Source: Kondoa subrosea
Lineage: Eukaryota
Reading direction: 5' to 3'
NCBI GenBank assembly: GCA_039545335.1
Contig: BCIN01000002.1
Location: 2,448,678 to 2,512,677 of the forward strand
DNA: 64,000 nucleotides
Part shown: piece by piece, positions 1-64,000 of the stretch
How the letters are laid out: each line of letters begins with the position of its first letter
Numbering within the stretch: the stretch's first letter is position 1
Made by a program: the position numbers and the translations under genes
Notes under the pieces: model-generated
Told to the model about the DNA's origin: nothing
Seen by the model: the letters and a program-made list of their open reading frames with translations, nothing else
Databases searched by the model: none

Positions 1-815
1 ATATTATCATTGACGTGATAGGTCAACCGGGTAAGATTTGGTAGACTGGAAACCAAGTCGACTTCGCTCAAATGAATATTCTCGAGATAAAGTGATCTTA
101 GTCCTAAGGTGTGGTGAATGAGATGGACAAACGGTTGCCAAATCTTTTGAGAAGTCGTCATATCCACAGCTGACTTTAATTCGAGATGTTGCAATACAGG
201 CAGAAAGATAAAGCTGGCTAAGGATATACGAGAAGGTAGCACGAGCCAGTCTTCAATCTCGTACTCAACCTCGTGTTGATCGTCGTAGGCCGAATCAATA
301 CCATTCCAAATAGCAATATGCAAAGATTTGAGCTTGGACAGGTGCCGTAAAATGGTGAGAGCCCGGTCATTCCTTGACTTGGCCACTATCCTGGCTTCTC
401 TCAAGTCCTCGTAGACAACGCAAATTGTGCCGTTACCACATGAGGCCGGGTGTGTCATTTCGGTGCTGATAAGCCATTCGACCTTGCAGACCAATCGACC
501 TGGTGTAAGCCTTGATCGCATTGCGCGAAGAAGCTTATCGCTGCGTAGATCTGTGAACGAGAGCGAGCGATAGATGTAAGGGAGAGCGATTTGATCTACA
601 GGACTGGTGAGCCAAGACATCGAAAGAACATGATTCAGACACGAACAGAACACCTCTATGAGATAGGATGAGCGAAAGACTTCGAGATTCAAGGTGCAGA
701 ATAGCTCACTCGAAGATAGGGCAATACTCAGCAAGTCCTGCTTGGATTCGATCTTTGCTCGCTCTTCTACTAGTCCAAAGACATTCGACAGCAGTTCCAC
801 TGGTACCCCGGCCAT
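1..815 (-). CDS. F-box-like/LRR-like protein, 3' end beyond window start
   Basis: Spliced reading MAGVPVELLSNVFGLVEERAKIESKQDLLSIALSS|KVF|YQIALPYIYRSLSF... has an F-box-like N-terminus (PVELLxxVF) and Leu-rich LKSLHI/LQHLEL/LRSLYL segments; open to position 1; paralog of 5987-7387. Confidence 0.65.
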   Translation of the reverse strand, partial: MAGVPVELLSNVFGLVEERAKIESKQDLLSIALSSSELFCTLNLEVFRSSYLIEVFCSCLNHVLSMSWLTSPVDQIALPYIYRSLSFTDLRSDKLLRAMRSRLTPGRLVCKVEWLISTEMTHPASCGNGTICVVYEDLREARIVAKSRNDRALTILRHLSKLKSLHIAIWNGIDSAYDDQHEVEYEIEDWLVLPSRISLASFIFLPVLQHLELKSAVDMTTSQKIWQPFVHLIHHTLGLRSLYLENIHLSEVDLVSSLPNLTRLTYHVNDN

Positions 816-1103
816 CCTCGTTTGCCTTCCTGTTTGGACTTGCACAAAACCCGAATTCCTGCTTGCAGAACACCGCTTGCCAATAGCCCTTAGACACACT
901 AGCAATTCATTCTAAGCAAGGTATCTCGCAGGCCTGCAAAGAGCCTCCAAGTGACGCGAGCCCTGTGTCTATGACGGTTCGTGTCCAACCTTTCAGATCT
1001 CTTTTGCAAACGAAATTCGACAAGCTGAGGCTGAACCAAGTCTGCTATCTATCTAGCCTATACGTCCTCTACAGACCTGTTTGCGAGATGCAGCTGCACC
1101 CCT

Positions 1104-2878
1104 ATGTTGATTATCGCGCTGTCTGTGCATTCTCGTAAACAACGCGCTTTCTTTTGCTTATAAAGTATTCCAGCTACAAGGACACACTCCTGAAGATAAA
1201 GTACCAGATTACTCCTTCGCAGGCTATTGCGAATCTGCTGTTCCGTGTCAGCGTTCACAATTGCCTGGTCCTATTTGAGTACTGAATCATTGCAGTACCG
1301 ACTTTTCGCAGAGGAGATGAAGTGATAGAAGCGACGAACGATGAGAGAGATCGAACGCCAGGTGAATATGCATTTCCTCTGCCGCATTCAAGCTGAGCGG
1401 TTCAAATCATAGAAATCAATGCGGCTCTTGCTAGATTAGCGACAAAAGGAGGAGGCGTTCTGCAATTTTCTAGCGGCACTTTTCTTCTAGGATCGGACCC
1501 AATCAAGCTTGATTCGCCGAATTTACATTTGATGGGCGAAACTCGTCGACCAACCATCTTCAAAATCGCTGGAGTCGCGCGAAACATAGTTGAGGTTGGT
1601 AAAGCCGAACCAGGTGTACCGGTAATAGTAAGGCGAACAAAAGTGCTGGATACTTATGTTCCGGTCGGAGCGAAGAGTTTGATCGTTGAAGACCCTTGCG
1701 TCTTCGAGGGCAAAGAAGTGGTAATTGAGAGAACAGTGACGAGAAAGTGGATTCACGATATGGAAATGGATCACCTTGTACGGTATGTCAGAAGCCTCTT
1801 CGGTAGCAATGACGCTCGCTCATGCTTCTTTTATGCCAAAAGAGATGGCAAAGGCTTGACTTGGATAAAAGCGGGAAGTATCTTGAGCGTGATCCGAAGA
1901 GTGACGGCAATATCTACCACTAATAAGCGTATCTTGTCAGTCTCAATAAGCCTGCTTTGAATGTAACTTACGGGTTGATAACAGCTTCGACAATCCTTTG
2001 ACCGATTCGAGCCCTGGAGCAGATCTACAAGTTGGCTTGTACACACGTCCACAGGGAGTGACAGAGAATGTCGGTATATCAGATATTCACATGATCTTGA
2101 ACCCTTCGCAAAGTGATTACGTGAGTTCATCATCTTTTGAATGTAGGGGCAACACTCACCTCTCTTGCAGCCCAACTCTACTCCTGGCGCTTTCATGGCT
2201 CTCACTTTCAGCTCTTACGTTCAAGATGCCTACGCTCGCAATCTTTATCTCGAAGGTTTCCTCACTTCCGTTCATGTCAATCCCGCCGCCCTTCGAATCA
2301 CTTTAAGAAACTGTCAAACATTCCGTTCCGCTGCACCAGACCGAAGTAAAGGCTATGCTGCCGATTTCAATATTTGCGGTAATCAAATCTTGCTCGCCAA
2401 ATGTTCTACTTCTGGTGTAAAAGGTGCCAGAAGCATCACGGTTGCCGTTCAAAATCGATTGTCCAGTGTAACCATTTTGGATCATAAAGCCGATCAAGGG
2501 GCTATTCAAACTCATGCGTTGCGTTCCTTCCTTTCTCTTTCATTGTTTGACGCTGATGAGGAAATTAGACGTTGGGCTACCGGTGCCTTTATCGAGCGAT
2601 CAGATGTTCAAGCTATTGAAGTAATCAATCGAGGCATTATGGGTACAGGGCATGGGTGGACAGCTGGAAGCAGTATGGTTTGGAACAGCAGAGCAGGTGT
2701 TTTGAAAGTACAGAAGCCACCTTTGAGCCAGAACTGGTGTGTTGGAAGCAATGGGAAAGAGATGGCGTGTATCGGATGCGAGGTATCGTCGGGTCAGGTG
2801 GTTCAGCCGTATAGCTTGCTTCGTCAGCAGCTAGAGCAAAGAATAGGGAAGGAGCAGGCCGATAGAGTTCTTTGCTGA
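1104..2878 (+). CDS. Pectin-lyase-like (pectate lyase 3 superfamily) beta-helix protein, probably secreted
   Basis: Spliced motifs VPDYSFAGY, DRTPEINAALARLATKGGGVLQFSSGTF, RWATG, NRGIMGTGHGW...VWN...QKPP..QNW, PYSLLRQQL. The start is uncertain, with a possible frameshift in the signal peptide near 1122. Confidence 0.55.
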
Positions 2879-2890
2879 AGAGTAATGCCA

Positions 2891-3463
2891 TTATAACGAG
2901 GCCACACTGCTGAAGGATTGCTCCTTGTATGTGACTGTCCAAGCGAATTGAGCGTCATTGTGTCTCAACTCAGCTTCTTGAAAAACTTCTGATCGACCAT
3001 ATTCTTTGAATCCTAGACTTTCGAAGAGCTTGATAGAGCGAGTATTGCTCAAACCAATCTTGGCAAAGAAAGAGCTTGCTGAGATACCCAAGTGCTTCTG
3101 AGCGTAAAGTGTTATCATCTGAAGCGCTTCTTTGCCCAGCCCTTGACCCTGATACTTATCAGATGCGATCATGACCTCGCACTCTGCTGTAAGATGTCCA
3201 TCGTCTTCATCTTTCGACAAAAACAGGTTTACGTCCCCAATGAGTTCCTCTTGCCTTGTGACAATGAATGTCAACTTGTCATCGTCCAAATGCCAAGATT
3301 GCTGCATCTCATACTCTTCCTGTAGACTCAGAGGTTCGCTAGCTGTCAATTCTTGTAATTCCGGATTTGACATCCATTTGTGATATTGTTCGACATGCTG
3401 CTTGAGGTAGGGCACGAGAGTCACACTTGGCCCGGCCAGTGCAGTATCCTCATTCAGGCGCAT
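2891..3463 (-). CDS. NAT9: N-acetyltransferase 9-like GNAT protein
   Basis: VTLVPY..HVEQYHKWM..ELQELTASEPLSLQEEYEMQQSW..DDDKLTFIV..IGDVNLF..ECEVMIA..QGQGLGKEA are NAT9-family signatures; ATG at 3463. Confidence 0.9.
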   Translation of the reverse strand: MRLNEDTALAGPSVTLVPYLKQHVEQYHKWMSNPELQELTASEPLSLQEEYEMQQSWHLDDDKLTFIVTRQEELIGDVNLFLSKDEDDGHLTAECEVMIASDKYQGQGLGKEALQMITLYAQKHLGISASSFFAKIGLSNTRSIKLFESLGFKEYGRSEVFQEAELRHNDAQFAWTVTYKEQSFSSVASL

Positions 3464-3569
3464 CGATAACTTCACACAAGGTATACGGTGGTCAATAAAA
3501 AGAACGCTTTGGAATACACAATGTTCAGACAAGCATGATAACACAAGCATAATAACAGCACTGTACGAT

Positions 3570-5762
3570 CTACTTTGGCTTTAAGCCCTCTATCATCTTT
3601 TCCTTCTCTGCTGCTTCTCTGAAAACAAGTACAACTCATCAGTAACTCCGAAACTACAGTGAAAAGCTGGACAAACCTTTCCAATTCTTCCTCTGTTGGC
3701 TGCGAGAAGATAGGTTTCGGCTGTGCCACAAAATGAGTGAAGAAGAGACTACAGATAGCAATGCACTTACTTGAGTCTTTGCATAGATTTTGGTGAACAT
3801 ATTTGATACTTCATCGTTTGTGCCTTCAGGGTTAGCAAATTTGAGCAGGGCTTCTCTCGGCTATGATAGAAGAGAATATCAGTACACAGGTGAGACAAGC
3901 TGAATGAAGTACCCACATCCTCATCTCTGGTGTTGTTTTTGACGATATTCTGAACAACATGCTGTGTAGCACTTGCACCAACTCGTCCACCTTTTCCAGG
4001 TCCTTTGAAAGGTGCCAAAGGTTTCTGAGTGAGAACAGGATCTTGTCTTTCCTTCTCCCTCTTTCTCATTCCCGTCTTGCCCATTAATCGATCATCATCT
4101 TTGAACATAGGTAAAGCGTGAGGGGTAAGAATTGTTCCGGTCGGTAAACCATCAGCTCCGACATCTTCTGTCCCTCTCTTTCGGGCCATTCGAGTGACAG
4201 ACATGGTTGCTCCCTTGAGTGAACTTTCAGGTGAATAAAGAACATGAATAGCTCCCAAAGAAGTGGAAGCCAGGATTTGGTTGATTCGAGGATGCCAGAG
4301 TACTTTGACCACACTTCCTTCTGACACACCCAATTGTCTCACAACAGATAAGTCCGATCGACGCATAACGACAATGTTTCCTTTGACTTGCGTGGATTCT
4401 TCTTCTTGATCGCCAGTCACTGAAATTGTTTTGTTCTTGCTCGCCACTGCAGAAGCTTTGGAGCCAGCTGTTCCAACCAGTATATAATTCTCGTCCGGAC
4501 TGAAAATGACGTTCGATTCTTGATTGAGGCAACGTAGTCCTTCTTGAACTGCTATAGGCTTCTTGAATGATCTAACATCCCATACTGAGATCACAATCAG
4601 CAGCATTCGCCAGCAGCAAAAGAGAACTCACATTTGACTGTATCATCTCCACCTCTGGAAACCAAAGTGTGGTTATCGAGCGAGAAGGTTAAACCAGAAG
4701 TAGTCGTATCCTTGGTATGTGCTCCCTCTATCGAGTAATTCGGTCGAACATAATTGCCGCTCGTGTTCCAGATATGCATAGCTCCATCGCGACCGGCAGC
4801 AGCTATCATTCGACCATCATCGGACCAAGCAGCAGCAGTAATTTTGGTTCTTTGGCCTCGATCTTTTGATTTGACTACAATGACTTGCTTTGACTTATCT
4901 CGTTTCTCGACGTCCCATATTCGGATCGTGCTGTCGTTAGAAGCGGTGAAGAATGTATTTGCGTTCTTCGGGTGCCAAGAACAGGTCGTAATCTCTGCTA
5001 CATGTCCGCTGTATCGATAATCAGCTATAGAGTGGTATGACAGAAATGTTCTGCTTACGCTGTATTCCGTAGATCTCGAATATACATATCGCCTTTCGCC
5101 CAAATCCCTCTACATTCACAATGAGTCCAGCAAAAATCGAAAAGTGATGAACGCTCACATCTTCTCTGCTTGTCTGTCAAACATCTGTACCTGACTCGTA
5201 GCAGAAGCAACCAGAATCTTATCGCCTGTGTTATTAAATTTGACATCGTGCACTTGATAGCTTCCTTCTGGGACTGGTTCCCAGGTTATGAAAGGTTTGA
5301 AACTGGCGTCCATGCCTCCAAAATCCCATAGTCTAAACCTGGATCAGCTTGTTACATGAGGCAGTGAGATGAGGAACTGACTTGGCATCGTAGTCATACC
5401 CTCCCGATACTATACGAGCTCCAGCTGGATCAATAGAGAGTGCAGAGACAGTCTGCGCCCAGTAGATGAGCAGATCTCTCGTTGCATGTAATGGAACTCA
5501 CCTTTGTGTGATCTTTCAGCACAACCTCGTGCGATACAGGCAAATCAAAGGATTCCTGAGCAGGTCCATCTTCTCCTTCGTCATCATCATCAGCATCCTC
5601 TAGATCTGAATTGACAGCTTGAGTAGGTAGAGCTTTCGAAGTAGATGCAACTGGTTCTTGCACACGCCTACTCTTCGCTATTCGTTCCCTCGCTTCTTGT
5701 GCTTTATTTGATTGCTGTGCTGTTCTACCAAAGCTCAATGGCAGGCCGGTGGCTTCGTCCAT
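3570..5762 (-). CDS. WDR70: WD40 repeat protein WDR70/GAD-1 family
   Basis: LPLSFG N-terminus, LPVSHEVVLKDHTK, GHVAEITTCSWHP, SRGGDDTVK, TPHALPMF, GPGKGGRVGASATQH; multi-exon. Confidence 0.88.
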
Positions 5763-5986
5763 CGTTGCGGAACAAGAAAAATAAGGCTTGCTCTTGTACG
5801 GTCAAGTCCTCAAAGGGAGAATATCCGAGGTCCGATATACCCTCTTGGGCACGGCTTAGGCGTGCTGCACCGTGTCTAGCCGGACGAAGGGTTGACGTGA
5901 GCGCAACAGCGGGCATTTGGTCTGATTTGCATTGATTTTTGGATCGCTGCTTTCCCGGGCGTAACACAGCAAGAGCAGGAGGAACG

Positions 5987-7387
5987 ATGACTTCGCTTTC
6001 AGTAGAGTTGCTTTCGGACATCTTCAGCATGGTGGAAAAGCAAACGAAGTCGGAATCCAAGCAGGACTTGTGAACATCGCTCTGTCTTCCAGTAAGCTAT
6101 GTTGCGTCCGAATGTCAAGGACCTCGTTCATGATCTCTTAGAAGCATTCTGTAAGTGCCTTTAGTTGTCGGCAAACTCGACTCTCGGTTGATCGCTGCGT
6201 GCAATTTCAGACCATATTGCCCTGCCTTTCATCTATCGCTCGCTGGACTCGAAGCATCTCGCCAGCAGAAAATTTCTTCGCTCGTTACAGTCAGAATGTC
6301 AACCAGGCCAATTTGTCCGACGAGCTGAATGGACTATAACAACCATCATGGTTCATCCAGCCTGGTGTTGGCAAGAAAGGCCTTGCGATTTTGCAGGCGA
6401 CCTTATCAAAGCCAAGTTGAAAGCAAAATCCAGGAATGAAAGAGAGTTGTCCCCAGTCTTCAGCGCCCAATCAATCTGAAAGTCCTGCAAATCAGTATCT
6501 GTGATGGCATTGATCAAGCCTACGAAGTAGCAGATTGTGTCTACGACGACTGGAATGTTCTGCCTTCCGCTGTGTCTCTGGCAACTTTCCCATTTCTCAA
6601 TCCTCTTCAGCAACTCGACTTAACGTCTTCGGTCGACTTGTGCGAAACAGGAGGCTCTTGGGGAATCTTCCTACGCTTAGTAGATCTCGCGCCAGCACTC
6701 AAGTCGCTAAATCTTTGCAATATCCCCTTCGAGAACTATGAACTGGATTTGCATCAAACAAATATCACTCGCCTGGCTTATCGTATCAATGAATCAAGCA
6801 ATTGGAAGGAGACCAGCTAGATATTGGCTTAACCAATCTACTGATAAATCCCAAATCTTCGATCACAGCTCTCGATTACGGTTTTGCTCCATACAATCCG
6901 TCGACCAAATTGCCTCTCATTGAGCATCTCGGTCGTCTGGCTATCCTCACTTTGATCTCTCTCTTCAGCTGAATCACTCATCGCCTTATTCGAGCACTTG
7001 TCTGCATGTACGGAATTACATCTACACTGGAAGCCAGAAGCGGTGTCGGAAGTCATTTGCGGTAGCCTGAAGGAGGCTTTTGCTAGGCAGCAAAGTTTGG
7101 GTCTTCAGCTCAAGATCTTTTCCATCATTCTGCTTCACCCTGGCTGTTTGATCGGACCGGAGTATTTTGATTACTTATTCAACACCTGCAACTTTCCAGA
7201 ACTCAAATCTTTCTCTTTCGATATAAGATTTGGCGATGGCGATGAAAACGAGGTTGAATGGGAAGCCAAGCGTTGGCGAGCGGTGATTGGAAGCTACGCA
7301 CATGAATGTCGCATCAATGGTCGATACCAAAGTACTTTCACCGATTTCCGCTTCGAGATGTACGAAGGTATTGTAACAGTGCTGTAG
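5987..7387 (+). pseudogene. Disrupted paralog of the F-box-like gene at 1-815
   Basis: MTSLSVELLSDIFSMVEKQTKSESKQDL-NIALSS|KAF|YHIALPFIYRSL aligns with 1-815 and has the same intron positions, but shows a 1-nt deletion at ~6070, a second frameshift at ~6455 and an in-frame TAG at 6818-6820. Confidence 0.75.
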
Positions 7388-8332
7388 CTGCATGATTGAC
7401 CGCCAGGCGCGAGTATGAAAGGCATACGAAGATCTCAATCATTGGTAACATCTTCGTTTTGTGCTTTCGTTGTGTGTTGTTGTATTGTCTGCTACATGTA
7501 CGGGGCTGTCAAAACCGCAAGCATCTCCCCCTCATAGTCTCATTGCAGCCTAGCGTACACCGTGCGAATTTCAGTCTCAAAAATTATCCATAAACAGATC
7601 GCCGGAAGCTGCAGCAGCAAGAGATGATTAACCATCGGATACAGCGAGCAGACGACGAGCAAAAATATGCACCCGTCGAGACTCGAACTCGAAGCCTTTG
7701 CATATCGGCGTATACCCCGTGTGTGATTCGGAAAGCATAAGTACAAAGCGCTACCATTCTGCATGGAAAATCAATATTTTGAGGCAAAAGAAAGTGAAAA
7801 GGGTAACTAACGCGCCACGGGTGCTTTAAGCTAGCTAAAGTCAAGGCGGTTCTAACAGCAATATATATTAACAGTTAAAAAAGTTTGTAGTGCGCCTAAT
7901 AAAATACTGATAGAAGCGGACTGGGTATCTGTACTTAGACCGTATTTAGTGCTGGATGCCTTAGTGCTGCATAAGATTTGGCAAAGACAATCGAGGATCT
8001 CGTTTCATTGTTTCGTCGGGCACTCCCCGGTCTTCGTTTACCCAGACCTTGCGAAAATCCTCGAGATTCTCAGCATGACCGATTTCAGACCAAAGTGTGA
8101 AAGCATTCAGAACAACACATGACATACAAACATTGGGATAACATGTTACCAAGAAGGGCACAGAAGCACAGGGTATGAAAACAAACACTTTCGGAGAGAC
8201 AGCAGGTTGCCAAAGCTGTGAAAACCCCTTGAGCAGCATTCAAGACGGAGGAAAGCACCACAAAGACAAAGAAAGAATCGTGAAAATAGGGAGAGGCAAT
8301 GGATCTGGACAGACAATTGAGTTCTAAGTGGT

Positions 8333-9518
8333 TTATGCATCAAAGTTGTAAAGATTCGTCTCGCTTGATGCATGATGATGATAGTCAGCTAGATTCAGAT
8401 TTTGAAAAAGCTGGATACTTACCAGCCGAGATTCAACTGCCGTAGTGAGCACTACAGACAAGGCGATTGCATAGCGTGGTGAACCCCTCGAAGTAACGAT
8501 GGTCGCCCAACTACAGAACGGTCACAGACTGCCATCATCTGTCAAATAGAACATACCATGTCACAATCAAGCTCTCGAATGTAATTGCTTAAGCGATCTT
8601 GTGGGAAGTCTACGGGCAGATCTCCTTCTAATTCCTCTTTAGACAACTCACCATTCTCAATCATCTCTTCGAACAACATCATCTTAGCATTCTCGACCAT
8701 CACGTAACCAATGCCTACTTGCACGATCAAGGACTCGACTGAAACATAGGACAATGGTCTCACCCATCGTCAAAGCCTGGACCGCATCCAAATTGGTCAC
8801 GCCCTCAACATTTTCGATGGTCCATTCCCAAGGACGATATCCATCGCTGTAGGTGAATTTAGAGATGGGAACGGTAGTAGCGAAACAAGCAGCCAAAGGC
8901 AAATGATTGACTAGCTTGTACTCTTGATACTCTTCCTCGTAAGCAGTCTTGCCTTCTTCTTTGCTGACATCATCTTTGCGATCAAATAGATCTTCCTCGC
9001 CTCTCCAATACATTGCGGCATCGTTCCAAGTGTCGTACGAAGCCATGTTGACTCTCTTGAAGATCTTTGTCCAGTCAGGCAAATCGTTGCGTTTCATAGT
9101 ACGAGCCATGTCAGGAGTGATGATTTTACCAACGACGAAACCTTTCACATCTGCCTCGGTATCCAAAATGTCTTACGCAGCAGTGAGACTCACCTCCATC
9201 TCGACCAACAACCTCATGGCAGTGTTTGACTCTGCATCCACTGTGAACGTGACGCGGCATAAGAGAGCAAAGATGTCGATAATCGGGAATTCGTGGTTTG
9301 GGTACGTCGTTGCCCATTTGAGCCAAAGGTAAAGCTATTCCTCGATCAAGACAAGCGGCTTTGATAGATGCCTCATCCCAGAAAATAGTGCGTAGGAAGG
9401 AATTGGTCTGGGACAGAGTCGCTAGACTTTCGAGCGATAAAAGAGGTCTCAAAGAAGTGAGAATCTCGATGGGAAGGTTAGTCAAGGATGCGGTAGCTGG
9501 AGAAGCAGCGGAGGCCAT
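8333..9518 (-). CDS. F-box domain protein
   Basis: SLTNLPIEILTSLRPLLSLESLATLSQTNSFLR is an F-box motif; downstream exons in ORFs 8684-9166 and 8542-8763; stop inferred at 8333. Confidence 0.7.
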
Positions 9519-10078
9519 AATATGCTCTTGTTCTAAGCGTGGCTGGAGAGGTTGAGATGGTAGCTCAGGAAGACCTTGAAGCTTGATCTTTCAGAAACGG
9601 CAATGTGCGAGTCGTGACACTGTCAGAACCTCTATCCATTCAGGCAAGCGAAGGTGTCAGCCTAGTGCAAAACCCAGCGAGCCTCTCTCAATCGCAACAG
9701 TGTCGGCGCCTGTCTTCTTCATTCTGCATGATCAATATCTTTGTTTCTCTCCGATGTCTGTCTTATAATCTTACTCTGGTGATGCAGTCCTTGCCACTTG
9801 CTCCCGCATGTTGCGTAGATCCGAGTTCACCAAGCTATTATCACAACAATCTCTGCCTTTGCGTGTGATCTAACGGTTGAGTAGTCTCCCGCTCCCATGC
9901 TATGACCTCCCGCTGTCCATGCTGTGCAACTTCGGAGCATCGAAGACGCGTAATCTGGTCAATTCCCGTCTTGATCGAGCTTCCGCCTCTCAACCGCCCA
10001 AACCCACGGGAAATGCAAAAATAAACTCACGGGCAAATGAGCGCGTTTGTTATTATTGTTTGTAGTAATCAAACAGCC

Positions 10079-12066
10079 ATGGCTATCTCGCTGCAAGATG
10101 ACAAAGAGCCACTTCTCGATGAAGAAGACGTCCCTTCCCCTGTTCGAACGCGCAAATACTCTCGCGGATTTTGGTCATTACCAGCTGGGGTGATCATGAT
10201 TCTGCTCTGCTATTTGGCATTTGATCGGGTCGATTTCAATTCAATAGGGTTCGAGCGGAATACAGAGTCAGGAAGTCAGAATGAGACTCTTGGAATTCTT
10301 GAATTCTCTGAGCAAGAACCTCAAGTCGCAAATGCTGCTCTTTACCAAGCATATCAGGCGTCTCAAAATGAAACCGCAACTTCCAGTACACCTAACATAA
10401 CAAGCACGTCTGCAGTTTCTGCAAGTCCCCAGGCCCTTCTGGAAGAAATCGATGTTCAGGCATGCGGGCATTCGCCTTGTCGCTTTCTGGTAGCTGCTCG
10501 GATAGGCGAAGGAGTAAGTCCTGATTGATTGTTTATCAGATCTAGAATTAATGACCAGCTTCGCCCAGGAAAGCAAAGCTCATGTGCATATCGCGCAAGT
10601 GGCCACTTTGGCGAGGACGCTCAATAGAACACTGGTCCTGCCCAACATAGTTTGTCACACATTTTTGCGAGAATCGTGATATGCTAATTGCATAACAGCG
10701 CAACGGACTGATGAACGCTTGTCATCCTCATCCTTTCGATTTCTACTTCGATATTCCTTGGTTCTCCGAGACTTTCGGTGTACAAGCGATTGTCTTCTCC
10801 ACATTCCAAGATTGGCTGTCAAAGCATTCCTCTTTGGCAAGCAGCAAACCTTCCGGGCAAATAATATTGGCAAGCAACGAGCAGAAATTATCAGAGGAAA
10901 TCAGAATAACGAGTGATCTGCCTGCGATTGAGTACTTCAAAACCGATCGCTGCTTCAAGGACAGAATTGGGCTCGATTATGATCAATGGGCTTCGATTCT
11001 GCTTCAACCGCCAAAGGCCTTTATGCATGACGACAGTATCGCACTAGAGTTTGGGAATAAGATTACGAATTTCTTCTCCTCCGACAATTACTATCCCTCG
11101 ACAAAACGAGGATCACAGCAGAGTGAACCGGACGTTATGGTCGCAGACTGGCACTTCCCTGTAAGCTGCAACCATCGAGTGATTTAGTATATGGACTTAT
11201 TCAGTGGAATAGGTTGCGTGCTGGCCAAGTCCGCTGACAGGTGGTCTTGCCATTTCAGACTATCGTTTGCAGTACAACTCTCGTTGGCGAGATCTAGCAG
11301 AAGCAGAAGCCGCCAGGTTGACTCCGTATATAGCTGTGCAGTAAGTCTTCCAGTAGTATTGCGGCTGAATCTGACGCACAAAGTAGTTGGCGGATGGAAA
11401 CTGTTCCAGCTAGAAACTTAATGCAATGCGGAATCTCGTTACATTCGCAGTTGGCGAAATTGAAAGAACAGCATGCAGAGATCAAGAAAGTCTTGTGAGT
11501 CTGTTCTTCTCGTTGAGAGCAATTAGGTTTTAATTTACTACTTCGTAGTTTGCTTACCGATTTCCCAATCGAAGGGCCGAAGCATCCGCATTCTCTCACG
11601 TATGCTTTTCTCTCTCTTTCTTTTGTTCTCTTTCGCGTTGATCAATTTTGTTGCAGGTTCCAACGCGCTCTAACAGCCCAACATTATGCAGCGATCGAAT
11701 TCTTCACTTCTCATTTTGAAACAGCAACGCATGGTTTAGAACTCACAACATTGTTACAAGAGATTCCAACTGTACCTAAAGCGGATGGAGGAACGACTTC
11801 AATCCTGGATTTAGATGATGGTCTGATAGGTGTATTGGATCGAGCTGTTGCGAAACGAGCAACTTGGTTCTTGGCTGGTGAACCTGGTAAATGCGGAAGG
11901 CACAGCTCAATGACAGGTGAATAGCTTTCTCATCAATAACATCAGTATCAAGCTAAAATAGATGAAATTAGCGCAAATTGTTGGTGAAAGGCAAGAGAAG
12001 ATGGATCATCAGGATGAAAGGATCAAGAATTCAGTCATACGTTTCAATTTACCCAAGCATTCATAA
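10079..12066 (+). CDS. Type II membrane O-fucosyltransferase-like glycosyltransferase
   Basis: N-terminal TM helix and S/T-rich stem, then QESKAHVH..LARTLNRTLVLPN, FDFYFD, WRMET, LTDFP and GVLDRAVAKRATWFLAG..CGRHSS, resembling the fungal O-FucT-like family. Confidence 0.6.
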
Positions 12067-12577
12067 GCATTATTCATACATCATCAGGTGTGACAGCGGG
12101 ATTTTTTTTTGTACACGGTACCATTGTAGATCGGCAGAATGGATTCATTTAATACCTCTGTAACGTGACTGGGGGCCTTTCTACTTGGGACTAGAGCAAT
12201 TTTTGTCGAATATGCGACGCCGTTGCTATTATGAGAACGGGATGAAGATGAGAAAGAAGGAGAAAGCAGCAGTGACGAGACAGTAAGAATCGATTCACGA
12301 TTAAACAGACAGAAGTGTCGAGTCACTAAGATTGCGCATCTTGTATTGCGCATTACTGGCTTGTGTGCAAAGGGATTCTCTATGATTGGAGCACAGTACA
12401 AAGGATGAGAGTAATTCCAAGTCGAAATAGCCTATTTTGGACCGCGTGAAACGAAGCAAAAATGAATCACAGGGAAAAAGAAATATAGAAAGCCGACATA
12501 TAGGAGACTGAACGAAAAGGGAATCAAATGATACAAAGTAGCAATGCAAAAGAAAAAAACCCAAAAAGAGAACTTGA

Positions 12578-13523
12578 TCATGCCACTTCAGGCTCTACAT
12601 CTTCTGCCTTGATAACTTCTCCAGTAGCTATATTGAGGCAAACGATCGGTTTGACTTGGAACTGATTTGTGAATGCATCAGACGACATGGACGCGAACGA
12701 GCCAAAGAATCAATAAAAAACTCACAGTAGCCATAGTCTGGTTGAACAATTTCAACAAATTAACCTGATCCGATTTCAATTCTTGTCCTTCTTTGCAAAC
12801 AACATGTTCCACATCTAAACTCGGTACACCTTTTACCAATTTCGTTGACATGCCTAATTTCCTTAATTGCGGTTCTAAAGAATGAGCTGCTAGAACACCT
12901 TCTTCTAAATAAACTGGACCAGGAGGGATAGTGAATGTTGAAGGTGCGATGTTACCCGTTCGAGCGAAATCGGGTTTCGTGAAAGAAGCGAACCAGTCTG
13001 TTACTATGAATGGAGTAGAATTCGTGAATAGTAAACCACGTTGACCTGATAGTTCCTACAGTGCATGTAATTAGATCGGAACAGTATAGAAGAAGAGAGC
13101 AGGCATACTTCAGCTATTTGAGAACATCCTGGTTTGTGTTCATCTTCCACTGATTTTCCTAACGCTTTCTGCATAACATGATTCTTTCCCATAAGCATTC
13201 TATTCCGATGTATGCATGTCAGCTACAATGTAATGCGCCGCTGAAGAGTGATGGCAAGACTAACCTATCAGGTTTCCACTGCTGCCTGATTTCCTGCAAG
13301 TACTGATTTCTCATATGTTCCGTTTCAAAGACCCAGACATAAGGGAATGTATCAACCAATTGCTGAACCTATGTCATATTGGTATCAGTAACCTAATTGG
13401 ACGTGAATGCAAATTTCCGATAGCTAAGCACACCTCTTCTATCAGACTTGCTTTATGTGCTCTGGTTGCTTTCTTGTCTGTCTTTGTTAGACTAACTACT
13501 TGCTGTCTCTTTGATTTAGGCAT
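12578..13523 (-). CDS. MRT4: Ribosome assembly factor Mrt4 (uL10 paralog)
   Basis: MPKSKRQQVVSLTKTDKK start, MGKNHVMQKALGKS, FARTGNIA, HSLEPQLRKLGM; multi-exon. Confidence 0.92.
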
Positions 13524-13590
13524 CTTTCACTGTATATCGCTGTGTCGAGAGAGGAGCTCAGGAAAAGATTTTCAAAAAAGAAAATCAAAG

Positions 13591-14908
13591 ATGGAGTTGA
13601 CCAAGAGCAGCGAACGAAAGATGGTCAGCGAAAGTGATTACCAACGATTGAAAGATACCTTGCACAACACTTCTGGATCAGTGCCGCTTGCAGAAAGATT
13701 CAGAGCTCTGTTTTCATTGAAGGGTCTAGCCAATGATCGAGCTATCGATATAATCGGTTCTGGTGTGTTATTGCATTAATCACTACAAGATATAATGGGC
13801 CTAATACACATGGTCTGAGACAGCTCTACCGAAATCTTCTGCTTTACTTGGTCATGAACTTGCATATTGCTTAGGCCAAATCGGTTCTCCACATGCTTTG
13901 CCAATATTGGAATCAGTACTCAGAGATGAATCTTATCATCCTATGGTCAGACACGAATCAGCAGAAGCAATGGGAGCTATTTCATCCTTGGACAGTTTAC
14001 CGATCTTGAGGGAATACAGGGATAAAGAAGGAGAATGTCAAGCGGTTGTGGAAACTTGTCAGATTGCTGTGCAAAAAGTCGAATGGGATCATCAAGCTTC
14101 TTCTTCGGAAAAGACTGCTCGAAGGTGCGTCCAATGAAGCATCATCATACTTTGTTTTATGTTGATACTGTTCCATTTGGTGTACAGCCCGTACGACTCC
14201 ATAGATCCAGCACCACCTCTAGCAATGCACGAAACTTCGCAAACTTCTTCTTCTATTCCTGAATTAAGGGATCAATTACTCAACACCTCTTCTTCCCTCT
14301 TCCAACGCTACCGGGCAATGTTCGCACTACGAAACGACGCATCTCGAGAAGCAGTCTTAGCATTAGCAGATGGTTTCAGTGATTCATCAGCTTTATTCCG
14401 GTCAGTCTAAATCCCTTTTTCTCTTCAATACTTCATCTGACATGGACGAGGGACAGACATGAAATAGCATACATTTTCGGTCAACTTTCATCACCTCATT
14501 CAGTACCTTCTTTACTAGTCGTTTTGGGTAACGAAAAAGAAGATGAAATGGTTCGACATGAAGCAGCAGAAGCTTTGGGATCTATTGCATCAGAAGAAGT
14601 TTTACCTATTCTGAAAGAATGGAGTGAAAGAAAAGATAGTCCTCAAGTGGTTAAAGAGAGTTGTATTGTCGCTTTGGACATGTTTGCTTATGGTTAGTCT
14701 TTCTCTTTTTAAAAGGTGGATTAAACTGATAACGTGCGTTGAAAACAGAGAATTCAGGTCCGTCTAGCGTGCAGCCGGATCTGCGAGACGCTGATTTGAC
14801 GTTAAACCACCACACACAGGTCAACTAGATTATGCTGAACGAGTACAAGCGGCTGAGATGGGTTTGTCGAAGGAGGAAGCTTTACCTCAAGCGATTGCTG
14901 TTGAATAG
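13591..14908 (+). CDS. LIA1: Deoxyhypusine hydroxylase
   Basis: HEAT repeats with HE motifs: [77 protein letters not shown]. Confidence 0.93.
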
Positions 14909-15064
14909 TATTGGATCGGATTATTTAGGGATTTTCACCAGAAGTATATATGCATGTTTGCTGTCTTATCTATGCTTTCCTTCTATTCATGTCGCCCTAG
15001 AATTCGAGATTTTGGCAGGAAGTTGATTAATTACGCGTTTATCTTGCCCTACCATCTTCAGAAC

Positions 15065-15722
15065 ATGATACCTCCTCAGGTGAGATCTATACTCAGATCA
15101 TTGGTCTGTTGTCTGATCCTGCGTTATAGTGGCAGCATCAAGTCAGCTCCGAATAGTTTCATTGCTTTGCCGCTCTGACTTGATTTTGGTTTACTATAGC
15201 TACAAGAGCTGATTACTCGCAAGGCATGCTCTTTCCTTGATTTGTAGTCTATTCATGAGCTGATCCATATGAATGATGCAGCTCTTGGAATCAAAGACCT
15301 TTACAGGTGGAATACAAGCTGGTCAGTTCAGTTATCTTATGATCGAAGATCTGCTGCTTAAACCTCCAGATAGCACATAGGTATTCGCAAGGAATAAGGC
15401 AAGGGTTCTTGGAAGGCTTGAGAGCAGAGGATGAAGGTCCGCCGTACTGCCCTCGACTTGAACATCAAGTTTCATCTTTGTTCTGTGGACAGGCATGACG
15501 AAATCGCAAGCAGATCAATCGCAGTCATACTCCAAACCTGAACCGCAAAGGAGGACATACTCTTCTTCCACTTCCTCCTCGAATACACGGCAAACATCAA
15601 GAGAAGATATAGATCCTGATCGAGGCTATTCCGGAGAAAGATACAAGAGCAGACCACCGCCTAAAGATCTTGAAGAATTTCTTCGGAGGACGCAGGAGGA
15701 TGTAGATAGAAGGAATCGGTGA
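15065..15722 (+). CDS. Small multi-exon hypothetical protein
   Basis: Short exons flanked by splice signals (MIPPQ|...LGIKDLYRWNTSW|IAHRYSQGIRQGFLEGLRAEDE|...) ending in ORF 15495-15722; no family recognised. Confidence 0.35.
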
Positions 15723-16050
15723 CACCTCTTTTCCTCGCGATGTTGGCCCTTGTATTGTGAGTTGTCTTGGCCATCTTGATGTCCCAAACTAAGCTGTGGT
15801 TGCCAGATTTTACTGTATTTCAGGCATTGTATAACCTCACAGATATGCATGTTGTACCTTGCGACCTATTCAAAAGCTTAAGTTATCTCTCTTCTACTAC
15901 CAATTGGCCGAGATCGTGCTACTTCCTGCTTGAAAACATGAATCCAACTCAGCCAGTCACTTGATAATGCCCGCAACAACAGCTGTTACTTTGCAATGCT
16001 AAACGACTACTACAAAGCGATCATCCCAAACCCCCGTTATGGCTCATTGC

Positions 16051-17073
16051 TCATCCAAACATTTCTCTACTCTCTGTACCGCCGCTGTGATAGTTTCCTA
16101 GTCATTACTGTTTTGCCTCTCAATCCAAAGAAAGACTTACTATAAAGCCAAATTCCAGCTCTTTGGTTCTTTCCACTGGACATCCTCTGCTCAATCAAAT
16201 TGATTCGGTCACTTCTAGCTGACCAAACCAATGCAATGAAGGAACTGACCTTTGCCGAAGATGACTTTCCCTACCAAATTAGCTAAAGCTCTCGCATCTC
16301 CTCTGTTATCCCCTTCTACAACATACATCAAAACCACATCCATTCCCAAGTTTTGCTGTCGAGCTGAAGAAAGTAAACGAGTAGTTAAACCTGCTGCTGG
16401 AATAGGTTGATTTGCTGTATGAGAAGGTAATAAAGTAGAAAGTTGGGTTAATTTTGGTTGAGAAGAAGTAGATAAGAACCGGAATGGATTTGCACTGAAT
16501 AAGATTATGATACAATTCAGTATAGATTGTAATGAAAGAGAGAGGGGAAAGGAAAACAAACGATTGAGATAAATCTGAATCACGACGTGTTGAAGCATCC
16601 ATTGAGGCTAGTACTAGGATGGAAGAGAATTTGGCTGCTAAACAAAAGGAGAGAAGGGAAGAGATGAAATCATCTTTCCTTGCCTGTCACCATTCTGAGC
16701 TCTAACTGGACAAGTAAGGATGAAGAAACTTACCTTCAGAGGTGGACTTCTTTGGTGAATCAAAGTAACTTTCCCATCCTTTGATTGATACACTGTACGT
16801 CCCAACACGTCAGAAAGACTTCGTAAAGTCAGCTGATCATGCAAGCGCACCTTCTACTGGAGTCAAGAAGCCTTCGTCACCATTCTCCAAAGCACCAACA
16901 ACAGGAATATGATACTCCGCTGACAATGAACCCACGAGTAAGAGATCAAAAGTATGAATAAGAAGATCAGCAGTCAGTTGAGGTAGGTTTGCCAGTGAGA
17001 CGATTGGTAGGATTAAAGTCGAATCTTGGAATGAGATCGAAGCTTCCCTGTTCTTAGGCTTGAAAGAGTTCAT
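16051..17073 (-). CDS. Proteasome assembly chaperone 2 (PAC2/PSMG2)
   Basis: STLILPIVSLANLPQLTADLLI, HQRSPPLK, AAGLTTRLL, VVEGDNRGDARALA, WKEPKSW motifs. Confidence 0.85.
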
Positions 17074-17182
17074 GTCTTATTGAATCAGAGAGCGAGGTAG
17101 AGAGAGAGAGTGAAGGGGAGGACGGCACGTATTCAGCGCTGAAAGAGAGAGACGCGCAATCAGATAAATGTAAACGACGACA

Positions 17183-18217
17183 ATGAAGAACAGAATGATC
17201 GTGCTCTTCTGTCTCGCGAGTGCAGTCATACTAGGATCCACTTACCTGTTGATGGATACAACTTCTGTATCGACGCGGTTGAAAGGAGAAGAAGATTATC
17301 AATACCCAGTCGAACAAAGGTTAGATGTGCAGCAGGACTCGCAGCAGGGCGAAGAAGGGTTGAGCGACGAGACTGTGATGCCTAGATTGAGGAATGAGAC
17401 TGCTAGAGCGGAATTAGGGAGAGCTGGGTGGAAACTGCTACGTGAGGTCAAAGTCATATTGTCTGTTGCGGTACACTGGCTCATCGGCGAGCAGATACTA
17501 TGGGTCAGAGGTGAATGGCCTGTACGATCAGCCTGTGTTGGATCTAATTGGTCAGCCAGATACCCAGATCATCCTACACCAGATCAACGCAAGACTTTCA
17601 AGGTGGGAAGCTCCTATGCTACAAGTTATCCTCAGTTCTTATAAAATTAAATCAGGACTTTTTGCATCTCTTCTCTCGAATGTATCCTTGCGGCAAGCTT
17701 TCTTCGGTCATGTTCCTTATTTGCATGAAAGCTAATTTTAAAGTTAAGGTGAATGCGCGACCCATTTCCAGCAAATGCTAAAGGAATACGTAAGCAGAGT
17801 TTTTCTTGCGGATCTCTAGTAGTAGATTATGCTTAGGGTTACGCTGAATAGCCTCCACAAACGTCAAGCAAGACTACCGCTTCGCTTTATCTATGTATGC
17901 TGCATAACAAAGTCAACGTTAGGCTGAAGAAGGTAAGCTATATTGCTGTTCGTTCTATATCTTAGATTATTCAGCTTCGTGGCTTTACAGGAAGAGTTTG
18001 ACTGCTCAAAGGTTTGCCCTTCTCATGTATTAATCTGGTCGTTATCTGAAGCCAAGACTAGCTGGAAGGACTATATGACTGTGGATGCGGTGATGAATCT
18101 TCTTCATCATCATCATCAGCAGCCTCGATACCTCAAATAACCAAGAAAGCTCGACAAGCGAATTATACTCAGTCATTGATCGATCCTATCACAGGCGAAG
18201 AATTAGTTCATGGATGA
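17183..18217 (+). CDS. ERV2: FAD-linked sulfhydryl oxidase Erv2
   Basis: N-terminal TM, RAELGRAGWKLL, spliced YPCG|ECA CxxC, LCMLHNKVNVRL, FDC and YDCGC shuttle motif. Confidence 0.9.
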
Positions 18218-18466
18218 AGAAGAGATACTCTGCAATTTGGTTTGTGTTTTAATGTGTATGTGCGTTATGTGAAAGAGTCAGGAACCTAATAGTACAAGCA
18301 TACCCTCGTGTAAAGAACCCAGATAACCCAGCCCCGAAATCAAATCATTATGATCTACCACCCCCTTTTTGCAATAAAATGACAAAGCCGAAAACCCACA
18401 TCTATTAAAGCTTTCAAAAACACCCAAATCGTCGTCCCTTGTCTGTCTGTCTGTCTCATTCGATTT

Positions 18467-19744
18467 TTACCATCTCCTACCACCGCCGAAATCTTCTCTT
18501 TCTTCATTCTCTTCCATCTCTTTATACCGTTCTTTGATATGAGGCGGTATATCTACAGTATGACCTGATTGAGGCCAAGCATGATACCAATGAATAGCAC
18601 CATTCGGTGGCATAGAAGAAGAAGCAGAAGTAGGAGGGGGATGAGTACTTGATCTCAATGGTGGTGGAACGACCAAAGGTAAAGGTAACAAAGGTCTATC
18701 AGCTTGTTGTAGAGATAAATTTAGGAAATCAGTTTGAGGTGGTGGTAAGACTGGAGCTGGACCTAAGAAATAGTTTCCTGCTTGTTGTTGTTGTCTTTGT
18801 AATCTTGTTGGCGCTGAACGAGTAGATGAGAGATAGGAAGAAGATGCTTGTTCGGATGGAGTAGAGTAATCGCAAGATGATATTGTAGTCGGCGCTGAAG
18901 AAGGTGCATACGAAGAAGAGGTTTGGGAAATCGAAGAGAGCCAAGAAGCAGTTGCTGAAGCTTTCGAATTGGTCGTGCTGGCCTGAGAAGAGCTTTCAGC
19001 CGAAGGGGATTGTTCGCGTAAATATCGCGGAGTCAGAGGTAGAGAACTGCTGCTATACGTCGAACCCGCTGAACCAGGTGGCATGAGCGAGTCGCGATAA
19101 TTGCTGTGGTCAGATTCCGTTTGAGGATGTGAAAGATTCATAACCGGATTTGTTCGTAATGGATGCAAGGATGAAGTTGTCCACGACGGAGAAGGATGTG
19201 GTGGGAAAGTTTGCAGTTGCGGTACTGAGCCAGAAGTAGAAGGTTCAGCTTGCATATCGTCATTGCTGATTCGTCCCGCGTCTTCGCTTGCATCACCCAA
19301 TTGCGCTCGAGCTCTCAATCTGGCCATCTTTGCCCTTCTATTCTGGAACCAAACCTGACGTTATCACAGAATCAGTCTCCGCTTTACCCCAACATGGGAA
19401 AATTTGCTTCAACTTACCTGAACTTCGCGATTGGTCATGCCTAACCTCTCCGCCAACTCTTCCCTCACATCATACAAAGGTGTATCACTTATGTTGAAAG
19501 CGGCAGCCAAAGTTTCCAGCTGCGCAGGTGAAATCCTCTTGCGCTTTGGCTTATAGTTTGCAGGTTGGGGTTGACTCGAGACAGTCTGAGTAGGCTCGGA
19601 CACAGTAGAATGAGGAGCAGGAGGATGATTGGCAGTAGAAAGTTTGCTAGAACCAGCATCAGGCGGTGAAGTTGAGAGCTGTCTCTTGTTGTGCGTTGTG
19701 AGACGATTAGAGTTGGGCAACAAATTCGACCAGGATGGATCCAT
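18467..19744 (-). CDS. Homeobox transcription factor
   Basis: KPKRKRISPAQLETLAAAF...VREELAERLGMTNREVQ|VWFQNRRAK homeodomain followed by an S/P-rich tail. Confidence 0.88.
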
Positions 19745-20531
19745 TGCTACAGAAAGAAATGGATCTGCAAGGGCGCGGGATTGAGATCCGCAAATAGAAT
19801 TGTTTGCAAAATTGACTGGAGATTGGGGCGGAGCCGAGGTGAAATTTATTGAAAGCTTGATTGAATATGCATTTAGTACGGGTGAATGTACAGATATAGA
19901 ACGAGAGAGAGGGTAGCTGGGCGGTGTATTGCGAGGTAACGCGGTATAGTGCCGTGTGAGTTGGACCTTGGTGGAGCGTTGCAGCCGCTCCAGCTAAAGG
20001 CAGCGGGTCAGAGACTATCGCGGATTTTTAATATCGGGCTGGTGTGGCTCGATCACTTCCTCGTTGCCTTGCTAGCACGCGAGTGATGATGCCCTAAGCC
20101 CAAAAAGGAGAAGAAAGATGGACAAAAGTATTATCGAGCGGCTGTTCTGCAAGGTTCGTCGTCCGCTCAGGCACCGCCTTTGCCCCGCGATGCAAAATTC
20201 CGAAAGTCCTGGATTAGGACTGAGTATGTCCTGATATCGCTCTCAACATGGAACAATTAGGCACACCACCGAAGAAGAAGCGGGCAAGAAAAATATGCTG
20301 ACCTTATACTAAAAATCGCATGTCTGAGCTTAATTGAATCGGAATCGGAGTGATCAGTGAGTGATCGGCAACAGAGACCTTAGAGATAAAAACATGTGGG
20401 CATAGATGACGCGAAGCTAGACAACGCCTGTAAGCATCCCCCAATGACCAAGCGAGAGGCGCAAAAGCAATAGCCCGCAATTTGGAGACAAAAGACGAAT
20501 TGAGAAAAGCCGTCACGATCAAAGCAAAATC

Positions 20532-22099
20532 CTATTCAAGTTCATCCCACCAGTTTCCTTGCGGTTGAGATTTCTTTGATGACGATGAGGTAGAAGATAC
20601 AATTTTTGCTTGCTTCTTGACCGAAGTCTTGCCAGCAGACGCAGTACTATTAGGCAGATTTTTCGATAATGCAGGATTCGGCTTGTTAGATGTAGCAATT
20701 CTCTTCATTTCGATAGGCTTTGCAACGTTGATAGAAAGCGAGGACTCCTCTTGCGATATCGATGGACCATTGCTGTTCGCCATCTTCTTCTCCGCCGCTG
20801 AGGCCTCCTTCCCGCTCCTCTTTATTGTTCCCGCTTGTGAAGTCTTTTTAGTCTCTGTAGCGACTTGAGGGAGTGTTATAGGGATGGCGATTGTCTTGGT
20901 GCCTTCAGCTTGAATACCCTGCACTTCCGTCTCCTCATTCAATTCAGAAGCTACTACCGCCGCCAGACCAAGCGATCTATTCTGCTTGTACCGTCGAGTA
21001 GGGTCAACAGCAGAGACTTTTGGTATAACGGGAGTAGCAGTCTTTGCTTGAGCTGTTTTCCGACGTGTTTCTGAAGATTGATTGAGAGAAGCTTCCCATT
21101 CTGTCTTGTATGCCCTGAAGATGGCCATAGTAGCTCTAGCGTCTTCCACCTAGACAGCTATTGTTTCAACATTCAAGCATAAAAGCAGTCTGAAGTCACT
21201 AACCGATGAATGCTCTGCAGACTGGATTTCTATACCGAGAACTATCTTGGCCAAATTTCGCAGTCCAGGTCGTTTCGATTTTGCTACAGCATGAATCCCA
21301 GCATAAGTTTGTGTATCTCGTATCTGAGCTCTCGGATGAGAAAGAAGAAGAACCTGATATCTTTGTCAGCTCCTCCTTCCTAGAGAGAGATTTGACTGAC
21401 TTGAAGATCATTATGAATAGCATGTCCAACCAAGATCCTTCCTTGAGCTAGATCCGCGACCATCTTGACTACTTCCTCAAAAGTAGGAGCACCTTGCAAA
21501 TCCTCTGCTCTGACTCCGCTGACCCAAGTTCTGTAATCCGTGACCCTCTCCTTCTGCCTCACAAAGGTATCGAGCAGCACATGACCATGGAAATTGACCA
21601 TTGATACTCTCGCCAAAGAAGATGCAACACCATTTGTCCCTACGCCAACAAACTCGCAATCAATAGCTACATAACGACCAGCACTATCATCTATGATCAG
21701 TTTGTGTATCTCTCTTAGTGGGATGCGTGAGAACAATTCTGTGACTTACTCAGCGTGGGAAGAAGGCCCAGCTTCAGGCGGATCCAGTACGTCCATAAAA
21801 GAAGATTTGTATTCAGTCCTAGCAACCTTAGCAGTAGGTTCGGCTTCTTCTTCTCTGTCCAAGTCTGGAGCAGGCGAACTCGATGCTGCTCGTTTGCGCT
21901 TCTTAAGATATTGAGGGTTCTTGGCTGCAACTTTCTGTGTACAGACATGAGATAATTGCCAAACAGATCAAATAGGGTCACGAACGTCCTTGAGAGCAGC
22001 CCAATTGGACGAAGGTTTTGCATCTACCGCAGATGCAGAATCTGGTTTGCTAGCTTTCCTCAGAGCTTTCTTGCGCTGTGTATTGGATAGCGTGCTCAT
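20532..22099 (-). CDS. REX4: RNA exonuclease 4 (DEDDh)
   Basis: SSNWAALK N-terminus, YVAIDCEFVGVG, LARVSMVN, VTDYRTWVSG, ILVGHAIHNDL, EDARATMAIF. Confidence 0.9.
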
Positions 22100-22199
22100 T
22101 GAAAGGGTATAGTAGCCTCCTTCTATGGCTCTGAGGGTAATCGTCTGCTGATAACCTGTGAATTGGCGAAAATTGGATCTGGCTTACTCTCGAACTGCT

Positions 22200-23315
22200 A
22201 TGCTGTATATCATCGGTCTTGGGTTGTGCGTGCAATCTTGATCAATCACACTTTGTACTGTACCAATTCACAGCGAGACAGAGGCGACGAGCGAGATGTG
22301 ACCGTCAAAGGACTTGATGCTATAAAATCATCGAAGCGTGTCTACCTTGAAGCCTACACTTCCATTCTCGGCTGTTCGCAAGAAAAACTAGTGCGCTACT
22401 CTTTCCTGCGCTTTTTTTCTTCTTCTTCTTTTTCATGCTTTGCCTTTTCTCTCCTTCTGTCTGGCAATGTAGGAAAGCTTCTATGGCAAATCGATCATTA
22501 TCGCGGACCGGGATATGGTCGAAACAGACTCGGACAGTATACTGGAAGATGCTGCTTCTGTCGACGTGTCTTTCCTGGTTGTTGGTGATCCGTTTGGGTT
22601 CGTCCATTCGTTAGAAACGACTACCTTTTCCGTCTAATCTTTACTCTTCGACAGAGCAACAACGCACGCCGATTTGGTACTCAGAGCAGAAGCATTAAAA
22701 ATACCAGTCAATGTCATTCATAACGCATCGATAATGAACGCTATAGGGGCAAACGGTCTAGCGCTGTACAATTACGGTCAAACAGTTTCTATCCCATTCT
22801 TTACTGAAACTTGGCGGCCTTCAAGTTGGTTGGAACGAATCATGGAGAATTGGAAGTTGGGCTTACATACACTTTGTTTGCTGGATATCAAAGTCAAAGA
22901 GCAAAGTGAAGAGAATTTAGCTAGGTAAGCACACCAAGATCCATTCTTTTGAGAGTCATTGCTCATTGGAAACGTATATAGAGGGCGGAAGATTTACGAA
23001 CCAGCTCGGTTCATGTCAACGTCAACAGCGATCCAACAACTTCTTTCCCTACTAGATTCCTCATCCAAACTCAATCCAGCAGAAACTCTCGCTATCTCAT
23101 TAGCTCAAGTCGGATCTCCTCAGCAAGTGATATTAGCAGGAACACTAGCGAGTCTTGATCAATGCGATGAAGAGAAATTTGGCTCGCCTTTGCATAGTTT
23201 CGTCATTGTCGGCAAGAGGTTTCATCCCATGGAAAGGGATTTTGCAACTCGCTTTGCAGTAGATCAACAAGAGTGGAACAGGGTAGCTAACGAAATATAC
23301 AAATGTCGTGATTGA
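22200..23315 (+). CDS. DPH5: Diphthine methyl ester synthase
   Basis: [86 protein letters not shown]. Confidence 0.95.
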
Positions 23316-23381
23316 ATTACATTTCTTGTGATACGCATTTACCTCAACTCAACGTGTAACAAGTTTCCTGCGGGTATACTT

Positions 23382-25399
23382 TCATTGAAACACATCCCGA
23401 GCTTTGACGGGCACAAAGACTTTGGTACGAGCGGGCGATGCTGAAGGGAAAAGACCATAATGACGAGATTCGCAAGACTTGTTGAAAGCTGCCCAATCGT
23501 TGATGGCTAGATGACACATGAGCACAGTCTGAGTGAGAGAAGAGCGACTTGACTCACGTGGTAAATCGACTTGCATTCCAGCTGAATTGAACAAAACAGG
23601 TCGCCATTCAGGTTTCTCGAGGCGAACAGCAGAATTGCCTGTTTGTGATCTCGAGGAATGCGAAAGTTGGAAAGATGCAACTCACGGAAATGCTGGACCA
23701 AAGTAGGCAGACCCTGATCTTTTGCGAAGCACATCTGCACCAACTTAGCGCTGTGATCTGGTGCCCAGTGAGTTTCAAGTTTGGTTTGAGCGAAATGAAG
23801 TAGAGCAGCAGATGAGGTGAAGTTGACGAATGCGTAGCCTACAGGACCGTAAGCTACAAGGACAAGCACAATGTAAGACAGACCTAGATTGTTTTCAGTC
23901 TTGAAATCGATGCGCAGGTACAAGAAGTTGTATTGACCAGGAACGACAGAATCAAGGAAGTCGAGCAAGTTTTGTTGACTCATACGATTAGCAATGTTCT
24001 GTGGTAAGAGGCGGTCAGGACGGAGCAACAGCCTTGCTAGATTGAACAGCCAACCCACCTTGAGCATAACAGTAGTTCTCTTTTCTTGACCACTTGCAAT
24101 TCTGTCCAAGTCAAAGTGATTGTAATGTGGTACATCTTCCGTAGTGCGCAAACTACCAAAACGTTCTGAACTTTTCTGCTCGACTGATTTGGATAAAACA
24201 GGTGGTGAGCTGAAGACATCGCGATCCGGTTGAGCAAAGATGTGAGGAGCTGCGCTGAAGCGAAGAGGCAATGGGGAATCTGCCGTAGATCGTTGACGCG
24301 AAGGCGATTTCGTTGGATCGCCATGAATGCTACGGAAAGCTGGTGGTGAAAATGGATCGCAAGTGTCGACATCGGTAAAGAAGTCGAAGAGGGATGCGAT
24401 AGGTTGAATGCCATTGATCAACATCTGATGCAAGTGAGCGACCGCTTGATGAGCTGCTCGATCATCAAAAAATTCGACAATGAAAGCGCTCGATTCGGTC
24501 AAAGTGATTGACTTGACAGCACCAAAGCTTGAAGTAGCTCGACGAATCATGTGAGCATCTGCTCCAGCAATGTTTTCGATGCGAATGAAGCCTTCACAAG
24601 CTGAAATAATTTTCGAATGATGATCCTCAGGAATGAGCTGGCAGACATTTCAGCATCACGCGATAAGAGCGGAAGAATGACATACATTGAGCAGCTCGTT
24701 ACGAGACAAATGAGTCAAAGCGAGTTCCAGACCAGCTTCAGAAAAACGATCTTCCATTTCGAGTTTGGACATCACAGCTGGGATGAGATTGATGTCATGC
24801 AAAGCCAGAGCAATCCATCCTTCTTTAGCAAGCTGATCAACATAGACGCGCATATCGCCGTACTCATTCTGTGAGAAGCAAGATGAGCAAAAAACACATA
24901 ATTATAGCTCTGCGACAAGTCACCTGCAAGATCTGACGCAGAAAGTTCCGATTGATGTGCTTGTCAACTGATCTGATGACAATGTAACGCTTATTCGAAG
25001 CGAACGCAGCAGACAACTGAGCGGAAGAAGAGGGTGTTGCATGGGCTTGAGTGAATGGCGAAGAGTGAGATGCTAAGCGACGGTGAGGAGGTGTGTATGA
25101 TGCAGAAAGACCAGGTGATAGATGAGCAACTCGTTGCTTCTTTGGACTTCTAGATGCTGGTGGTGTCAAAGGGGAAAGAACTGGATTGAAAGTCTTGTTC
25201 AAAGGTCGACCTGGCGTGTAAGGTGGTGTGTCTGGCAAACGGAAGGTAACGGAAGATTGCCTTTCAGTTGGAGACTGCGGTGCATGCGATCAGCTTGCAG
25301 ATGAAGGGTAGTAAGAAAGGAACTGACGTTCAAAGACATTTCAGCCAAGGTAGTCACAAAGACATCATGATTGTTTTCAAAGATCGGAGCAAGCGACAT
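23382..25399 (-). CDS. Mei2-like RNA-binding protein (RRM + C-terminal RRM_2)
   Basis: FIVEFFDDRAA RRM; RTTVMLK|NIANRM..YNFLYLRIDFKTENNL|GYAFVNF is the Mei2 RRM3 signature; 3' end approximate. Confidence 0.85.
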
Positions 25400-26100
25400 G
25401 ATAAGCTAAGAGAGCAAGCGCTGGCCGGGTTCAAGTGAAGGACAAGCTGTGCTGAGAAGTGAAAGTGCGAATGCCAGACAGATTGCTGAAACAAAAGTAT
25501 GAAAGCAGGAGCAAGAGGCGCAAGAATGAAAGCAGAGGAGATTTATAGTGGCACCGGCATCGCAAGAAGGATCAAAACAAAGCTCTTCGAGATGAAAGGA
25601 TCTACATTTTCAGCCTTTCACGAGAATGTAGACCACTTTAGGCGAAGAAAAGCGCATCATTAGAGTCGCGCTGATTCTCTCTATCGAGTGGTACTATTTC
25701 TGTTCTTGAGTATGGCCAAATGAAGGAGAGCATTGACTTTGTTGTTTTCGACATCGTCGGAACTCGTTGACGCGCTCGTCTTGGTGCATCTTCTCGATAG
25801 AAAGTTATCTTCTTGATGAAATCCTGCCTTACGCTCTTGTTCAAGTTGGTGCAAAGTCACTGTCCGGAATAACAGTTGGCTTTGAGGCCGACCGCATGCA
25901 TTTTTTGTCCACTCCGCCTCTCTTCCTCTTTCCAATTTCATCTATCCGCTACAGTACAAAAGATTCAACCCTGCCATGCTCTGTCGAAGCTAGAAATTGC
26001 CAACACCTGTCGCTTGCATTTCGAAATCCATCCTTGATATCTCCTGACCGAAGGCTTCGTTTTGGGCTATAATCTGCTGCTCGCTTGGTCTCAAACAAGC

Positions 26101-27066
26101 ATGACTGTTACTCAATCGATTCTATGCACCGTTACCGCTGGTTAGTGTTGAGCTCAAGCGATGTAATTCTTTGACTTCAATAGTGCTGACCGAACTATGG
26201 CAGGCTATGACCGGAATGCAGAAGAAAACTTCATTGCAGCCTGTCTGAAGCAAGCTGGCCTAATATGCATACTTCGCGCAAAAGCCGAACAGAATGATCG
26301 CAAGCTTTTGCTGCTTTGTGAATGGGAATCCTACCTTGCGTGAGTATGGCTCGTTCCGCATTCATGCAATTGCTCATAATGACAACAAAGACACGAGACC
26401 TTCGTCAGTAGCTCCATTTCTCGTCGGAATTCCCCTTTTCATCTCCCTTGGCAGATGAAATCGGAGGATTATAGAGCAGTAACACGCGATCTTGCGCGAA
26501 TCCTAGCTGCACCTGTATGTCAATACCACCGCTGATCAATTATAGTCTGCTGATTACGCGGTCCGTCAGATCGAAATATGTCATTTCGATTTCCCAATAC
26601 CTATATCGGACCTGTGCTCGAAAGACGATCCTCTTCTTGAACGGTAGGCTCGATTCATAACATGGGGACTCTGTTGATAATTGATCTAGATTTGTCTTCA
26701 CGACTGATCGCTCGACGGAAGAGCTCGCCAAAGCTTGCGAAAGCAGTAAGTTTGGCTTGACAATTGTGTTTGTAACGTGCTCACGAATAGAACAGTGCAA
26801 GAAGTCATGCGCAAGAAGGGCGCTCCGGTGACATGGGCTCACGCAAGAGAAAACGAGAAGCGCGCGGCTTTCATGGTCTGTTTGATTGCGCTTCGACTCT
26901 TCGGGAGCTGACATCAAAACAGGTCGCAACCAAGAGCATAGAAGCACATCGCTTAGAGAAAGAAATTCAGGCGACGCATCAGGCTGTAGTGTCTCTGCGT
27001 CGTGTTGCCAACGATCGAGTATCGTTGCTGCATTTCAGACTAGAGAGGCTGGAGAAACGGAGCTAG
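26101..27066 (+). CDS. Hypothetical multi-exon protein with coiled-coil C-terminus
   Basis: ATG 26101 followed by GT-AG-bounded exons (YDRNAEENFIAACLKQAG...), ending in ORF 26833-27066; no family recognised. Confidence 0.4.
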
Positions 27067-27160
27067 AGATCTTTGTATAGACTATGTATTACTATTAGAT
27101 GTGAAGCAATGATAAGAGTTCAAAACGATTTTCATTTTGATGCAATCCATGGAAACGAAT

Positions 27161-29043
27161 CTACAACTTTTCCTCTAATTCTCTATCAAAGATTATTTGC
27201 TCTTGCTCCAACTTCTTGACTTTGGGATCGTCCCTAATTCTATCCGTATCTACTTCCCTGTCATCAACTGGTTGATGCACACCTTTGATCCCATCTATAC
27301 TATCTTCGTCTTCATCATCGCTCGCTTCACCCAAAATTGTGTGATTCCCTTCAGGTAAGTCGTAACCATGCGCAGGAACAGAAGATGGGTATAAATTGCT
27401 TTCGTTTGCCATATTGTATAAACCCAACTTCGGATCTTCTCCTTCATGATGATTAGATGAGGAGAATCGAACGTGTTTGTCTGTATTTGGTGATTCAGAT
27501 CCACTAGTTCGAGTAGCTTCCCGGTATTTGAGATAATTATATAAAGCTATCCCGGAAATAGTCACGCATAGACCAGAAATATTGATAGGCGTAAGTTCGT
27601 CGTGGAAGATTGTAGTAGATACGAAAATGGTAGAGACTTCTTTGAAGATACCCGCTACGGATCTGACAGCAGGTTTAGCTACGAGCTGTTCATATGTATG
27701 TAAAGATCTTACAAGGTGACAACGGAGGTACGTTGTATAAGCCTAGTACATCCAAAATCAACACCAATACTCCATGATAAAAGCAAAGACTTACGCAAAT
27801 TCGCTAACAGTCATAAAGAAAGCCAAAGCGCCAGGGAAAAGTATGACAACTCCAGTTTTAAGCGTAGCACTTATCGATCCCCAAAACTCATCACTCGCAA
27901 AGATAGCTCTTGGTCCTTCAAAGATCAGACTACATGTTGCTAGAGTAACAGCCATGATAGGTGCCAACCAGAACAAAGTAGCAAACGGGTTGTTGAGTCC
28001 CATCGTTTCCTTATCGAGCAATATTTGAGTTAATGCCCAACGTAGACCTCCCAAAGCTGAAGCGCTAAGTACTTCTAGCATACCGATAAAGTGGAATTTA
28101 GTTTCGCCAGATACCATTAATACTAGACCGATGGTGATGAAAGAGATGATGCCAACCAATCGCCAAGTTGGTTTCTCTAGGTGAAAGATGAAAGCAAAGA
28201 GAAGAACAAATCCAAGGGAAGACGATTTGCACATTGCTGAAAGGTCATATCAGCGAAATTCTGGGCGCGAGAGCTCGAAAGACTGACTGTAAAAGGATAA
28301 AGTTATAGTTTTCAGACTGAGATTTGATAGACCGATATCAAGACCAGTTGCGGCGCCACATGGAGCTGCCTTTGAGCTGTATACGCGTTGAATACTGAGA
28401 AATCGCAACTACAATCTGGCACTAACAGATATTCGCCTACTTCCGGCCGATGCTTTGGCCGAAACCTGGGTATAAGTGAGAGTACGAGTCCAGAAAGGAT
28501 GAATTGAACGATCATATGGAAGGTAGTAACGAAGAGGGGGAAAGCGAAGTTGTAATGATCCGGCGAAAACATCCATTTGTCTATATAGTCCGAGTCAGCG
28601 TCGCGCGTCTCATGCATAATATGACATACTGTATACGGAAATGATAGATGAGAAGAAGTACCAACTGCAGATGAAGAAGACATTGACAGCCGCGCGTTGC
28701 CAATAGGCTCTTCTCTTGTTGCGTTTGCTATATCGCAGAGCAAGCGTTATCAGTGTCAACTACTGTTCCAGAGACTCTCTGTAACATACACAGTCTTCGA
28801 ATCTGAGGAAGAGTATGGCTCAGCATAGAAAGATTCCTGCCGCAGTGCTGTCGGCCTCGAAGGCGGTAAGAGATCACTGTCTTGCTCAGGCCCGCCTTCT
28901 TCCTCGTCCTCGTCATACTGCCGCTGTTTCCCTTGCCTTCTCAATTCGCGCTCTTGCTCCAGTTCATCCTCAACCAACTCTGTCTCGTCTGTCACCAGCC
29001 TGCGACTATCTTCTTGTATCAAATCACCAGCAGCGCGATTCAT
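27161..29043 (-). CDS. Triose-phosphate/nucleotide-sugar transporter family protein (SLC35C2-like)
   Basis: KWMFSPDHYNFAFPLFVTTFHM, MCKSSSLGFVLLFAFIFHLE, GGLRWALTQILL, NPFATLFWLAP, GIFKEV, GIALYNYLKY. Confidence 0.9.
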
Positions 29044-29206
29044 ATCGATACTATGGTATCTTTGCAACAGGGCATCGTTCACAAGCAAGAAGCTTGAGAT
29101 TCATTGAAAACATTTCGAGCGCTTTTATTCGCTTGTCACCTCTGCCTGCTGGTACAATATGCAGTGCTAGCATACTCTAGACACATGGATAGGCCAACTC
29201 GTGGTC

Positions 29207-31327
29207 ATGTTCTGGGGTTCCGTTAGACAAGTGCTTCTCTTCTTTTCGTTGTTATGGTCTCGCACAGTCAGCTTCAAGCCTTGGCTTTCTAGTTTCGCAC
29301 AGTCAGCTCTAGAATTGGCTGTTGTAGTGATTGCTGTCAGCTCTTCTTCTCTGCCAGCCAACATGTTGCCATACATACTACTCTTCTGTGCTCCATTGAT
29401 AGCATTCCTATGGCGCAAGCTATCCTATCATTTGCTTGTCACTTTGACTGCGCTGCCAGATCTTCAGACAGCTGGCGTTCCGCGACCCGCTGCTAAAAAG
29501 ATTCCAGGAAGAGCTGTCATTGCTGGCGGATCTATCACAGGCTTATGCTTTGCAAGGGTCTTATCAGGTAAGCTAATGCATCGCTTGAAATGAATCTCTG
29601 AAGAGTGAGCTTCGCAGACCATTTCGAACATGTCACGATCCTAGAAGCAGAGGAAGTCTCTACTGATCCGCAAGTTAAGCGCACCCGATTGCCTCAATGG
29701 TCTCAGATCCATATCTTTCTGCCTATCATTGACAAAGCTTTGCAACGTTTGTTTCCTACTTTCACTCAAGAGATCACCAAGGCAGGAGGAATGTCAGTGA
29801 TACCGGTAAATGCAGATATCAATCGATTCGAACTGACACATAAAAATTACAGTAAAGAAGCCATGCTACCTATCCAGCCTGTTTATCGCTTTGGAGGCTT
29901 CATGCGCAATCTTAGTCCAGATAAATGGGATTTCAGACTTCTTAACGTTGATCGCGAGAGATTCGAAACCACTTTACGTAAATTGGTTCAGCAAAATTGT
30001 CCAAACGTGGAAACCATCATCGCTACAGCTACAGGAATGACCGTATCTGATGATTGTCAAAGTGTTCAATCTGTCGAATACCGTACAGCAAACCAACAGA
30101 ACCGATCGTTGCCTTGCATGTTATTGGTCGACGCTACTGGTCCTTCTCAAGCGGGTATCAAATGGTTACGCAAACTCGGATATGCTAGCCCAGTATCTAA
30201 TGGCTACACACCCCATCTGCGCTATTCTACGTAAGTTTCAATCTGCAGTTCAGCATATCCAATCAACTCAATTTATGCATTATTCAGCTGGGATTGGACT
30301 GTATCACCTGCAACTCAAGCAAAGATCAACAATGACCCAACTATACCTATCAACCTTTCCGATTGCGGTTCTCTTGGGGTTTCTTTCGAAAACGGTATAG
30401 GAGGAAATGAAGCTACCATCTTTCAGAACGTAGGAAGGGGTGTGATTCGAGGAGGATCCGTGACCGTGGAGGGAGATGCGGCAGAACCTCAGAACGTTGA
30501 AGAACTTCGAGCCATGTTTGCAACTCATAAACATTTACCTTGGGCAAGGAAAGTGGTCAACATGATCTTGGATGCATATGAGGAGGAACATGGTGGTATT
30601 CATCCTGAGCCGAGAAAGGTGTGTCTTGAACTTACGTGTAATACTAGTGAACATTATATACTGCTTATAGGTCAGCCTTGAAAGCTGCTATCGATTGGAC
30701 TATTCGGCGAAAGATTTACCTAACAATTACATTCCTGCTGGTGATGCTGCTCTTCGTTTGAATCCGGTATTTGGTCAGGTATGTACACAACTTCCTTCCA
30801 GCTGTCTATGATGCTGAACTTTATCTGTTCTTTATTTGCAGGGTTGTTCAAAAGCGATGATCGATGCATTAACTATGGATAGAGTTTTGAGAGAGAGCCC
30901 CGAACCTATTCTGGCCAAAGACTTGGTCCCTCGTTTTCTTTCTTTGCATGCTTCTCGAATCAACGGCAGTAAGTTCTGATAGAGCCAAAATGAATGTCGC
31001 TGATGACTTGAACAGTGTATGATATGACCAAGGGGATGGATTATGGTTCTTCAGCCACAACACCTGCAGAAGGCGAATCTCTTTCCCTTAGCTCTTTCAA
31101 CAGACGCTTCAATAAGTTCGTCTTCCAAGCCAGTTACAAAGTAGGCTCTCTGTCGATTCGTCCGTGCTTGCCTGACACATAACGTACAGGACGAGTCGGG
31201 TGTGCTTGGTTCACACCTCATGACTGTAGTTGGCATGCTTAGCAGTCCTTTGTCTCTCTTCAACCCCTTGTTTCTCCTGCATTGTGCTTGGGTTCACGCT
31301 ACAAGACCAGCTCAGCAAGTGTCGTAG
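29207..31327 (+). CDS. FAD-dependent oxidoreductase/monooxygenase with N-terminal TM region
   Basis: AVIAGGSITGL..ARVLS|DHFEHVTILE dinucleotide-binding motif, LLVDATG, GDAALRLNPVFGQGCSKA. Confidence 0.8.
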
Positions 31328-31603
31328 AGGCTACACTTACCCGTCGATCACGCTCTTTCCGATTACTGTTTGTTTCGTTTGCTGCATTGAATGACAAGTA
31401 CTACTTCATAAATACTACATAAATACTACATTTGAGGGTACCAATATACGACGAAAGCCTTATGGCTTGAAAACACAACGACAAATAAATTATCCCACCC
31501 TAATTATCAACTGTGCAGCCTATTCCCTGTAAAGGAGGTAAATAAGCGCTACTGCATGGTAGCTAAACTCACCAGTGACCTTGTGAGCACTCAAACCCCT
31601 TCT

Positions 31604-32755
31604 TCATTCCGCTTCCGCTTCCGCAACTGAAGCTACACCTCTTTCCGCTCTCGAAGTATTTATTTCATGCTCATACTTGTCCAAAAGCTGATTGATCTTG
31701 AAAGCCATATAGCCCAACAAGAAAGCTTGCGACCCAACGATAACGAAGCCAATCATGGCAGTTATAGCTATAGCCCTGAGAAACCAAACCCCATTGCTTG
31801 CGTAAGTCGTTGATGGGTGACTGAAACCACGGTTGGTGAAGAGAATAATTGAACTGGCCAGAAACAACGAAGCAGTTGCGGTTGCTATCACAGCATTCAA
31901 GGCGTAGATAGTCTTTTGACGAAAGTCAGAGCTATCTTAATGAATGAATATATCGACTGATGCAGCGCGCCCAATGCGAGGCTTACATGCAAGCGGCGGC
32001 GATACCGTAAAGAATGGGAAGAAAGACATAAGCGATAGAAATGCTTCCAGATGCTGTGAGCAAGGTTGAAGCTAGGAAAATTTGTAAGCTATAGTAACGA
32101 AGGAAGCATAGATCAGCGAATAAGGAAGTTCATGTGCATAGACTCTCGACATACCAATCGTGATGATAGTTTCCTCTGTCAGCACCATCGATATAGTCGC
32201 TTCCGCACGTATAGTCATCGTAACTACCGTTTGATCACCTCAGTGAGTATTTAAGGAATTGCCGGGAAACCGCAAAACTCACTCATCATTGAGATCATCA
32301 TGCACGACTTGTCCAAATGCTATGGCTACAATACCCAAGAGGAACATAAGGACGACATTGATTCCATAGAGCCATGATATGCCTTTCGGTGCTTCATACT
32401 CTTCGTCAATTTCCTTACGGCTTCTACCGCTAGCCACTGGGCGTGGGCGTCTGACAGCAGCTCTAGGTGGAAAGAGGGAAAAGTAGCTAGGCGGTGATGA
32501 GCGAGTATGAGGCTCAAGGTCTAGCTGTTCTTGACGGTTGCTAGCCCCATAGGAAGGCAATTCATCATTATTGCCGTTCGAAGAGGCAACCTGCGCTGTA
32601 CGGCTACCACTGGCTTTCTGTCTCGCGCCTTTGGCTGTCGATGATGAGGCGGTCATAGCGGTTGCGGAGAAAGATACGTCTATCGCATTTTGCCGGTCTT
32701 TACCGGGAGCGGAAGATACAGGTGCATATGATTTGATAGTTGTAGTATGTAACAT
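31604..32755 (-). CDS. Hypothetical multi-pass membrane protein
   Basis: LPSY/PPSY motifs in the N-terminal region followed by several hydrophobic segments across exons. Confidence 0.55.
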
Positions 32756-33097
32756 AGCTATGAGACTGTACAGTTGGTATAAAGTTCAGCGAAAAGACTA
32801 CCCGTATCTTCCGATACTTGCACTGTTCACTTGCGAATCTGGAGTGCCCAAATAGTATGAGAGAGCTCCCGTCTTTTCAAGTGAATGACTGGCCACAGAG
32901 CCTAATAAGCTGGTCAGACTGCGCAGTAAGATTTGGCTTCATAGAATGATGGTTCTAATAGATGCGCTTGCTTGGTATAATAGCCAGCGGGAAGAAGAAA
33001 GTTGATGCATTCAATAAAGATAAAGATATGAGTATGGACGAGTAGAAACGCGAATGATTCAGATAATCATATGCTGAAGATAAGTTAGCGAAGAGTT

Positions 33098-34111
33098 CTA
33101 AGATTCGCCTAATTTGAAGGTCTTGCATATATCAGCATGACCTGAGGACCAATCTATAAATCGCGAGACCAGGATGTTAACATCAAAGCTACATTATTTG
33201 TGATATATCAGACTGACCGATCTTTTGACATTCTAGCGAGCAGTAAGTTGCGGCACAGATTGCACATCTCTTGAAGCGATTGCCATCTTGGTCCTGACCA
33301 ATCCATCTGTATCTCCCGCAACATATACAAATGCGCATATTGACAGGTTTTGCAGGGGTGTAAAGACCGCTCGCAATGATTTTACGTCGCTCGAGATTGA
33401 AGTAGGCAGCTTCGTTGAAGTCTTTAAACATGGAAAGAGACTTTGCAGGCTTGCGGCCAGCAGGACGAAGACCGAAGCCTAGAATCATCATTATCGACAA
33501 ACATGCTGATCTTCCATAGTCGTGCTCCCGTTCGATGATTCCAGTCAGAAATTCAGCCTTGTAAGCGCCACTCTTCAAGCCAAATGTGAGTCTTGGCTTG
33601 ATAACTCCAAGAAGCCGATCGTATTTGGGCAAGAGAACCACTAATTTATCCCAAGTCATGTTGAGAGTGCGTCTGTTGGACAAATGCTCTTCAATTGCGC
33701 GGTCCACTTCCGTATACAAGCTGTGAGCATAGGCGATGAAGATGTCGAGTACCAATTCAAGCATTTCAGAGACATATGCATCGGATTTCTTGTGCCAGTA
33801 GTCGGACCATTCAATGAGCAGACCTGCAAGCGCAGATAGGGGCCTAGGATCAGAGTCGACATCGTACGCCTGCTTCTCATCTCCAACCGCAACAGATCCA
33901 ACACCAGCTCGCTCTTGCGCAACATAACATTTTGAACACACAAGAAATGTGTCTGAGGCATACTAGGGAATTCATGCTGTACGACGGCGAAAACCTTCAA
34001 GAACTCGATGATGTCCATTGCGTCGCCTGCAAAAGCCTGCTTTCCGACGTCCTGTGCGAGTTCCTTCACTCTCTGCCTTGCTTCGAATGATATCTGAGGC
34101 AAATTTCGCAT
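33098..34111 (-). CDS. MYND-type zinc finger protein
   Basis: C-terminal CICCG...KRCAICAATYCSLECQKI|DW..GHADIC MYND pattern. Confidence 0.8.
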
Positions 34112-34167
34112 CTCCCTTTCGACTTTGCGAGGAAATGATTATTCGAGTTGATCGTTTGGAAACAACA

Positions 34168-35076
34168 ATGAGATTCTGTCTATCGCGCCGTCTGAGGCCA
34201 CCAGCAGCTGCCTACAGACGGTGCATTGCTACGATGCGCGAAATACGCGCTCAAATGCAAGAGAGAGACGGACATTCGCTCGATCAAACATTGACAAGGG
34301 AATCAACTCCATCTGGTACTCGAGCTTTGGACTATCAGGATCCTCTCAGTCGTGTGCGATTACATAAAGCAAACGAGTCTGCTTGTTTCGCTACTGGCTT
34401 CTTCGCAGGTCAACATCTCGTTACATGTGCTCATGTCTTTACTTCCGTCCGTCGTGTTTCTTCTCAATCCAATCTATCTTCTTCTCATCTCTCTTATATC
34501 AGACTGGAGAAGATGAATATATACATCTCTCTGCCGCAGACGGAAAGTTCATCGGCACCATCGAATCTGTTCTCTCCTCGGCAATTCTGCTAGATCTAGT
34601 CCTTCTGCAGGTCTCTTTGACCAGCGAAGTGAAGACTCTTCCAATTTCACCTTATCCCGCACCGCTCGATACTTCTATAGCTCTGATTGGTGAAAACGGG
34701 GAACTCTTACCTGGCAAAATCATCAATTATCAAACTCGGTCTGGAAGAGAAGCGGAAGTTGGAACGTACGATACGCTTTGGAGTATGTTGATTGATGTAA
34801 AACCGACTGAAGGCATGTCTGGTACGTGTATTAAACTTTCTCTTATCTTTGATTAACGGAATCGCCTTGAATCAAAGGCGGACCAATCATAGATACGAAA
34901 GCTGGGACAGTCGTTGGCATTATCAGAGGTCATTCGTATTCTTACGGAGTAAGTTTATCCCATCTTTCTTGTACTGTAATCTTGATGTCTGTTCGCAGAA
35001 TAAACGAGCCTATGGCTTCTCGACACCTGCAGAGCATCTATGGTCTATGTACGAGCTCCTGCCTAGCAAGAATTAG
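34168..35076 (+). CDS. Trypsin-like (Trypsin_2) serine peptidase domain protein
   Basis: ATGFF..LVTCAHV (His), DLVLLQV (Asp) and EGMSG|GPII (Ser); the Arg-rich N-terminus resembles a mitochondrial presequence. Confidence 0.75.
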
Positions 35077-35253
35077 CAAAAATCACAGGAATAGAAAAGG
35101 TCCAGGGATTGATAGAAACGACGCGTATGATTACTTGTTCAATAGATAGTGAGCTTATATACAATTTTTGTGAAAAAGTCCATATATATAACAATGTTTG
35201 TTTACGACTCTTTGCTTTACGATTCTTTTGCTCTTCCCCTGGCTTGATATTTT

Positions 35254-36442
35254 TCAAGCTACTGAGGAGATGATTGATGCCGGAGCAGAAAGATTAGCTG
35301 AAGGGGCACCAACAGGAGCAGAAAGGGGTTCAGAGGGTCGGACCATGGAGGATGGCATTGACATAGACATTGCTGATGGCATTGACATAGCGGACATTGA
35401 CATCATCGAAGCAGAAGCTGGTGAACCGGCTGGTGAACCGTTTGCTAAGAGAGATTCAATGTTTCCAAACATTGTGTCGTAGTAGCTGCGAAGCTGTTCC
35501 TGTCCGGCAGCTAAAAGCGATAATTAGTCTAGATGAAAGAGTCTGCAGGAGAAGAACATACTTCTGTTGGTAGTACAAGCGTTAGTGAAAATCTTGACAC
35601 CTGATGCTGGGTTTCCAGTGGTAGCTGGTCCTTCGCTATCCGTGTATAGTTGGAAGACTTGAGACCAGTTGGAGTGGGTGATAACACCAATAATAATTGG
35701 GGCAGTCAAGTTGGAGACTGCCGTATTTTGTGAGTCTGAGTGTTTTTAGAGGGAAATTAGGGATCTCTTACCAGCTTGATAGAAGGTATCAGTAGTGGTA
35801 GTGTTGACCAAAACTTCGTTGATGGCGCTGTCTCCGACAATGAGGCTGAAAACAGATCTGATTAACTGGAGGCACGCGCGAATTGGGCATATAGCATACG
35901 TGGGAATTCTACGAGTAGATCCGATAGTATTTCCAGTACCAGTAACATTGCTTCCAAATTGTCTACAGCCACACCAAGTCAGAGGTTGCCCAAAAGAAGT
36001 TTCAAAACGAAAGCAAAGCTTACGGGGCACTAGACCAATTAGTCAATCCAGCTGAAGACAAGACTTGCATTGAGTATGGATAGGTTCTGTTGGCTTCAGC
36101 GTAGGTAAGCGAGAATCCAGATGGACAAGGGTAAGCTGGGTAAGCTTCTTGAGTTGAAGATGCGCTCGCGCTGGCCATTGGGGGTGCATTTCCTGACATC
36201 ATACCGGACATAGACATCATTCCGGACAAACTTGAAGGCGAACCATTTCCAGGCAAGATTGTGGTAACAGGGCTTGGGACGGCCAAAGTTGCAACGGGAG
36301 AAGCGAGAGTAACAACTGGCGATAAAATAGTTGCAACTGGTGATTCAGACAAAACGATGATTGTAGCACTTTCTTGTCTTTTGTTGAGAGGAGCACCGAG
36401 TGCAGATCCGAGAAGAGCGAGGGTGACGAAAGAAGAAAGCAT
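35254..36442 (-). CDS. Secreted S/P/M-rich protein
   Basis: Signal peptide MLSSFVTLALLGSALG, KR site and low-complexity S/P/M flanks around a small globular exon set. Confidence 0.65.
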
Positions 36443-36977
36443 TGTAGAAGTATCTTGATGGTTAGGGAGAAGGTGAGCAGCACTTAAGCAAACGTTTTAT
36501 AGGTTCGGAGATGCAGGCGGTGATGATGTAGTAGTGGGCGGCCAAGGGAGCAGCAATGTCGTTGCGCAGTCCAAAAAAAAAGAATAGCAATTTCGAATGA
36601 CAGGGTGTCTCTGTCATTTCGATCAAGGCACAGAAAGGAACAACGCATAAGGCAAGCAGGATGAGCACAACAGCGCGATCAGAGCGCTTGTAGCAGATCT
36701 ACAGCAGTAATTTGTGCGAGAAGCTCAGACGACGATTTTTCAAAAAATGCAATTTGGCTCGGTTTGGTGTTCGAAGTCCGAATAGGCTATCACGTAGCAG
36801 AGTGAGGGACCAGTTTACTGTCACAACCTGGGTAAGAGCCAAGTACGAGCGTGATCGCTGTTGACTCAAAACCATCTTTGCCGACTTTCACTGTGTCGGC
36901 GTCTAACAGACTCTGGTGATCGCCAGCAGCTGCAATTCGACACGCGACATACTGCTCAATAACACAGACAGCTCAAA

Positions 36978-39331
36978 ATGCCCGAGATCTCAAGCCTGAA
37001 CATACATTCAAAACTTCTAACTCAATCTCAAGATCATGGGAGCTCGCAGGCTATGCTGTTGGCTACTGGGCTCACTCGCAAAGATTTAGCCAATCCAATG
37101 ATCGCAATGTATGTCGCTCGCGTTCCATTACCCCGCAAAGTGTCTGACCTTGAAGCAGCTGTCCTGTCTATTTCGACAGTAGGCCATTCCTGAGGCGATA
37201 CTCAATTACTAATAGTTGCGGTTAGATAACCCATGCAACATGCACACCATGCAGTTGAGCGCGAAAGTCAAAGCTGGATGTAGTAGCGAAGACCTGGTTG
37301 GCTCCATCAATCCTTGCTCTGGCGTGTCGGATGGTATCACAATGGCAACAGACGGAATGCGATACAGTCTGCCGTCTCGAGAACTGATAGCAGACTCTGT
37401 GGAAATGTCTGTGGCATCGCATTATCAGGATGGACTCATTGCTATTCCTGCATGTGACAAGAATATGGTATGCCTTCATCTGACAACTGCTTCTACTGTT
37501 GAAACATAAGTCAGCCAGGTGTTTTGATCGGCGCATCACGAGTGAACAGACCAACGATCATTATCTACGGCGGAACAATACGAGCAGGAAGGCGTACTTT
37601 GGATTGTCCTGGCCAGAACAAGAAGAAGGGAGATCCTCTCAACATCGTCGATACCTTTACCGCTCATGGCGCATATCTGACTGGCCAAATCAGTGAATTA
37701 GAGCTTGAAGATGTTGTCTCACATGCTTGTCCGGGCCAGGGTGCATGTGGTGGTATGAAAGCTAATTCTCTTGATCTAATTAGCTTTATCTCATGATTGG
37801 TACAGGTACACCGCAAATACGATGAGCTCGATATTGGAAGTCTTGGGCATGTCCCTGCCTTATTCAGCTTCGACTCCTGCGAACGATCCAAATAAGATGC
37901 AAGAATGTCTGAGAGCGCCCCGATACCTAAAGCAGCTAATGCAAAAGAACATTAAACCGTCCGATATTCTGACTCGAACAGCTTTTGAGAACGCTATTAC
38001 TATATGTTGCATTCTCGGTGGCTCTACCAATGCAGTCTTACATCTTTTAGCTTGCGCTAGAGCAGCCGGAGTGGATGTACGTCTTCTCTAGGTCGACTGA
38101 GCGCGTTCTGACAAGCGACAGCTGGTCATTGACGATTTTCAAAGCATCTCTTCTCGTACACCATTCTTAGGCAACCTACAACCATCAGGGAAATACGTTA
38201 TGGAAGATCTTCATGCAATTGGAGGCATCCCAGCTATTCTCAAATACTTACTCAGGAACTCGAATTTGATCAAAGGAGATGCATTGACCGTGACTGGAAA
38301 AACTTTGGCTGAAAATGTCAAAGACGCACCTGATCTCGATTTCGACGCTCAAGATATCATTGCACCGTTGAACAAACCTGTATGCCCTCCCCTTTACTAA
38401 TTTACTCCGACCAGGTGACTAACAAAGAATGCAGATCAAAGAGACCGGTCATATCACTATATTGAAAGGATCTCTGGCAACGAAAGGCTCAGTAGCGAAA
38501 ATCACAGGCAAAGAAGGTCTATACTTCAGGGGCCCGGCAAAGGTGTTTAATGACGAGCAAAGCTTCTATCCTGGTCGATTCTCATCTGTATCTGTCAATG
38601 GACACTGCTGATGTCGAGTATTTTCGATTCTAGCACTAGAAAAAGGAGAAGTCAAGAAAGGTATGGTCATCATTCTAAGGTATTTGGGTCCGAAAGGTGG
38701 ACCAGGTATGTCCAGACCCTGGGTCATGCTGTATATTGCTCACGTTTTTGTCTGTTCAAGGAATGAGCGAAATGCTTGGTCCCACAGGCGCAATTGGTCA
38801 GGGGTCTACTTCGTCTCATAGCCAGGCCGTCTGATGTGAAGTAGTTGGCGCTGGACTTGCCAAAGATACTGCTCTGATAACAGATGGACGTTTCAGCGGC
38901 GCTTCAGGTGATTTTCTTGGATCCTTCAACGAAACAGGAAGCTTATAATCTCGCTAGCTGGATTCATCATTGGTCACGTCTGTCCAGTACGGTAATCTTC
39001 CATTAATATGACATGCACTGACAGAATGAATAGGAAGCTGCTACCGGAGGCAACATAGCGCTAGTTCAAGACGGTGACGAAGTAGAGCTGGATGCAGTAA
39101 AAAGAGAGATCAACTGGAATGTCACTGAAGATGTGATCGCTCAAAGAAGACAAGCCTGGGAAGACAGCAAAGATGCCCGGCATAAAGGTTCGTCCAATGC
39201 TGCTGTTATGTCTCACTCTTATGAATTCGTTCTTCTTAGCTCGGCTCGCTTCAGGCTATCCTCGAAGTGGTATGCTATACAAATTCGCCAGAGACGTGAC
39301 CGAAGCGTCTTTCGGTGCGACATGCGATTGA
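36978..39331 (+). CDS. ILV3: Dihydroxy-acid dehydratase (IlvD family)
   Basis: [84 protein letters not shown]. Confidence 0.93.
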
Positions 39332-39867
39332 GTCATGCATCTCGTAAGCAATGTTGAAAGTCCGGCAGTTCACAACCATTAAGACACGGAATAGGTGGAC
39401 AATCATTGCTCTTAATCTACTGTATCCCTCTCAAGGGCATTGTACAAAAGGAGTAAAAGATTCATGCTAGCTCATAATTGCCATGTGCCAATTGATGTTT
39501 ATGTTGCAAAACCCGTCTCTCCCTCACTACGACTTTGTTAGCTCGCTTGCGTCGCTAAGCCCTGGCTCCCTCTGCAGGTCTTGTTGCACTCGCCGGACGC
39601 TGTCAAAGCTAGGCCTTGGTGTTCTTTAGCCGCCTAATCTCACCGAATTCAAGTTGCAAAAGCGTTGAAGCTCTCAAATTAGACCTGGCCAAGCTGTCCT
39701 CTGCTTTAACCAGGTACAAGCAAATACAACAGCAAGTCAGAGCAGTATTCTCAGAACGTCTATCGCTGTCGTTGGTTCCTTCCCTTTATTGAGCAAATTG
39801 AGGTCGCTTTGTCACGTTTGGATAGCACTGTATGCTCAACGGACGAACTTCGCTCCTAGTCTTAGCC

Positions 39868-42374
39868 ATGGCGGTCATCTTCATGCCTTCCGCTTTGAGA
39901 TTGGATGCTCCGGCTACAATTTATGAAAGTGTTCTTACCGCCTGGAGGTTTTGGCTTTCTATCATCCTTTTACTGGTCGTCGGTATGTCTGACTAGTTGC
40001 GAATTTGGTCAACAACTCATCAGTGTGTGTCAGCTGCTATGTCAAACCCAACGGATGCTTCATTTCGAACATTTCTAACCGATTTATCGTTTCATACGCA
40101 TTTGCGCAAATTGAGGTTTTCGTCAAGCTCTGGATCCGGAACAGCATCGGATTCGCATGTCCTAACATTTTCGAATCGGATTTCTATCTCCCTTCGCACT
40201 CCAGCTTACGTTTTTCGCTCTTTTGGTCTCTTTTCGACCGTTACCATTTCACCATCCTCTCAAGGCTATGCTGGTCGCGGGGGAGCGGTTAAAGCTGTTG
40301 CGGATCAAGAGGAGGGAGGTTTATCTACCTTTGGTACTCGGTCGGCCTTTTTTGTTGGTGCATTTGGACATTGGTGGGCTTGGGAAGAAGGTGTTGTGGA
40401 TGACAGCGCTGCTGTAAAGGACCGCTTAGCAAGTAGCGTTATGGCTATGGAGTCTTTAGACGTAAAACCTCATCGAGCAGGTCTGTCCACTCGGAATTTA
40501 TGCGCTAGTCGGAGAAAAAACTGATTAAAGGTAAAACAGGTGACGAATCTCCTACCTATTCTGACGAGAAAGAAGATGTGGTACTTCCTGGCGATATCAG
40601 AGCACCAGCTATCAGTCCTAAAAGAGCACTTCGTCCTGTCAAAGCCGAATTCAGAGCTGGTCAGCGACGCGCTTCTCCTATTCTCAGAAACAGCCGCGAC
40701 AAATCTAGTACTACTTCACCAATTGAGGTTCCGCCAATAACAACTGAACCGCTTGCTGAAGCAAGGTTGGCCGCAGCATTGGCAGAGAAGAAACTTGCTT
40801 TGCTACAAACACCAAATCCTTCGGCAACACCTGAAGTGCCAAAGGATGAACCGCCGAACGAAGAAGTTGTGGATGAAGCCGTTGTTACTTTGCAACAGCA
40901 AATCGAAGAAGCCAAAGCTGCTTCGGCTGCTGCTCAAGCAAAATTACAAGCTGAACTAGAAATCCTTCGACTTCAAAAGAAAGAGGATGACAAGAACAGA
41001 TCAGAAGCTAAAGCTAAGACTCGTGTGTTGGAAGAAGCGAAACGTTTGGCCGAGGTCGAAAGGGCCGAAGCAGACAAGAAACGCAATGCTGCACGTTTGT
41101 CTCGCCAAACTATGCTTGATCACATTGAACGTATGAAGCACGAACTAGCTCGTCTTGAGCGGAAAGAAGCCGATCACGAAAAGAAGTTGTTAAAAAGTCA
41201 AGAAGATTGTTCAGCCAAAATCAGCAAAGTTAAAGAAGATCTGGTCCGGAAGCGGGAGGATTTGAGTCAAGCTGAGAATGCTCTGCGCAAAGTCACTTGT
41301 CGGGTTGAAGCTTTGGAGTCGGCCATTGCGGCTCGAAGATCAGAATTAGAGAGCAAGCGACTCCAAGCCGGAACTTTGTGGACTCAAGCACAACAGCGTT
41401 CTGTTTCAAATCCAACTTATTACGGTAACATGGAAACACCTTATCACTGGGTTCTTTCTGGCGATTCAACTTATCCTCTCGGCAATCAATTGCCAGCTCA
41501 CATGCTCGATCACAATGGCTACCCTCTGACCAAAGCTGAAACCTTGCCAACCAAATCAAGCTTCCTGGAGCACCGTCTGTGGCATCAGCGTGAACACTTG
41601 AATCCATTGGACTCCCTCTATCCAGCTTCGATGCCGCCGTCTCGATTCGCTTCCGCTGAAAATCTCAATGACCATTCAAACTTCGCCCCTTTTGGTCCGC
41701 AGGTACTTTCAGCCGCAGTAGAACAGCCGATCATCAGTGGTCAAGAGGGTACCGAAGCAGGGAGTGCACACAAGCTGGCATTGCCCTTTTTCATGCATGG
41801 CTCTCTCACCTCGCTTACCGGTGAAATGTCCCCCAACGGTGTCAATGGCCATAATGGACTTCCAGATCCTGGCCCTCTGTCACCAATGACGCCTCATCAA
41901 ACATCTCTGCTTCCTTCGCATCTTTTCAGTCTGCTCGACGATGACGAGGATGAAAACGAGATACCGTCAGCCATCGACGGTAGCCCTACCCGTGGTCTGG
42001 CTTTGCTCAATAATGAAGTTCAGCCTATTGGGACTCGCCGTGGCAGCACTGAGAAGCATTCGCCTTTATTGTTGCCAGATTCGCCAAACCATAGTCGGTC
42101 AACTTCTGCTCAAAATCTGTCGGCTATGTCACACATCAAAGAAGAATGGAACAACATCCCGGACGGATCTTCGCGACATCCTCTCTCACTCAATCCTGGT
42201 GCTAAAGCTTTCAATTTCAGCATGCCAACCAAAGGAGAAGCGACGCTTGAAAAGCCAGCGAAGAGTAGTTTTGGTTTGAAGGATGGAACAAGTTTGAGAG
42301 ATGTTTGGAACAGAGCGACCAAGAAATCAAGCAACTCCAACACATCAAGTTTTTCGCCTTTTGACGCGGAGTAG
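39868..42374 (+). CDS. Hypothetical protein with N-terminal TM, long coiled coil and disordered tail
   Basis: Hydrophobic first exon plus a 598-aa ORF with E/K/A heptad region and LNPGAKAF (PAM2-like) motif. Confidence 0.65.
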
Positions 42375-42892
42375 ATTCACTGTAGCGTGAGCGAAGGTTA
42401 TATAGCATAAAGGGCGATGAGATGCTATCGTTTGCAATGTTGGTGTTCCCTTCCTTGTCGGGCTCAGGTCGTCCTTCGTCGGCATATCATGATATCGGAG
42501 CACAATTTTTGGTCTTGACCATTGTTGTGCTCAAGTTGTCACTCAATTTGTTAGTCGTCTACGCAGTCAGGAACTGTTTCGTCGAGCTCAAGTGCTGACA
42601 GTCACAGGTTAATCTATAAGGCTGAGGTCTCTTCTGATGACTTTCGAGGTGTTCGAAGCTGTTCAGACAGGCTGTTTCTAGGCTTTTTGATGTTCAAATT
42701 CTGCTTGATCATCGCGCTCTCTGTTCCTCGCAAAGCCAGTCATGATTTTCTTCGAGGCTGTTGACCGCGCTATATAATTTGACAACAAAGGGATTTCCTT
42801 TGCTTTTGCCTTTGCCGTTTCCTTCCTTCTCTGATTCACCACTGTCGTCCCATGTCATTCTTCTGCGTGATATGAGAAGCTGTATATCTGCA

Positions 42893-45061
42893 ATGAAGCC
42901 AGCTGTGGCGTGCTTATGTCTTCTCTCCTTTGCTATGCCGACTTTGGCAGCAGTTCTTCAGCCTATGCCTACTCTCAAGGCTGTCTATCGACGGCAAGGC
43001 AATTCAAGTGGTAAGTACATCTGCTCTGAACTTACGCAAGGGCTTACTTCGTTCGCTAGTCGATATCAAGACCGTCAATCAATCGGGGAAACAAGTTGGC
43101 GGTGACGCTAAGGATGATGACTATGACTCAAGTAAGTCGTTTCTCATAGGAATAAGTCTGGCTTTGGCTGATTATTCTCGTAACAGCGACGGTATGTTGC
43201 TTCGGCCAGAATCGAGGCTATGCTTATCCGTTTCCCAGACCATCTTCGTTACTGCAACGATGGGAGCCAAAGGCGATAGCTCTGGCGATAACTCTGGAGG
43301 AAGCGGAGGTGATTCCACCAAATATAGTAAGGCGAATGCGACTTCTTGGGATTCCTTCTGATCTTTTACAGTCATTATTGGAGCTGTCTGCGGTGGAGTC
43401 CTACTTCTGGCTATCGCTATATTCATGATTCGCCGCAACAAAGATTCATCGGATTGGCTCAAACACATGGATATGTTCAGTGGAAGAGATAGAGATGACT
43501 CGTCTCTTTCTTCTGGAGCAAGCGCGAGACCGATGTTGCAGACTGCTCCCTGGGACAATCAGTACCAAGCTTCAGACCCTTACGGGGGCGCACAAGGCGC
43601 TGTTCAAGATATGGGTCATCCTCAGACCGGAGGCCAATATCAGCAGCCTTTCGCCCAGCCTAGCCAACCTCTTATGTACGGACCACCAGCAGAGTCGGTG
43701 CATGGGCAACAACCTTCTTACCCTACTTCGATGGCAACGAGCGCAACTAACGAGTATGAGATGCAAGATCAATGGATGCAAAATCAAACCTTCATGCCGC
43801 ACGATCAAATAGGTCATGATGAACCTCCTTCCCCAACAAGAACAAAATGGGCTGGTTCAGCGGTGGTGTGTTCCTCCACTGTATCGCTGTTTCAATGAGC
43901 TGAAGTTACCAACAGGGCACTTCCATTTCACGAAACCTTGGTCCAGATGGAAGGCCACTACACCAAGCTGGTCCTAGATTGATGGTCAGCTGCATTCCTA
44001 GGAGAGATGAACTGTTCACTCATGTCTACATTATTACAGCTCACCGCTCCTGATGCTACTTCAATGAGGTCTTTCGGCAGCAATTCAGAAGGATCTCGAG
44101 CTGGCTCGCAACGTACAGGCACCTCACGAGCTAGGAAACGCATGTCTGACATGTCCGGCTCGCTACGATCAGGTGTCAGTCGAGCAACTGGTATGACTGG
44201 AATGACGCGCGGAACAGCAACTTCCTACAGATCCAGACCAACCGGCTATGGGTCAGAGGATTCTCGAGATGAAGAAAGTCAATACTCTTACCGCAGCAAA
44301 AGCAGTAAACTCAGCAAAGGCAGTGGACGATCATACGATACCAGTGCCTATACAGCTCGGAGTACACGCTTACCACCACCTTCTGCTTCCCCCTCCAATC
44401 GATCCAGAGCGACTACTCGCTTAACGGCTGGTAAACAATACGCTTCCACTTATGCTGACGGTTCTGAACGGTCCGAACAATCTTTTATGAGCGGTCCATC
44501 TTCTTTGAGCGCTCGATCTCGTCGCACTCAATTAGCCATCAATATCCAGCATGGAACTTCAGCTTTCACTTCTTCTTCAGCTAAAGGTGCTAAACTCTCG
44601 GATTCGGATTTCAACAAATCCAACAGTGGTGCACCGCTACCTTCTTCTTATACCGATAACGAAGAGAGGACATATGCTGGAACAGAAAGTGGTACTGAAT
44701 CAATTCGAAGTGGATCAACTAGGAAAACTTATCAATCCAAGAAGAGTTTCGGAGGAGGAGGAGGAAGTATGAGAGGATTACAAGCTACTGCTCAAACTAC
44801 ATTTGGTAATTCCGCTTTCTCTGGAAACTCAAGCGCAAGCGTTAACAAGCCTTTACCACTTTCTGCTGCGAATCTGGATGCTTTGGCTGAGAACGCAACC
44901 GAATCGGACGCCGGGACTTCCCTCTTTGAGCCTGTAAGTCACATGATACCAGAGCGCTAATGTCATGCTGATTGACTTGTGAACAGCCCGTTTCAAGTGC
45001 TCCTCCGGGTCAACCGAACAAGTCGAACTTCTCTAGCAATTCCTTCATGAAGAAGCGCTAG
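42893..45061 (+). CDS. Single-pass type I membrane protein with Ser-rich cytoplasmic tail
   Basis: Signal peptide MKPAVACLCLLSFAMPTLA, TM IIGAVCGGVLLLAIAIFMIRR and a long S/T/R-rich tail. Confidence 0.65.
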
Positions 45062-45479
45062 TGTTCATATCCTCTTTGCGCGTGCGAATAGCCATCCAAA
45101 TCGAGATATCGAGACAAGCATGACTGAGAGACATTTTGCGGAAAGAAACGCATGGCTTGCAAAGGTTCAATCAAGCTGGAAGCATGTACATGCAGTATCA
45201 TTGTACTTTAGGCTGTATCACACGACTCACTGGGAGTCTATCCATACGAATGAAAAATAGAGAGGACACTGCTGCTCGCCATCTTTTTCGACCTCGCATG
45301 ATAAGAAGATCTCTGTAACAGCCATAAATCAGTCTTTCTTGCCTTTATCAGTCACACTCAGCCTGTCCTTACACCCTGCTGTACCACCTGAATCAAAAGC
45401 TTACCCAAACACCTTGAGAATTATCCGCACCTATTGTTTCTTCTAACAGCATCCTTGAAATATTCCACTCGGCCCTATA

Positions 45480-47440
45480 ATGGCAAGCAATGCTTCTGGA
45501 TCAGAGCCAGCACCAGATGTGAGTCTCCCTCAACCAGCGCGAGCATTCACCCTTTGCGGTTGAAATTCAAAACAAGGTGCATATCTGATTCCCATGCGTG
45601 GATTCTGTTCCCAGGTCCTTGCATCAATCATCACTCAAGTCTCACCTACCGGGCAACCTGCTAGAGCACCTGCAAGACCTGTCAGACCTGTAAAGAAGAA
45701 GGTCAAAGCAGCATCGCAGAATTCCAGCCAAGTTCCTACAGCTAGCGAGACCGCTACTGCACCTATCACGAGTCAAGATACTAATCTAGCTTCCTTACCT
45801 GCTCCTGTACCTCTACCACCTTCTACCTCTTCACTAGATACCAAAACCGATGAGTCGAAGTCGCCTGTGCCAGTCACTTTGGCTTCTGAACCGTCTACCT
45901 CTGCACCAGTAGTGACAGAACCTGCAACAAATACAACGCGATCCAGTTCAGCACCACAACGCACAAAGAAGAAGAAATCGCCTTGGTCTTCTCTCTTGGC
46001 TGTTTTGGGTTGTACCTCATCTTCGCAAAGAAAACATTTTCAAGAAGACTCAAGAGAGAATGCTCCTCTTACTTCCAAAGCTGCTGATTCAACATCAAAC
46101 ACTGCGACTTCAAGAGAAATGACCCAAACTCCTTCTTCGCAAAGAATACCAGTCACTTCTGTTTCGCAACCTACAGTACTTACTTCTACTTCTCTTGATC
46201 CAGCTCTATTGAATGCAGATGGCACACCAACAAATACAGGTCCATCAGCTGAAATGATAGCCAATACATCTAAAACTGGAGCTCATTTATCCAAAGAAGA
46301 AACGGGCGATGTGTTATCTGGAGCAGTCGTTCCACCAGGAGCGGAAGGTACACCTAATTCTACACCTAGGAAAAGGAGAAGCAGGTTATCTGCTCATAAT
46401 GAAGGATCTGGGTCTGAAGAAGAGTTGAGTGAGGAAGAAGAGGAGGAGGAAGAGGAATACCTCGATGAACAGGATGAAGAGGATAGGATCATCATGAATG
46501 GCGGTATGGGCATACCAATAGGAGAGGTTGGCAATCTAGTACTGTTTGGTCGGATCAAAGACTTACGCTTTGGCCGAACAACAGGATGGGATACCGCGGC
46601 CGTTACTCAGCGAATTGTCACCGCACGATAAAGGAAGGAAATGTCTAGTGCTGGATCTGGACGAAACGCTAGTACATTCCAGTTTCAAGGTGAGGTTGTG
46701 ATCCAGCTGCTCAGGCTGTGCTGATTGCCGTGATCCGGATACCCACAGATGATCCACTCTGCAGATTACATCGTGCCAGTGGAGATCGACAATGTGAATC
46801 ATAACGTCTATGTGATAAAACGACCTGGAGTCGATGAGGTGCGTTATAACTTATCTTGTATGGTGCTCTGATATTCATGCTTGTCGTCGATCCAGTTCCT
46901 ACGGAGAATGGGCGAGATATACGAAGTCGTAGTCTTCACTGCGTCACTATCGAAGGTGAGCGCCGAAGAACTTTGCATGATTAGATGCTTAAATCTCTGT
47001 CGCTATCACAGTACGCCGATCCCGTGTTGGATCAGCTAGATATACATCGAGTAGTCAGGCATCGGCTGTTTCGCGAGAGCTGTTATAACCATCGGGGGAA
47101 TTATGTCAAGGTCAGTCAAGGGTCTGCTTGCTGTATGCTTATACTCAATTAGCTATTTGGCCGACAGGACCTTTCGCAACTCGGGCGGCCTATTGGCGAG
47201 ACTATCATCATTGATAATTCTCCTGCGTCTTACATCTTTCATCCTAAGAACGCTGTACCGGTCTCGTCGTGGTTTAATGATCCTCATGGTCAGTCTAAAT
47301 TCCTCAAATTCAGCTTAATTGCTGATCCAATGCATTTCGTACTGGCAGACACCGAGCTAACAGACATGGTTGGAGTATTGGCCGACTTAGCGGACGTGGA
47401 TGATGTGCGATCAGTACTGGACGGCATGCTCGATCAATAA
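45480..47440 (+). CDS. PSR1: NIF/FCP1-family HAD phosphatase (Psr1/Psr2-like)
   Basis: [71 protein letters not shown]. Confidence 0.92.
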
Positions 47441-47793
47441 TTACGCTTTCTCACACGCTATCTCTTCTTCTTTCACATTCAGCATGATCGTGTTAACAGC
47501 AAAATAGGGTTCAGTTGAAAAGGCTCTAGGTTATCATTTTTCCACACCTTGTACTTCATCATTCTCACCATTTCTTCTCTCTATACTATCCAAAGAGTCT
47601 CGTAGAATCCATTTAGTAATGCAATACATAAAACCCTCGATCGGGATTCGCACAAAGGAAACGCGTCCTCAAAATCAGTTCGAGGCATTACATAATCAGG
47701 ACAAAGTCGCGCTTTATTCCCTCTTCTTCTCGTTCAGTAGACTCACATAGATACCACTTCTAGCACTTTCATTCCCTCGAGTACCTGCCAAGC

Positions 47794-49652
47794 ATGGTTT
47801 CCTCTTTCGTTTTTGCGCTGGTCGCTTTCACTTTGTTTCATCTGCAATTGATTGCAGCTCATATGGTACGCGATGCTCGCCCTAAGTCGATGCAATTCTG
47901 ATGAATATCGACTGTAGAGCATTTTTACGCCCGCGATGTGTGCGTTTGCACCGTCGATTCTGTCCTGACAGTCATGAAGCTGATCTGCAAAATCTAGATG
48001 GGTGGATGAATTGGTCTGTCCGCCTACCAATACAGTGCTGGCATTTATTGATATACTGAGATAGGCCTGATGAACCTCAAACGCCGCTGGTCAATCTGGT
48101 CAGTCGAGCGCAAACATTGAGAACCGCTATATTATGCTAATTTGTAACTTGCAGCCTTTCGAGCAATGGTGGTTCAGAGGCTACGTATGCTCTACAGTCT
48201 CTATGGGAGGCAAGCACTAATAGATTCGCAGACCAATCTACCGACTGGCGGAAAGGTGCGTTGCGCAGATCTACTTCAGGTGGGCCTGAAAGTGATAGAA
48301 CTGAATCATACAGGTCGAGGAACTTACCGCTGGCGGTGTCTTTACTGCTGAAATCGCTTGTCATGTCGCTTGGTAGGCTCTGGCGTTTTTCTGGGAAGTA
48401 CAACGGTCTTATAAAGCATTTATAGGACGAAATATGGCTCGAGAACAGCAGAAGCTGGTAAGAGCTCCCTTTGCAATGAAACAGCAGAACTCTCTGACAG
48501 CTCCCTCAGACGCGGCTGGACCGAGAGATGCTTGTCCTTCTGGTGATAACGCTGGACCTTACCATGCTTCACTCGATCCTACGCTTCCTCGTACGACTTG
48601 TCTCATATCCGGAGACAGTATCATGATACTCACTCGACCTTGTTTTAGTACCGGACATCAATGGAGTGTCGGGATGCGCGCTAGCTATTGCCGACGTAGA
48701 CGATGTGAAGAAAGTCACGATGGATGATCTGACTGTCTTCTCTGTCAACCGTAAGCTTACTTCTCTACAAAGCTACAGTACCTGAAAGACCAAAACAGAT
48801 ACTTGCGTTTACCGCAGAGCGACTGATTTTCATATTCCTGCTAATATGGTATCTTCTCGTCCTATCGTAATGCGCTCGCGTTGATCATGTCTGTAGCCAA
48901 AATGTACCGGAAGTAAATGTATCGTGAGTTATTTGTTTAATAGTACTGGTCGCTCACTTACGCTGTATGAAAAAGTGCGTTTGGCTATGGGAAGCCAATT
49001 ATGGACAGGCGAACTATTACATGACTGGCTTTGACTGTTCGATTCTTCAGAGCAAGACTGGTCTGCCTGCAATCGGCAAACCTCAAAGACCTCTTTGGAC
49101 AGGCAAATATCCCGTAGTCAACGGTATGTATATCATCCAGCATGGCACTGTAACGCACTTAAACTCCCATGCAGGACCAAAATTACCTTTCTATGCTTGT
49201 AAGCTCTTCCTGCGACATCGGGTTTCAAAACTCATCTGATTTATCAGACAACGACCGTTCGACAGCAGAATGGTTTGGAAATGACGCGAGACCAGGCTAT
49301 CATGAATCGTGTAAGAAAAGAATGCAGATTCCCTCTGATGATGTTGCTGATGCATAACTATAGACGGGTTCAAGGATGGAGCCCAAGATGACATTTTCGT
49401 AAGTTCGCTCCAGAAAAGGGATATCCTGGCTCATAGATGCGGTAGACTGGTGCAAGCACCGATATCAGCGTAGCTCTGACAGCTGGCCCCGCGATTTCAA
49501 CCACCACAAGTAGCTTGCAAGGCCCTGCTCTATCGACCCATTCCCGCGGAGCAAATCGCAACAGTTCACCACCAAGCCGTAATGCCGCAGTTCAACCAAG
49601 AGCAATTGGTGCTCACCGGCGACGTCAAGAAAGAAGCAACAGATACGCGTAA
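47794..49652 (+). CDS. AA14 lytic polysaccharide monooxygenase, copy 1
   Basis: Signal peptide then His1 (LIAA|HM), FEQWWFRG, AEIACH, GPYH, SGCALAIA..TVFSVN.TCV, CVWLW..YYMTGFDC, matching the recalled AA14 pattern; basic disordered tail. Confidence 0.82.
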
Positions 49653-49914
49653 ACTAATCTCATTGGGCATTTCGATTTTCATGTGGTACATCTTGCATTC
49701 ATTTTGGCATCTGTCTGAACATTCTACTGTCAAGTATTCACTTATCATCTCTCTACGCATGTATCCGCGTCATAGCTTGCAAAGGTGAACGGAAGGGTTC
49801 GAGCTTTATGGACGATTGTGCGCAAAGCCTCGCTTTTGCTTTGAGCCTGATTTGCTATCTGTCTTGCTCTTCCATCTCCTGTTATTCTCCTACATTCCTT
49901 TATACTTGTCTGAC

Positions 49915-51723
49915 ATGGTCTCTTCTTTTCTTTTTGCGCTGGCCGCAGTCTGCTCTTCTCAATTGGCAATCGCTCATATGGTCTGTCTAGCGCCCGATGC
50001 TGCTGTTTTTTTGCACTGATATGACAAAAATGCAGAGTATCTTTACTCCTGCCATGTGTTTGTGCATCCTTTATTGTTTCTGCTATATCTGATGTTTGGT
50101 TAGATGGTTGGCAAAACTGGTTCGGTCTTCCGCACATGCACCTCGACACTTTCTGATCAATCTCTTAGGCCTGACGAGCCGCAAAGTCCAATGCTGGATC
50201 TAGTGAGTCTTGGAGATCGAATTATGATCAGTATCTCAGATGTAAAAAAGCCTTTCGATCAGTGGTGGTATGCAACCCTGCGCGCCGCAGAGACTGCACA
50301 CTCTGACACTGATAGCTCAGGTTCCGTGGATATGTATGTCTAAAAAGCTTTCTCATGGAGTAAGAGCTGACGCAATGCGGCAGACGAATTTGCCAACCGG
50401 AGGGTTGGTAGAAGAACTTCCTGCTGGCGGGAAATGGACGGCGCAAATTGCCTGTCATGTCGCTTGGTCAGTGCTCAAGCCATACTGTTGGTTTGCGTCA
50501 CTGAAACAACCTGTACAGGACGAAATATGGTTCGAGCACTGCGATTGCCGGTTAGTTTCCTTCACCAACTGCAAGACCCCGCAGCTAACTTGGCTTCAGA
50601 TGCTGCTGGTCCTCGAGATGCCTGTCCTAGCGGAGACAATGCCGGACCGTATCATGCTTCATTCGATCCAACTCTGCGTTGTATGTCTCAATAAATTGTC
50701 CATCAGGCAAGAATCTGATCATGACTTTAGTGCCCGATATTAACGGCCTTTCTGGATGCGCTCTTGCTATTGCTGATGTTGACGACGTTTCGAAGGTCAA
50801 AATGGATGACTTGACCGTATTCTCTGTCAATCGTAATTTCATGTCTCTCAGTGCCATAGGAATGCCTGACAGAGTGACAGATACCTGTGTCTACCGTCGC
50901 GAAACTGATTTCGCCATTCCCGCAGCTATGGTGAGTCTTTATTTGGCATTATAGAGATATAGTTTCTGTCATTGATATTTTCAGCAGCCCAAATGTACGG
51001 GGAAGAAATGTGTCGTCAGTTGACCTAATTGACTGGTACGATGCCGACTCATCATATCTGTTCCAGTGCGTGTGGCTATGGCTGGCGAACTATGGCACGG
51101 GCAACTTTTACATGACAGGTTTTGATTGCTCTATACTTCAAAGCAAGATCAATCTTCCAGCAATCGGCAAACCTCAAAGACCTCTTTGGACAGGCAAATA
51201 TCCTGCTGTCGAAGGTATGTTTGCGCAATGGGTATAACCTGAAAGCGCTTATATGACTCTTTCAGGGCCCAAAATGCCTATCTACGCATGTAAGTCTGTC
51301 TTTGCGGGCTGTACATGGGGCTCACATGTTAGCATAGACAACGAGAGATCAACCGCGGAATGGTTTGGCAATAATGCGAGACCAGGCTATCATGAATCAT
51401 GTAAGTAACGAACTTCCTTGCTATGATTAACCCTGACCATATTACAGACGGATTTAAGGATGGCGCGCAGGATGATATATTCGTAGGTCGGAACTGTAAA
51501 GAAGGGAAGTTGACCGATGTCCTTGCAGACTGGTGCAATCCCTGGCAGAAGCTTCGACACGATTGCGGATAATGTTAGCAGGAACGCTACTACTATCAAG
51601 GAGGCTTCTTCTTTTCGCTGCAGAAAAAGACAGCGTCATACCTCATCCTCGAAACGGAACTACCCAATCCAGCGTCGCGCCAATGATTCACATCGTCAAC
51701 GTCAATACAAGAGAGGCATCTGA
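49915..51723 (+). CDS. AA14 lytic polysaccharide monooxygenase, copy 2
   Basis: MVSSFLFALAAVCSSQLAIA|HM, FDQWWFRG, AQIACH, GPYH, SGCALAIA, CVWLWLANYGTGNFYMTGFDC; tandem paralog of copy 1. Confidence 0.82.
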
Positions 51724-51940
51724 TTGTAAGCTACGGTAACGGAACAGGAGTTCGATATCGGTCGCCAGGGCAACTTGTACCCTTATTAGCATTAGGTTCT
51801 TTTCTTGCATCAATCATCACTTGTAGCTACTGGATAGCCTTCCGACTGAAGACACTGGTCAGCTAGCCGAGAGCGCAACAATTTTCTTTGCTCACAGCTC
51901 TCGCTTTTCAGCCGGATCAGTAGTCTGTCTACTTGCGAGT

Positions 51941-54900
51941 ATGAGACGCGAACCTCCTTCACCCATTCTGTTTTCTACACCTACGAGAGGCAAAGATAGG
52001 TCGCCTCCCAAAACTCTACCAACACTAGGTAAGCCTGTCTTCGCAAATGTCTCGCTTGGACCTTCTCATGCCACGGGGTGCAAACCAACGTCCGTTTTAC
52101 AAAACGGACATCAAGTACGTAATTTTGGCCATTTTCTGGCCGATGCCCATTCCCATATATAGCTTGTTCTACTAGATAGTACAGTTCTATCACGAATCCT
52201 TGGACATAGCTTCAGTCCCTCTCTAAAGGTAATCAGATATGCGATCTCGCGGTTTTCGAACACTGCATCTCTCTTTATTGAGTAAGCTACATATACTACT
52301 TGTTCGTAACATATCCAGCTGACCTAGTCTAACATTGCCTCGATCCTTTCCGCTAGCTCGTGCGCTTTCCCTTTGCCATCTTTGTTACGGTGCTTTAGAT
52401 ACTTCCGAAGAGCGGTAACATTGTAATGCCGGTTCGAAGGATCTCTTGACAATGTAAAACCAATCAGTCGCTTCTCCTTTGCCGCAGCCTCGATCTGCTG
52501 GAACAGATGCAGATCCCCTCCACTAGTAGCTGGGAATACTGGAACAAATCAGATGATGATATGTAGTCGCACTATATCATGCTAACCTTGTGCATCTGCA
52601 GGGGCCTTTTTCGAGCTGATAGGTCGTTCCTTTGTGTCGCGCTTCTTCTCGACAGGTAAGCTAGACTTTTCCATTCTTTCCGCAATTGTCACCTCCTCGG
52701 ATGCTCTTCGCTTTTGCCCTTTTGCAACATCGAGACCTTGATCTTTTGCTGCCCAATACGTATCAAGAGCAAGTACGAGCGAGGTAGAGTGGAACATGAT
52801 AGATAGCAAAATGTCTTCCTTGCACTGAGCCTTGCAAAGACTGCTACGTAAAAGCTGGAACTGCTCTTCTGCTTCCTCATCTACATTCGCGCATCTTTTG
52901 ATGGTTATGATCCGTGGTAATGTAGAAAAGCGAGCCAAGAATGCGACTAGCTTGTTGGACTTGACATGTTTCAGACGTTGTACACAGCTCATCAAGTCTT
53001 CAAGGTTTCGACGCCCTTCTGCAGCCGACGGTCTCTTCTCCAGAGGTGCAAGACTCCACTGCACAATGTTGCTAAACAGTTGGCTGACTGAAGAATGAGG
53101 TATTTCATTTCGCATTTCGGTAATTTTGTAAAAGGCAGTACAAAAGAGCCGGAAGACGACAATATTGACCGACTTCTCAAATTGTGGTGGATAGTAGCAC
53201 ATTCTGAGTGAATCATGCTCTTCCTTCAAGCTGGAGATGGTGTTCGAAACTCCTTGTACATCGCAAATACAGAGCAAATCAGACGGAAGCGGTTCCTTTC
53301 CTAAGCGTTTGAGAGGGGTGATGTATATGCCTTCGCGAATAGGATTTGCTGGTAGTGTGGATCGAAGACTCTTCTTCTCGAGAATGTTTGCAAGATGCTG
53401 CCTATGCGTGATGGAAAGATTGCTGCGACGGATAATCAACATGGAAAGCACTGATACTCATGACGTACTCTAAATCCAGCTGGATACTTTGCATGTCTTG
53501 ACAATTTGCTACTGAGTGGGTCAGACCATTGTCAAATAACAGCAGAACAGCGTACGACAAGTAGGTCCAACATCATCTGGCTCGGAGGAAAGAAAGACAA
53601 ATGTCGTTTCTCTAGAGCATTCTAAGGACCAACATTAGACATGCAGATAGCACATCGTTCTTCAGCCTACTCTGACAACAGCGGGAGTTATGAAATTTCG
53701 CGAAATCCACCTTGAGCGTTACAGAAGATTGTGACATCGGAATAATCGCGCACTGTAATCAGTCTGAGCTCAATAATACTCATGTGTGCGCATCAAGATC
53801 TCCTTACCGAAAGGAAGCTGTTGTAGTTTGAAGGTAGCAACAAGCGAAAGCTGATTCTTTAACTCTGAGCTTGATGTATTCAGAGTCACCGATAGGTACA
53901 GCAGGCAGGCGCAAAATGCAGCAAGTTTAAGACTTCGAACCGGAACTTGATGAAAGATGGTTTGAGAGAGAGCTTGATTCCGTTACGCGACAGCCGCCTC
54001 TTGACAAACTCGAACACGACATATAGCTAGAGAGAACCATTTCTAGACGCGCTGAATGTGCTAGGCTCGTGTTGTACCAAGGGGCTGCGCAAAGTCGTCT
54101 ATCTCCCTAGGCGTCTCAACTTGCTGCCATTCATTCTTGATTGTCTGCGTAGTCCCTCATAACCGCCAGCGGCCCAAGGCTGGCTGGAGCCAACTTCTAG
54201 TCGTCTTCCTTTTTCAATCATTTCCTTGTGTATACTTATTCGCTGCTGCGTATTTCTGGTGCTGCCTGTCCTCCTTGAAGCTGATGGCAGAAATCACGCA
54301 GGCCATATAGACCTGCTTCTTCAGGTGACATGCTGGTATCTCCATAAAGCTAGAAGCTTTTCTTTTCGAACGGCCTGCTTTCCGTTGCACTGACTTGGTA
54401 GAAATTTCAGGTGTTGACCTGTACCATGATCGGACTCGCTGACAGATCTCAAGACTCTTTGCCTCTCTTCTTTTATTGCGCTCCTATTGGAGTGTCACAA
54501 GCGCGTCTGCAACAGTCAGACAGTCTCGCCGAAGACATCGGTGTATCGCTTGAATCAGTTATAACACGCCTGCTACATTTCTACGTCGTCTGCAAGACCA
54601 AGGTCTACCTTACTGCGTTCTGCATCCTGTATCTTTTCACTTGGACATCATCGTATTTGATTATCTTCCCTGCCACCATCCTACCACGAGCTCTACGAGT
54701 ATTCTACCACGAGCTCTATGAGTATTCGTGTCAAACACAAGCATATGGACCAGACTGACCAAGTTCAGCAGCTTCATTAATCTCAGGATTCAACCGGTCT
54801 CCATGATTGATCAATCTTTGCTGTTTTCTCGTTCAATCCAATCATAAGGCGTATATTCAGAGCATCGCTATTATCTCCAGTAATCATCTTGAGTTTCAGA

Positions 54901-57373
54901 TGACCTCAATAATTTGCCACCTCAGAAATCTGGCGCGAGAGTTCTCAGGTGGCAAAACATGTCTCAGATTTGACTGAACCTACAATGCTGTACAGCGTGT
55001 TGTGAGGCTCTAGAAAGACACCTAGCAAATAGGAATGAGTTATAGGTGAAGAGAGAACAGGATCAAGTGATGCTTACTGTACAAATTGACTTGCTCGAGA
55101 GTCTAATCGCTATGGAAGCATGAGAAAGAAGAGATAGCATGCTTAGTTGTGCTCAGCCACGCTATACAAAGCGACCTGAGCAGATCAGGAGCTTGTGAGG
55201 AGTGTTCTCGCATCAAGCTCGACTTTGGTCTCCAGGTCTGCTGAGCAATAAATCCGGCTGACAGACTAGGACACGATTGTATGGACGCAAAAAAGCAGAT
55301 ATATCAAGATTCCACGAGAAATGCATTTTGAATATCAAGCTGTGAACGCACGCAAATAAGAGATTTCTGCAGACATGCGGCTACGAGTGCTGAGGATGAA
55401 AGCTGATACAGCAGTAAAACGAGGAAAAGCAAGGGTGCTTTGTCAAAAGAGTTGAAAGTATGTTCACGGAGTCAGCTGCTGTCTCCTCAGGCAAGTTTCA
55501 TGACGATAGCAATCTCGAGATATCATTTGATTATAAGATGACACTCAATGAGTGACATTCTTCAAAGGCCAGAGAAGATACGAGAACGAATAGTGTGAGA
55601 ATGAGGCTAAAGAGAGAAACATACACAAGACAAGCAAGCAATGTGCATAGAAAGCAGTTAGCGAGAGTTATAGGAGCGCTATGCACGACTTGGTCAGCTG
55701 TAGTACTAGCTATAGCTCTTTGTAGTGCACATGTACTTGTAATGGATGTTTGGAGTCATAATTCCTACGAAAAATGTCTTAGCCGAAATTCATGAAAGTG
55801 GGAGCTGGCTCATTCGCTCCAGCTCCCTTTTTCTTTGTTTGCCGACAGTCGAGTCCTATACCCTCACCTATCAACGAGCAAGATGCCATAGAGAGCTCTG
55901 ACTTGCCCTGGACTCTGCTCGTACACTGAGCACATGTGCACGTGAAAGTCCAAAAGTTGGCCAACTTTTGGATTGAATGGCTTTTCATTGACCGCCGTCA
56001 AGTGTGGTGGCTCATGCTTCCGTATTCGGACTTCTGACTCTCTTTAACAAACATTCCTCTGTTCTTGCGCAATCTTAGAGTCCTGCGACCTAAGAGAAAG
56101 AAATCTGCTGATCCGGTCAACCTGGCCTTACTCTATGTCTGCCTCTAGAACTCAACTCTGTGTCTGCCTCTGGATCTACAGGTGAGCTACTGCCTATAGT
56201 CTTATGTCAAGCAATGACAGGCATCGCTGACTGCCAAGCTATCTCAGTTTCATCTATTGCCCTGGATCTTTGGATTAGAAGCCTGTAAGTGATCCGGGCT
56301 GATTGGTTTGTCAATTGTTAAACTAAACGATCTTTGATATCCGCAGGTTTGCTTCAACTCTCTCAAATGGGGATGATCTCTTCGAAACTCTAATTACTTT
56401 TGCTGCAAGTGCCTATTGCCCTACTTCACGCAGCTGATCTTTGCTTCCGTTCTCAATTCGACTAAACGTTCTCTTCCCAGACCTTTCATACCTCGTGCGG
56501 ATCTTTTTGGTAACGCTGATGATGTGGTAACGCTGATGCTGTGGTCAAATATGCTTTGGAAGGTCACGATCGCGGCGTAATTGAGACTTCTTTCTATCCT
56601 CTCTTCCTTTGATTGGTGCGCAGGCTGAATATTATTATTACGGCTCAGTAAGTCGGCTTTGCTTTCTTGTAATTTACAGATTCGTGTACTTATTCCTTGT
56701 CTGAATTAGCGGACTGCCAGAGCTACTGCTCTGATTCAGATTCAGCGGCGAAAGATCTATACCTTATAGACTTTGTGAAATATTGGTACACCTTTAAGGT
56801 CAGACTCTTCCTTTAAGGTGAATCTAATTTTGCTCTGGCTTGCTTTGATCGTCGATGCTGACATTCTGCTCATAGGAAATGATGCTTTGACGACTCTCTT
56901 ACTTGAAGAGAGCTATTGCTGTTGAGTATGATCAGGAAGAGCAAGAACAACGGATGTCACTTTGGGTTCATCTCAATTCAATACGATCATAGTTGTACCT
57001 AGTCTGCTAATCATAGCTTACGATAGCTAGACCTGTTGACGAGACTTCTCTTGTAATCCATATGTCAAGCGGATCGCGAAAAACGCGACTTCTATTCTGA
57101 CGATTGTTTATTCAGATACCACGACTTGCTTAGTTTGCGGTCTTACTGGGTGAGTGCTCTGTACATACCTAAGCGCTACTAGGCTGACTCAGTCTCTTGC
57201 AGTGGAATTCGGTAGCTTCCCTTCACATCTCACGCTGAGCTTGGACTCACCAACTTTTGGCTGCTACAGTAGCTTCTGGTGGTTGGAAATCAGTACTTCT
57301 CCTATTGGATCAGACTGCTGTGTGCTCTTGGCATGGCGGGCCTTGAGCTGGGATAGGAGCAGGAGCAGAAGAG

Positions 57374-57414
<41 letters not shown>

Positions 57415-60400
57415 TACATCACGAGATTGGTCACTGCTGGCCCTCTATACCTTCTTCTATAGTTGCGAAGTACAACTCTCAGCTTTACCTAGTGTATCAC
57501 TCCTTTCCGAAAAGCTTGAATCACCATCTTCCTTGAATCTCGTCAGCTCATTGCAAAGTCCATATCTCTACCTCTATCAAAATGGGCTGGCGAGGTGCTC
57601 ATGCTGCCGTTCGCCAATTGGCACATGTCAATACACAAGTGTTGGATCGCGCAACATCTTGGGAAGAAGCTCTACGAAAGATAGAGGAGCAGATCAAATG
57701 CCAGCCCTGTAAGTTCCTCTTAGAAGCTGACATGACTGTTCTAACGGCAATCGTCGAACAGGCGCAGATATTGATGGCACTGGTATTCTTTGGGGTCCAA
57801 TAAATCGACTGAAACGAGATTGCTCGTATTTTGGGCCGTTCTTACACCTACATCAGCGGCGTTTATGGTTTCCTACTGAAGAAGCTTCCAAAGTCTGGCT
57901 AAAGAAACAATCTTTCACCTTCGCTGGCGACTTAGCTGATCGTCTGTCGGCAATTGCATCGCAAGTCACCATGACTTTTGATGATCGAGACAAGTCATCT
58001 AATGCTCTCGGCAAACTACATACGCATAAAGATCGCAAGGCAATGACGCGCCGAAGGAAGCACCTCGCTACGCAAGCATTGAAAGAAGCAGTCATTGTCG
58101 CAGCTCACTTGGAAAGGCTTCTGCTGCAAGATCGGGGTAAAAAATTCAAGGACAAGATCAATCGTGCCATGGTATCAACATTGAGAAGTCGTCTTCGTCA
58201 TCTTTTCAGCACATTTCATCGGAACTGCGATGCTTACTTCGACTTTCCTTTCGCGCCATCGGACTTCGAAGGCGACTCAGCAAGGTTATTGCTAGCAGCA
58301 TTTCCCCCATCAACCTCTCTTCACCTAGAACAGCCAGCTTCTTTGCACAGACCTGCTTCCTATGACTCTGACGCTATCGCCTTCGAAAAATCTTACATAC
58401 ATGCTAACTCTGAGCTGGTCAACTGCAGAAGCCAAATTATCCTCGTCCGATCTGGAGATGAGGCGGACAACACCATTGTCAGGCTTCAGAGCGCCCGAAT
58501 TCAGTCTGGTCTAGCAAAGGCAGCTAGTACTGTCATTATAGCCAACGACTCCGACTTCTTCATTCTTCGACACTCCGACATCTACCGATTCGTTCTTAGT
58601 CAAACAAGCGTCAAATTTCTACCAAACGCAGCTGTCCAGCAATACTCAATCCTTGACAAAGTAGCTCTCGAAGACACATTCGCATGGCCAGAAGAAGCTT
58701 GGCAAGCTCAACAACTAGCTCTTCTGGCTGGTCAAGACCTCACTCGCGGTAAAGGTCTGCCAGGTTTTGGAGTCAAGACTTTGCTTCCGTTGCTTGATTA
58801 CATGGACGTGAGCTGTCCCGTTTATACTTGTAGTGATAAACTGAATATCATACTAGCGAAATCCCGAGGTCACCTTGGAGAACTTCAGAGAGTTATGTAA
58901 CGAGGAGATAGCTCAAATGCCAAAATGGAAGAAGCTCAAACAACAATCCAAATGGCACAAATCCCTGATATTGCTCGAAGATGAAGCTTTCCGTGCCGAA
59001 TTCAAGGAGGCTGTTTTGGTTCTCACCTTTCTGTGTCACTCCTTCGTCTCGCCTTCCTCTCTTCCAAGTGATGTTGACGCCGATCAATCAATATCTATAC
59101 CTGAAACTACCTTCGGACCCCATCTTAAACGCAACCTTATCTGGCCCTTCACCTTCTCTTTTGAACATCTTCTTGATCACCCTGATACAGATCCAGAACT
59201 CCTCTTACCAGATCATCCTGCCAGCATAGGCGTTTCTGATCGGCCGTCCAAAGCTCAACAGACCCTCGAGTCGAAGCAAATAGGAAGGATGCCATCTCTT
59301 CGTCCTGAGAAACGAAAAGAATCGAAACCACCGCAATGGTCAGCTCTCAGAATGGAGCGGAAAAGAAAGAAGAAGACGAAAGTGGATTACGATCAGGTCT
59401 TCGCTGAAGCAGCACGCTACAACAAGCACAATTACCCGGAAGCAGCTGCGAAACATAAGGTCGCAAGTCTGGCTGCGCAGAGAAAGAGAAAGTTGGCAGA
59501 AGAGCTTGGCGAAGACTGGAGTGATTATCGAGACACAAGCGTTGAAGAACTGGAAGCGGATGCTGGTCTCTTTGCTGAACAGGCAATCGATTATCTGGAG
59601 GGACAGGAGCAAGAGGAAGAATCACTTGAGACAGCAACTAGCCAGGCGAAGGGCAAAGGCAAGAAGAAAGAAAATGAGAAACCAGTCAAGAAGCCTAGAA
59701 ATCTCCTAGCAGCTTACGTTCCTTCAGTCACCATACGCGGCGCTTGGACACTTCTGCGTCAACATGTCCTTCTCGCCAATTCCCCGTACCAGACACCGCT
59801 GTTCGAAACCACTTCCCTAGTCTTTCTCTGTCAGCAAATCGGCCTCTCTTCACTTCTGCTGTGTGTAAACTATTGTCTTTCGCAAGCCATGGTCTCTGAG
59901 AACGCTGCACTGCTCGAACGATACTCTGATCCAGATCAGCTTGTCAAAGTCATTTTATGCATCGCTCAAGTTATTACTCTGGCGAAGAAGCCGACCGATG
60001 AGGTCTTCAACCAGAATCCACAGCAGTTCAAATTCTACTCCGATCAGCTCAAGAAGTCTGCCAGGTTTCAGACTTTTTTCGAGAATAAGATATATGCCGA
60101 TGCCTTTATCGACGCTTTGGAACCAACCGTTCTAGCTAGAATCCGAGAATACGCAGAAGTGGATCCCCTCATCATACAATCGGTTCAGTTGCTTCTGCTT
60201 GATGACCTACCTCTTTTACCTTATATCGGTTCAGCAAGTGATATGTGGGTTGATGTATCGACGAAGATAGCCAGCAATATCACGACTTCGGCCAAAGAGG
60301 ATCTACAAGATTGCATCAAACGAGAAATCTTGAGGTTTATCGGCAACATCAAACCGTCAGATTCTGGTTATCGTGAAATCAGGAAGGCTCTCAAGTTTGT

Positions 60401-63342
60401 CAAGAATACTAGTTTCAACCTTGTATGCGAGAGTCAACTGGCGCATTGGCATGCAGGCGAAGCGCAAAAGATACCGATTGATGCCTCAGCTCGCTTGATC
60501 AAGGCTCTCCGGCATCGCAACAAGCACAGTCAGAATCTCCCAGCTGTAGCCAATATCATCATCAAGCATGTCATCCATCCTATCTTAGCCATTAGAGATC
60601 AGGCCATCAACGTCAACGGTCTGACGGAATTGGATGTCCGCAATCTTATCAGCAACCGCCCAGTATCGCTCTTCCGCTGGCGACATATTATGATGCAGCA
60701 TCAAGGCAAAGTGCAGGGCAATATGATAGTTAGCCTATTCTTCATTTCAATTGCGCTAGCAATACTGATACTTCTGATAGGAATTTCTCCCCTCCTTTCT
60801 GCCTTTTAATGTGCATGGACTTCACCGCATGGTATTCTATCCAAGAGAAGTCGCTCAGAATTGTGTCGAGTGGCTGAATGATGAATTCTTCCCTCGCTGT
60901 GTTGGTGTTTTGGAAGCAAGTGCTGAAGAAGATCCAATGCCTGTAGCTGGATCAACCACTGCCTCGTCTTTCGCAAGTACAGCAGCGCAACATTCAGATC
61001 CTTACGCAACGCTAAAGTCAACCTTTCCGCAACAAATGGCCGGAATTCTCGATCAGCTTACTTGTCTGCAACACAATGATAAATCGGCACTTCCTCAGAA
61101 TCCAAATCAGAAGAAGCGGAACTCAGATTCGATCGGGCGCAAGCTTCTCCGCAGCGCAATGGGAGCTGCACCCGCAATTCATGTTCAGCTGAAAGAAGAC
61201 TTTCTGGCAGCAGCTGAACTTTTTGCGAGACAAACCGCTCAGCACATTGTGCAGAAAGATAACATGTCATCCGGTTCTCTCGATGGCAACCATCTTGCGC
61301 TCGTCGACTATGTCTTCAACACGAGCATACTTCCAAAGTACTCTGTGGCTACTGGCAGCTTCCAATTTGATGGCTTTGCGATAGCTATGAATTGCGTGGA
61401 CGTCTCTCGAGGTATCATGCCAGCTCTAAATGGCGCGACCTCCATCAAAGATCAATTCCTTTCGGTTTGCAAACAGATTTCATCACCTCTCTTAAGCAGT
61501 CATTTTGCCGATAAAATCAAATGGTCCGGCAAGACGCATCTTATCACACCTACATCATCTGCAGATGACAACCTTCAAGACAGTGTACCCAAAGTCGAAG
61601 TTGAGATCAAACCGACTTACTGTCTAGCAAGTGAAGGTCAATGTCGGTTAGACGGTATGACCCGACAATACGTCAAGTTGGCTTTCATCACCAAAGAGAA
61701 AACTAGAAATGGTGTACCAATATCTTTGAAGAAGATGAGCGATAAGACTTTGGACAAGTTTAGAGAATATGTGCTGGATGGAACTATGGTACGCCAGCTA
61801 ATATACATTCGCAGTAATCAGGTCTCATCTCGACGCAGGATATTGATGAACAGCTTTCGGTGCAGCCTGCGGATATGCATGTGGACGATAAAGATGCAAC
61901 AGAGGAGCAACCGGAACGGAAAGAGCCTACTGCGGACATGAGAGTCGCCAAAGCACTAGAAGGTATCGCAGTTGTCGGTCTGGATCAAGGTCATGCTTAT
62001 CCTGCTGCTTGGTGGATCAAGACTTTCAATCAGGCAGGCAACCCTGTTCAGCGGCGGATATTGCAATCGCCGAAGTACCTGCAAGAACTGATCAAGATCC
62101 ATTGTCGAAATCACACCGCTGCACGGAATGCTTTCGTAATTGATCTCGCCTGGTTGAAAAAGTACAATGACTCGGTACAAGAGAATTCTCCAAATTCAAG
62201 GGTCGCATTCGCTCAAAGAACGATACACACTTTCTTTCGAACATCTCGCGTCGTCCGGAACGAGGCCTACCTTTTGCGCAAGCGCCAACAACAAGCTTAT
62301 GATCGAATAGCTGCGCAAGTACTTGAAGCTTCCGGGGCAAGAGCAGGGCGCTTCAATCATTCGGAAGGCACTGCTAGCACTTACACAGAGCCTAGGATCA
62401 AAGTCATCTTCGCTTTTGGCGCGGATTGTGGTCCAGCGCAAGGTATCAAGACGCATTCAGCAGACTTCCGAAATGGCATTCTTCGGGCAGTAGCATCAGA
62501 AGTTGGTCATCAGAACGTTGATGCTATATGCATGCTGGTGAATGAGGCGTTCACTTCACAAGTATGTCCAGATGCATCGTGTTTGCGAGCACCGGGAGAG
62601 GATTGGATGGATGCAAATACAGAGAGTGTCGGCTTCGATTGGATACGATCTTCGTATGTGCACTCAAACGTTGGTGATTCTCACTAAGTGGTCTATCGCA
62701 GCTTGCACAAACCACATTTCGTCGATTCTGGTAACAAGTGCCAGAGAGTTCTGCAATGCGAACAATGTCGGCGAAAATACAACCGCGATCTGGCGGCAGC
62801 ATGCAACATTGCCTTTGTCGCTTGGCATTGGCTGGTTTGGGGTTGTCACCCATTTGACCGAAAAGAAGGTAAAGCATACAATATGTTTGCGAGATTTTTC
62901 TGACCAAGATCACAGATTTCCCGGTTCAGTCTATTAATGCAACCGATGGTGCTTAGCACCGCAGTATCGTGCGTTGACAAACTAACAATTATATCAGAGC
63001 TGATTGTTTTGTTCTACTTCCTTCTCTTATCCTCCTCACCTCTCTGACAATCTCGTTTCTATACGCTTTGCAACACGTAAGCACGTCTCGGCTGGGGTAT
63101 CAACCTGTCTCACTCCATGACAGGATTACCCGGATTTAACGGACATTATGTCCCTTGGTAAAAACGGACTTCGATTTGTACATAGTGTGCCGTGTCCAGA
63201 AACTGCAGTTGCAAAACCTCATGTTCGCCTTGCATCCCAAGGCGTTGCTATATCTCAATTACCTGACCTGAGGGATCTGGAATTCAATATGGGCAGAGGG
63301 AGATCAGGGACAGTTTCGTCGATTGAGTCTTTTGAACTTTGA
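51941..63342 (+). CDS. Small host gene (76 aa when spliced) whose intron is interrupted by the element; exons 51941-52028 and 63200-63342
   Basis: Donor GTAAGC at 52029 and acceptor TCCAG at 63195-63199. Removing the element plus one TSD leaves a 52-nt intron and the in-frame product MRREPPSP...PTL-E-TAVAKPHV...SGTVSSIESFEL*. Confidence 0.65.
52072..52120 (+). repeat. Left terminal inverted repeat with GTCCGT/ACGGAC subterminal motifs
   Basis: Starts with CAC and contains the inverted repeat GTCCGTTTT-AC-AAAACGGAC; matches the reverse complement of 63139-63187. Confidence 0.85.
52324..53737 (-). CDS. Element-encoded ~408-aa protein, Cys-containing N-terminus and C-terminal SAP-like motif
   Basis: Five exons join in frame (1227 nt by manual count); N-terminal CCQKC...CLANC; C-terminal YNVTALRKYLKHRNKDGKGKAHELAERIE resembles a SAP helix-extension-helix. 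Confidence 0.6.
54681..54726. repeat. 23-bp tandem duplication
   Basis: CTACCACGAGCTCTACGAGTATT / CTACCACGAGCTCTATGAGTATT, one mismatch. Confidence 0.9.
55800..55827. other. GC-rich hairpin near the centre of the element's intergenic region
   Basis: GGGAGCTGG-10 nt loop-CCAGCTCCC perfect 9-bp stem followed by a T-rich run; function unknown. Confidence 0.6.
56130..56179. repeat. Imperfect 25-bp tandem duplication
   Basis: ACTCTATGTCTGCCTCTAGAACTCA / ACTCTGTGTCTGCCTCTGGATCTAC. Confidence 0.75.
56491..56620 (+). pseudogene. COP1: Captured fragment of coatomer alpha (COP1) WD40 region
   Basis: After removing one copy of a 17-bp duplication (56509-56542) it reads ADLFGNADAVVKYALEGHDRGV..SFYP(T)LPLI, matching recalled alpha-COP DLFG..DAVVK.VLEGHDRGVNWA.FHPT.PLI; frameshifted. 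Confidence 0.75.
57374..57414. repeat. (AACAGC)n microsatellite, ~7 units
   Basis: Read directly from the sequence. Confidence 0.95.
57582..62956 (+). CDS. XPG/FEN1-like PIN+H3TH nuclease fused to Fanzor (TnpB-like) RuvC/zinc finger, ~1,690 aa
   Basis: Introns 57709-57761, 58808-58856, 60729-60780, 61789-61838, 62654-62701 and probably 62869-62915 (47-53 nt, GT-AG) join all ORFs in frame. N-terminal MGWRG, DIDG, TFDD, EAD, NDSDF, AGQDL..KGLPGFGVKT. C-terminal FQFDG, VVGLDQG, VNEAFTSQVCPDASC, CEQC..YNRDLAAACNI. Confidence 0.88.
62957..63207 (+). ncRNA. Candidate Fanzor omegaRNA (scaffold in right end, guide from right flank)
   Basis: Lies between the Fanzor stop and the right TIR. Stems: GGGTA(63095)/TACCC(63127), CCTGTC(63104)/GACAGG(63119), GGACA-TTA-TGTCC (63141-63153). 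Boundaries inferred by analogy only. Confidence 0.45.
63139..63187 (-). repeat. Right terminal inverted repeat (5'-CACTATG... on minus strand)
   Basis: Ends ...TACATAGTG followed by the TGC TSD; contains two ACGGAC motifs on the plus strand. Confidence 0.85.
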
Positions 63343-63511
63343 GGGATGAGAGGATTGCAACTGCTGGATCAGTTGAGACGGGGTATAGGGCTCTGTATGA
63401 TTGTCACTCATTTATTAGATCGCTTTGCGCGTGAAATTTCAAGTGCAAGTTTTTCCCGTTCACCATCTTTAAGTTGAGCAAGAAAGTGTTTGCGCACACG
63501 ACGAAAGCACT

Positions 63512-64000
63512 CTCATCAAGAAGACAAGTTCCTATCAAGAAGATGCACCAAGACGAGCGCGTCAACGAGTTCCGACGATGTCGAAAACAACAAAGTCAAT
63601 GCTCTCCGTCATTTGGCCATACTCGAGTACAGGAATAGTATCGCTCGATAGAGAGAATCAGTGCGACTCTAACGATGCGCTTTGCTTCGCCTAAAGTGGT
63701 CTACATTCTCGTGAAAGGCTGAAAATGTAGATTCCTTTCATCTCGAAGAGCTTTGTTTTGGTCCTTCTTGCGATGCCGGTGCCACTATAAATCTCCTCTG
63801 CTTTCATTCTTGCGCCTCTTGCTCCTGCTTTCATACTTTCGTTCCAGTCTGGCATTCGCACTTTTACTTCTCAGCACAGCTTGTCCTTCACTTGAACCCA
63901 GTCAGCGCTTGCTCTCTTAGCTTATCATGTCGCTTGCTCCGATCTTTGAAAACGATCACGATGTCTTTGTGACTACCTTGGCTGAAATGTCTTTGAACGT
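63512..64000 (+). repeat. Inverted duplicate of 25326-25820 (upstream region and start of the mei2-like gene; ATG at 63927), continuing past the window end
   Basis: CTTATCATGTCGCTTGCTCCGATCTTTGAAAAC... and ~400 bp upstream match the reverse complement of 25326-25820 with scattered substitutions. Confidence 0.92.

Follow-up and report, generated by a model that had tools for sequence, protein, structure and literature searches.

It is still an open question how eukaryotic transposons benefit from the Fanzor nucleases that they carry, and a locus within the 64 kb of DNA analyzed here (this whole stretch is called the window below) offers a concrete case in which it can be tested. The locus raises the questions of whether its putative Fanzor gene is carried by a single mobile element, to which group of transposons such an element might belong, and what the nuclease might do on its behalf. 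Overall, the observations are best explained if positions 52072-63187 represent a single inserted copy of a cut-and-paste DNA transposon that is non-autonomous and low in copy number, and we give this reading a probability of roughly 0.65. The features from which the argument is built are as follows.

52069-52071, no strand: left copy of the target-site duplication (TGC), read directly and identical to 63188-63190.
52072-52123, plus strand: left terminal inverted repeat of about 50 nt, starting CACGGGG, with 35/52 ungapped matches to the inverted right end.
52327-53442, minus strand: small orphan gene of about 355 aa, made of ORFs of 291 and 74 aa, with a weak SAP-like motif in its last exon.
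53443-57581, no strand: about 4.1 kb without a convincing gene, as judged by an intron-chaining script and Pfam.
57582-58807, plus strand: exons 1 and 2 of the long cargo gene, holding the candidate FEN1/XPG-like (PIN-like) region; intron at 57709-57761 (GTAAGT...AACAG).
58869-60728, plus strand: exon 3, a charged linker and then a region collinear with the N terminus of relative P0015 (650-aa ORF, three BLASTP segments).
60781-61788, plus strand: exon 4, the middle of the putative Fanzor protein, common to relatives; intron at 60729-60780 (GTTAGC...GATAG).
61839-62653, plus strand: exon 5, the predicted RuvC core, from relatives and an AlphaFold model; intron at 61789-61838.
62702-62903, plus strand: exon 6, the second putative zinc-ribbon pair and RuvC-III; intron at 62654-62701 (GTATGT...CGCAG), stop codon TGA at 62901-62903.
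62904-63135, plus strand: 3' non-coding stretch from the Fanzor stop to the right repeat, assigned by position and by analogy with published Fanzor loci.
63136-63187, minus strand: right terminal inverted repeat, which from its tip inward is CACTATGTAC..., from a contig match and an inverted match to 52072-52123.
63188-63190, no strand: right copy of the target-site duplication (TGC), read directly.

The element measures 11,116 bp, and TGC can be read directly on each flank. A sequence-only reading of this DNA had proposed a bounded 11.1-kb element with a 3-bp target-site duplication, and this description was confirmed in both its coordinates and its letters. The right tip reads ...CATAGTG with its last base at 63187, such that the overall termini are 5'-CAC...GTG-3'. 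After these three nucleotides the tips are no longer alike (CACGG on the left, CACTA on the right). With gaps allowed, the two ends agree in 35 of 50 aligned columns, close to the 34/49 identity claimed before; without gaps there are 20 matches in the first 27 positions from the tips. The left repeat also includes a palindromic pair, GTCCGTTTT-ACA-AAACGGAC, at 52090-52109.

Evidence for the right end comes from a second occurrence of the same terminus. A contig from two sequencing runs of one sample (X1 and X2), for which all compared contigs were at least 90% alike, matches the window at 63136-63187 only, with 116 other letters before the match and 255 behind it, and it ceases to resemble the window exactly past 63187. 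The match therefore places the same terminus, with the same last base, at another locus. These runs do not represent an independent strain, since they are probably the source of the assembly. The common part of the two loci is the 52-nt terminus only, and the inner sequence at the other locus, compared by eye, is unlike either end here. A second loose contig end, at 63513, corresponds to sequence that flanks a different repeat at its second copy in the window, which indicates that such loose ends mark other copies. Copies whose homology runs past the proposed ends had been named as grounds for rejecting the element, but at its right end the contig instead stops at the predicted base. Searches with blastn, using the ends and the whole element, revealed no further copies within the 64-kb window, and scans of metagenome contigs and viral contigs revealed no loci related to the element.

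Membership in a superfamily is defined by the transposase. With Pfam, no transposase domain or family was detected in the 63 ORFs of the element (8 + 55) or in the 111 ORFs in the rest of the window. The earlier statement that no DDE transposase ORF lies inside is thereby upheld for the 63 element ORFs, and the element is likely to be non-autonomous. The Pfam blank leaves room for an unrecognized transposase, which may be encoded by the orphan gene or within the gene-poor 4 kb. Because no transposase partner was seen in the element or the window, the superfamily can be judged from structure alone. Thus, the proposal that this is a CACTA/EnSpm (CMC) element stands with regard to its tips and its 3-bp duplication, but the superfamily, as a transposase-defined group, is a conclusion from structure. 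CMC elements are expected to have 5'-CAC...GTG-3' termini, which are seen here as CACGGGG at 52072 and CATAGTG to 63187, and to produce target-site duplications of 2-4 bp (3 bp for EnSpm), which agrees with the TGC; the duplication length has n=1, because a single insertion could be examined. On this structural basis, EnSpm/CMC is narrowly favored as the probable superfamily.

It is unlikely, though by no means negligible, that the locus is a real non-autonomous transposon with terminal inverted repeats that belongs to another superfamily with short duplications and is mobilized by the transposase of that group. Candidates include PlavakaB or another CMCT lineage, PIF/Harbinger, Zator, and Academ. 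Such an assignment would suit the lack of a visible transposase partner in the element and the rest of the window, as well as the divergence of the tips past CAC. It would also suit the modest number of subterminal motifs, as there are two exact 6-mers at the left end and two at the right plus one variant with 5/6 matches, all within about 50 nt, whereas classical CACTA elements have arrays of short subterminal repeats in both orientations that are far more numerous than two or three per end. PIF/Harbinger duplications, however, are typically TWA, and the duplication here is TGC. The published descriptions point both ways: in one survey of fungal families (Kojima 2025; PMC12730594), 5'-CA..TG-3' tips and 2-5-bp duplications are common to several lineages, but CAC..GTG tips with 3-bp duplications are exactly the criterion by which fungal elements are filed as EnSpm, and the tips given for PlavakaA (TGT..ACA) and PlavakaB (CATCA..TGATG) are unlike those of this element.

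Two other kinds of element were considered and rejected. Hairpins close to the two termini might suggest an IS200/IS605-like single-strand element, but this is at odds with the genuine inverted repeat and the duplication seen here. KDZ, hAT, and Mutator elements were ruled out by the length of their duplications, which is 7-10 bp.

The left end presents a different type of challenge. No loose contig end was reported there, and so position 52072 is set by the inverted repeat and the TGC alone. This leaves a slim chance that only the right end is genuine, with the match at 52072 and its TGC arising by chance and the true left end being elsewhere or lost, in which case the locus would be a one-ended or truncated element or two unrelated neighbors. 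In favor of this possibility, the pair was only weakly significant as the best long-range inverted repeat in a free search of 51500-63700: among 150 random sequences that preserved the dinucleotide composition, 10 attained its ungapped score of 19. Similarly, the left half, with its 4-kb gene-poor interior and an unrelated orphan gene, seems out of keeping with the Fanzor gene. The outcome is very different when the right end is held fixed. When both strands of the 64 kb were searched for inverted matches to the right 52 nt, position 52072 was the top non-self site, far above all others, with 35/52 matches compared to 28/52 for the runner-up and a gapped local score of 20 compared to 14. Furthermore, this match aligns tip to tip, carries the GTCCGT/ACGGAC motif, and adjoins the same outside 3 bp, although a match of 3 bp between flanks has a chance of 1 in 64.

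The window holds 5 copies of GTCCGT and 7 of ACGGAC. Of these 12, 4 are found no more than 70 nt from the tips of the element, where the motif is thus enriched. The earlier claim that the motif recurs in both orientations at each end is correct for the left end. At the right end, the exact motif is found in a single orientation (ACGGAC at 63139 and 63164), and the opposite orientation is represented by the variant with 5/6 matches, GTCCCT, at 63150. Taken with the duplication and the second occurrence of the right terminus, we hold the boundaries at 52072 and 63187 with high confidence.

If the element is the single insertion that we favor, its empty site can be written down. It is expected to read ...CTCATGC/CGTGTCC... 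with a single TGC, or in the alternative notation ...CTTCTCATGC-CGTGTCCAG.... When the empty site was rebuilt by script, no convincing host ORF was restored across the junction, and therefore the insertion appears to have occurred in non-coding DNA. The locus is situated downstream of the duplicated LPMO_AA14 gene.

Within these boundaries, the long cargo gene occupies 57582-62903 on the plus strand and ends with a stop 284 nt before the right tip. Its model consists of six exons and five GT-AG introns of 48-61 nt, and yields a single open frame of 1,685 codons for a protein of 1,685 aa. One intron, that between exons 2 and 3 (58808-58868, 61 nt), is predicted with a weak GAG acceptor and was rejected by a stricter chain finder. 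Alternatively, exon 3 may begin a separate gene with its start ATG at 58917, 16 nt past the stop of the upstream frame. Exon 3 is aligned with the full-length relative P0015 by three collinear BLASTP segments (best E 0.003), and tblastn with relatives P0003, P0008, P0013, and P0015 lands on 60799-61779 in exon 4.

The C-terminal part provides the clearest evidence for the nature of the protein. In a search of 1.84 billion representatives, the RuvC exon had 18 relatives at E<=1e-3, and in an alignment of relatives (A1), D49 is nearly invariant whereas E236, C243, and C248 are invariant. The putative catalytic residues are the RuvC-I Asp at 61983-61985 (GLDQG), the RuvC-II Glu at 62544-62546 (NEAFTSQ), and the RuvC-III Asp at 62787-62789 (NRD), and candidate zinc-ribbon (TNB) Cys pairs precede the latter at 62565-62582 (CPDASC) and 62757-62768 (CEQC). 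The AlphaFold model of exon 5 has a pLDDT of 74.2. With Foldseek, eight matches to this model reach E<=1e-3, and seven of them are chains of Cas12 or Fanzor or copies of a single de novo design; with VIA all 50 rows are Cas12, TnpB, or Fanzor (Z 6.8-9.9). Both the residues and the predicted fold thus correspond to the split RuvC domain with catalytic Asp, Glu, and Asp that marks Fanzor and TnpB proteins.

Profile searches provide additional hints. Exon 6 matches Pfam PF07282 (Cas12f1-like_TNB) with E 1.3e-4 and 22.5 bits, which is below the cut-off of 26.3, and relative P0015 matches the same family with 29.3 bits, above that cut-off. The C-terminal ends of NCBIfam TnpB and Cas12f models match with E 0.0015-0.028, far under their cut-offs. 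No solved Fanzor, TnpB, or Cas12 was matched by sequence with either the RuvC exon or the A1 profile. As modeled, the C-terminal part is a fold like the RuvC domain of Cas12, TnpB, and Fanzor nucleases with the D-E-D triad kept, which supports the earlier identification of a TnpB/Fanzor-type nuclease gene at the level of fold. By sequence comparison, with 18 relatives and no match to a solved Fanzor, TnpB, or Cas12, it is a very divergent member of this group.

The other cargo gene, the orphan on the minus strand at the left end, is completed by a predicted 48-nt intron at 52539-52586 (GTTAGC...CCAG), which joins its two ORFs in phase. Its 291-aa ORF matched no Pfam family, a SAP match at 52327-52548 is weak (E 0.0042, under the cut-off), and no homologue of the protein was found among candidates of 160-510 aa. 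Atlas gave weak helical-repeat leads only, at low recognition (1321). Both cargo genes had been described as intact, which holds under the predicted splicing model only. Between the two genes, at 53443-57581, the intron-chaining script returned no exon chain as long as 350 nt on either strand, and no ORF of at least 45 aa matched a Pfam family above its curated cut-off. The 24 nt at 55949-55972 in this stretch form a perfect palindrome, and AACAGC is repeated in tandem at 57374-57414.

The 284-nt non-coding stretch that follows the Fanzor stop sits where the omega RNA of a Fanzor or TnpB would be encoded. By analogy with published Fanzor loci (Jiang et al. 2023; PMC10530073), 62904-63135 is expected to encode a guide-RNA scaffold. 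A search for a guide RNA signal in 62900-63187 gave a folding z-score of -0.49, no better than shuffles, and there was no Rfam match in 51500-63700. As one alternative, the earlier reading had offered an immobilized copy that may be maintained by its RNA-guided nuclease.

RuvC folds and DDE transposases fall into one RNase H-like class, the orphan protein and the N-terminal half of the long protein have no detectable family, and new transposases cannot be excluded by Pfam, but it is very improbable that either protein excises and inserts the element and so makes it autonomous, because the RuvC part matches Cas12, TnpB, and Fanzor rather than transposases, TnpB and Fanzor proteins are established as RNA-guided nucleases and not transposases (PMC10530073), and a 3-bp duplication with CAC tips is the signature of a known DDE group (PMC12730594).

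The preferred reading of a non-autonomous element would call for an enzyme supplied in trans. This would be a DDE transposase from another locus, in all likelihood one of the EnSpm/CMC group, that binds the subterminal motifs, cuts at the CAC/GTG tips, and inserts the element with a 3-bp staggered cut. The Fanzor gene would be spliced from its six exons to produce the protein of about 1,685 aa, and a guide RNA would be made from the 3' non-coding stretch and the right repeat, reading into the flank. After excision, the nuclease might cut the emptied site, causing the element to be copied back from a sister or homologous copy, as has been proposed for TnpB and Fanzor.

The N-terminal region of the long protein might add a second nuclease to this scheme. 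Motifs in the order of the FEN family occur at 57582 (MGWRGA), 57767 (DIDGTG), 57974 (TFDDRD), 58457 (DEADNT), 58544 (NDSDFF), and 58763 (GFGVKT), and all six resemble the ordered acidic-motif series of that family, namely an N-terminal MG..G, IDG, FDD, EAD, DSD, and a GxGxKT helix-hairpin. Leads from Atlas for the same region are Pox_G5, 5_3_exonuc_N, and XPG_I at 0.89-0.90. An EADNTI...DTDF motif is common to relative P0012 (E 0.003), in which it lies N-terminal of the RuvC part within one open frame.

Other searches yielded no such hints. No Pfam match to XPG_N or XPG_I was obtained for 57582-58807 with E up to 10, a range in which the HMMER filters drop most matches above about 0.1, and neither of the usual marks of the FEN family, an XPG profile or a solved structure, was matched by this region. 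The ORF at 57731-58900 has no relatives among longer or near-length proteins, no PDB sequence match, and no phage tblastn match, and its single-sequence AlphaFold model (pLDDT 37.5) is too poor for a structure search. Relative P0012 likewise showed no XPG family and no PDB relative. We regard as tentative, and rather doubtful, the idea that this Fanzor clade is joined to a FEN1/XPG-type flap nuclease in a two-nuclease cassette, whether the two are fused in a single protein of about 1,685 aa or the flap nuclease has its own gene 16 nt upstream. In such a cassette, the RNA-guided RuvC nuclease would cut the emptied donor site, and the flap or 5' nuclease would resect or process the resulting break, with the element then being copied back during repair. 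The literature search found nothing uniting Fanzor and XPG, and the papers found for Fanzor and PIN do not, by their titles and the openings of their abstracts, look to be about such a fusion. A genuine FEN-like N terminus would make this, in the literature searched, the first case of an accessory nuclease domain linked to a Fanzor. Otherwise, the locus would be an ordinary though well-preserved case of a published association.

In either event, the element has several merits as a test case: its ends are exact, its 3-bp duplication is clean, the catalytic triad appears intact, and the flanking sequence is known. From 63188 onward, both a guide and the site it would target are predictable, the sequence of the emptied site is available in advance, and excision and re-insertion can be followed.

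There are a number of known systems with which the element can be compared. The occurrence of a Fanzor in a non-autonomous EnSpm/CMC element is an already published kind of association, as Fanzors have been reported within non-autonomous EnSpm/CMC, hAT, and Helitron elements by Jiang et al. (2023, Sci Adv; PMC10530073). As with the elements described there, a Fanzor is enclosed by transposon ends and accompanied by no transposase, the gene is interrupted by introns, and non-coding sequence extends from the 3' end of the gene up to the right repeat. However, the Fanzor here is very divergent, is unusually long (about 1,685 aa by the model), and has the candidate FEN-like N terminus.

Among fungal elements, CNIRT6 is an active CMC/CACTA element of the basidiomycete yeast Cryptococcus neoformans with 3-bp duplications, according to two reports (PMC12139950; PMC12810828). 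Both are fungal elements with terminal inverted repeats, a CACT tip (CACTG in CNIRT6, CACTA at the right end here), and 3-bp duplications, which are variable in sequence in CNIRT6. By its description, CNIRT6 is 7,460 bp long, is autonomous with a DDE transposase, and has 24-bp repeats starting CACTG, whereas the repeats here are about 50 nt long and start CACTA and CACGG, and no transposase was found. Similarly, the fungal EnSpm families in Kojima (2025; PMC12730594) share the terminal trinucleotides and the duplication length of this element, but they encode an EnSpm-like transposase and carry TET/JBP as cargo, whereas this element has a Fanzor and no transposase.

At the level of the protein, the RuvC fold of the model is like that of SpuFz from Spizellomyces punctatus (PDB 8gkh; Z 8.8, rmsd 4.3, 166 aligned) and that of ISDra2 TnpB (8exa; Z 8.5, rmsd 4.5, 142 aligned), and, as in these two, a zinc ribbon, which is putative here, sits between RuvC-II and RuvC-III. 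Identity to these two proteins is 8-10% with no HMM-level match, and the N-terminal part is much longer here. This clade is far from the solved Fanzors, and the known sequence space of these nucleases is therefore widened.

The 11.1-kb element (52072-63187) lies between two copies of TGC, and both of its tips and both flanking duplications were found with the same letters and at the same places as the sequence-only reading had put them:

52069-52071, left copy of TGC, followed from 52072 by CACGGGGTGCAAACCAACGTCCGTTTT... (read directly)
63188-63190, right copy of TGC, preceded by ...AAAACGGACTTCGATTTGTACATAGTG, whose last base is 63187 (read directly)

When the two ends are compared ungapped from tip to tip, 20 of the first 27 bases and 35 of 52 overall are the same, and allowing two one-base gaps gives 35 identical positions in 50 columns. 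This terminal pair (43 nt, 72%) was the longest of 136 inverted pairs returned by a repeat search over 51500-63700. In a free search for long-range inverted repeats without gaps, the highest score in the region is 19, a value reached by 10 of 150 random sequences in which dinucleotide make-up was kept, and by this measure the terminal inverted repeat is only weakly significant.

Independent evidence for the right end was obtained by comparing 50001-64000 with the contigs of X1 and X2, two sequencing runs of one sample that is probably the source of this assembly; none of the matched contigs was less than 90% alike. One contig matches 63136-63187 only; on both sides of this match it differs from the window, over 116 letters ahead of 63136 and 255 past 63187. 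Because a contig loose end at 63513 corresponds to the flank of the second copy of a repeat within the window, such loose ends mark other copies of a sequence, and the terminal 52 nt are therefore present at another locus, where they stop at the very base predicted as the right terminus. The repeat at 63513-64000 is unrelated to the element; it begins 325 nt to its right, is cut by the window end, matches 25326-25819 in inverted orientation (94% identity over 495 aligned columns), shows about double contig depth, and has ORFs with no Pfam family.

With the right end fixed in this way, the terminal repeat stands out beyond its free-search significance. When the reverse complement of the right 52 nt was searched on both strands of all 64 kb, the best non-self site was 52072 (35/52), whereas the runner-up reached 28/52 and a gapped score of 14, compared with 20 at 52072. 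Of the 12 copies of the motifs GTCCGT and ACGGAC found across the window, 4 lie no more than 70 nt from the two tips. They had been described as recurring in both orientations at each end, but the right end carries the exact motif in one orientation only and a 5/6 variant in the other. The X1 and X2 contigs over 50001-64000 lend no support to the left end, whose predicted position is based on the inverted match to the right end, the 6-mer motifs, and the shared 3 bp. The left side of the element adjoins a tandem duplication (48506-49404 and 50596-51488, 68% identity over 929 columns) that includes an LPMO_AA14-like exon; near 51150-51412 the contigs have joints and raised depth.

No transposase family was found by Pfam in 8 long ORFs of the element or in 55 ORFs of at least 45 aa from 52072-57800, in agreement with the earlier claim that none lies inside, and the same was true of 111 ORFs from the rest of the window. 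The DNA outside the element is ordinary, intron-rich, and eukaryotic in character, with GNAT, WD40, homeodomain, RRM_2, and dihydroxy-acid dehydratase genes or domains. Within the element, the following features accompany the Fanzor coding region:

52327-53442, minus strand, orphan gene of about 355 aa (a 291-aa ORF, a 48-nt intron, and a 74-aa exon)
57582-58807, plus strand, candidate FEN1/XPG-like region, exons 1-2 of the long gene

The orphan gene stops some 255 nt short of the left tip and has no homologue in a collection of 5.8 billion proteins within the lengths searched; a weak SAP-like C-terminal motif in the 74-aa exon and weak helical-repeat leads are its only clues. In the roughly 4.1 kb separating the orphan and long genes, an exon-chaining script found nothing longer than 350 nt, and this gene-poor middle contains a perfect 24-nt palindrome, TCCAAAAGTTGGCCAACTTTTGGA, at 55949-55972.

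The plus strand from 57.6 to 62.9 kb carries five ORFs, overlapping or abutting, in different frames. In the predicted splicing model, five GT-AG introns (53, 61, 52, 50, and 48 nt) would join six exons into a single frame of 1,685 codons with one terminal stop, and branch-like CTNAY motifs occur near the 3' ends of four of the five. The acceptor of the second intron (58808-58868) is a weak GAG, and a stricter intron filter rejected this intron. Alternatively, the Fanzor frame may be separate and start at the ATG at 58917, which sits 16 nt past the stop of the upstream frame. The 650-aa upstream exon has weak collinear similarity (best E 0.003) to the N-terminus of P0015, a 1,060-aa relative, and thus the protein would be long even without exons 1-2. 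In the six-exon model the fifth intron begins at a conserved WIRS motif, where most of the predicted proteins among the relatives P0001-P0016 end, which suggests that this intron position is conserved and that gene callers stopped there. Just upstream of the proposed start, at 57374-57414, is an (AACAGC)n microsatellite with 6.8 units, at which X1 and X2 contigs break.

Among 1.84 billion representatives, 18 proteins match the exon at 61839-62653 at E<=1e-3, all unnamed or annotated "hypothetical", the two closest at 67% and 48% identity. Neither the exon nor a 14-sequence profile matched the sequence of Fanzor, TnpB, or Cas12 in solved structures. A number of weaker signals are nevertheless consistent with one another. 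Against the Pfam TNB domain the last exon reaches 22.5 bits, under the 26.3 cut-off, and P0015 reaches 29.3 bits, and the NCBIfam TnpB and Cas12f models match at corresponding C-terminal positions, all far under cut-off. Asp in GLDQG, Glu in NEAFTSQ, two pairs of Cys, and Asp in NRD are all in place, and the first four (Asp, Glu, Cys, Cys) are conserved in the relatives. For an alignment-based AlphaFold model (pLDDT 74.2, pTM 0.64), Foldseek matches at E<=1e-3 were Cas12 chains, copies of a single de novo design, and, at E 3.9e-4, the Guillardia Fanzor. All 50 rows of a VIA structure comparison were Cas12, TnpB, or Fanzor RuvC domains (Z 6.8-9.9), including SpuFz 8gkh (Z 8.8, rmsd 4.3, 166 aligned) and ISDra2 TnpB (Z 8.5); a Z near 8 can reflect a common arrangement, but in this case the matches are all of one kind and fit the motifs. 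On these grounds the long gene is accepted as a divergent, predicted Fanzor/TnpB-type RuvC nuclease with intact catalytic residues, and the proposed Fanzor cargo is borne out at the level of the fold.

A real accessory nuclease linked at the N-terminus is considered less likely than not. Six motifs follow one another in exons 1-2: MGWRGA, at the start codon, then DIDGTG, TFDDRD, DEADNT, NDSDFF, and GFGVKT, which resemble the N-terminus, acidic motifs, and helix-hairpin motif of FEN1/XPG-type nucleases. In its favor, the alignment-free Atlas lists Pox_G5, 5_3_exonuc_N, and XPG_I clusters for the region at 0.89-0.90, and the relative P0012 shares EADNTI...DTDF, which there lies within a single open frame together with the RuvC part. 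Against it, the region matched nothing in Pfam, PDB, or phage searches, P0012 gave no XPG family and no PDB relative, protein searches returned no homologues of the region's ORF, and its single-sequence structure model was unusable. In the literature searched, no paper named both Fanzor and XPG, and papers naming Fanzor and PIN were, by their titles and the start of their abstracts, about other subjects.

Most probably the element would be moved by cut and paste, by a transposase encoded elsewhere that recognizes the ~50-nt ends and their ACGGAC motifs. The Fanzor, loaded with an RNA ending in the flank beyond 63187, would cut the site left empty, and repair would then bring the element back, as PMC10530073 proposes for TnpB and Fanzor. 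The candidate guide-RNA stretch at the right end folds no better than shuffles (z -0.49), and Rfam gave no match in 51500-63700.

Overall, the observation is confirmed and its interpretation is borne out in part: the bounded ends, 3-bp duplication, Fanzor cargo, and lack of a transposase detectable by Pfam stand as first interpreted, and a second locus shares the right terminus. The assignment to EnSpm/CMC is held with a probability of roughly 0.55, CMC membership itself being defined by the transposase. Another superfamily is unlikely. Related lineages have CA..TG tips and 2-5-bp duplications as well, according to PMC12730594. The same paper gives CAC..GTG termini and 3-bp duplications as the structural criterion for fungal EnSpm, and the element has both. 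An autonomous CMC element active in a basidiomycete yeast has 3-bp duplications and CACTG tips, as PMC12139950 and PMC12810828 indicate. From the Fanzor stop codon (62901-62903) to the right tip is a distance of 284 nt, the same layout as in the Fanzor loci described in PMC10530073, where the RNA overlaps the right repeat. The element is a non-autonomous, EnSpm-like transposon carrying a putative Fanzor, a kind already known.

What the first reader, a model, noticed from the sequence alone, without database searches (positions are those of the whole stretch)
51941..63342. The element sits in an intron: the empty site rebuilds a 52-nt intron and a 76-aa host ORF
Seen: joining 52071 to 63191 gives GTAAGC...CTCATGC|CGTGTCCAG, a 52-nt intron matching the local intron size. 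It links MRREPPSP...PTL in frame to ETAVAKPHV...SSIESFEL*. This independently supports the element boundaries to the base. Inference: the insertion falls between a possible branch point and the acceptor, and probably disrupts this small gene. The predicted guide would cover the 3' splice site of the uninterrupted allele, a homing-like arrangement.
Basis: partly seen in the sequence, partly recalled or inferred. Interest (0 to 1): 0.7.

Follow-up and report, generated by a model that had tools for sequence, protein, structure and literature searches.

The report
Fanzor transposon splits small fungal gene
An 11-kb jumping element carrying an RNA-guided DNA cutter most likely landed inside a tiny intron of a small fungal gene and broke it, which is an ordinary outcome for a known kind of element, though a possible second intron inside the cutter's guide RNA would be new if real.

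Summary
Observation confirmed. Removing the element (52072-63187 plus one TGC copy) rebuilds a 52-nt intron and a 76-codon ORF. A gene finder trained without this region calls exactly that gene. The intron outscores 114 of 145 local predicted introns, both exons score like local coding DNA, and held-out random joins match it in 3 of 1,400 trials. So the host gene is probably real (~0.85), although no homologue was found.

Two claims need correcting. The intron does not fix the ends 'to the base': 189 alternative joins work as well as a median intron. The ends rest on the inverted repeats, the TSD and a second terminus ending at 63187. The guide covering the empty site is generic Fanzor anatomy, not intron homing. 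The element separates branch point from acceptor, so it probably knocks the gene out.

Verdict: new member of a known kind (EnSpm-type ends, Fanzor1-like cargo). One untested lead is a 47-nt spliceosomal-intron candidate inside the predicted omega-RNA. Two word look-ups found no earlier scan note of this on other DNA; other readers noted the same element here.

The parts
51858..51911 (+). Candidate 54-nt 5'-UTR intron of the host gene (GTCAGC donor, GCTCAC branch, CAG acceptor), ending 29 nt before the ATG
   Evidence: Score 9.3 nats; 1 of 500 shuffles and 1 of 25 pre-ATG regions of predicted genes reach it. Predicted only.
51941..52028 (+). Host exon 1 (29 codons + 1 nt), Pro/Ser/Thr-rich
   Evidence: coding log-odds +6.2 in this frame, -6.1 and -14.5 in the other two
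52029..52071 (+). 5' part of the host intron: donor GTAAGC (52029), branch motif CTCAT (52065-52069), left TSD copy TGC (52069-52071)
52072..63187 (.). EnSpm/CACTA-type element, 11,116 bp, CAC...GTG ends, imperfect terminal inverted repeats, no transposase recognised
   Evidence: TIR 34 of 50 identical with the right end at 63187, against 9-18 of 50 for 19 other end positions; the 3-bp TSD fits only there (I1). A second record of the same sample leaves the match exactly at 63187. No transposase family among 82 ORF pieces of 52072-57760 or the Fanzor-gene ORFs.
52324..53737 (-). Cargo gene, predicted 4 introns, about 407 aa, C-terminal SAP-like domain
   Evidence: Spliced ORF (prediction); Pfam SAP E 0.0042, below the curated cut-off
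57582..62903 (+). Six-exon gene, 1689 aa without internal stop: XPG/FEN-like acidic motifs near the N-terminus (recalled resemblance only) and a Fanzor-like C-terminus with D1400, E1587, D1652
   Evidence: five introns of 48-53 nt, scores 6.4-8.2; Pfam PF07282 E 1.5e-4 on the last exon, below cut-off; Atlas score 0.95-0.97 to viral and eukaryotic clusters, some carrying PF07282
63062..63190 (+). Predicted omega-RNA scaffold region, including the right TIR and right TSD; 5' start is a guess
   Evidence: Position by analogy (PMC10432273 section 7). Folding is weak: z -1.7, 17 of 300 shuffles as good, start chosen after looking; no Rfam match
63077..63123 (+). Candidate 47-nt spliceosomal intron inside the predicted omega-RNA (GTAAGC donor, TCTCAC branch, CAG acceptor); the acceptor lies in a predicted 6-bp hairpin, 63104-63109 with 63119-63124
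   Evidence: 7.9 nats, above 92 of 145 local introns; 3 of 500 shuffles, but also 3 of 24 post-stop regions of host genes reach it; hairpin pair probabilities 0.95-1.0. Lead only.
63188..63190 (+). Right TSD copy TGC
63191..63205 (+). Predicted guide (about 15 nt): the last 9 nt of the host intron with the acceptor AG (63198-63199) and the first 6 nt of exon 2
   Evidence: Inference from Fanzor1 anatomy; no second match with under 3 mismatches in the window
63200..63342 (+). Host exon 2 to the TGA stop; an in-frame alternative acceptor ends at 63208
   Evidence: coding log-odds +3.6 in this frame, -8.1 and -17.7 in the other two

Best explanation
A small, real, lineage-restricted host gene (76 codons, one coding intron, probably one 5'-UTR intron) was hit by a cut-and-paste DNA transposon with EnSpm/CACTA-type ends. 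The element inserted 3 nt after the branch adenosine and 9 nt before the acceptor of the 52-nt intron and duplicated TGC. Shown in the sequence: ends, TSD, intron signals, intact exons, an intact Fanzor-like ORF. Inferred (likely): the 11.1-kb insert separates branch point from acceptor, so the allele no longer makes the 76-aa protein. Unspliced read-through would give 29 host codons plus 44 more and stop at 52162. Both exons are still intact, so the insertion is young relative to pseudogene decay. Inferred by analogy (about even odds that it is active): the Fanzor transcript runs through the right end, takes about 15 nt of flank as guide, and cuts the empty site inside exon 2, about 14-21 nt past the TAM as for SpuFz1 and GtFz1. 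Repair from the filled chromatid or homologue then restores or copies the element. The filled junction shares TGC with the empty site but differs at positions -4 and -5 (G,T against A,C), so self-protection needs a TAM of at least 4 nt, one that includes the predicted branch adenosine. With no transposase recognised, excision would need a partner in trans; the second terminus in this sample is a candidate. This is transposon homing that spreads a probable knock-out allele, not intron homing.
For: Gene model, splice scores and nulls. Ends and TSD, and a second terminus that stops at 63187 at another locus of the same sample. Poor branch point before 63199 and 63208 in the filled allele, and best host-donor partner an 87-nt AAG intron summing to about -4.7 nats. 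Longest of 145 local predicted introns is 117 nt, against 11,171 nt needed. Fanzor-like motifs, with E seven residues before the first Cys. Literature: 5'-CAC..GTG-3' with a 3-bp TSD is given as consistent with EnSpm in fungi (PMC12730594 passage); EnSpm is listed among Fanzor carriers, and both homing modes are described (PMC13565253).
Against: No homologue of either exon. Exon 2 gave only two unrelated bacterial-type chance hits (and 28/29) and blanks; exon 1 gave a blank. The gene finder is my own, trained on unvalidated predictions, and its nulls draw overlapping pieces from only 12.4 kb; one held-out fold gave 3 of 700. The true left half alone explains part of the score (77 of 1000; 6 of 400). 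The predicted omega-RNA folds no better than modestly. No sequence match to a solved Fanzor for the RuvC exon; the last exon matches TnpB/Cas12f-like chains only at E 0.6-0.9. Nuclease activity, TAM and guide length are untested.
Confidence: 0.7

Rival explanations
1. The intron and ORF are a chance by-product: the element landed in intergenic DNA and the join happens to read as a gene.
For: No homologue in five searches. The protein is short and low in complexity. 18 of 1500 intergenic positions lie in an equally good intron candidate.
Against: Donor, branch, acceptor, length, both exon frames and a second upstream intron candidate agree. Gene-level nulls were 0 of 1500, 3 of 700, 0 of 700 and 0 of 700. 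The coding score sits at the median of local genes. Orphan small genes are expected where no close relative is held.
Confidence: 0.13
2. The gene is real and still works in the filled allele, because the whole element is spliced out as an 11,171-nt intron. The element would then be a tolerated, spliceosomal counterpart of an IStron, and the intact exons would reflect selection, not youth.
For: Donor 52029 and acceptor 63199 are both intact and outside the element. Both exons are undecayed.
Against: The branch point stays on the far side of the insert. The best substitute scores -2.4 nats, with only 3 of 145 local introns lower. Local introns run 44-117 nt. The insert holds two spliced genes in opposite orientations.
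Confidence: 0.08
3. There is a real spliced transcript here but its product is not this 76-aa protein: a non-coding RNA, a UTR, or a form using the in-frame acceptor at 63208 or further 5' exons.
For: The alternative acceptor scores 7.4 nats, and the upstream intron 51858-51911 keeps the same frame open. No homologue.
Against: No ATG lies between the upstream gene's predicted stop (51723) and 51941 on the + strand. Both exons have frame-specific coding bias.
Confidence: 0.09

Closest known systems
Fanzor1 in TIR DNA transposons, e.g. SpuFz1 of Spu-1 (PMC10432273, sections 7-8 and passages read)
   Same: Nuclease ORF followed by a right inverted repeat; flank as predicted guide; D/E/D motifs with E close before the zinc-finger Cys; a CA dinucleotide precedes the left TSD here, as it precedes the left IR in Spu-1 (one insertion only).
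   Different: 11.1 kb against about 2.1 kb; CAC..GTG ends with a 3-bp TSD against TA; 1689 aa with five introns and a long N-terminal extension; apparently single copy; no activity shown.
Fungal EnSpm/CACTA elements (CMCT clade; PMC12730594 passages read)
   Same: 5'-CAC..GTG-3' termini, 3-bp TSD, short subterminal repeats (AACGGAC at 52103, 63138, 63163).
   Different: No transposase recognised; the two TIRs are only 68% alike; cargo is Fanzor-like rather than TET/JBP.
Transposon restorative and non-restorative homing by TnpB/Fanzor (PMC13565253 section 6 part 1 read)
   Same: The guide matches the empty site, and the element's own end replaces the TAM-side sequence in the filled allele.
   Different: Not tested here. 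The empty site is part of a probable host gene, so cutting and repair would spread a loss-of-function allele.
IStrons: group I intron plus IS605/IS607 TnpB (PMC10690162, abstract and outline read)
   Same: A TnpB-family element in a host gene at a splice boundary. If 63077-63123 is a real intron, splicing and guide-RNA structure would compete in one transcript.
   Different: No self-splicing ribozyme found (no Rfam match). The element does not supply its own splice sites to restore the host mRNA. Any splicing here would be spliceosomal.

Membership tests
Local spliceosomal intron | GT donor, branch motif, YAG acceptor, length and branch distance like the genome's introns | tested here: met
   9.3 nats, above 114 of 145 predicted local introns; 52 nt against a median of 53; branch distance 12 is the mode
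Local spliceosomal intron | Junction reads in RNA | not testable with these tools
   See Tried and rejected
Host protein-coding gene | Frame-specific coding bias | tested here: met
   9.7 total; 57 of 121 coding pieces at or below it, 2 of 708 intergenic pieces at or above it
Host protein-coding gene | Homologue with a conserved intron position | tested here: inconclusive
   No true homologue; no close relative's genome was available
EnSpm/CACTA | CAC..GTG termini with TIRs | tested here: met
EnSpm/CACTA | 3-bp TSD | tested here: met
   TGC at 52069-52071 and 63188-63190; fits only the 63187 end among 20 positions
EnSpm/CACTA | CMCT-type DDE transposase | tested here: inconclusive
   No transposase family among 82 stop-to-stop pieces of 38 aa or more or the larger ORFs. 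Pieces were scanned unspliced, so a diverged or decayed gene could be missed. Filed as non-autonomous by ends only.
Fanzor1 | RuvC D/E/D with E about six residues before the zinc finger | tested here: met
   D1400, E1587 (first Cys at 1594), D1652 by motif in the spliced ORF; rule from PMC13565253 passage. Motif-level, not structure-level.
Fanzor1 | Similarity to TnpB/Fanzor families, and Fanzor1 rather than Fanzor2 | tested here: inconclusive
   PF07282 E 1.5e-4, below cut-off; Atlas 0.95-0.97; no PDB match for the RuvC exon; model unusable, pLDDT 40; no tree built
Fanzor1 | Structured omega-RNA at the right end, extending 14-15 nt into the flank | tested here: inconclusive
   z between +0.55 and -2.06 over 16 windows; no second Fanzor-bearing copy for covariation
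Fanzor1 | TAM-dependent RNA-guided cleavage | not testable with these tools
   Needs biochemistry
IStron or intron homing | Element is removed at RNA level so that the host gene is restored | tested here: not met
   By prediction only: no ribozyme match, no usable branch point before the host acceptor in the filled allele

The most novel reading that the evidence does not exclude
The element couples its RNA-guided nuclease to the spliceosome. The 47-nt candidate intron at 63077-63123 lies inside the omega-RNA scaffold. Either its removal yields the mature scaffold (82 nt, near the 75 nt of SpuFz1; z -2.7 against -1.7 unspliced, 3rd best of 70 equal-length deletions), or the hairpin that hides its acceptor switches the transcript between guide RNA and spliced mRNA. 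That would be a spliceosomal counterpart of the IStron antagonism. In its boldest form, a TAM that includes the branch adenosine (CATGC-like) would make insertions just after intron branch points the ones that are protected and spread. The second terminus also has a YAG 9 nt from its end, but that is one case and could easily be chance.
Probability: 0.12. Interest if true: 0.8.

Novelty: new member of a known kind. Interest (0 to 1): 0.4.

Why it matters
If the best reading holds, this is a natural Fanzor locus whose empty allele can be written down exactly and is a working gene. That makes a proposed but, in the papers I read, untested idea checkable in a eukaryote: that Fanzor restores or spreads its transposon by cutting the empty site, here at a possible cost to the host. 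It also predicts a TAM of at least 4 nt from sequence alone. Otherwise it is an ordinary transposon insertion into an intron in a genome that is 15% intron. The omega-RNA intron lead would matter more: my search for Fanzor + spliceosom + guide RNA + intron listed 6 papers, and by title and start of abstract none describes this.

Tried and rejected
No whole genome was held, so copy number and other insertion sites could not be surveyed. No RNA holder listed: no evidence either way on expression. The two DNA runs are one sample and may be the source of the window; their contigs show no joint from 52071 to 63191 and flat depth, which shows presence of the filled allele only, not absence of an empty one. 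Homologue searches for exon 2: word search blank (25-81 aa only); Atlas blank; metagenome scan gave 1 locus among 598 or more pattern matches, a long bacterial-type ORF of 773 aa matching on a few residues, rejected; library-wide phmmer gave 1 hit at E 8e-4, a 1457-aa repeat protein, rejected. Exon 1 within its read-through ORF: blank (40-128 aa only). The joined 76-aa protein was never searched as one piece, which lowers sensitivity. Fanzor RuvC part: 2146 word candidates, none at E 0.001 or better; viral scan reported 1 relative but returned 0 loci; N-terminal exon in viral contigs, none of 9 matches confirmed. PDB sequence searches were uninformative. The single-sequence structure model had pLDDT 40 and was not used for a fold search. 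Rfam: 0 matches. First gene-finder run merged genes through a wrong intron prior and was replaced. In one search my exon boundary for the last Fanzor intron was off by one, giving false stops; corrected. Rejected: an alternative right end at 63194 (CCGTG mirrors CACGG), because TIR identity there is 15 of 50 and no TSD fits. Rejected: splicing from element donors to the host acceptor, best score -1.1 nats. Literature: Fanzor + XPG gave 0 papers; supplements were not read for any paper and may list EnSpm-Fanzor families.

Full report
Setting. The window looks like a compact, intron-rich fungal chromosome: about 46% GC, introns of 44-67 nt, and a sample assembly of about 19 million letters. 'Basidiomycete yeast' is an earlier agent's wording that I did not test. 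No whole genome was held.

The element. It runs from 52072 (CACGG) to 63187 (reverse complement CACTA). The first 50 nt match the reverse complement of the last 50 at 34 positions when the end is set at 63187, and at 9-18 positions for 19 other ends. The flanking TGC repeat fits only that end. In both DNA runs, which are one sample and may be the window's source, one further record matches 63136-63187 and leaves into unrelated sequence exactly at 63187. That is a second terminus at another locus. It shares only the last 52 nt, so it may be a relative without this Fanzor. CAC..GTG ends with a 3-bp TSD are given as consistent with EnSpm in fungi (PMC12730594, passages). No transposase family was found in 82 ORF pieces. 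The cargo is a minus-strand spliced gene with a weak SAP match and a six-exon, 1689-aa ORF whose C-terminus has Fanzor-like D/E/D motifs. The XPG-like label for its N-terminus is recalled from motifs; Pfam and PDB searches did not support it.

The observation. Removing the element and one TGC gives a 52-nt GT..AG intron and a 76-codon ORF, as stated. To ask whether this is chance I trained a simple gene finder on window 1-51724, which excludes the locus (25 genes, 145 introns, all predictions). On the empty site it calls exactly this gene. The intron scores above 114 of 145 local introns, with typical length and the commonest branch-to-acceptor distance. An equal intron spans 18 of 1500 intergenic positions and 5 of 1500 random joins. 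An equal gene arose in 0 of 1500 in-sample joins, 3 of 700 and 0 of 700 held-out joins, and 0 of 700 joins of element DNA. Both exons have coding bias in the claimed frame, at the median of local genes. A second strong + strand intron candidate, 51858-51911, sits just upstream of the ATG. Against: the nulls reuse 12.4 kb of DNA; the true left half with a random right half reaches the intron score in 77 of 1000 and the gene score in 6 of 400; and five searches found no homologue of either exon. I put the gene at about 0.85 real.

Boundary claim. Splicing removes everything between 52029 and 63199, so the protein cannot report where the element ends. 5242 cut pairs give the same ORF, 189 score at least the local median, and keeping both TGC copies changes nothing. 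The true join ranks 11th-15th (tied), so the intron agrees with the ends within a few tens of bases. Base-level support comes from the TIR register, the TSD and the second terminus.

Effect on the gene. The branch motif stays left of the insert and the acceptor right of it. The best branch point before 63199 in the filled allele is weaker than in 142 of 145 local introns, and the host donor's best nearby partner is a poor 87-nt intron. The alternative, an 11,171-nt intron, is about a hundred times the longest local one and would contain two genes. Knock-out is the likely result. Intact exons then imply a young insertion. This is prediction, not expression data.

Homing. In SpuFz1 the omega-RNA is 75 nt of right-end scaffold plus 14-15 nt of flank (PMC10432273 section 7), and cuts fall 14-21 nt past the TAM for SpuFz1 and GtFz1 (section 8). 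A review states that the 5' TSD is part of the TAM and the 3' TSD part of the scaffold, lists EnSpm among Fanzor carriers, and describes restorative and non-restorative transposon homing (PMC13565253, passages and section 6 part 1). Applied here, the guide is about 63191-63205 and the cut falls in exon 2. The guide crosses the acceptor only because the insertion lies 9 nt before it; introns are 15% of local DNA. One sequence-level prediction follows: the filled junction has AGTGTGC before the guide match and the left flank ends in CTCATGC, so the TAM must reach position -4, the predicted branch adenosine. The arrangement is therefore the known one. It differs from intron homing and from IStrons (PMC10690162, abstract and outline) because nothing restores the host mRNA.

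A lead found on the way. A 47-nt + strand intron candidate, 63077-63123, lies inside the predicted scaffold. It scores above 92 of 145 local introns; 3 of 500 shuffles reach it, but so do 3 of 24 post-stop regions of host genes. Its acceptor is buried in a stable hairpin. Removing it leaves an 82-nt RNA with the outer stems intact and z -2.7 (4 of 300 shuffles), 3rd best of 70 equal deletions. The 5' start was chosen after looking, and 1 of 25 random element positions reached z -2.7 with a best-of-four choice. I give the intron about one chance in four of being spliced, and the functional coupling about 0.12.

Other reading. PMC3627910 (passages) has no mention of intron, XPG or EnSpm in its main text. 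PMC10530073 (passages) reports intron-containing Fanzor genes. Searches. No supplements were read.

Verdict. Observation confirmed; interpretation partly supported. A new member of a known kind, interest 0.4, with one low-probability lead worth a small-RNA experiment.

Noticed in passing
window 63077-63123 (+): 47-nt spliceosomal-intron candidate inside the predicted omega-RNA, acceptor hidden in a hairpin; removal gives an 82-nt folded RNA.
   Followed up: partly
window 63136-63187; loose ends: One other record in the sample shares the last 52 nt of the right end and stops at 63187; depth suggests one copy. Possible transposase donor or 'ghost'-like relative. Its flank has a CAG ending 9 nt from the terminus; ours ends 9 nt after the TSD.
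   Followed up: partly
window 63513-64000 (+) and 25326-25819 (-): 94% identical inverted duplicate covering the upstream region and first exon of an RRM_2 (mei2-like, name recalled) gene at 23382-25399; a second copy starts near 63928 and runs off the window.
   Followed up: partly
window 47794-49652 and 49915-51723 (+): Two tandem paralogues, each with about 16-17 predicted introns, very short exons and a hydrophobic N-terminus; family not identified.
   Followed up: no
window 57762-58807 (+): N-terminal part of the Fanzor-like ORF has acidic motifs recalling XPG/FEN nucleases; no database support and 0 papers hold both terms.
   Followed up: partly
window 56182-57202 (+): Cluster of + strand intron candidates (several at 8-9 nats) upstream of the Fanzor-like ORF without a long ORF; possibly a multi-intron 5' UTR or a decayed gene.
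   Followed up: no
window 54913-54956: 44-nt near-perfect palindrome inside the element.
   Followed up: no
window 57374-57415: AACAGC microsatellite inside the element, where contigs break.
   Followed up: no
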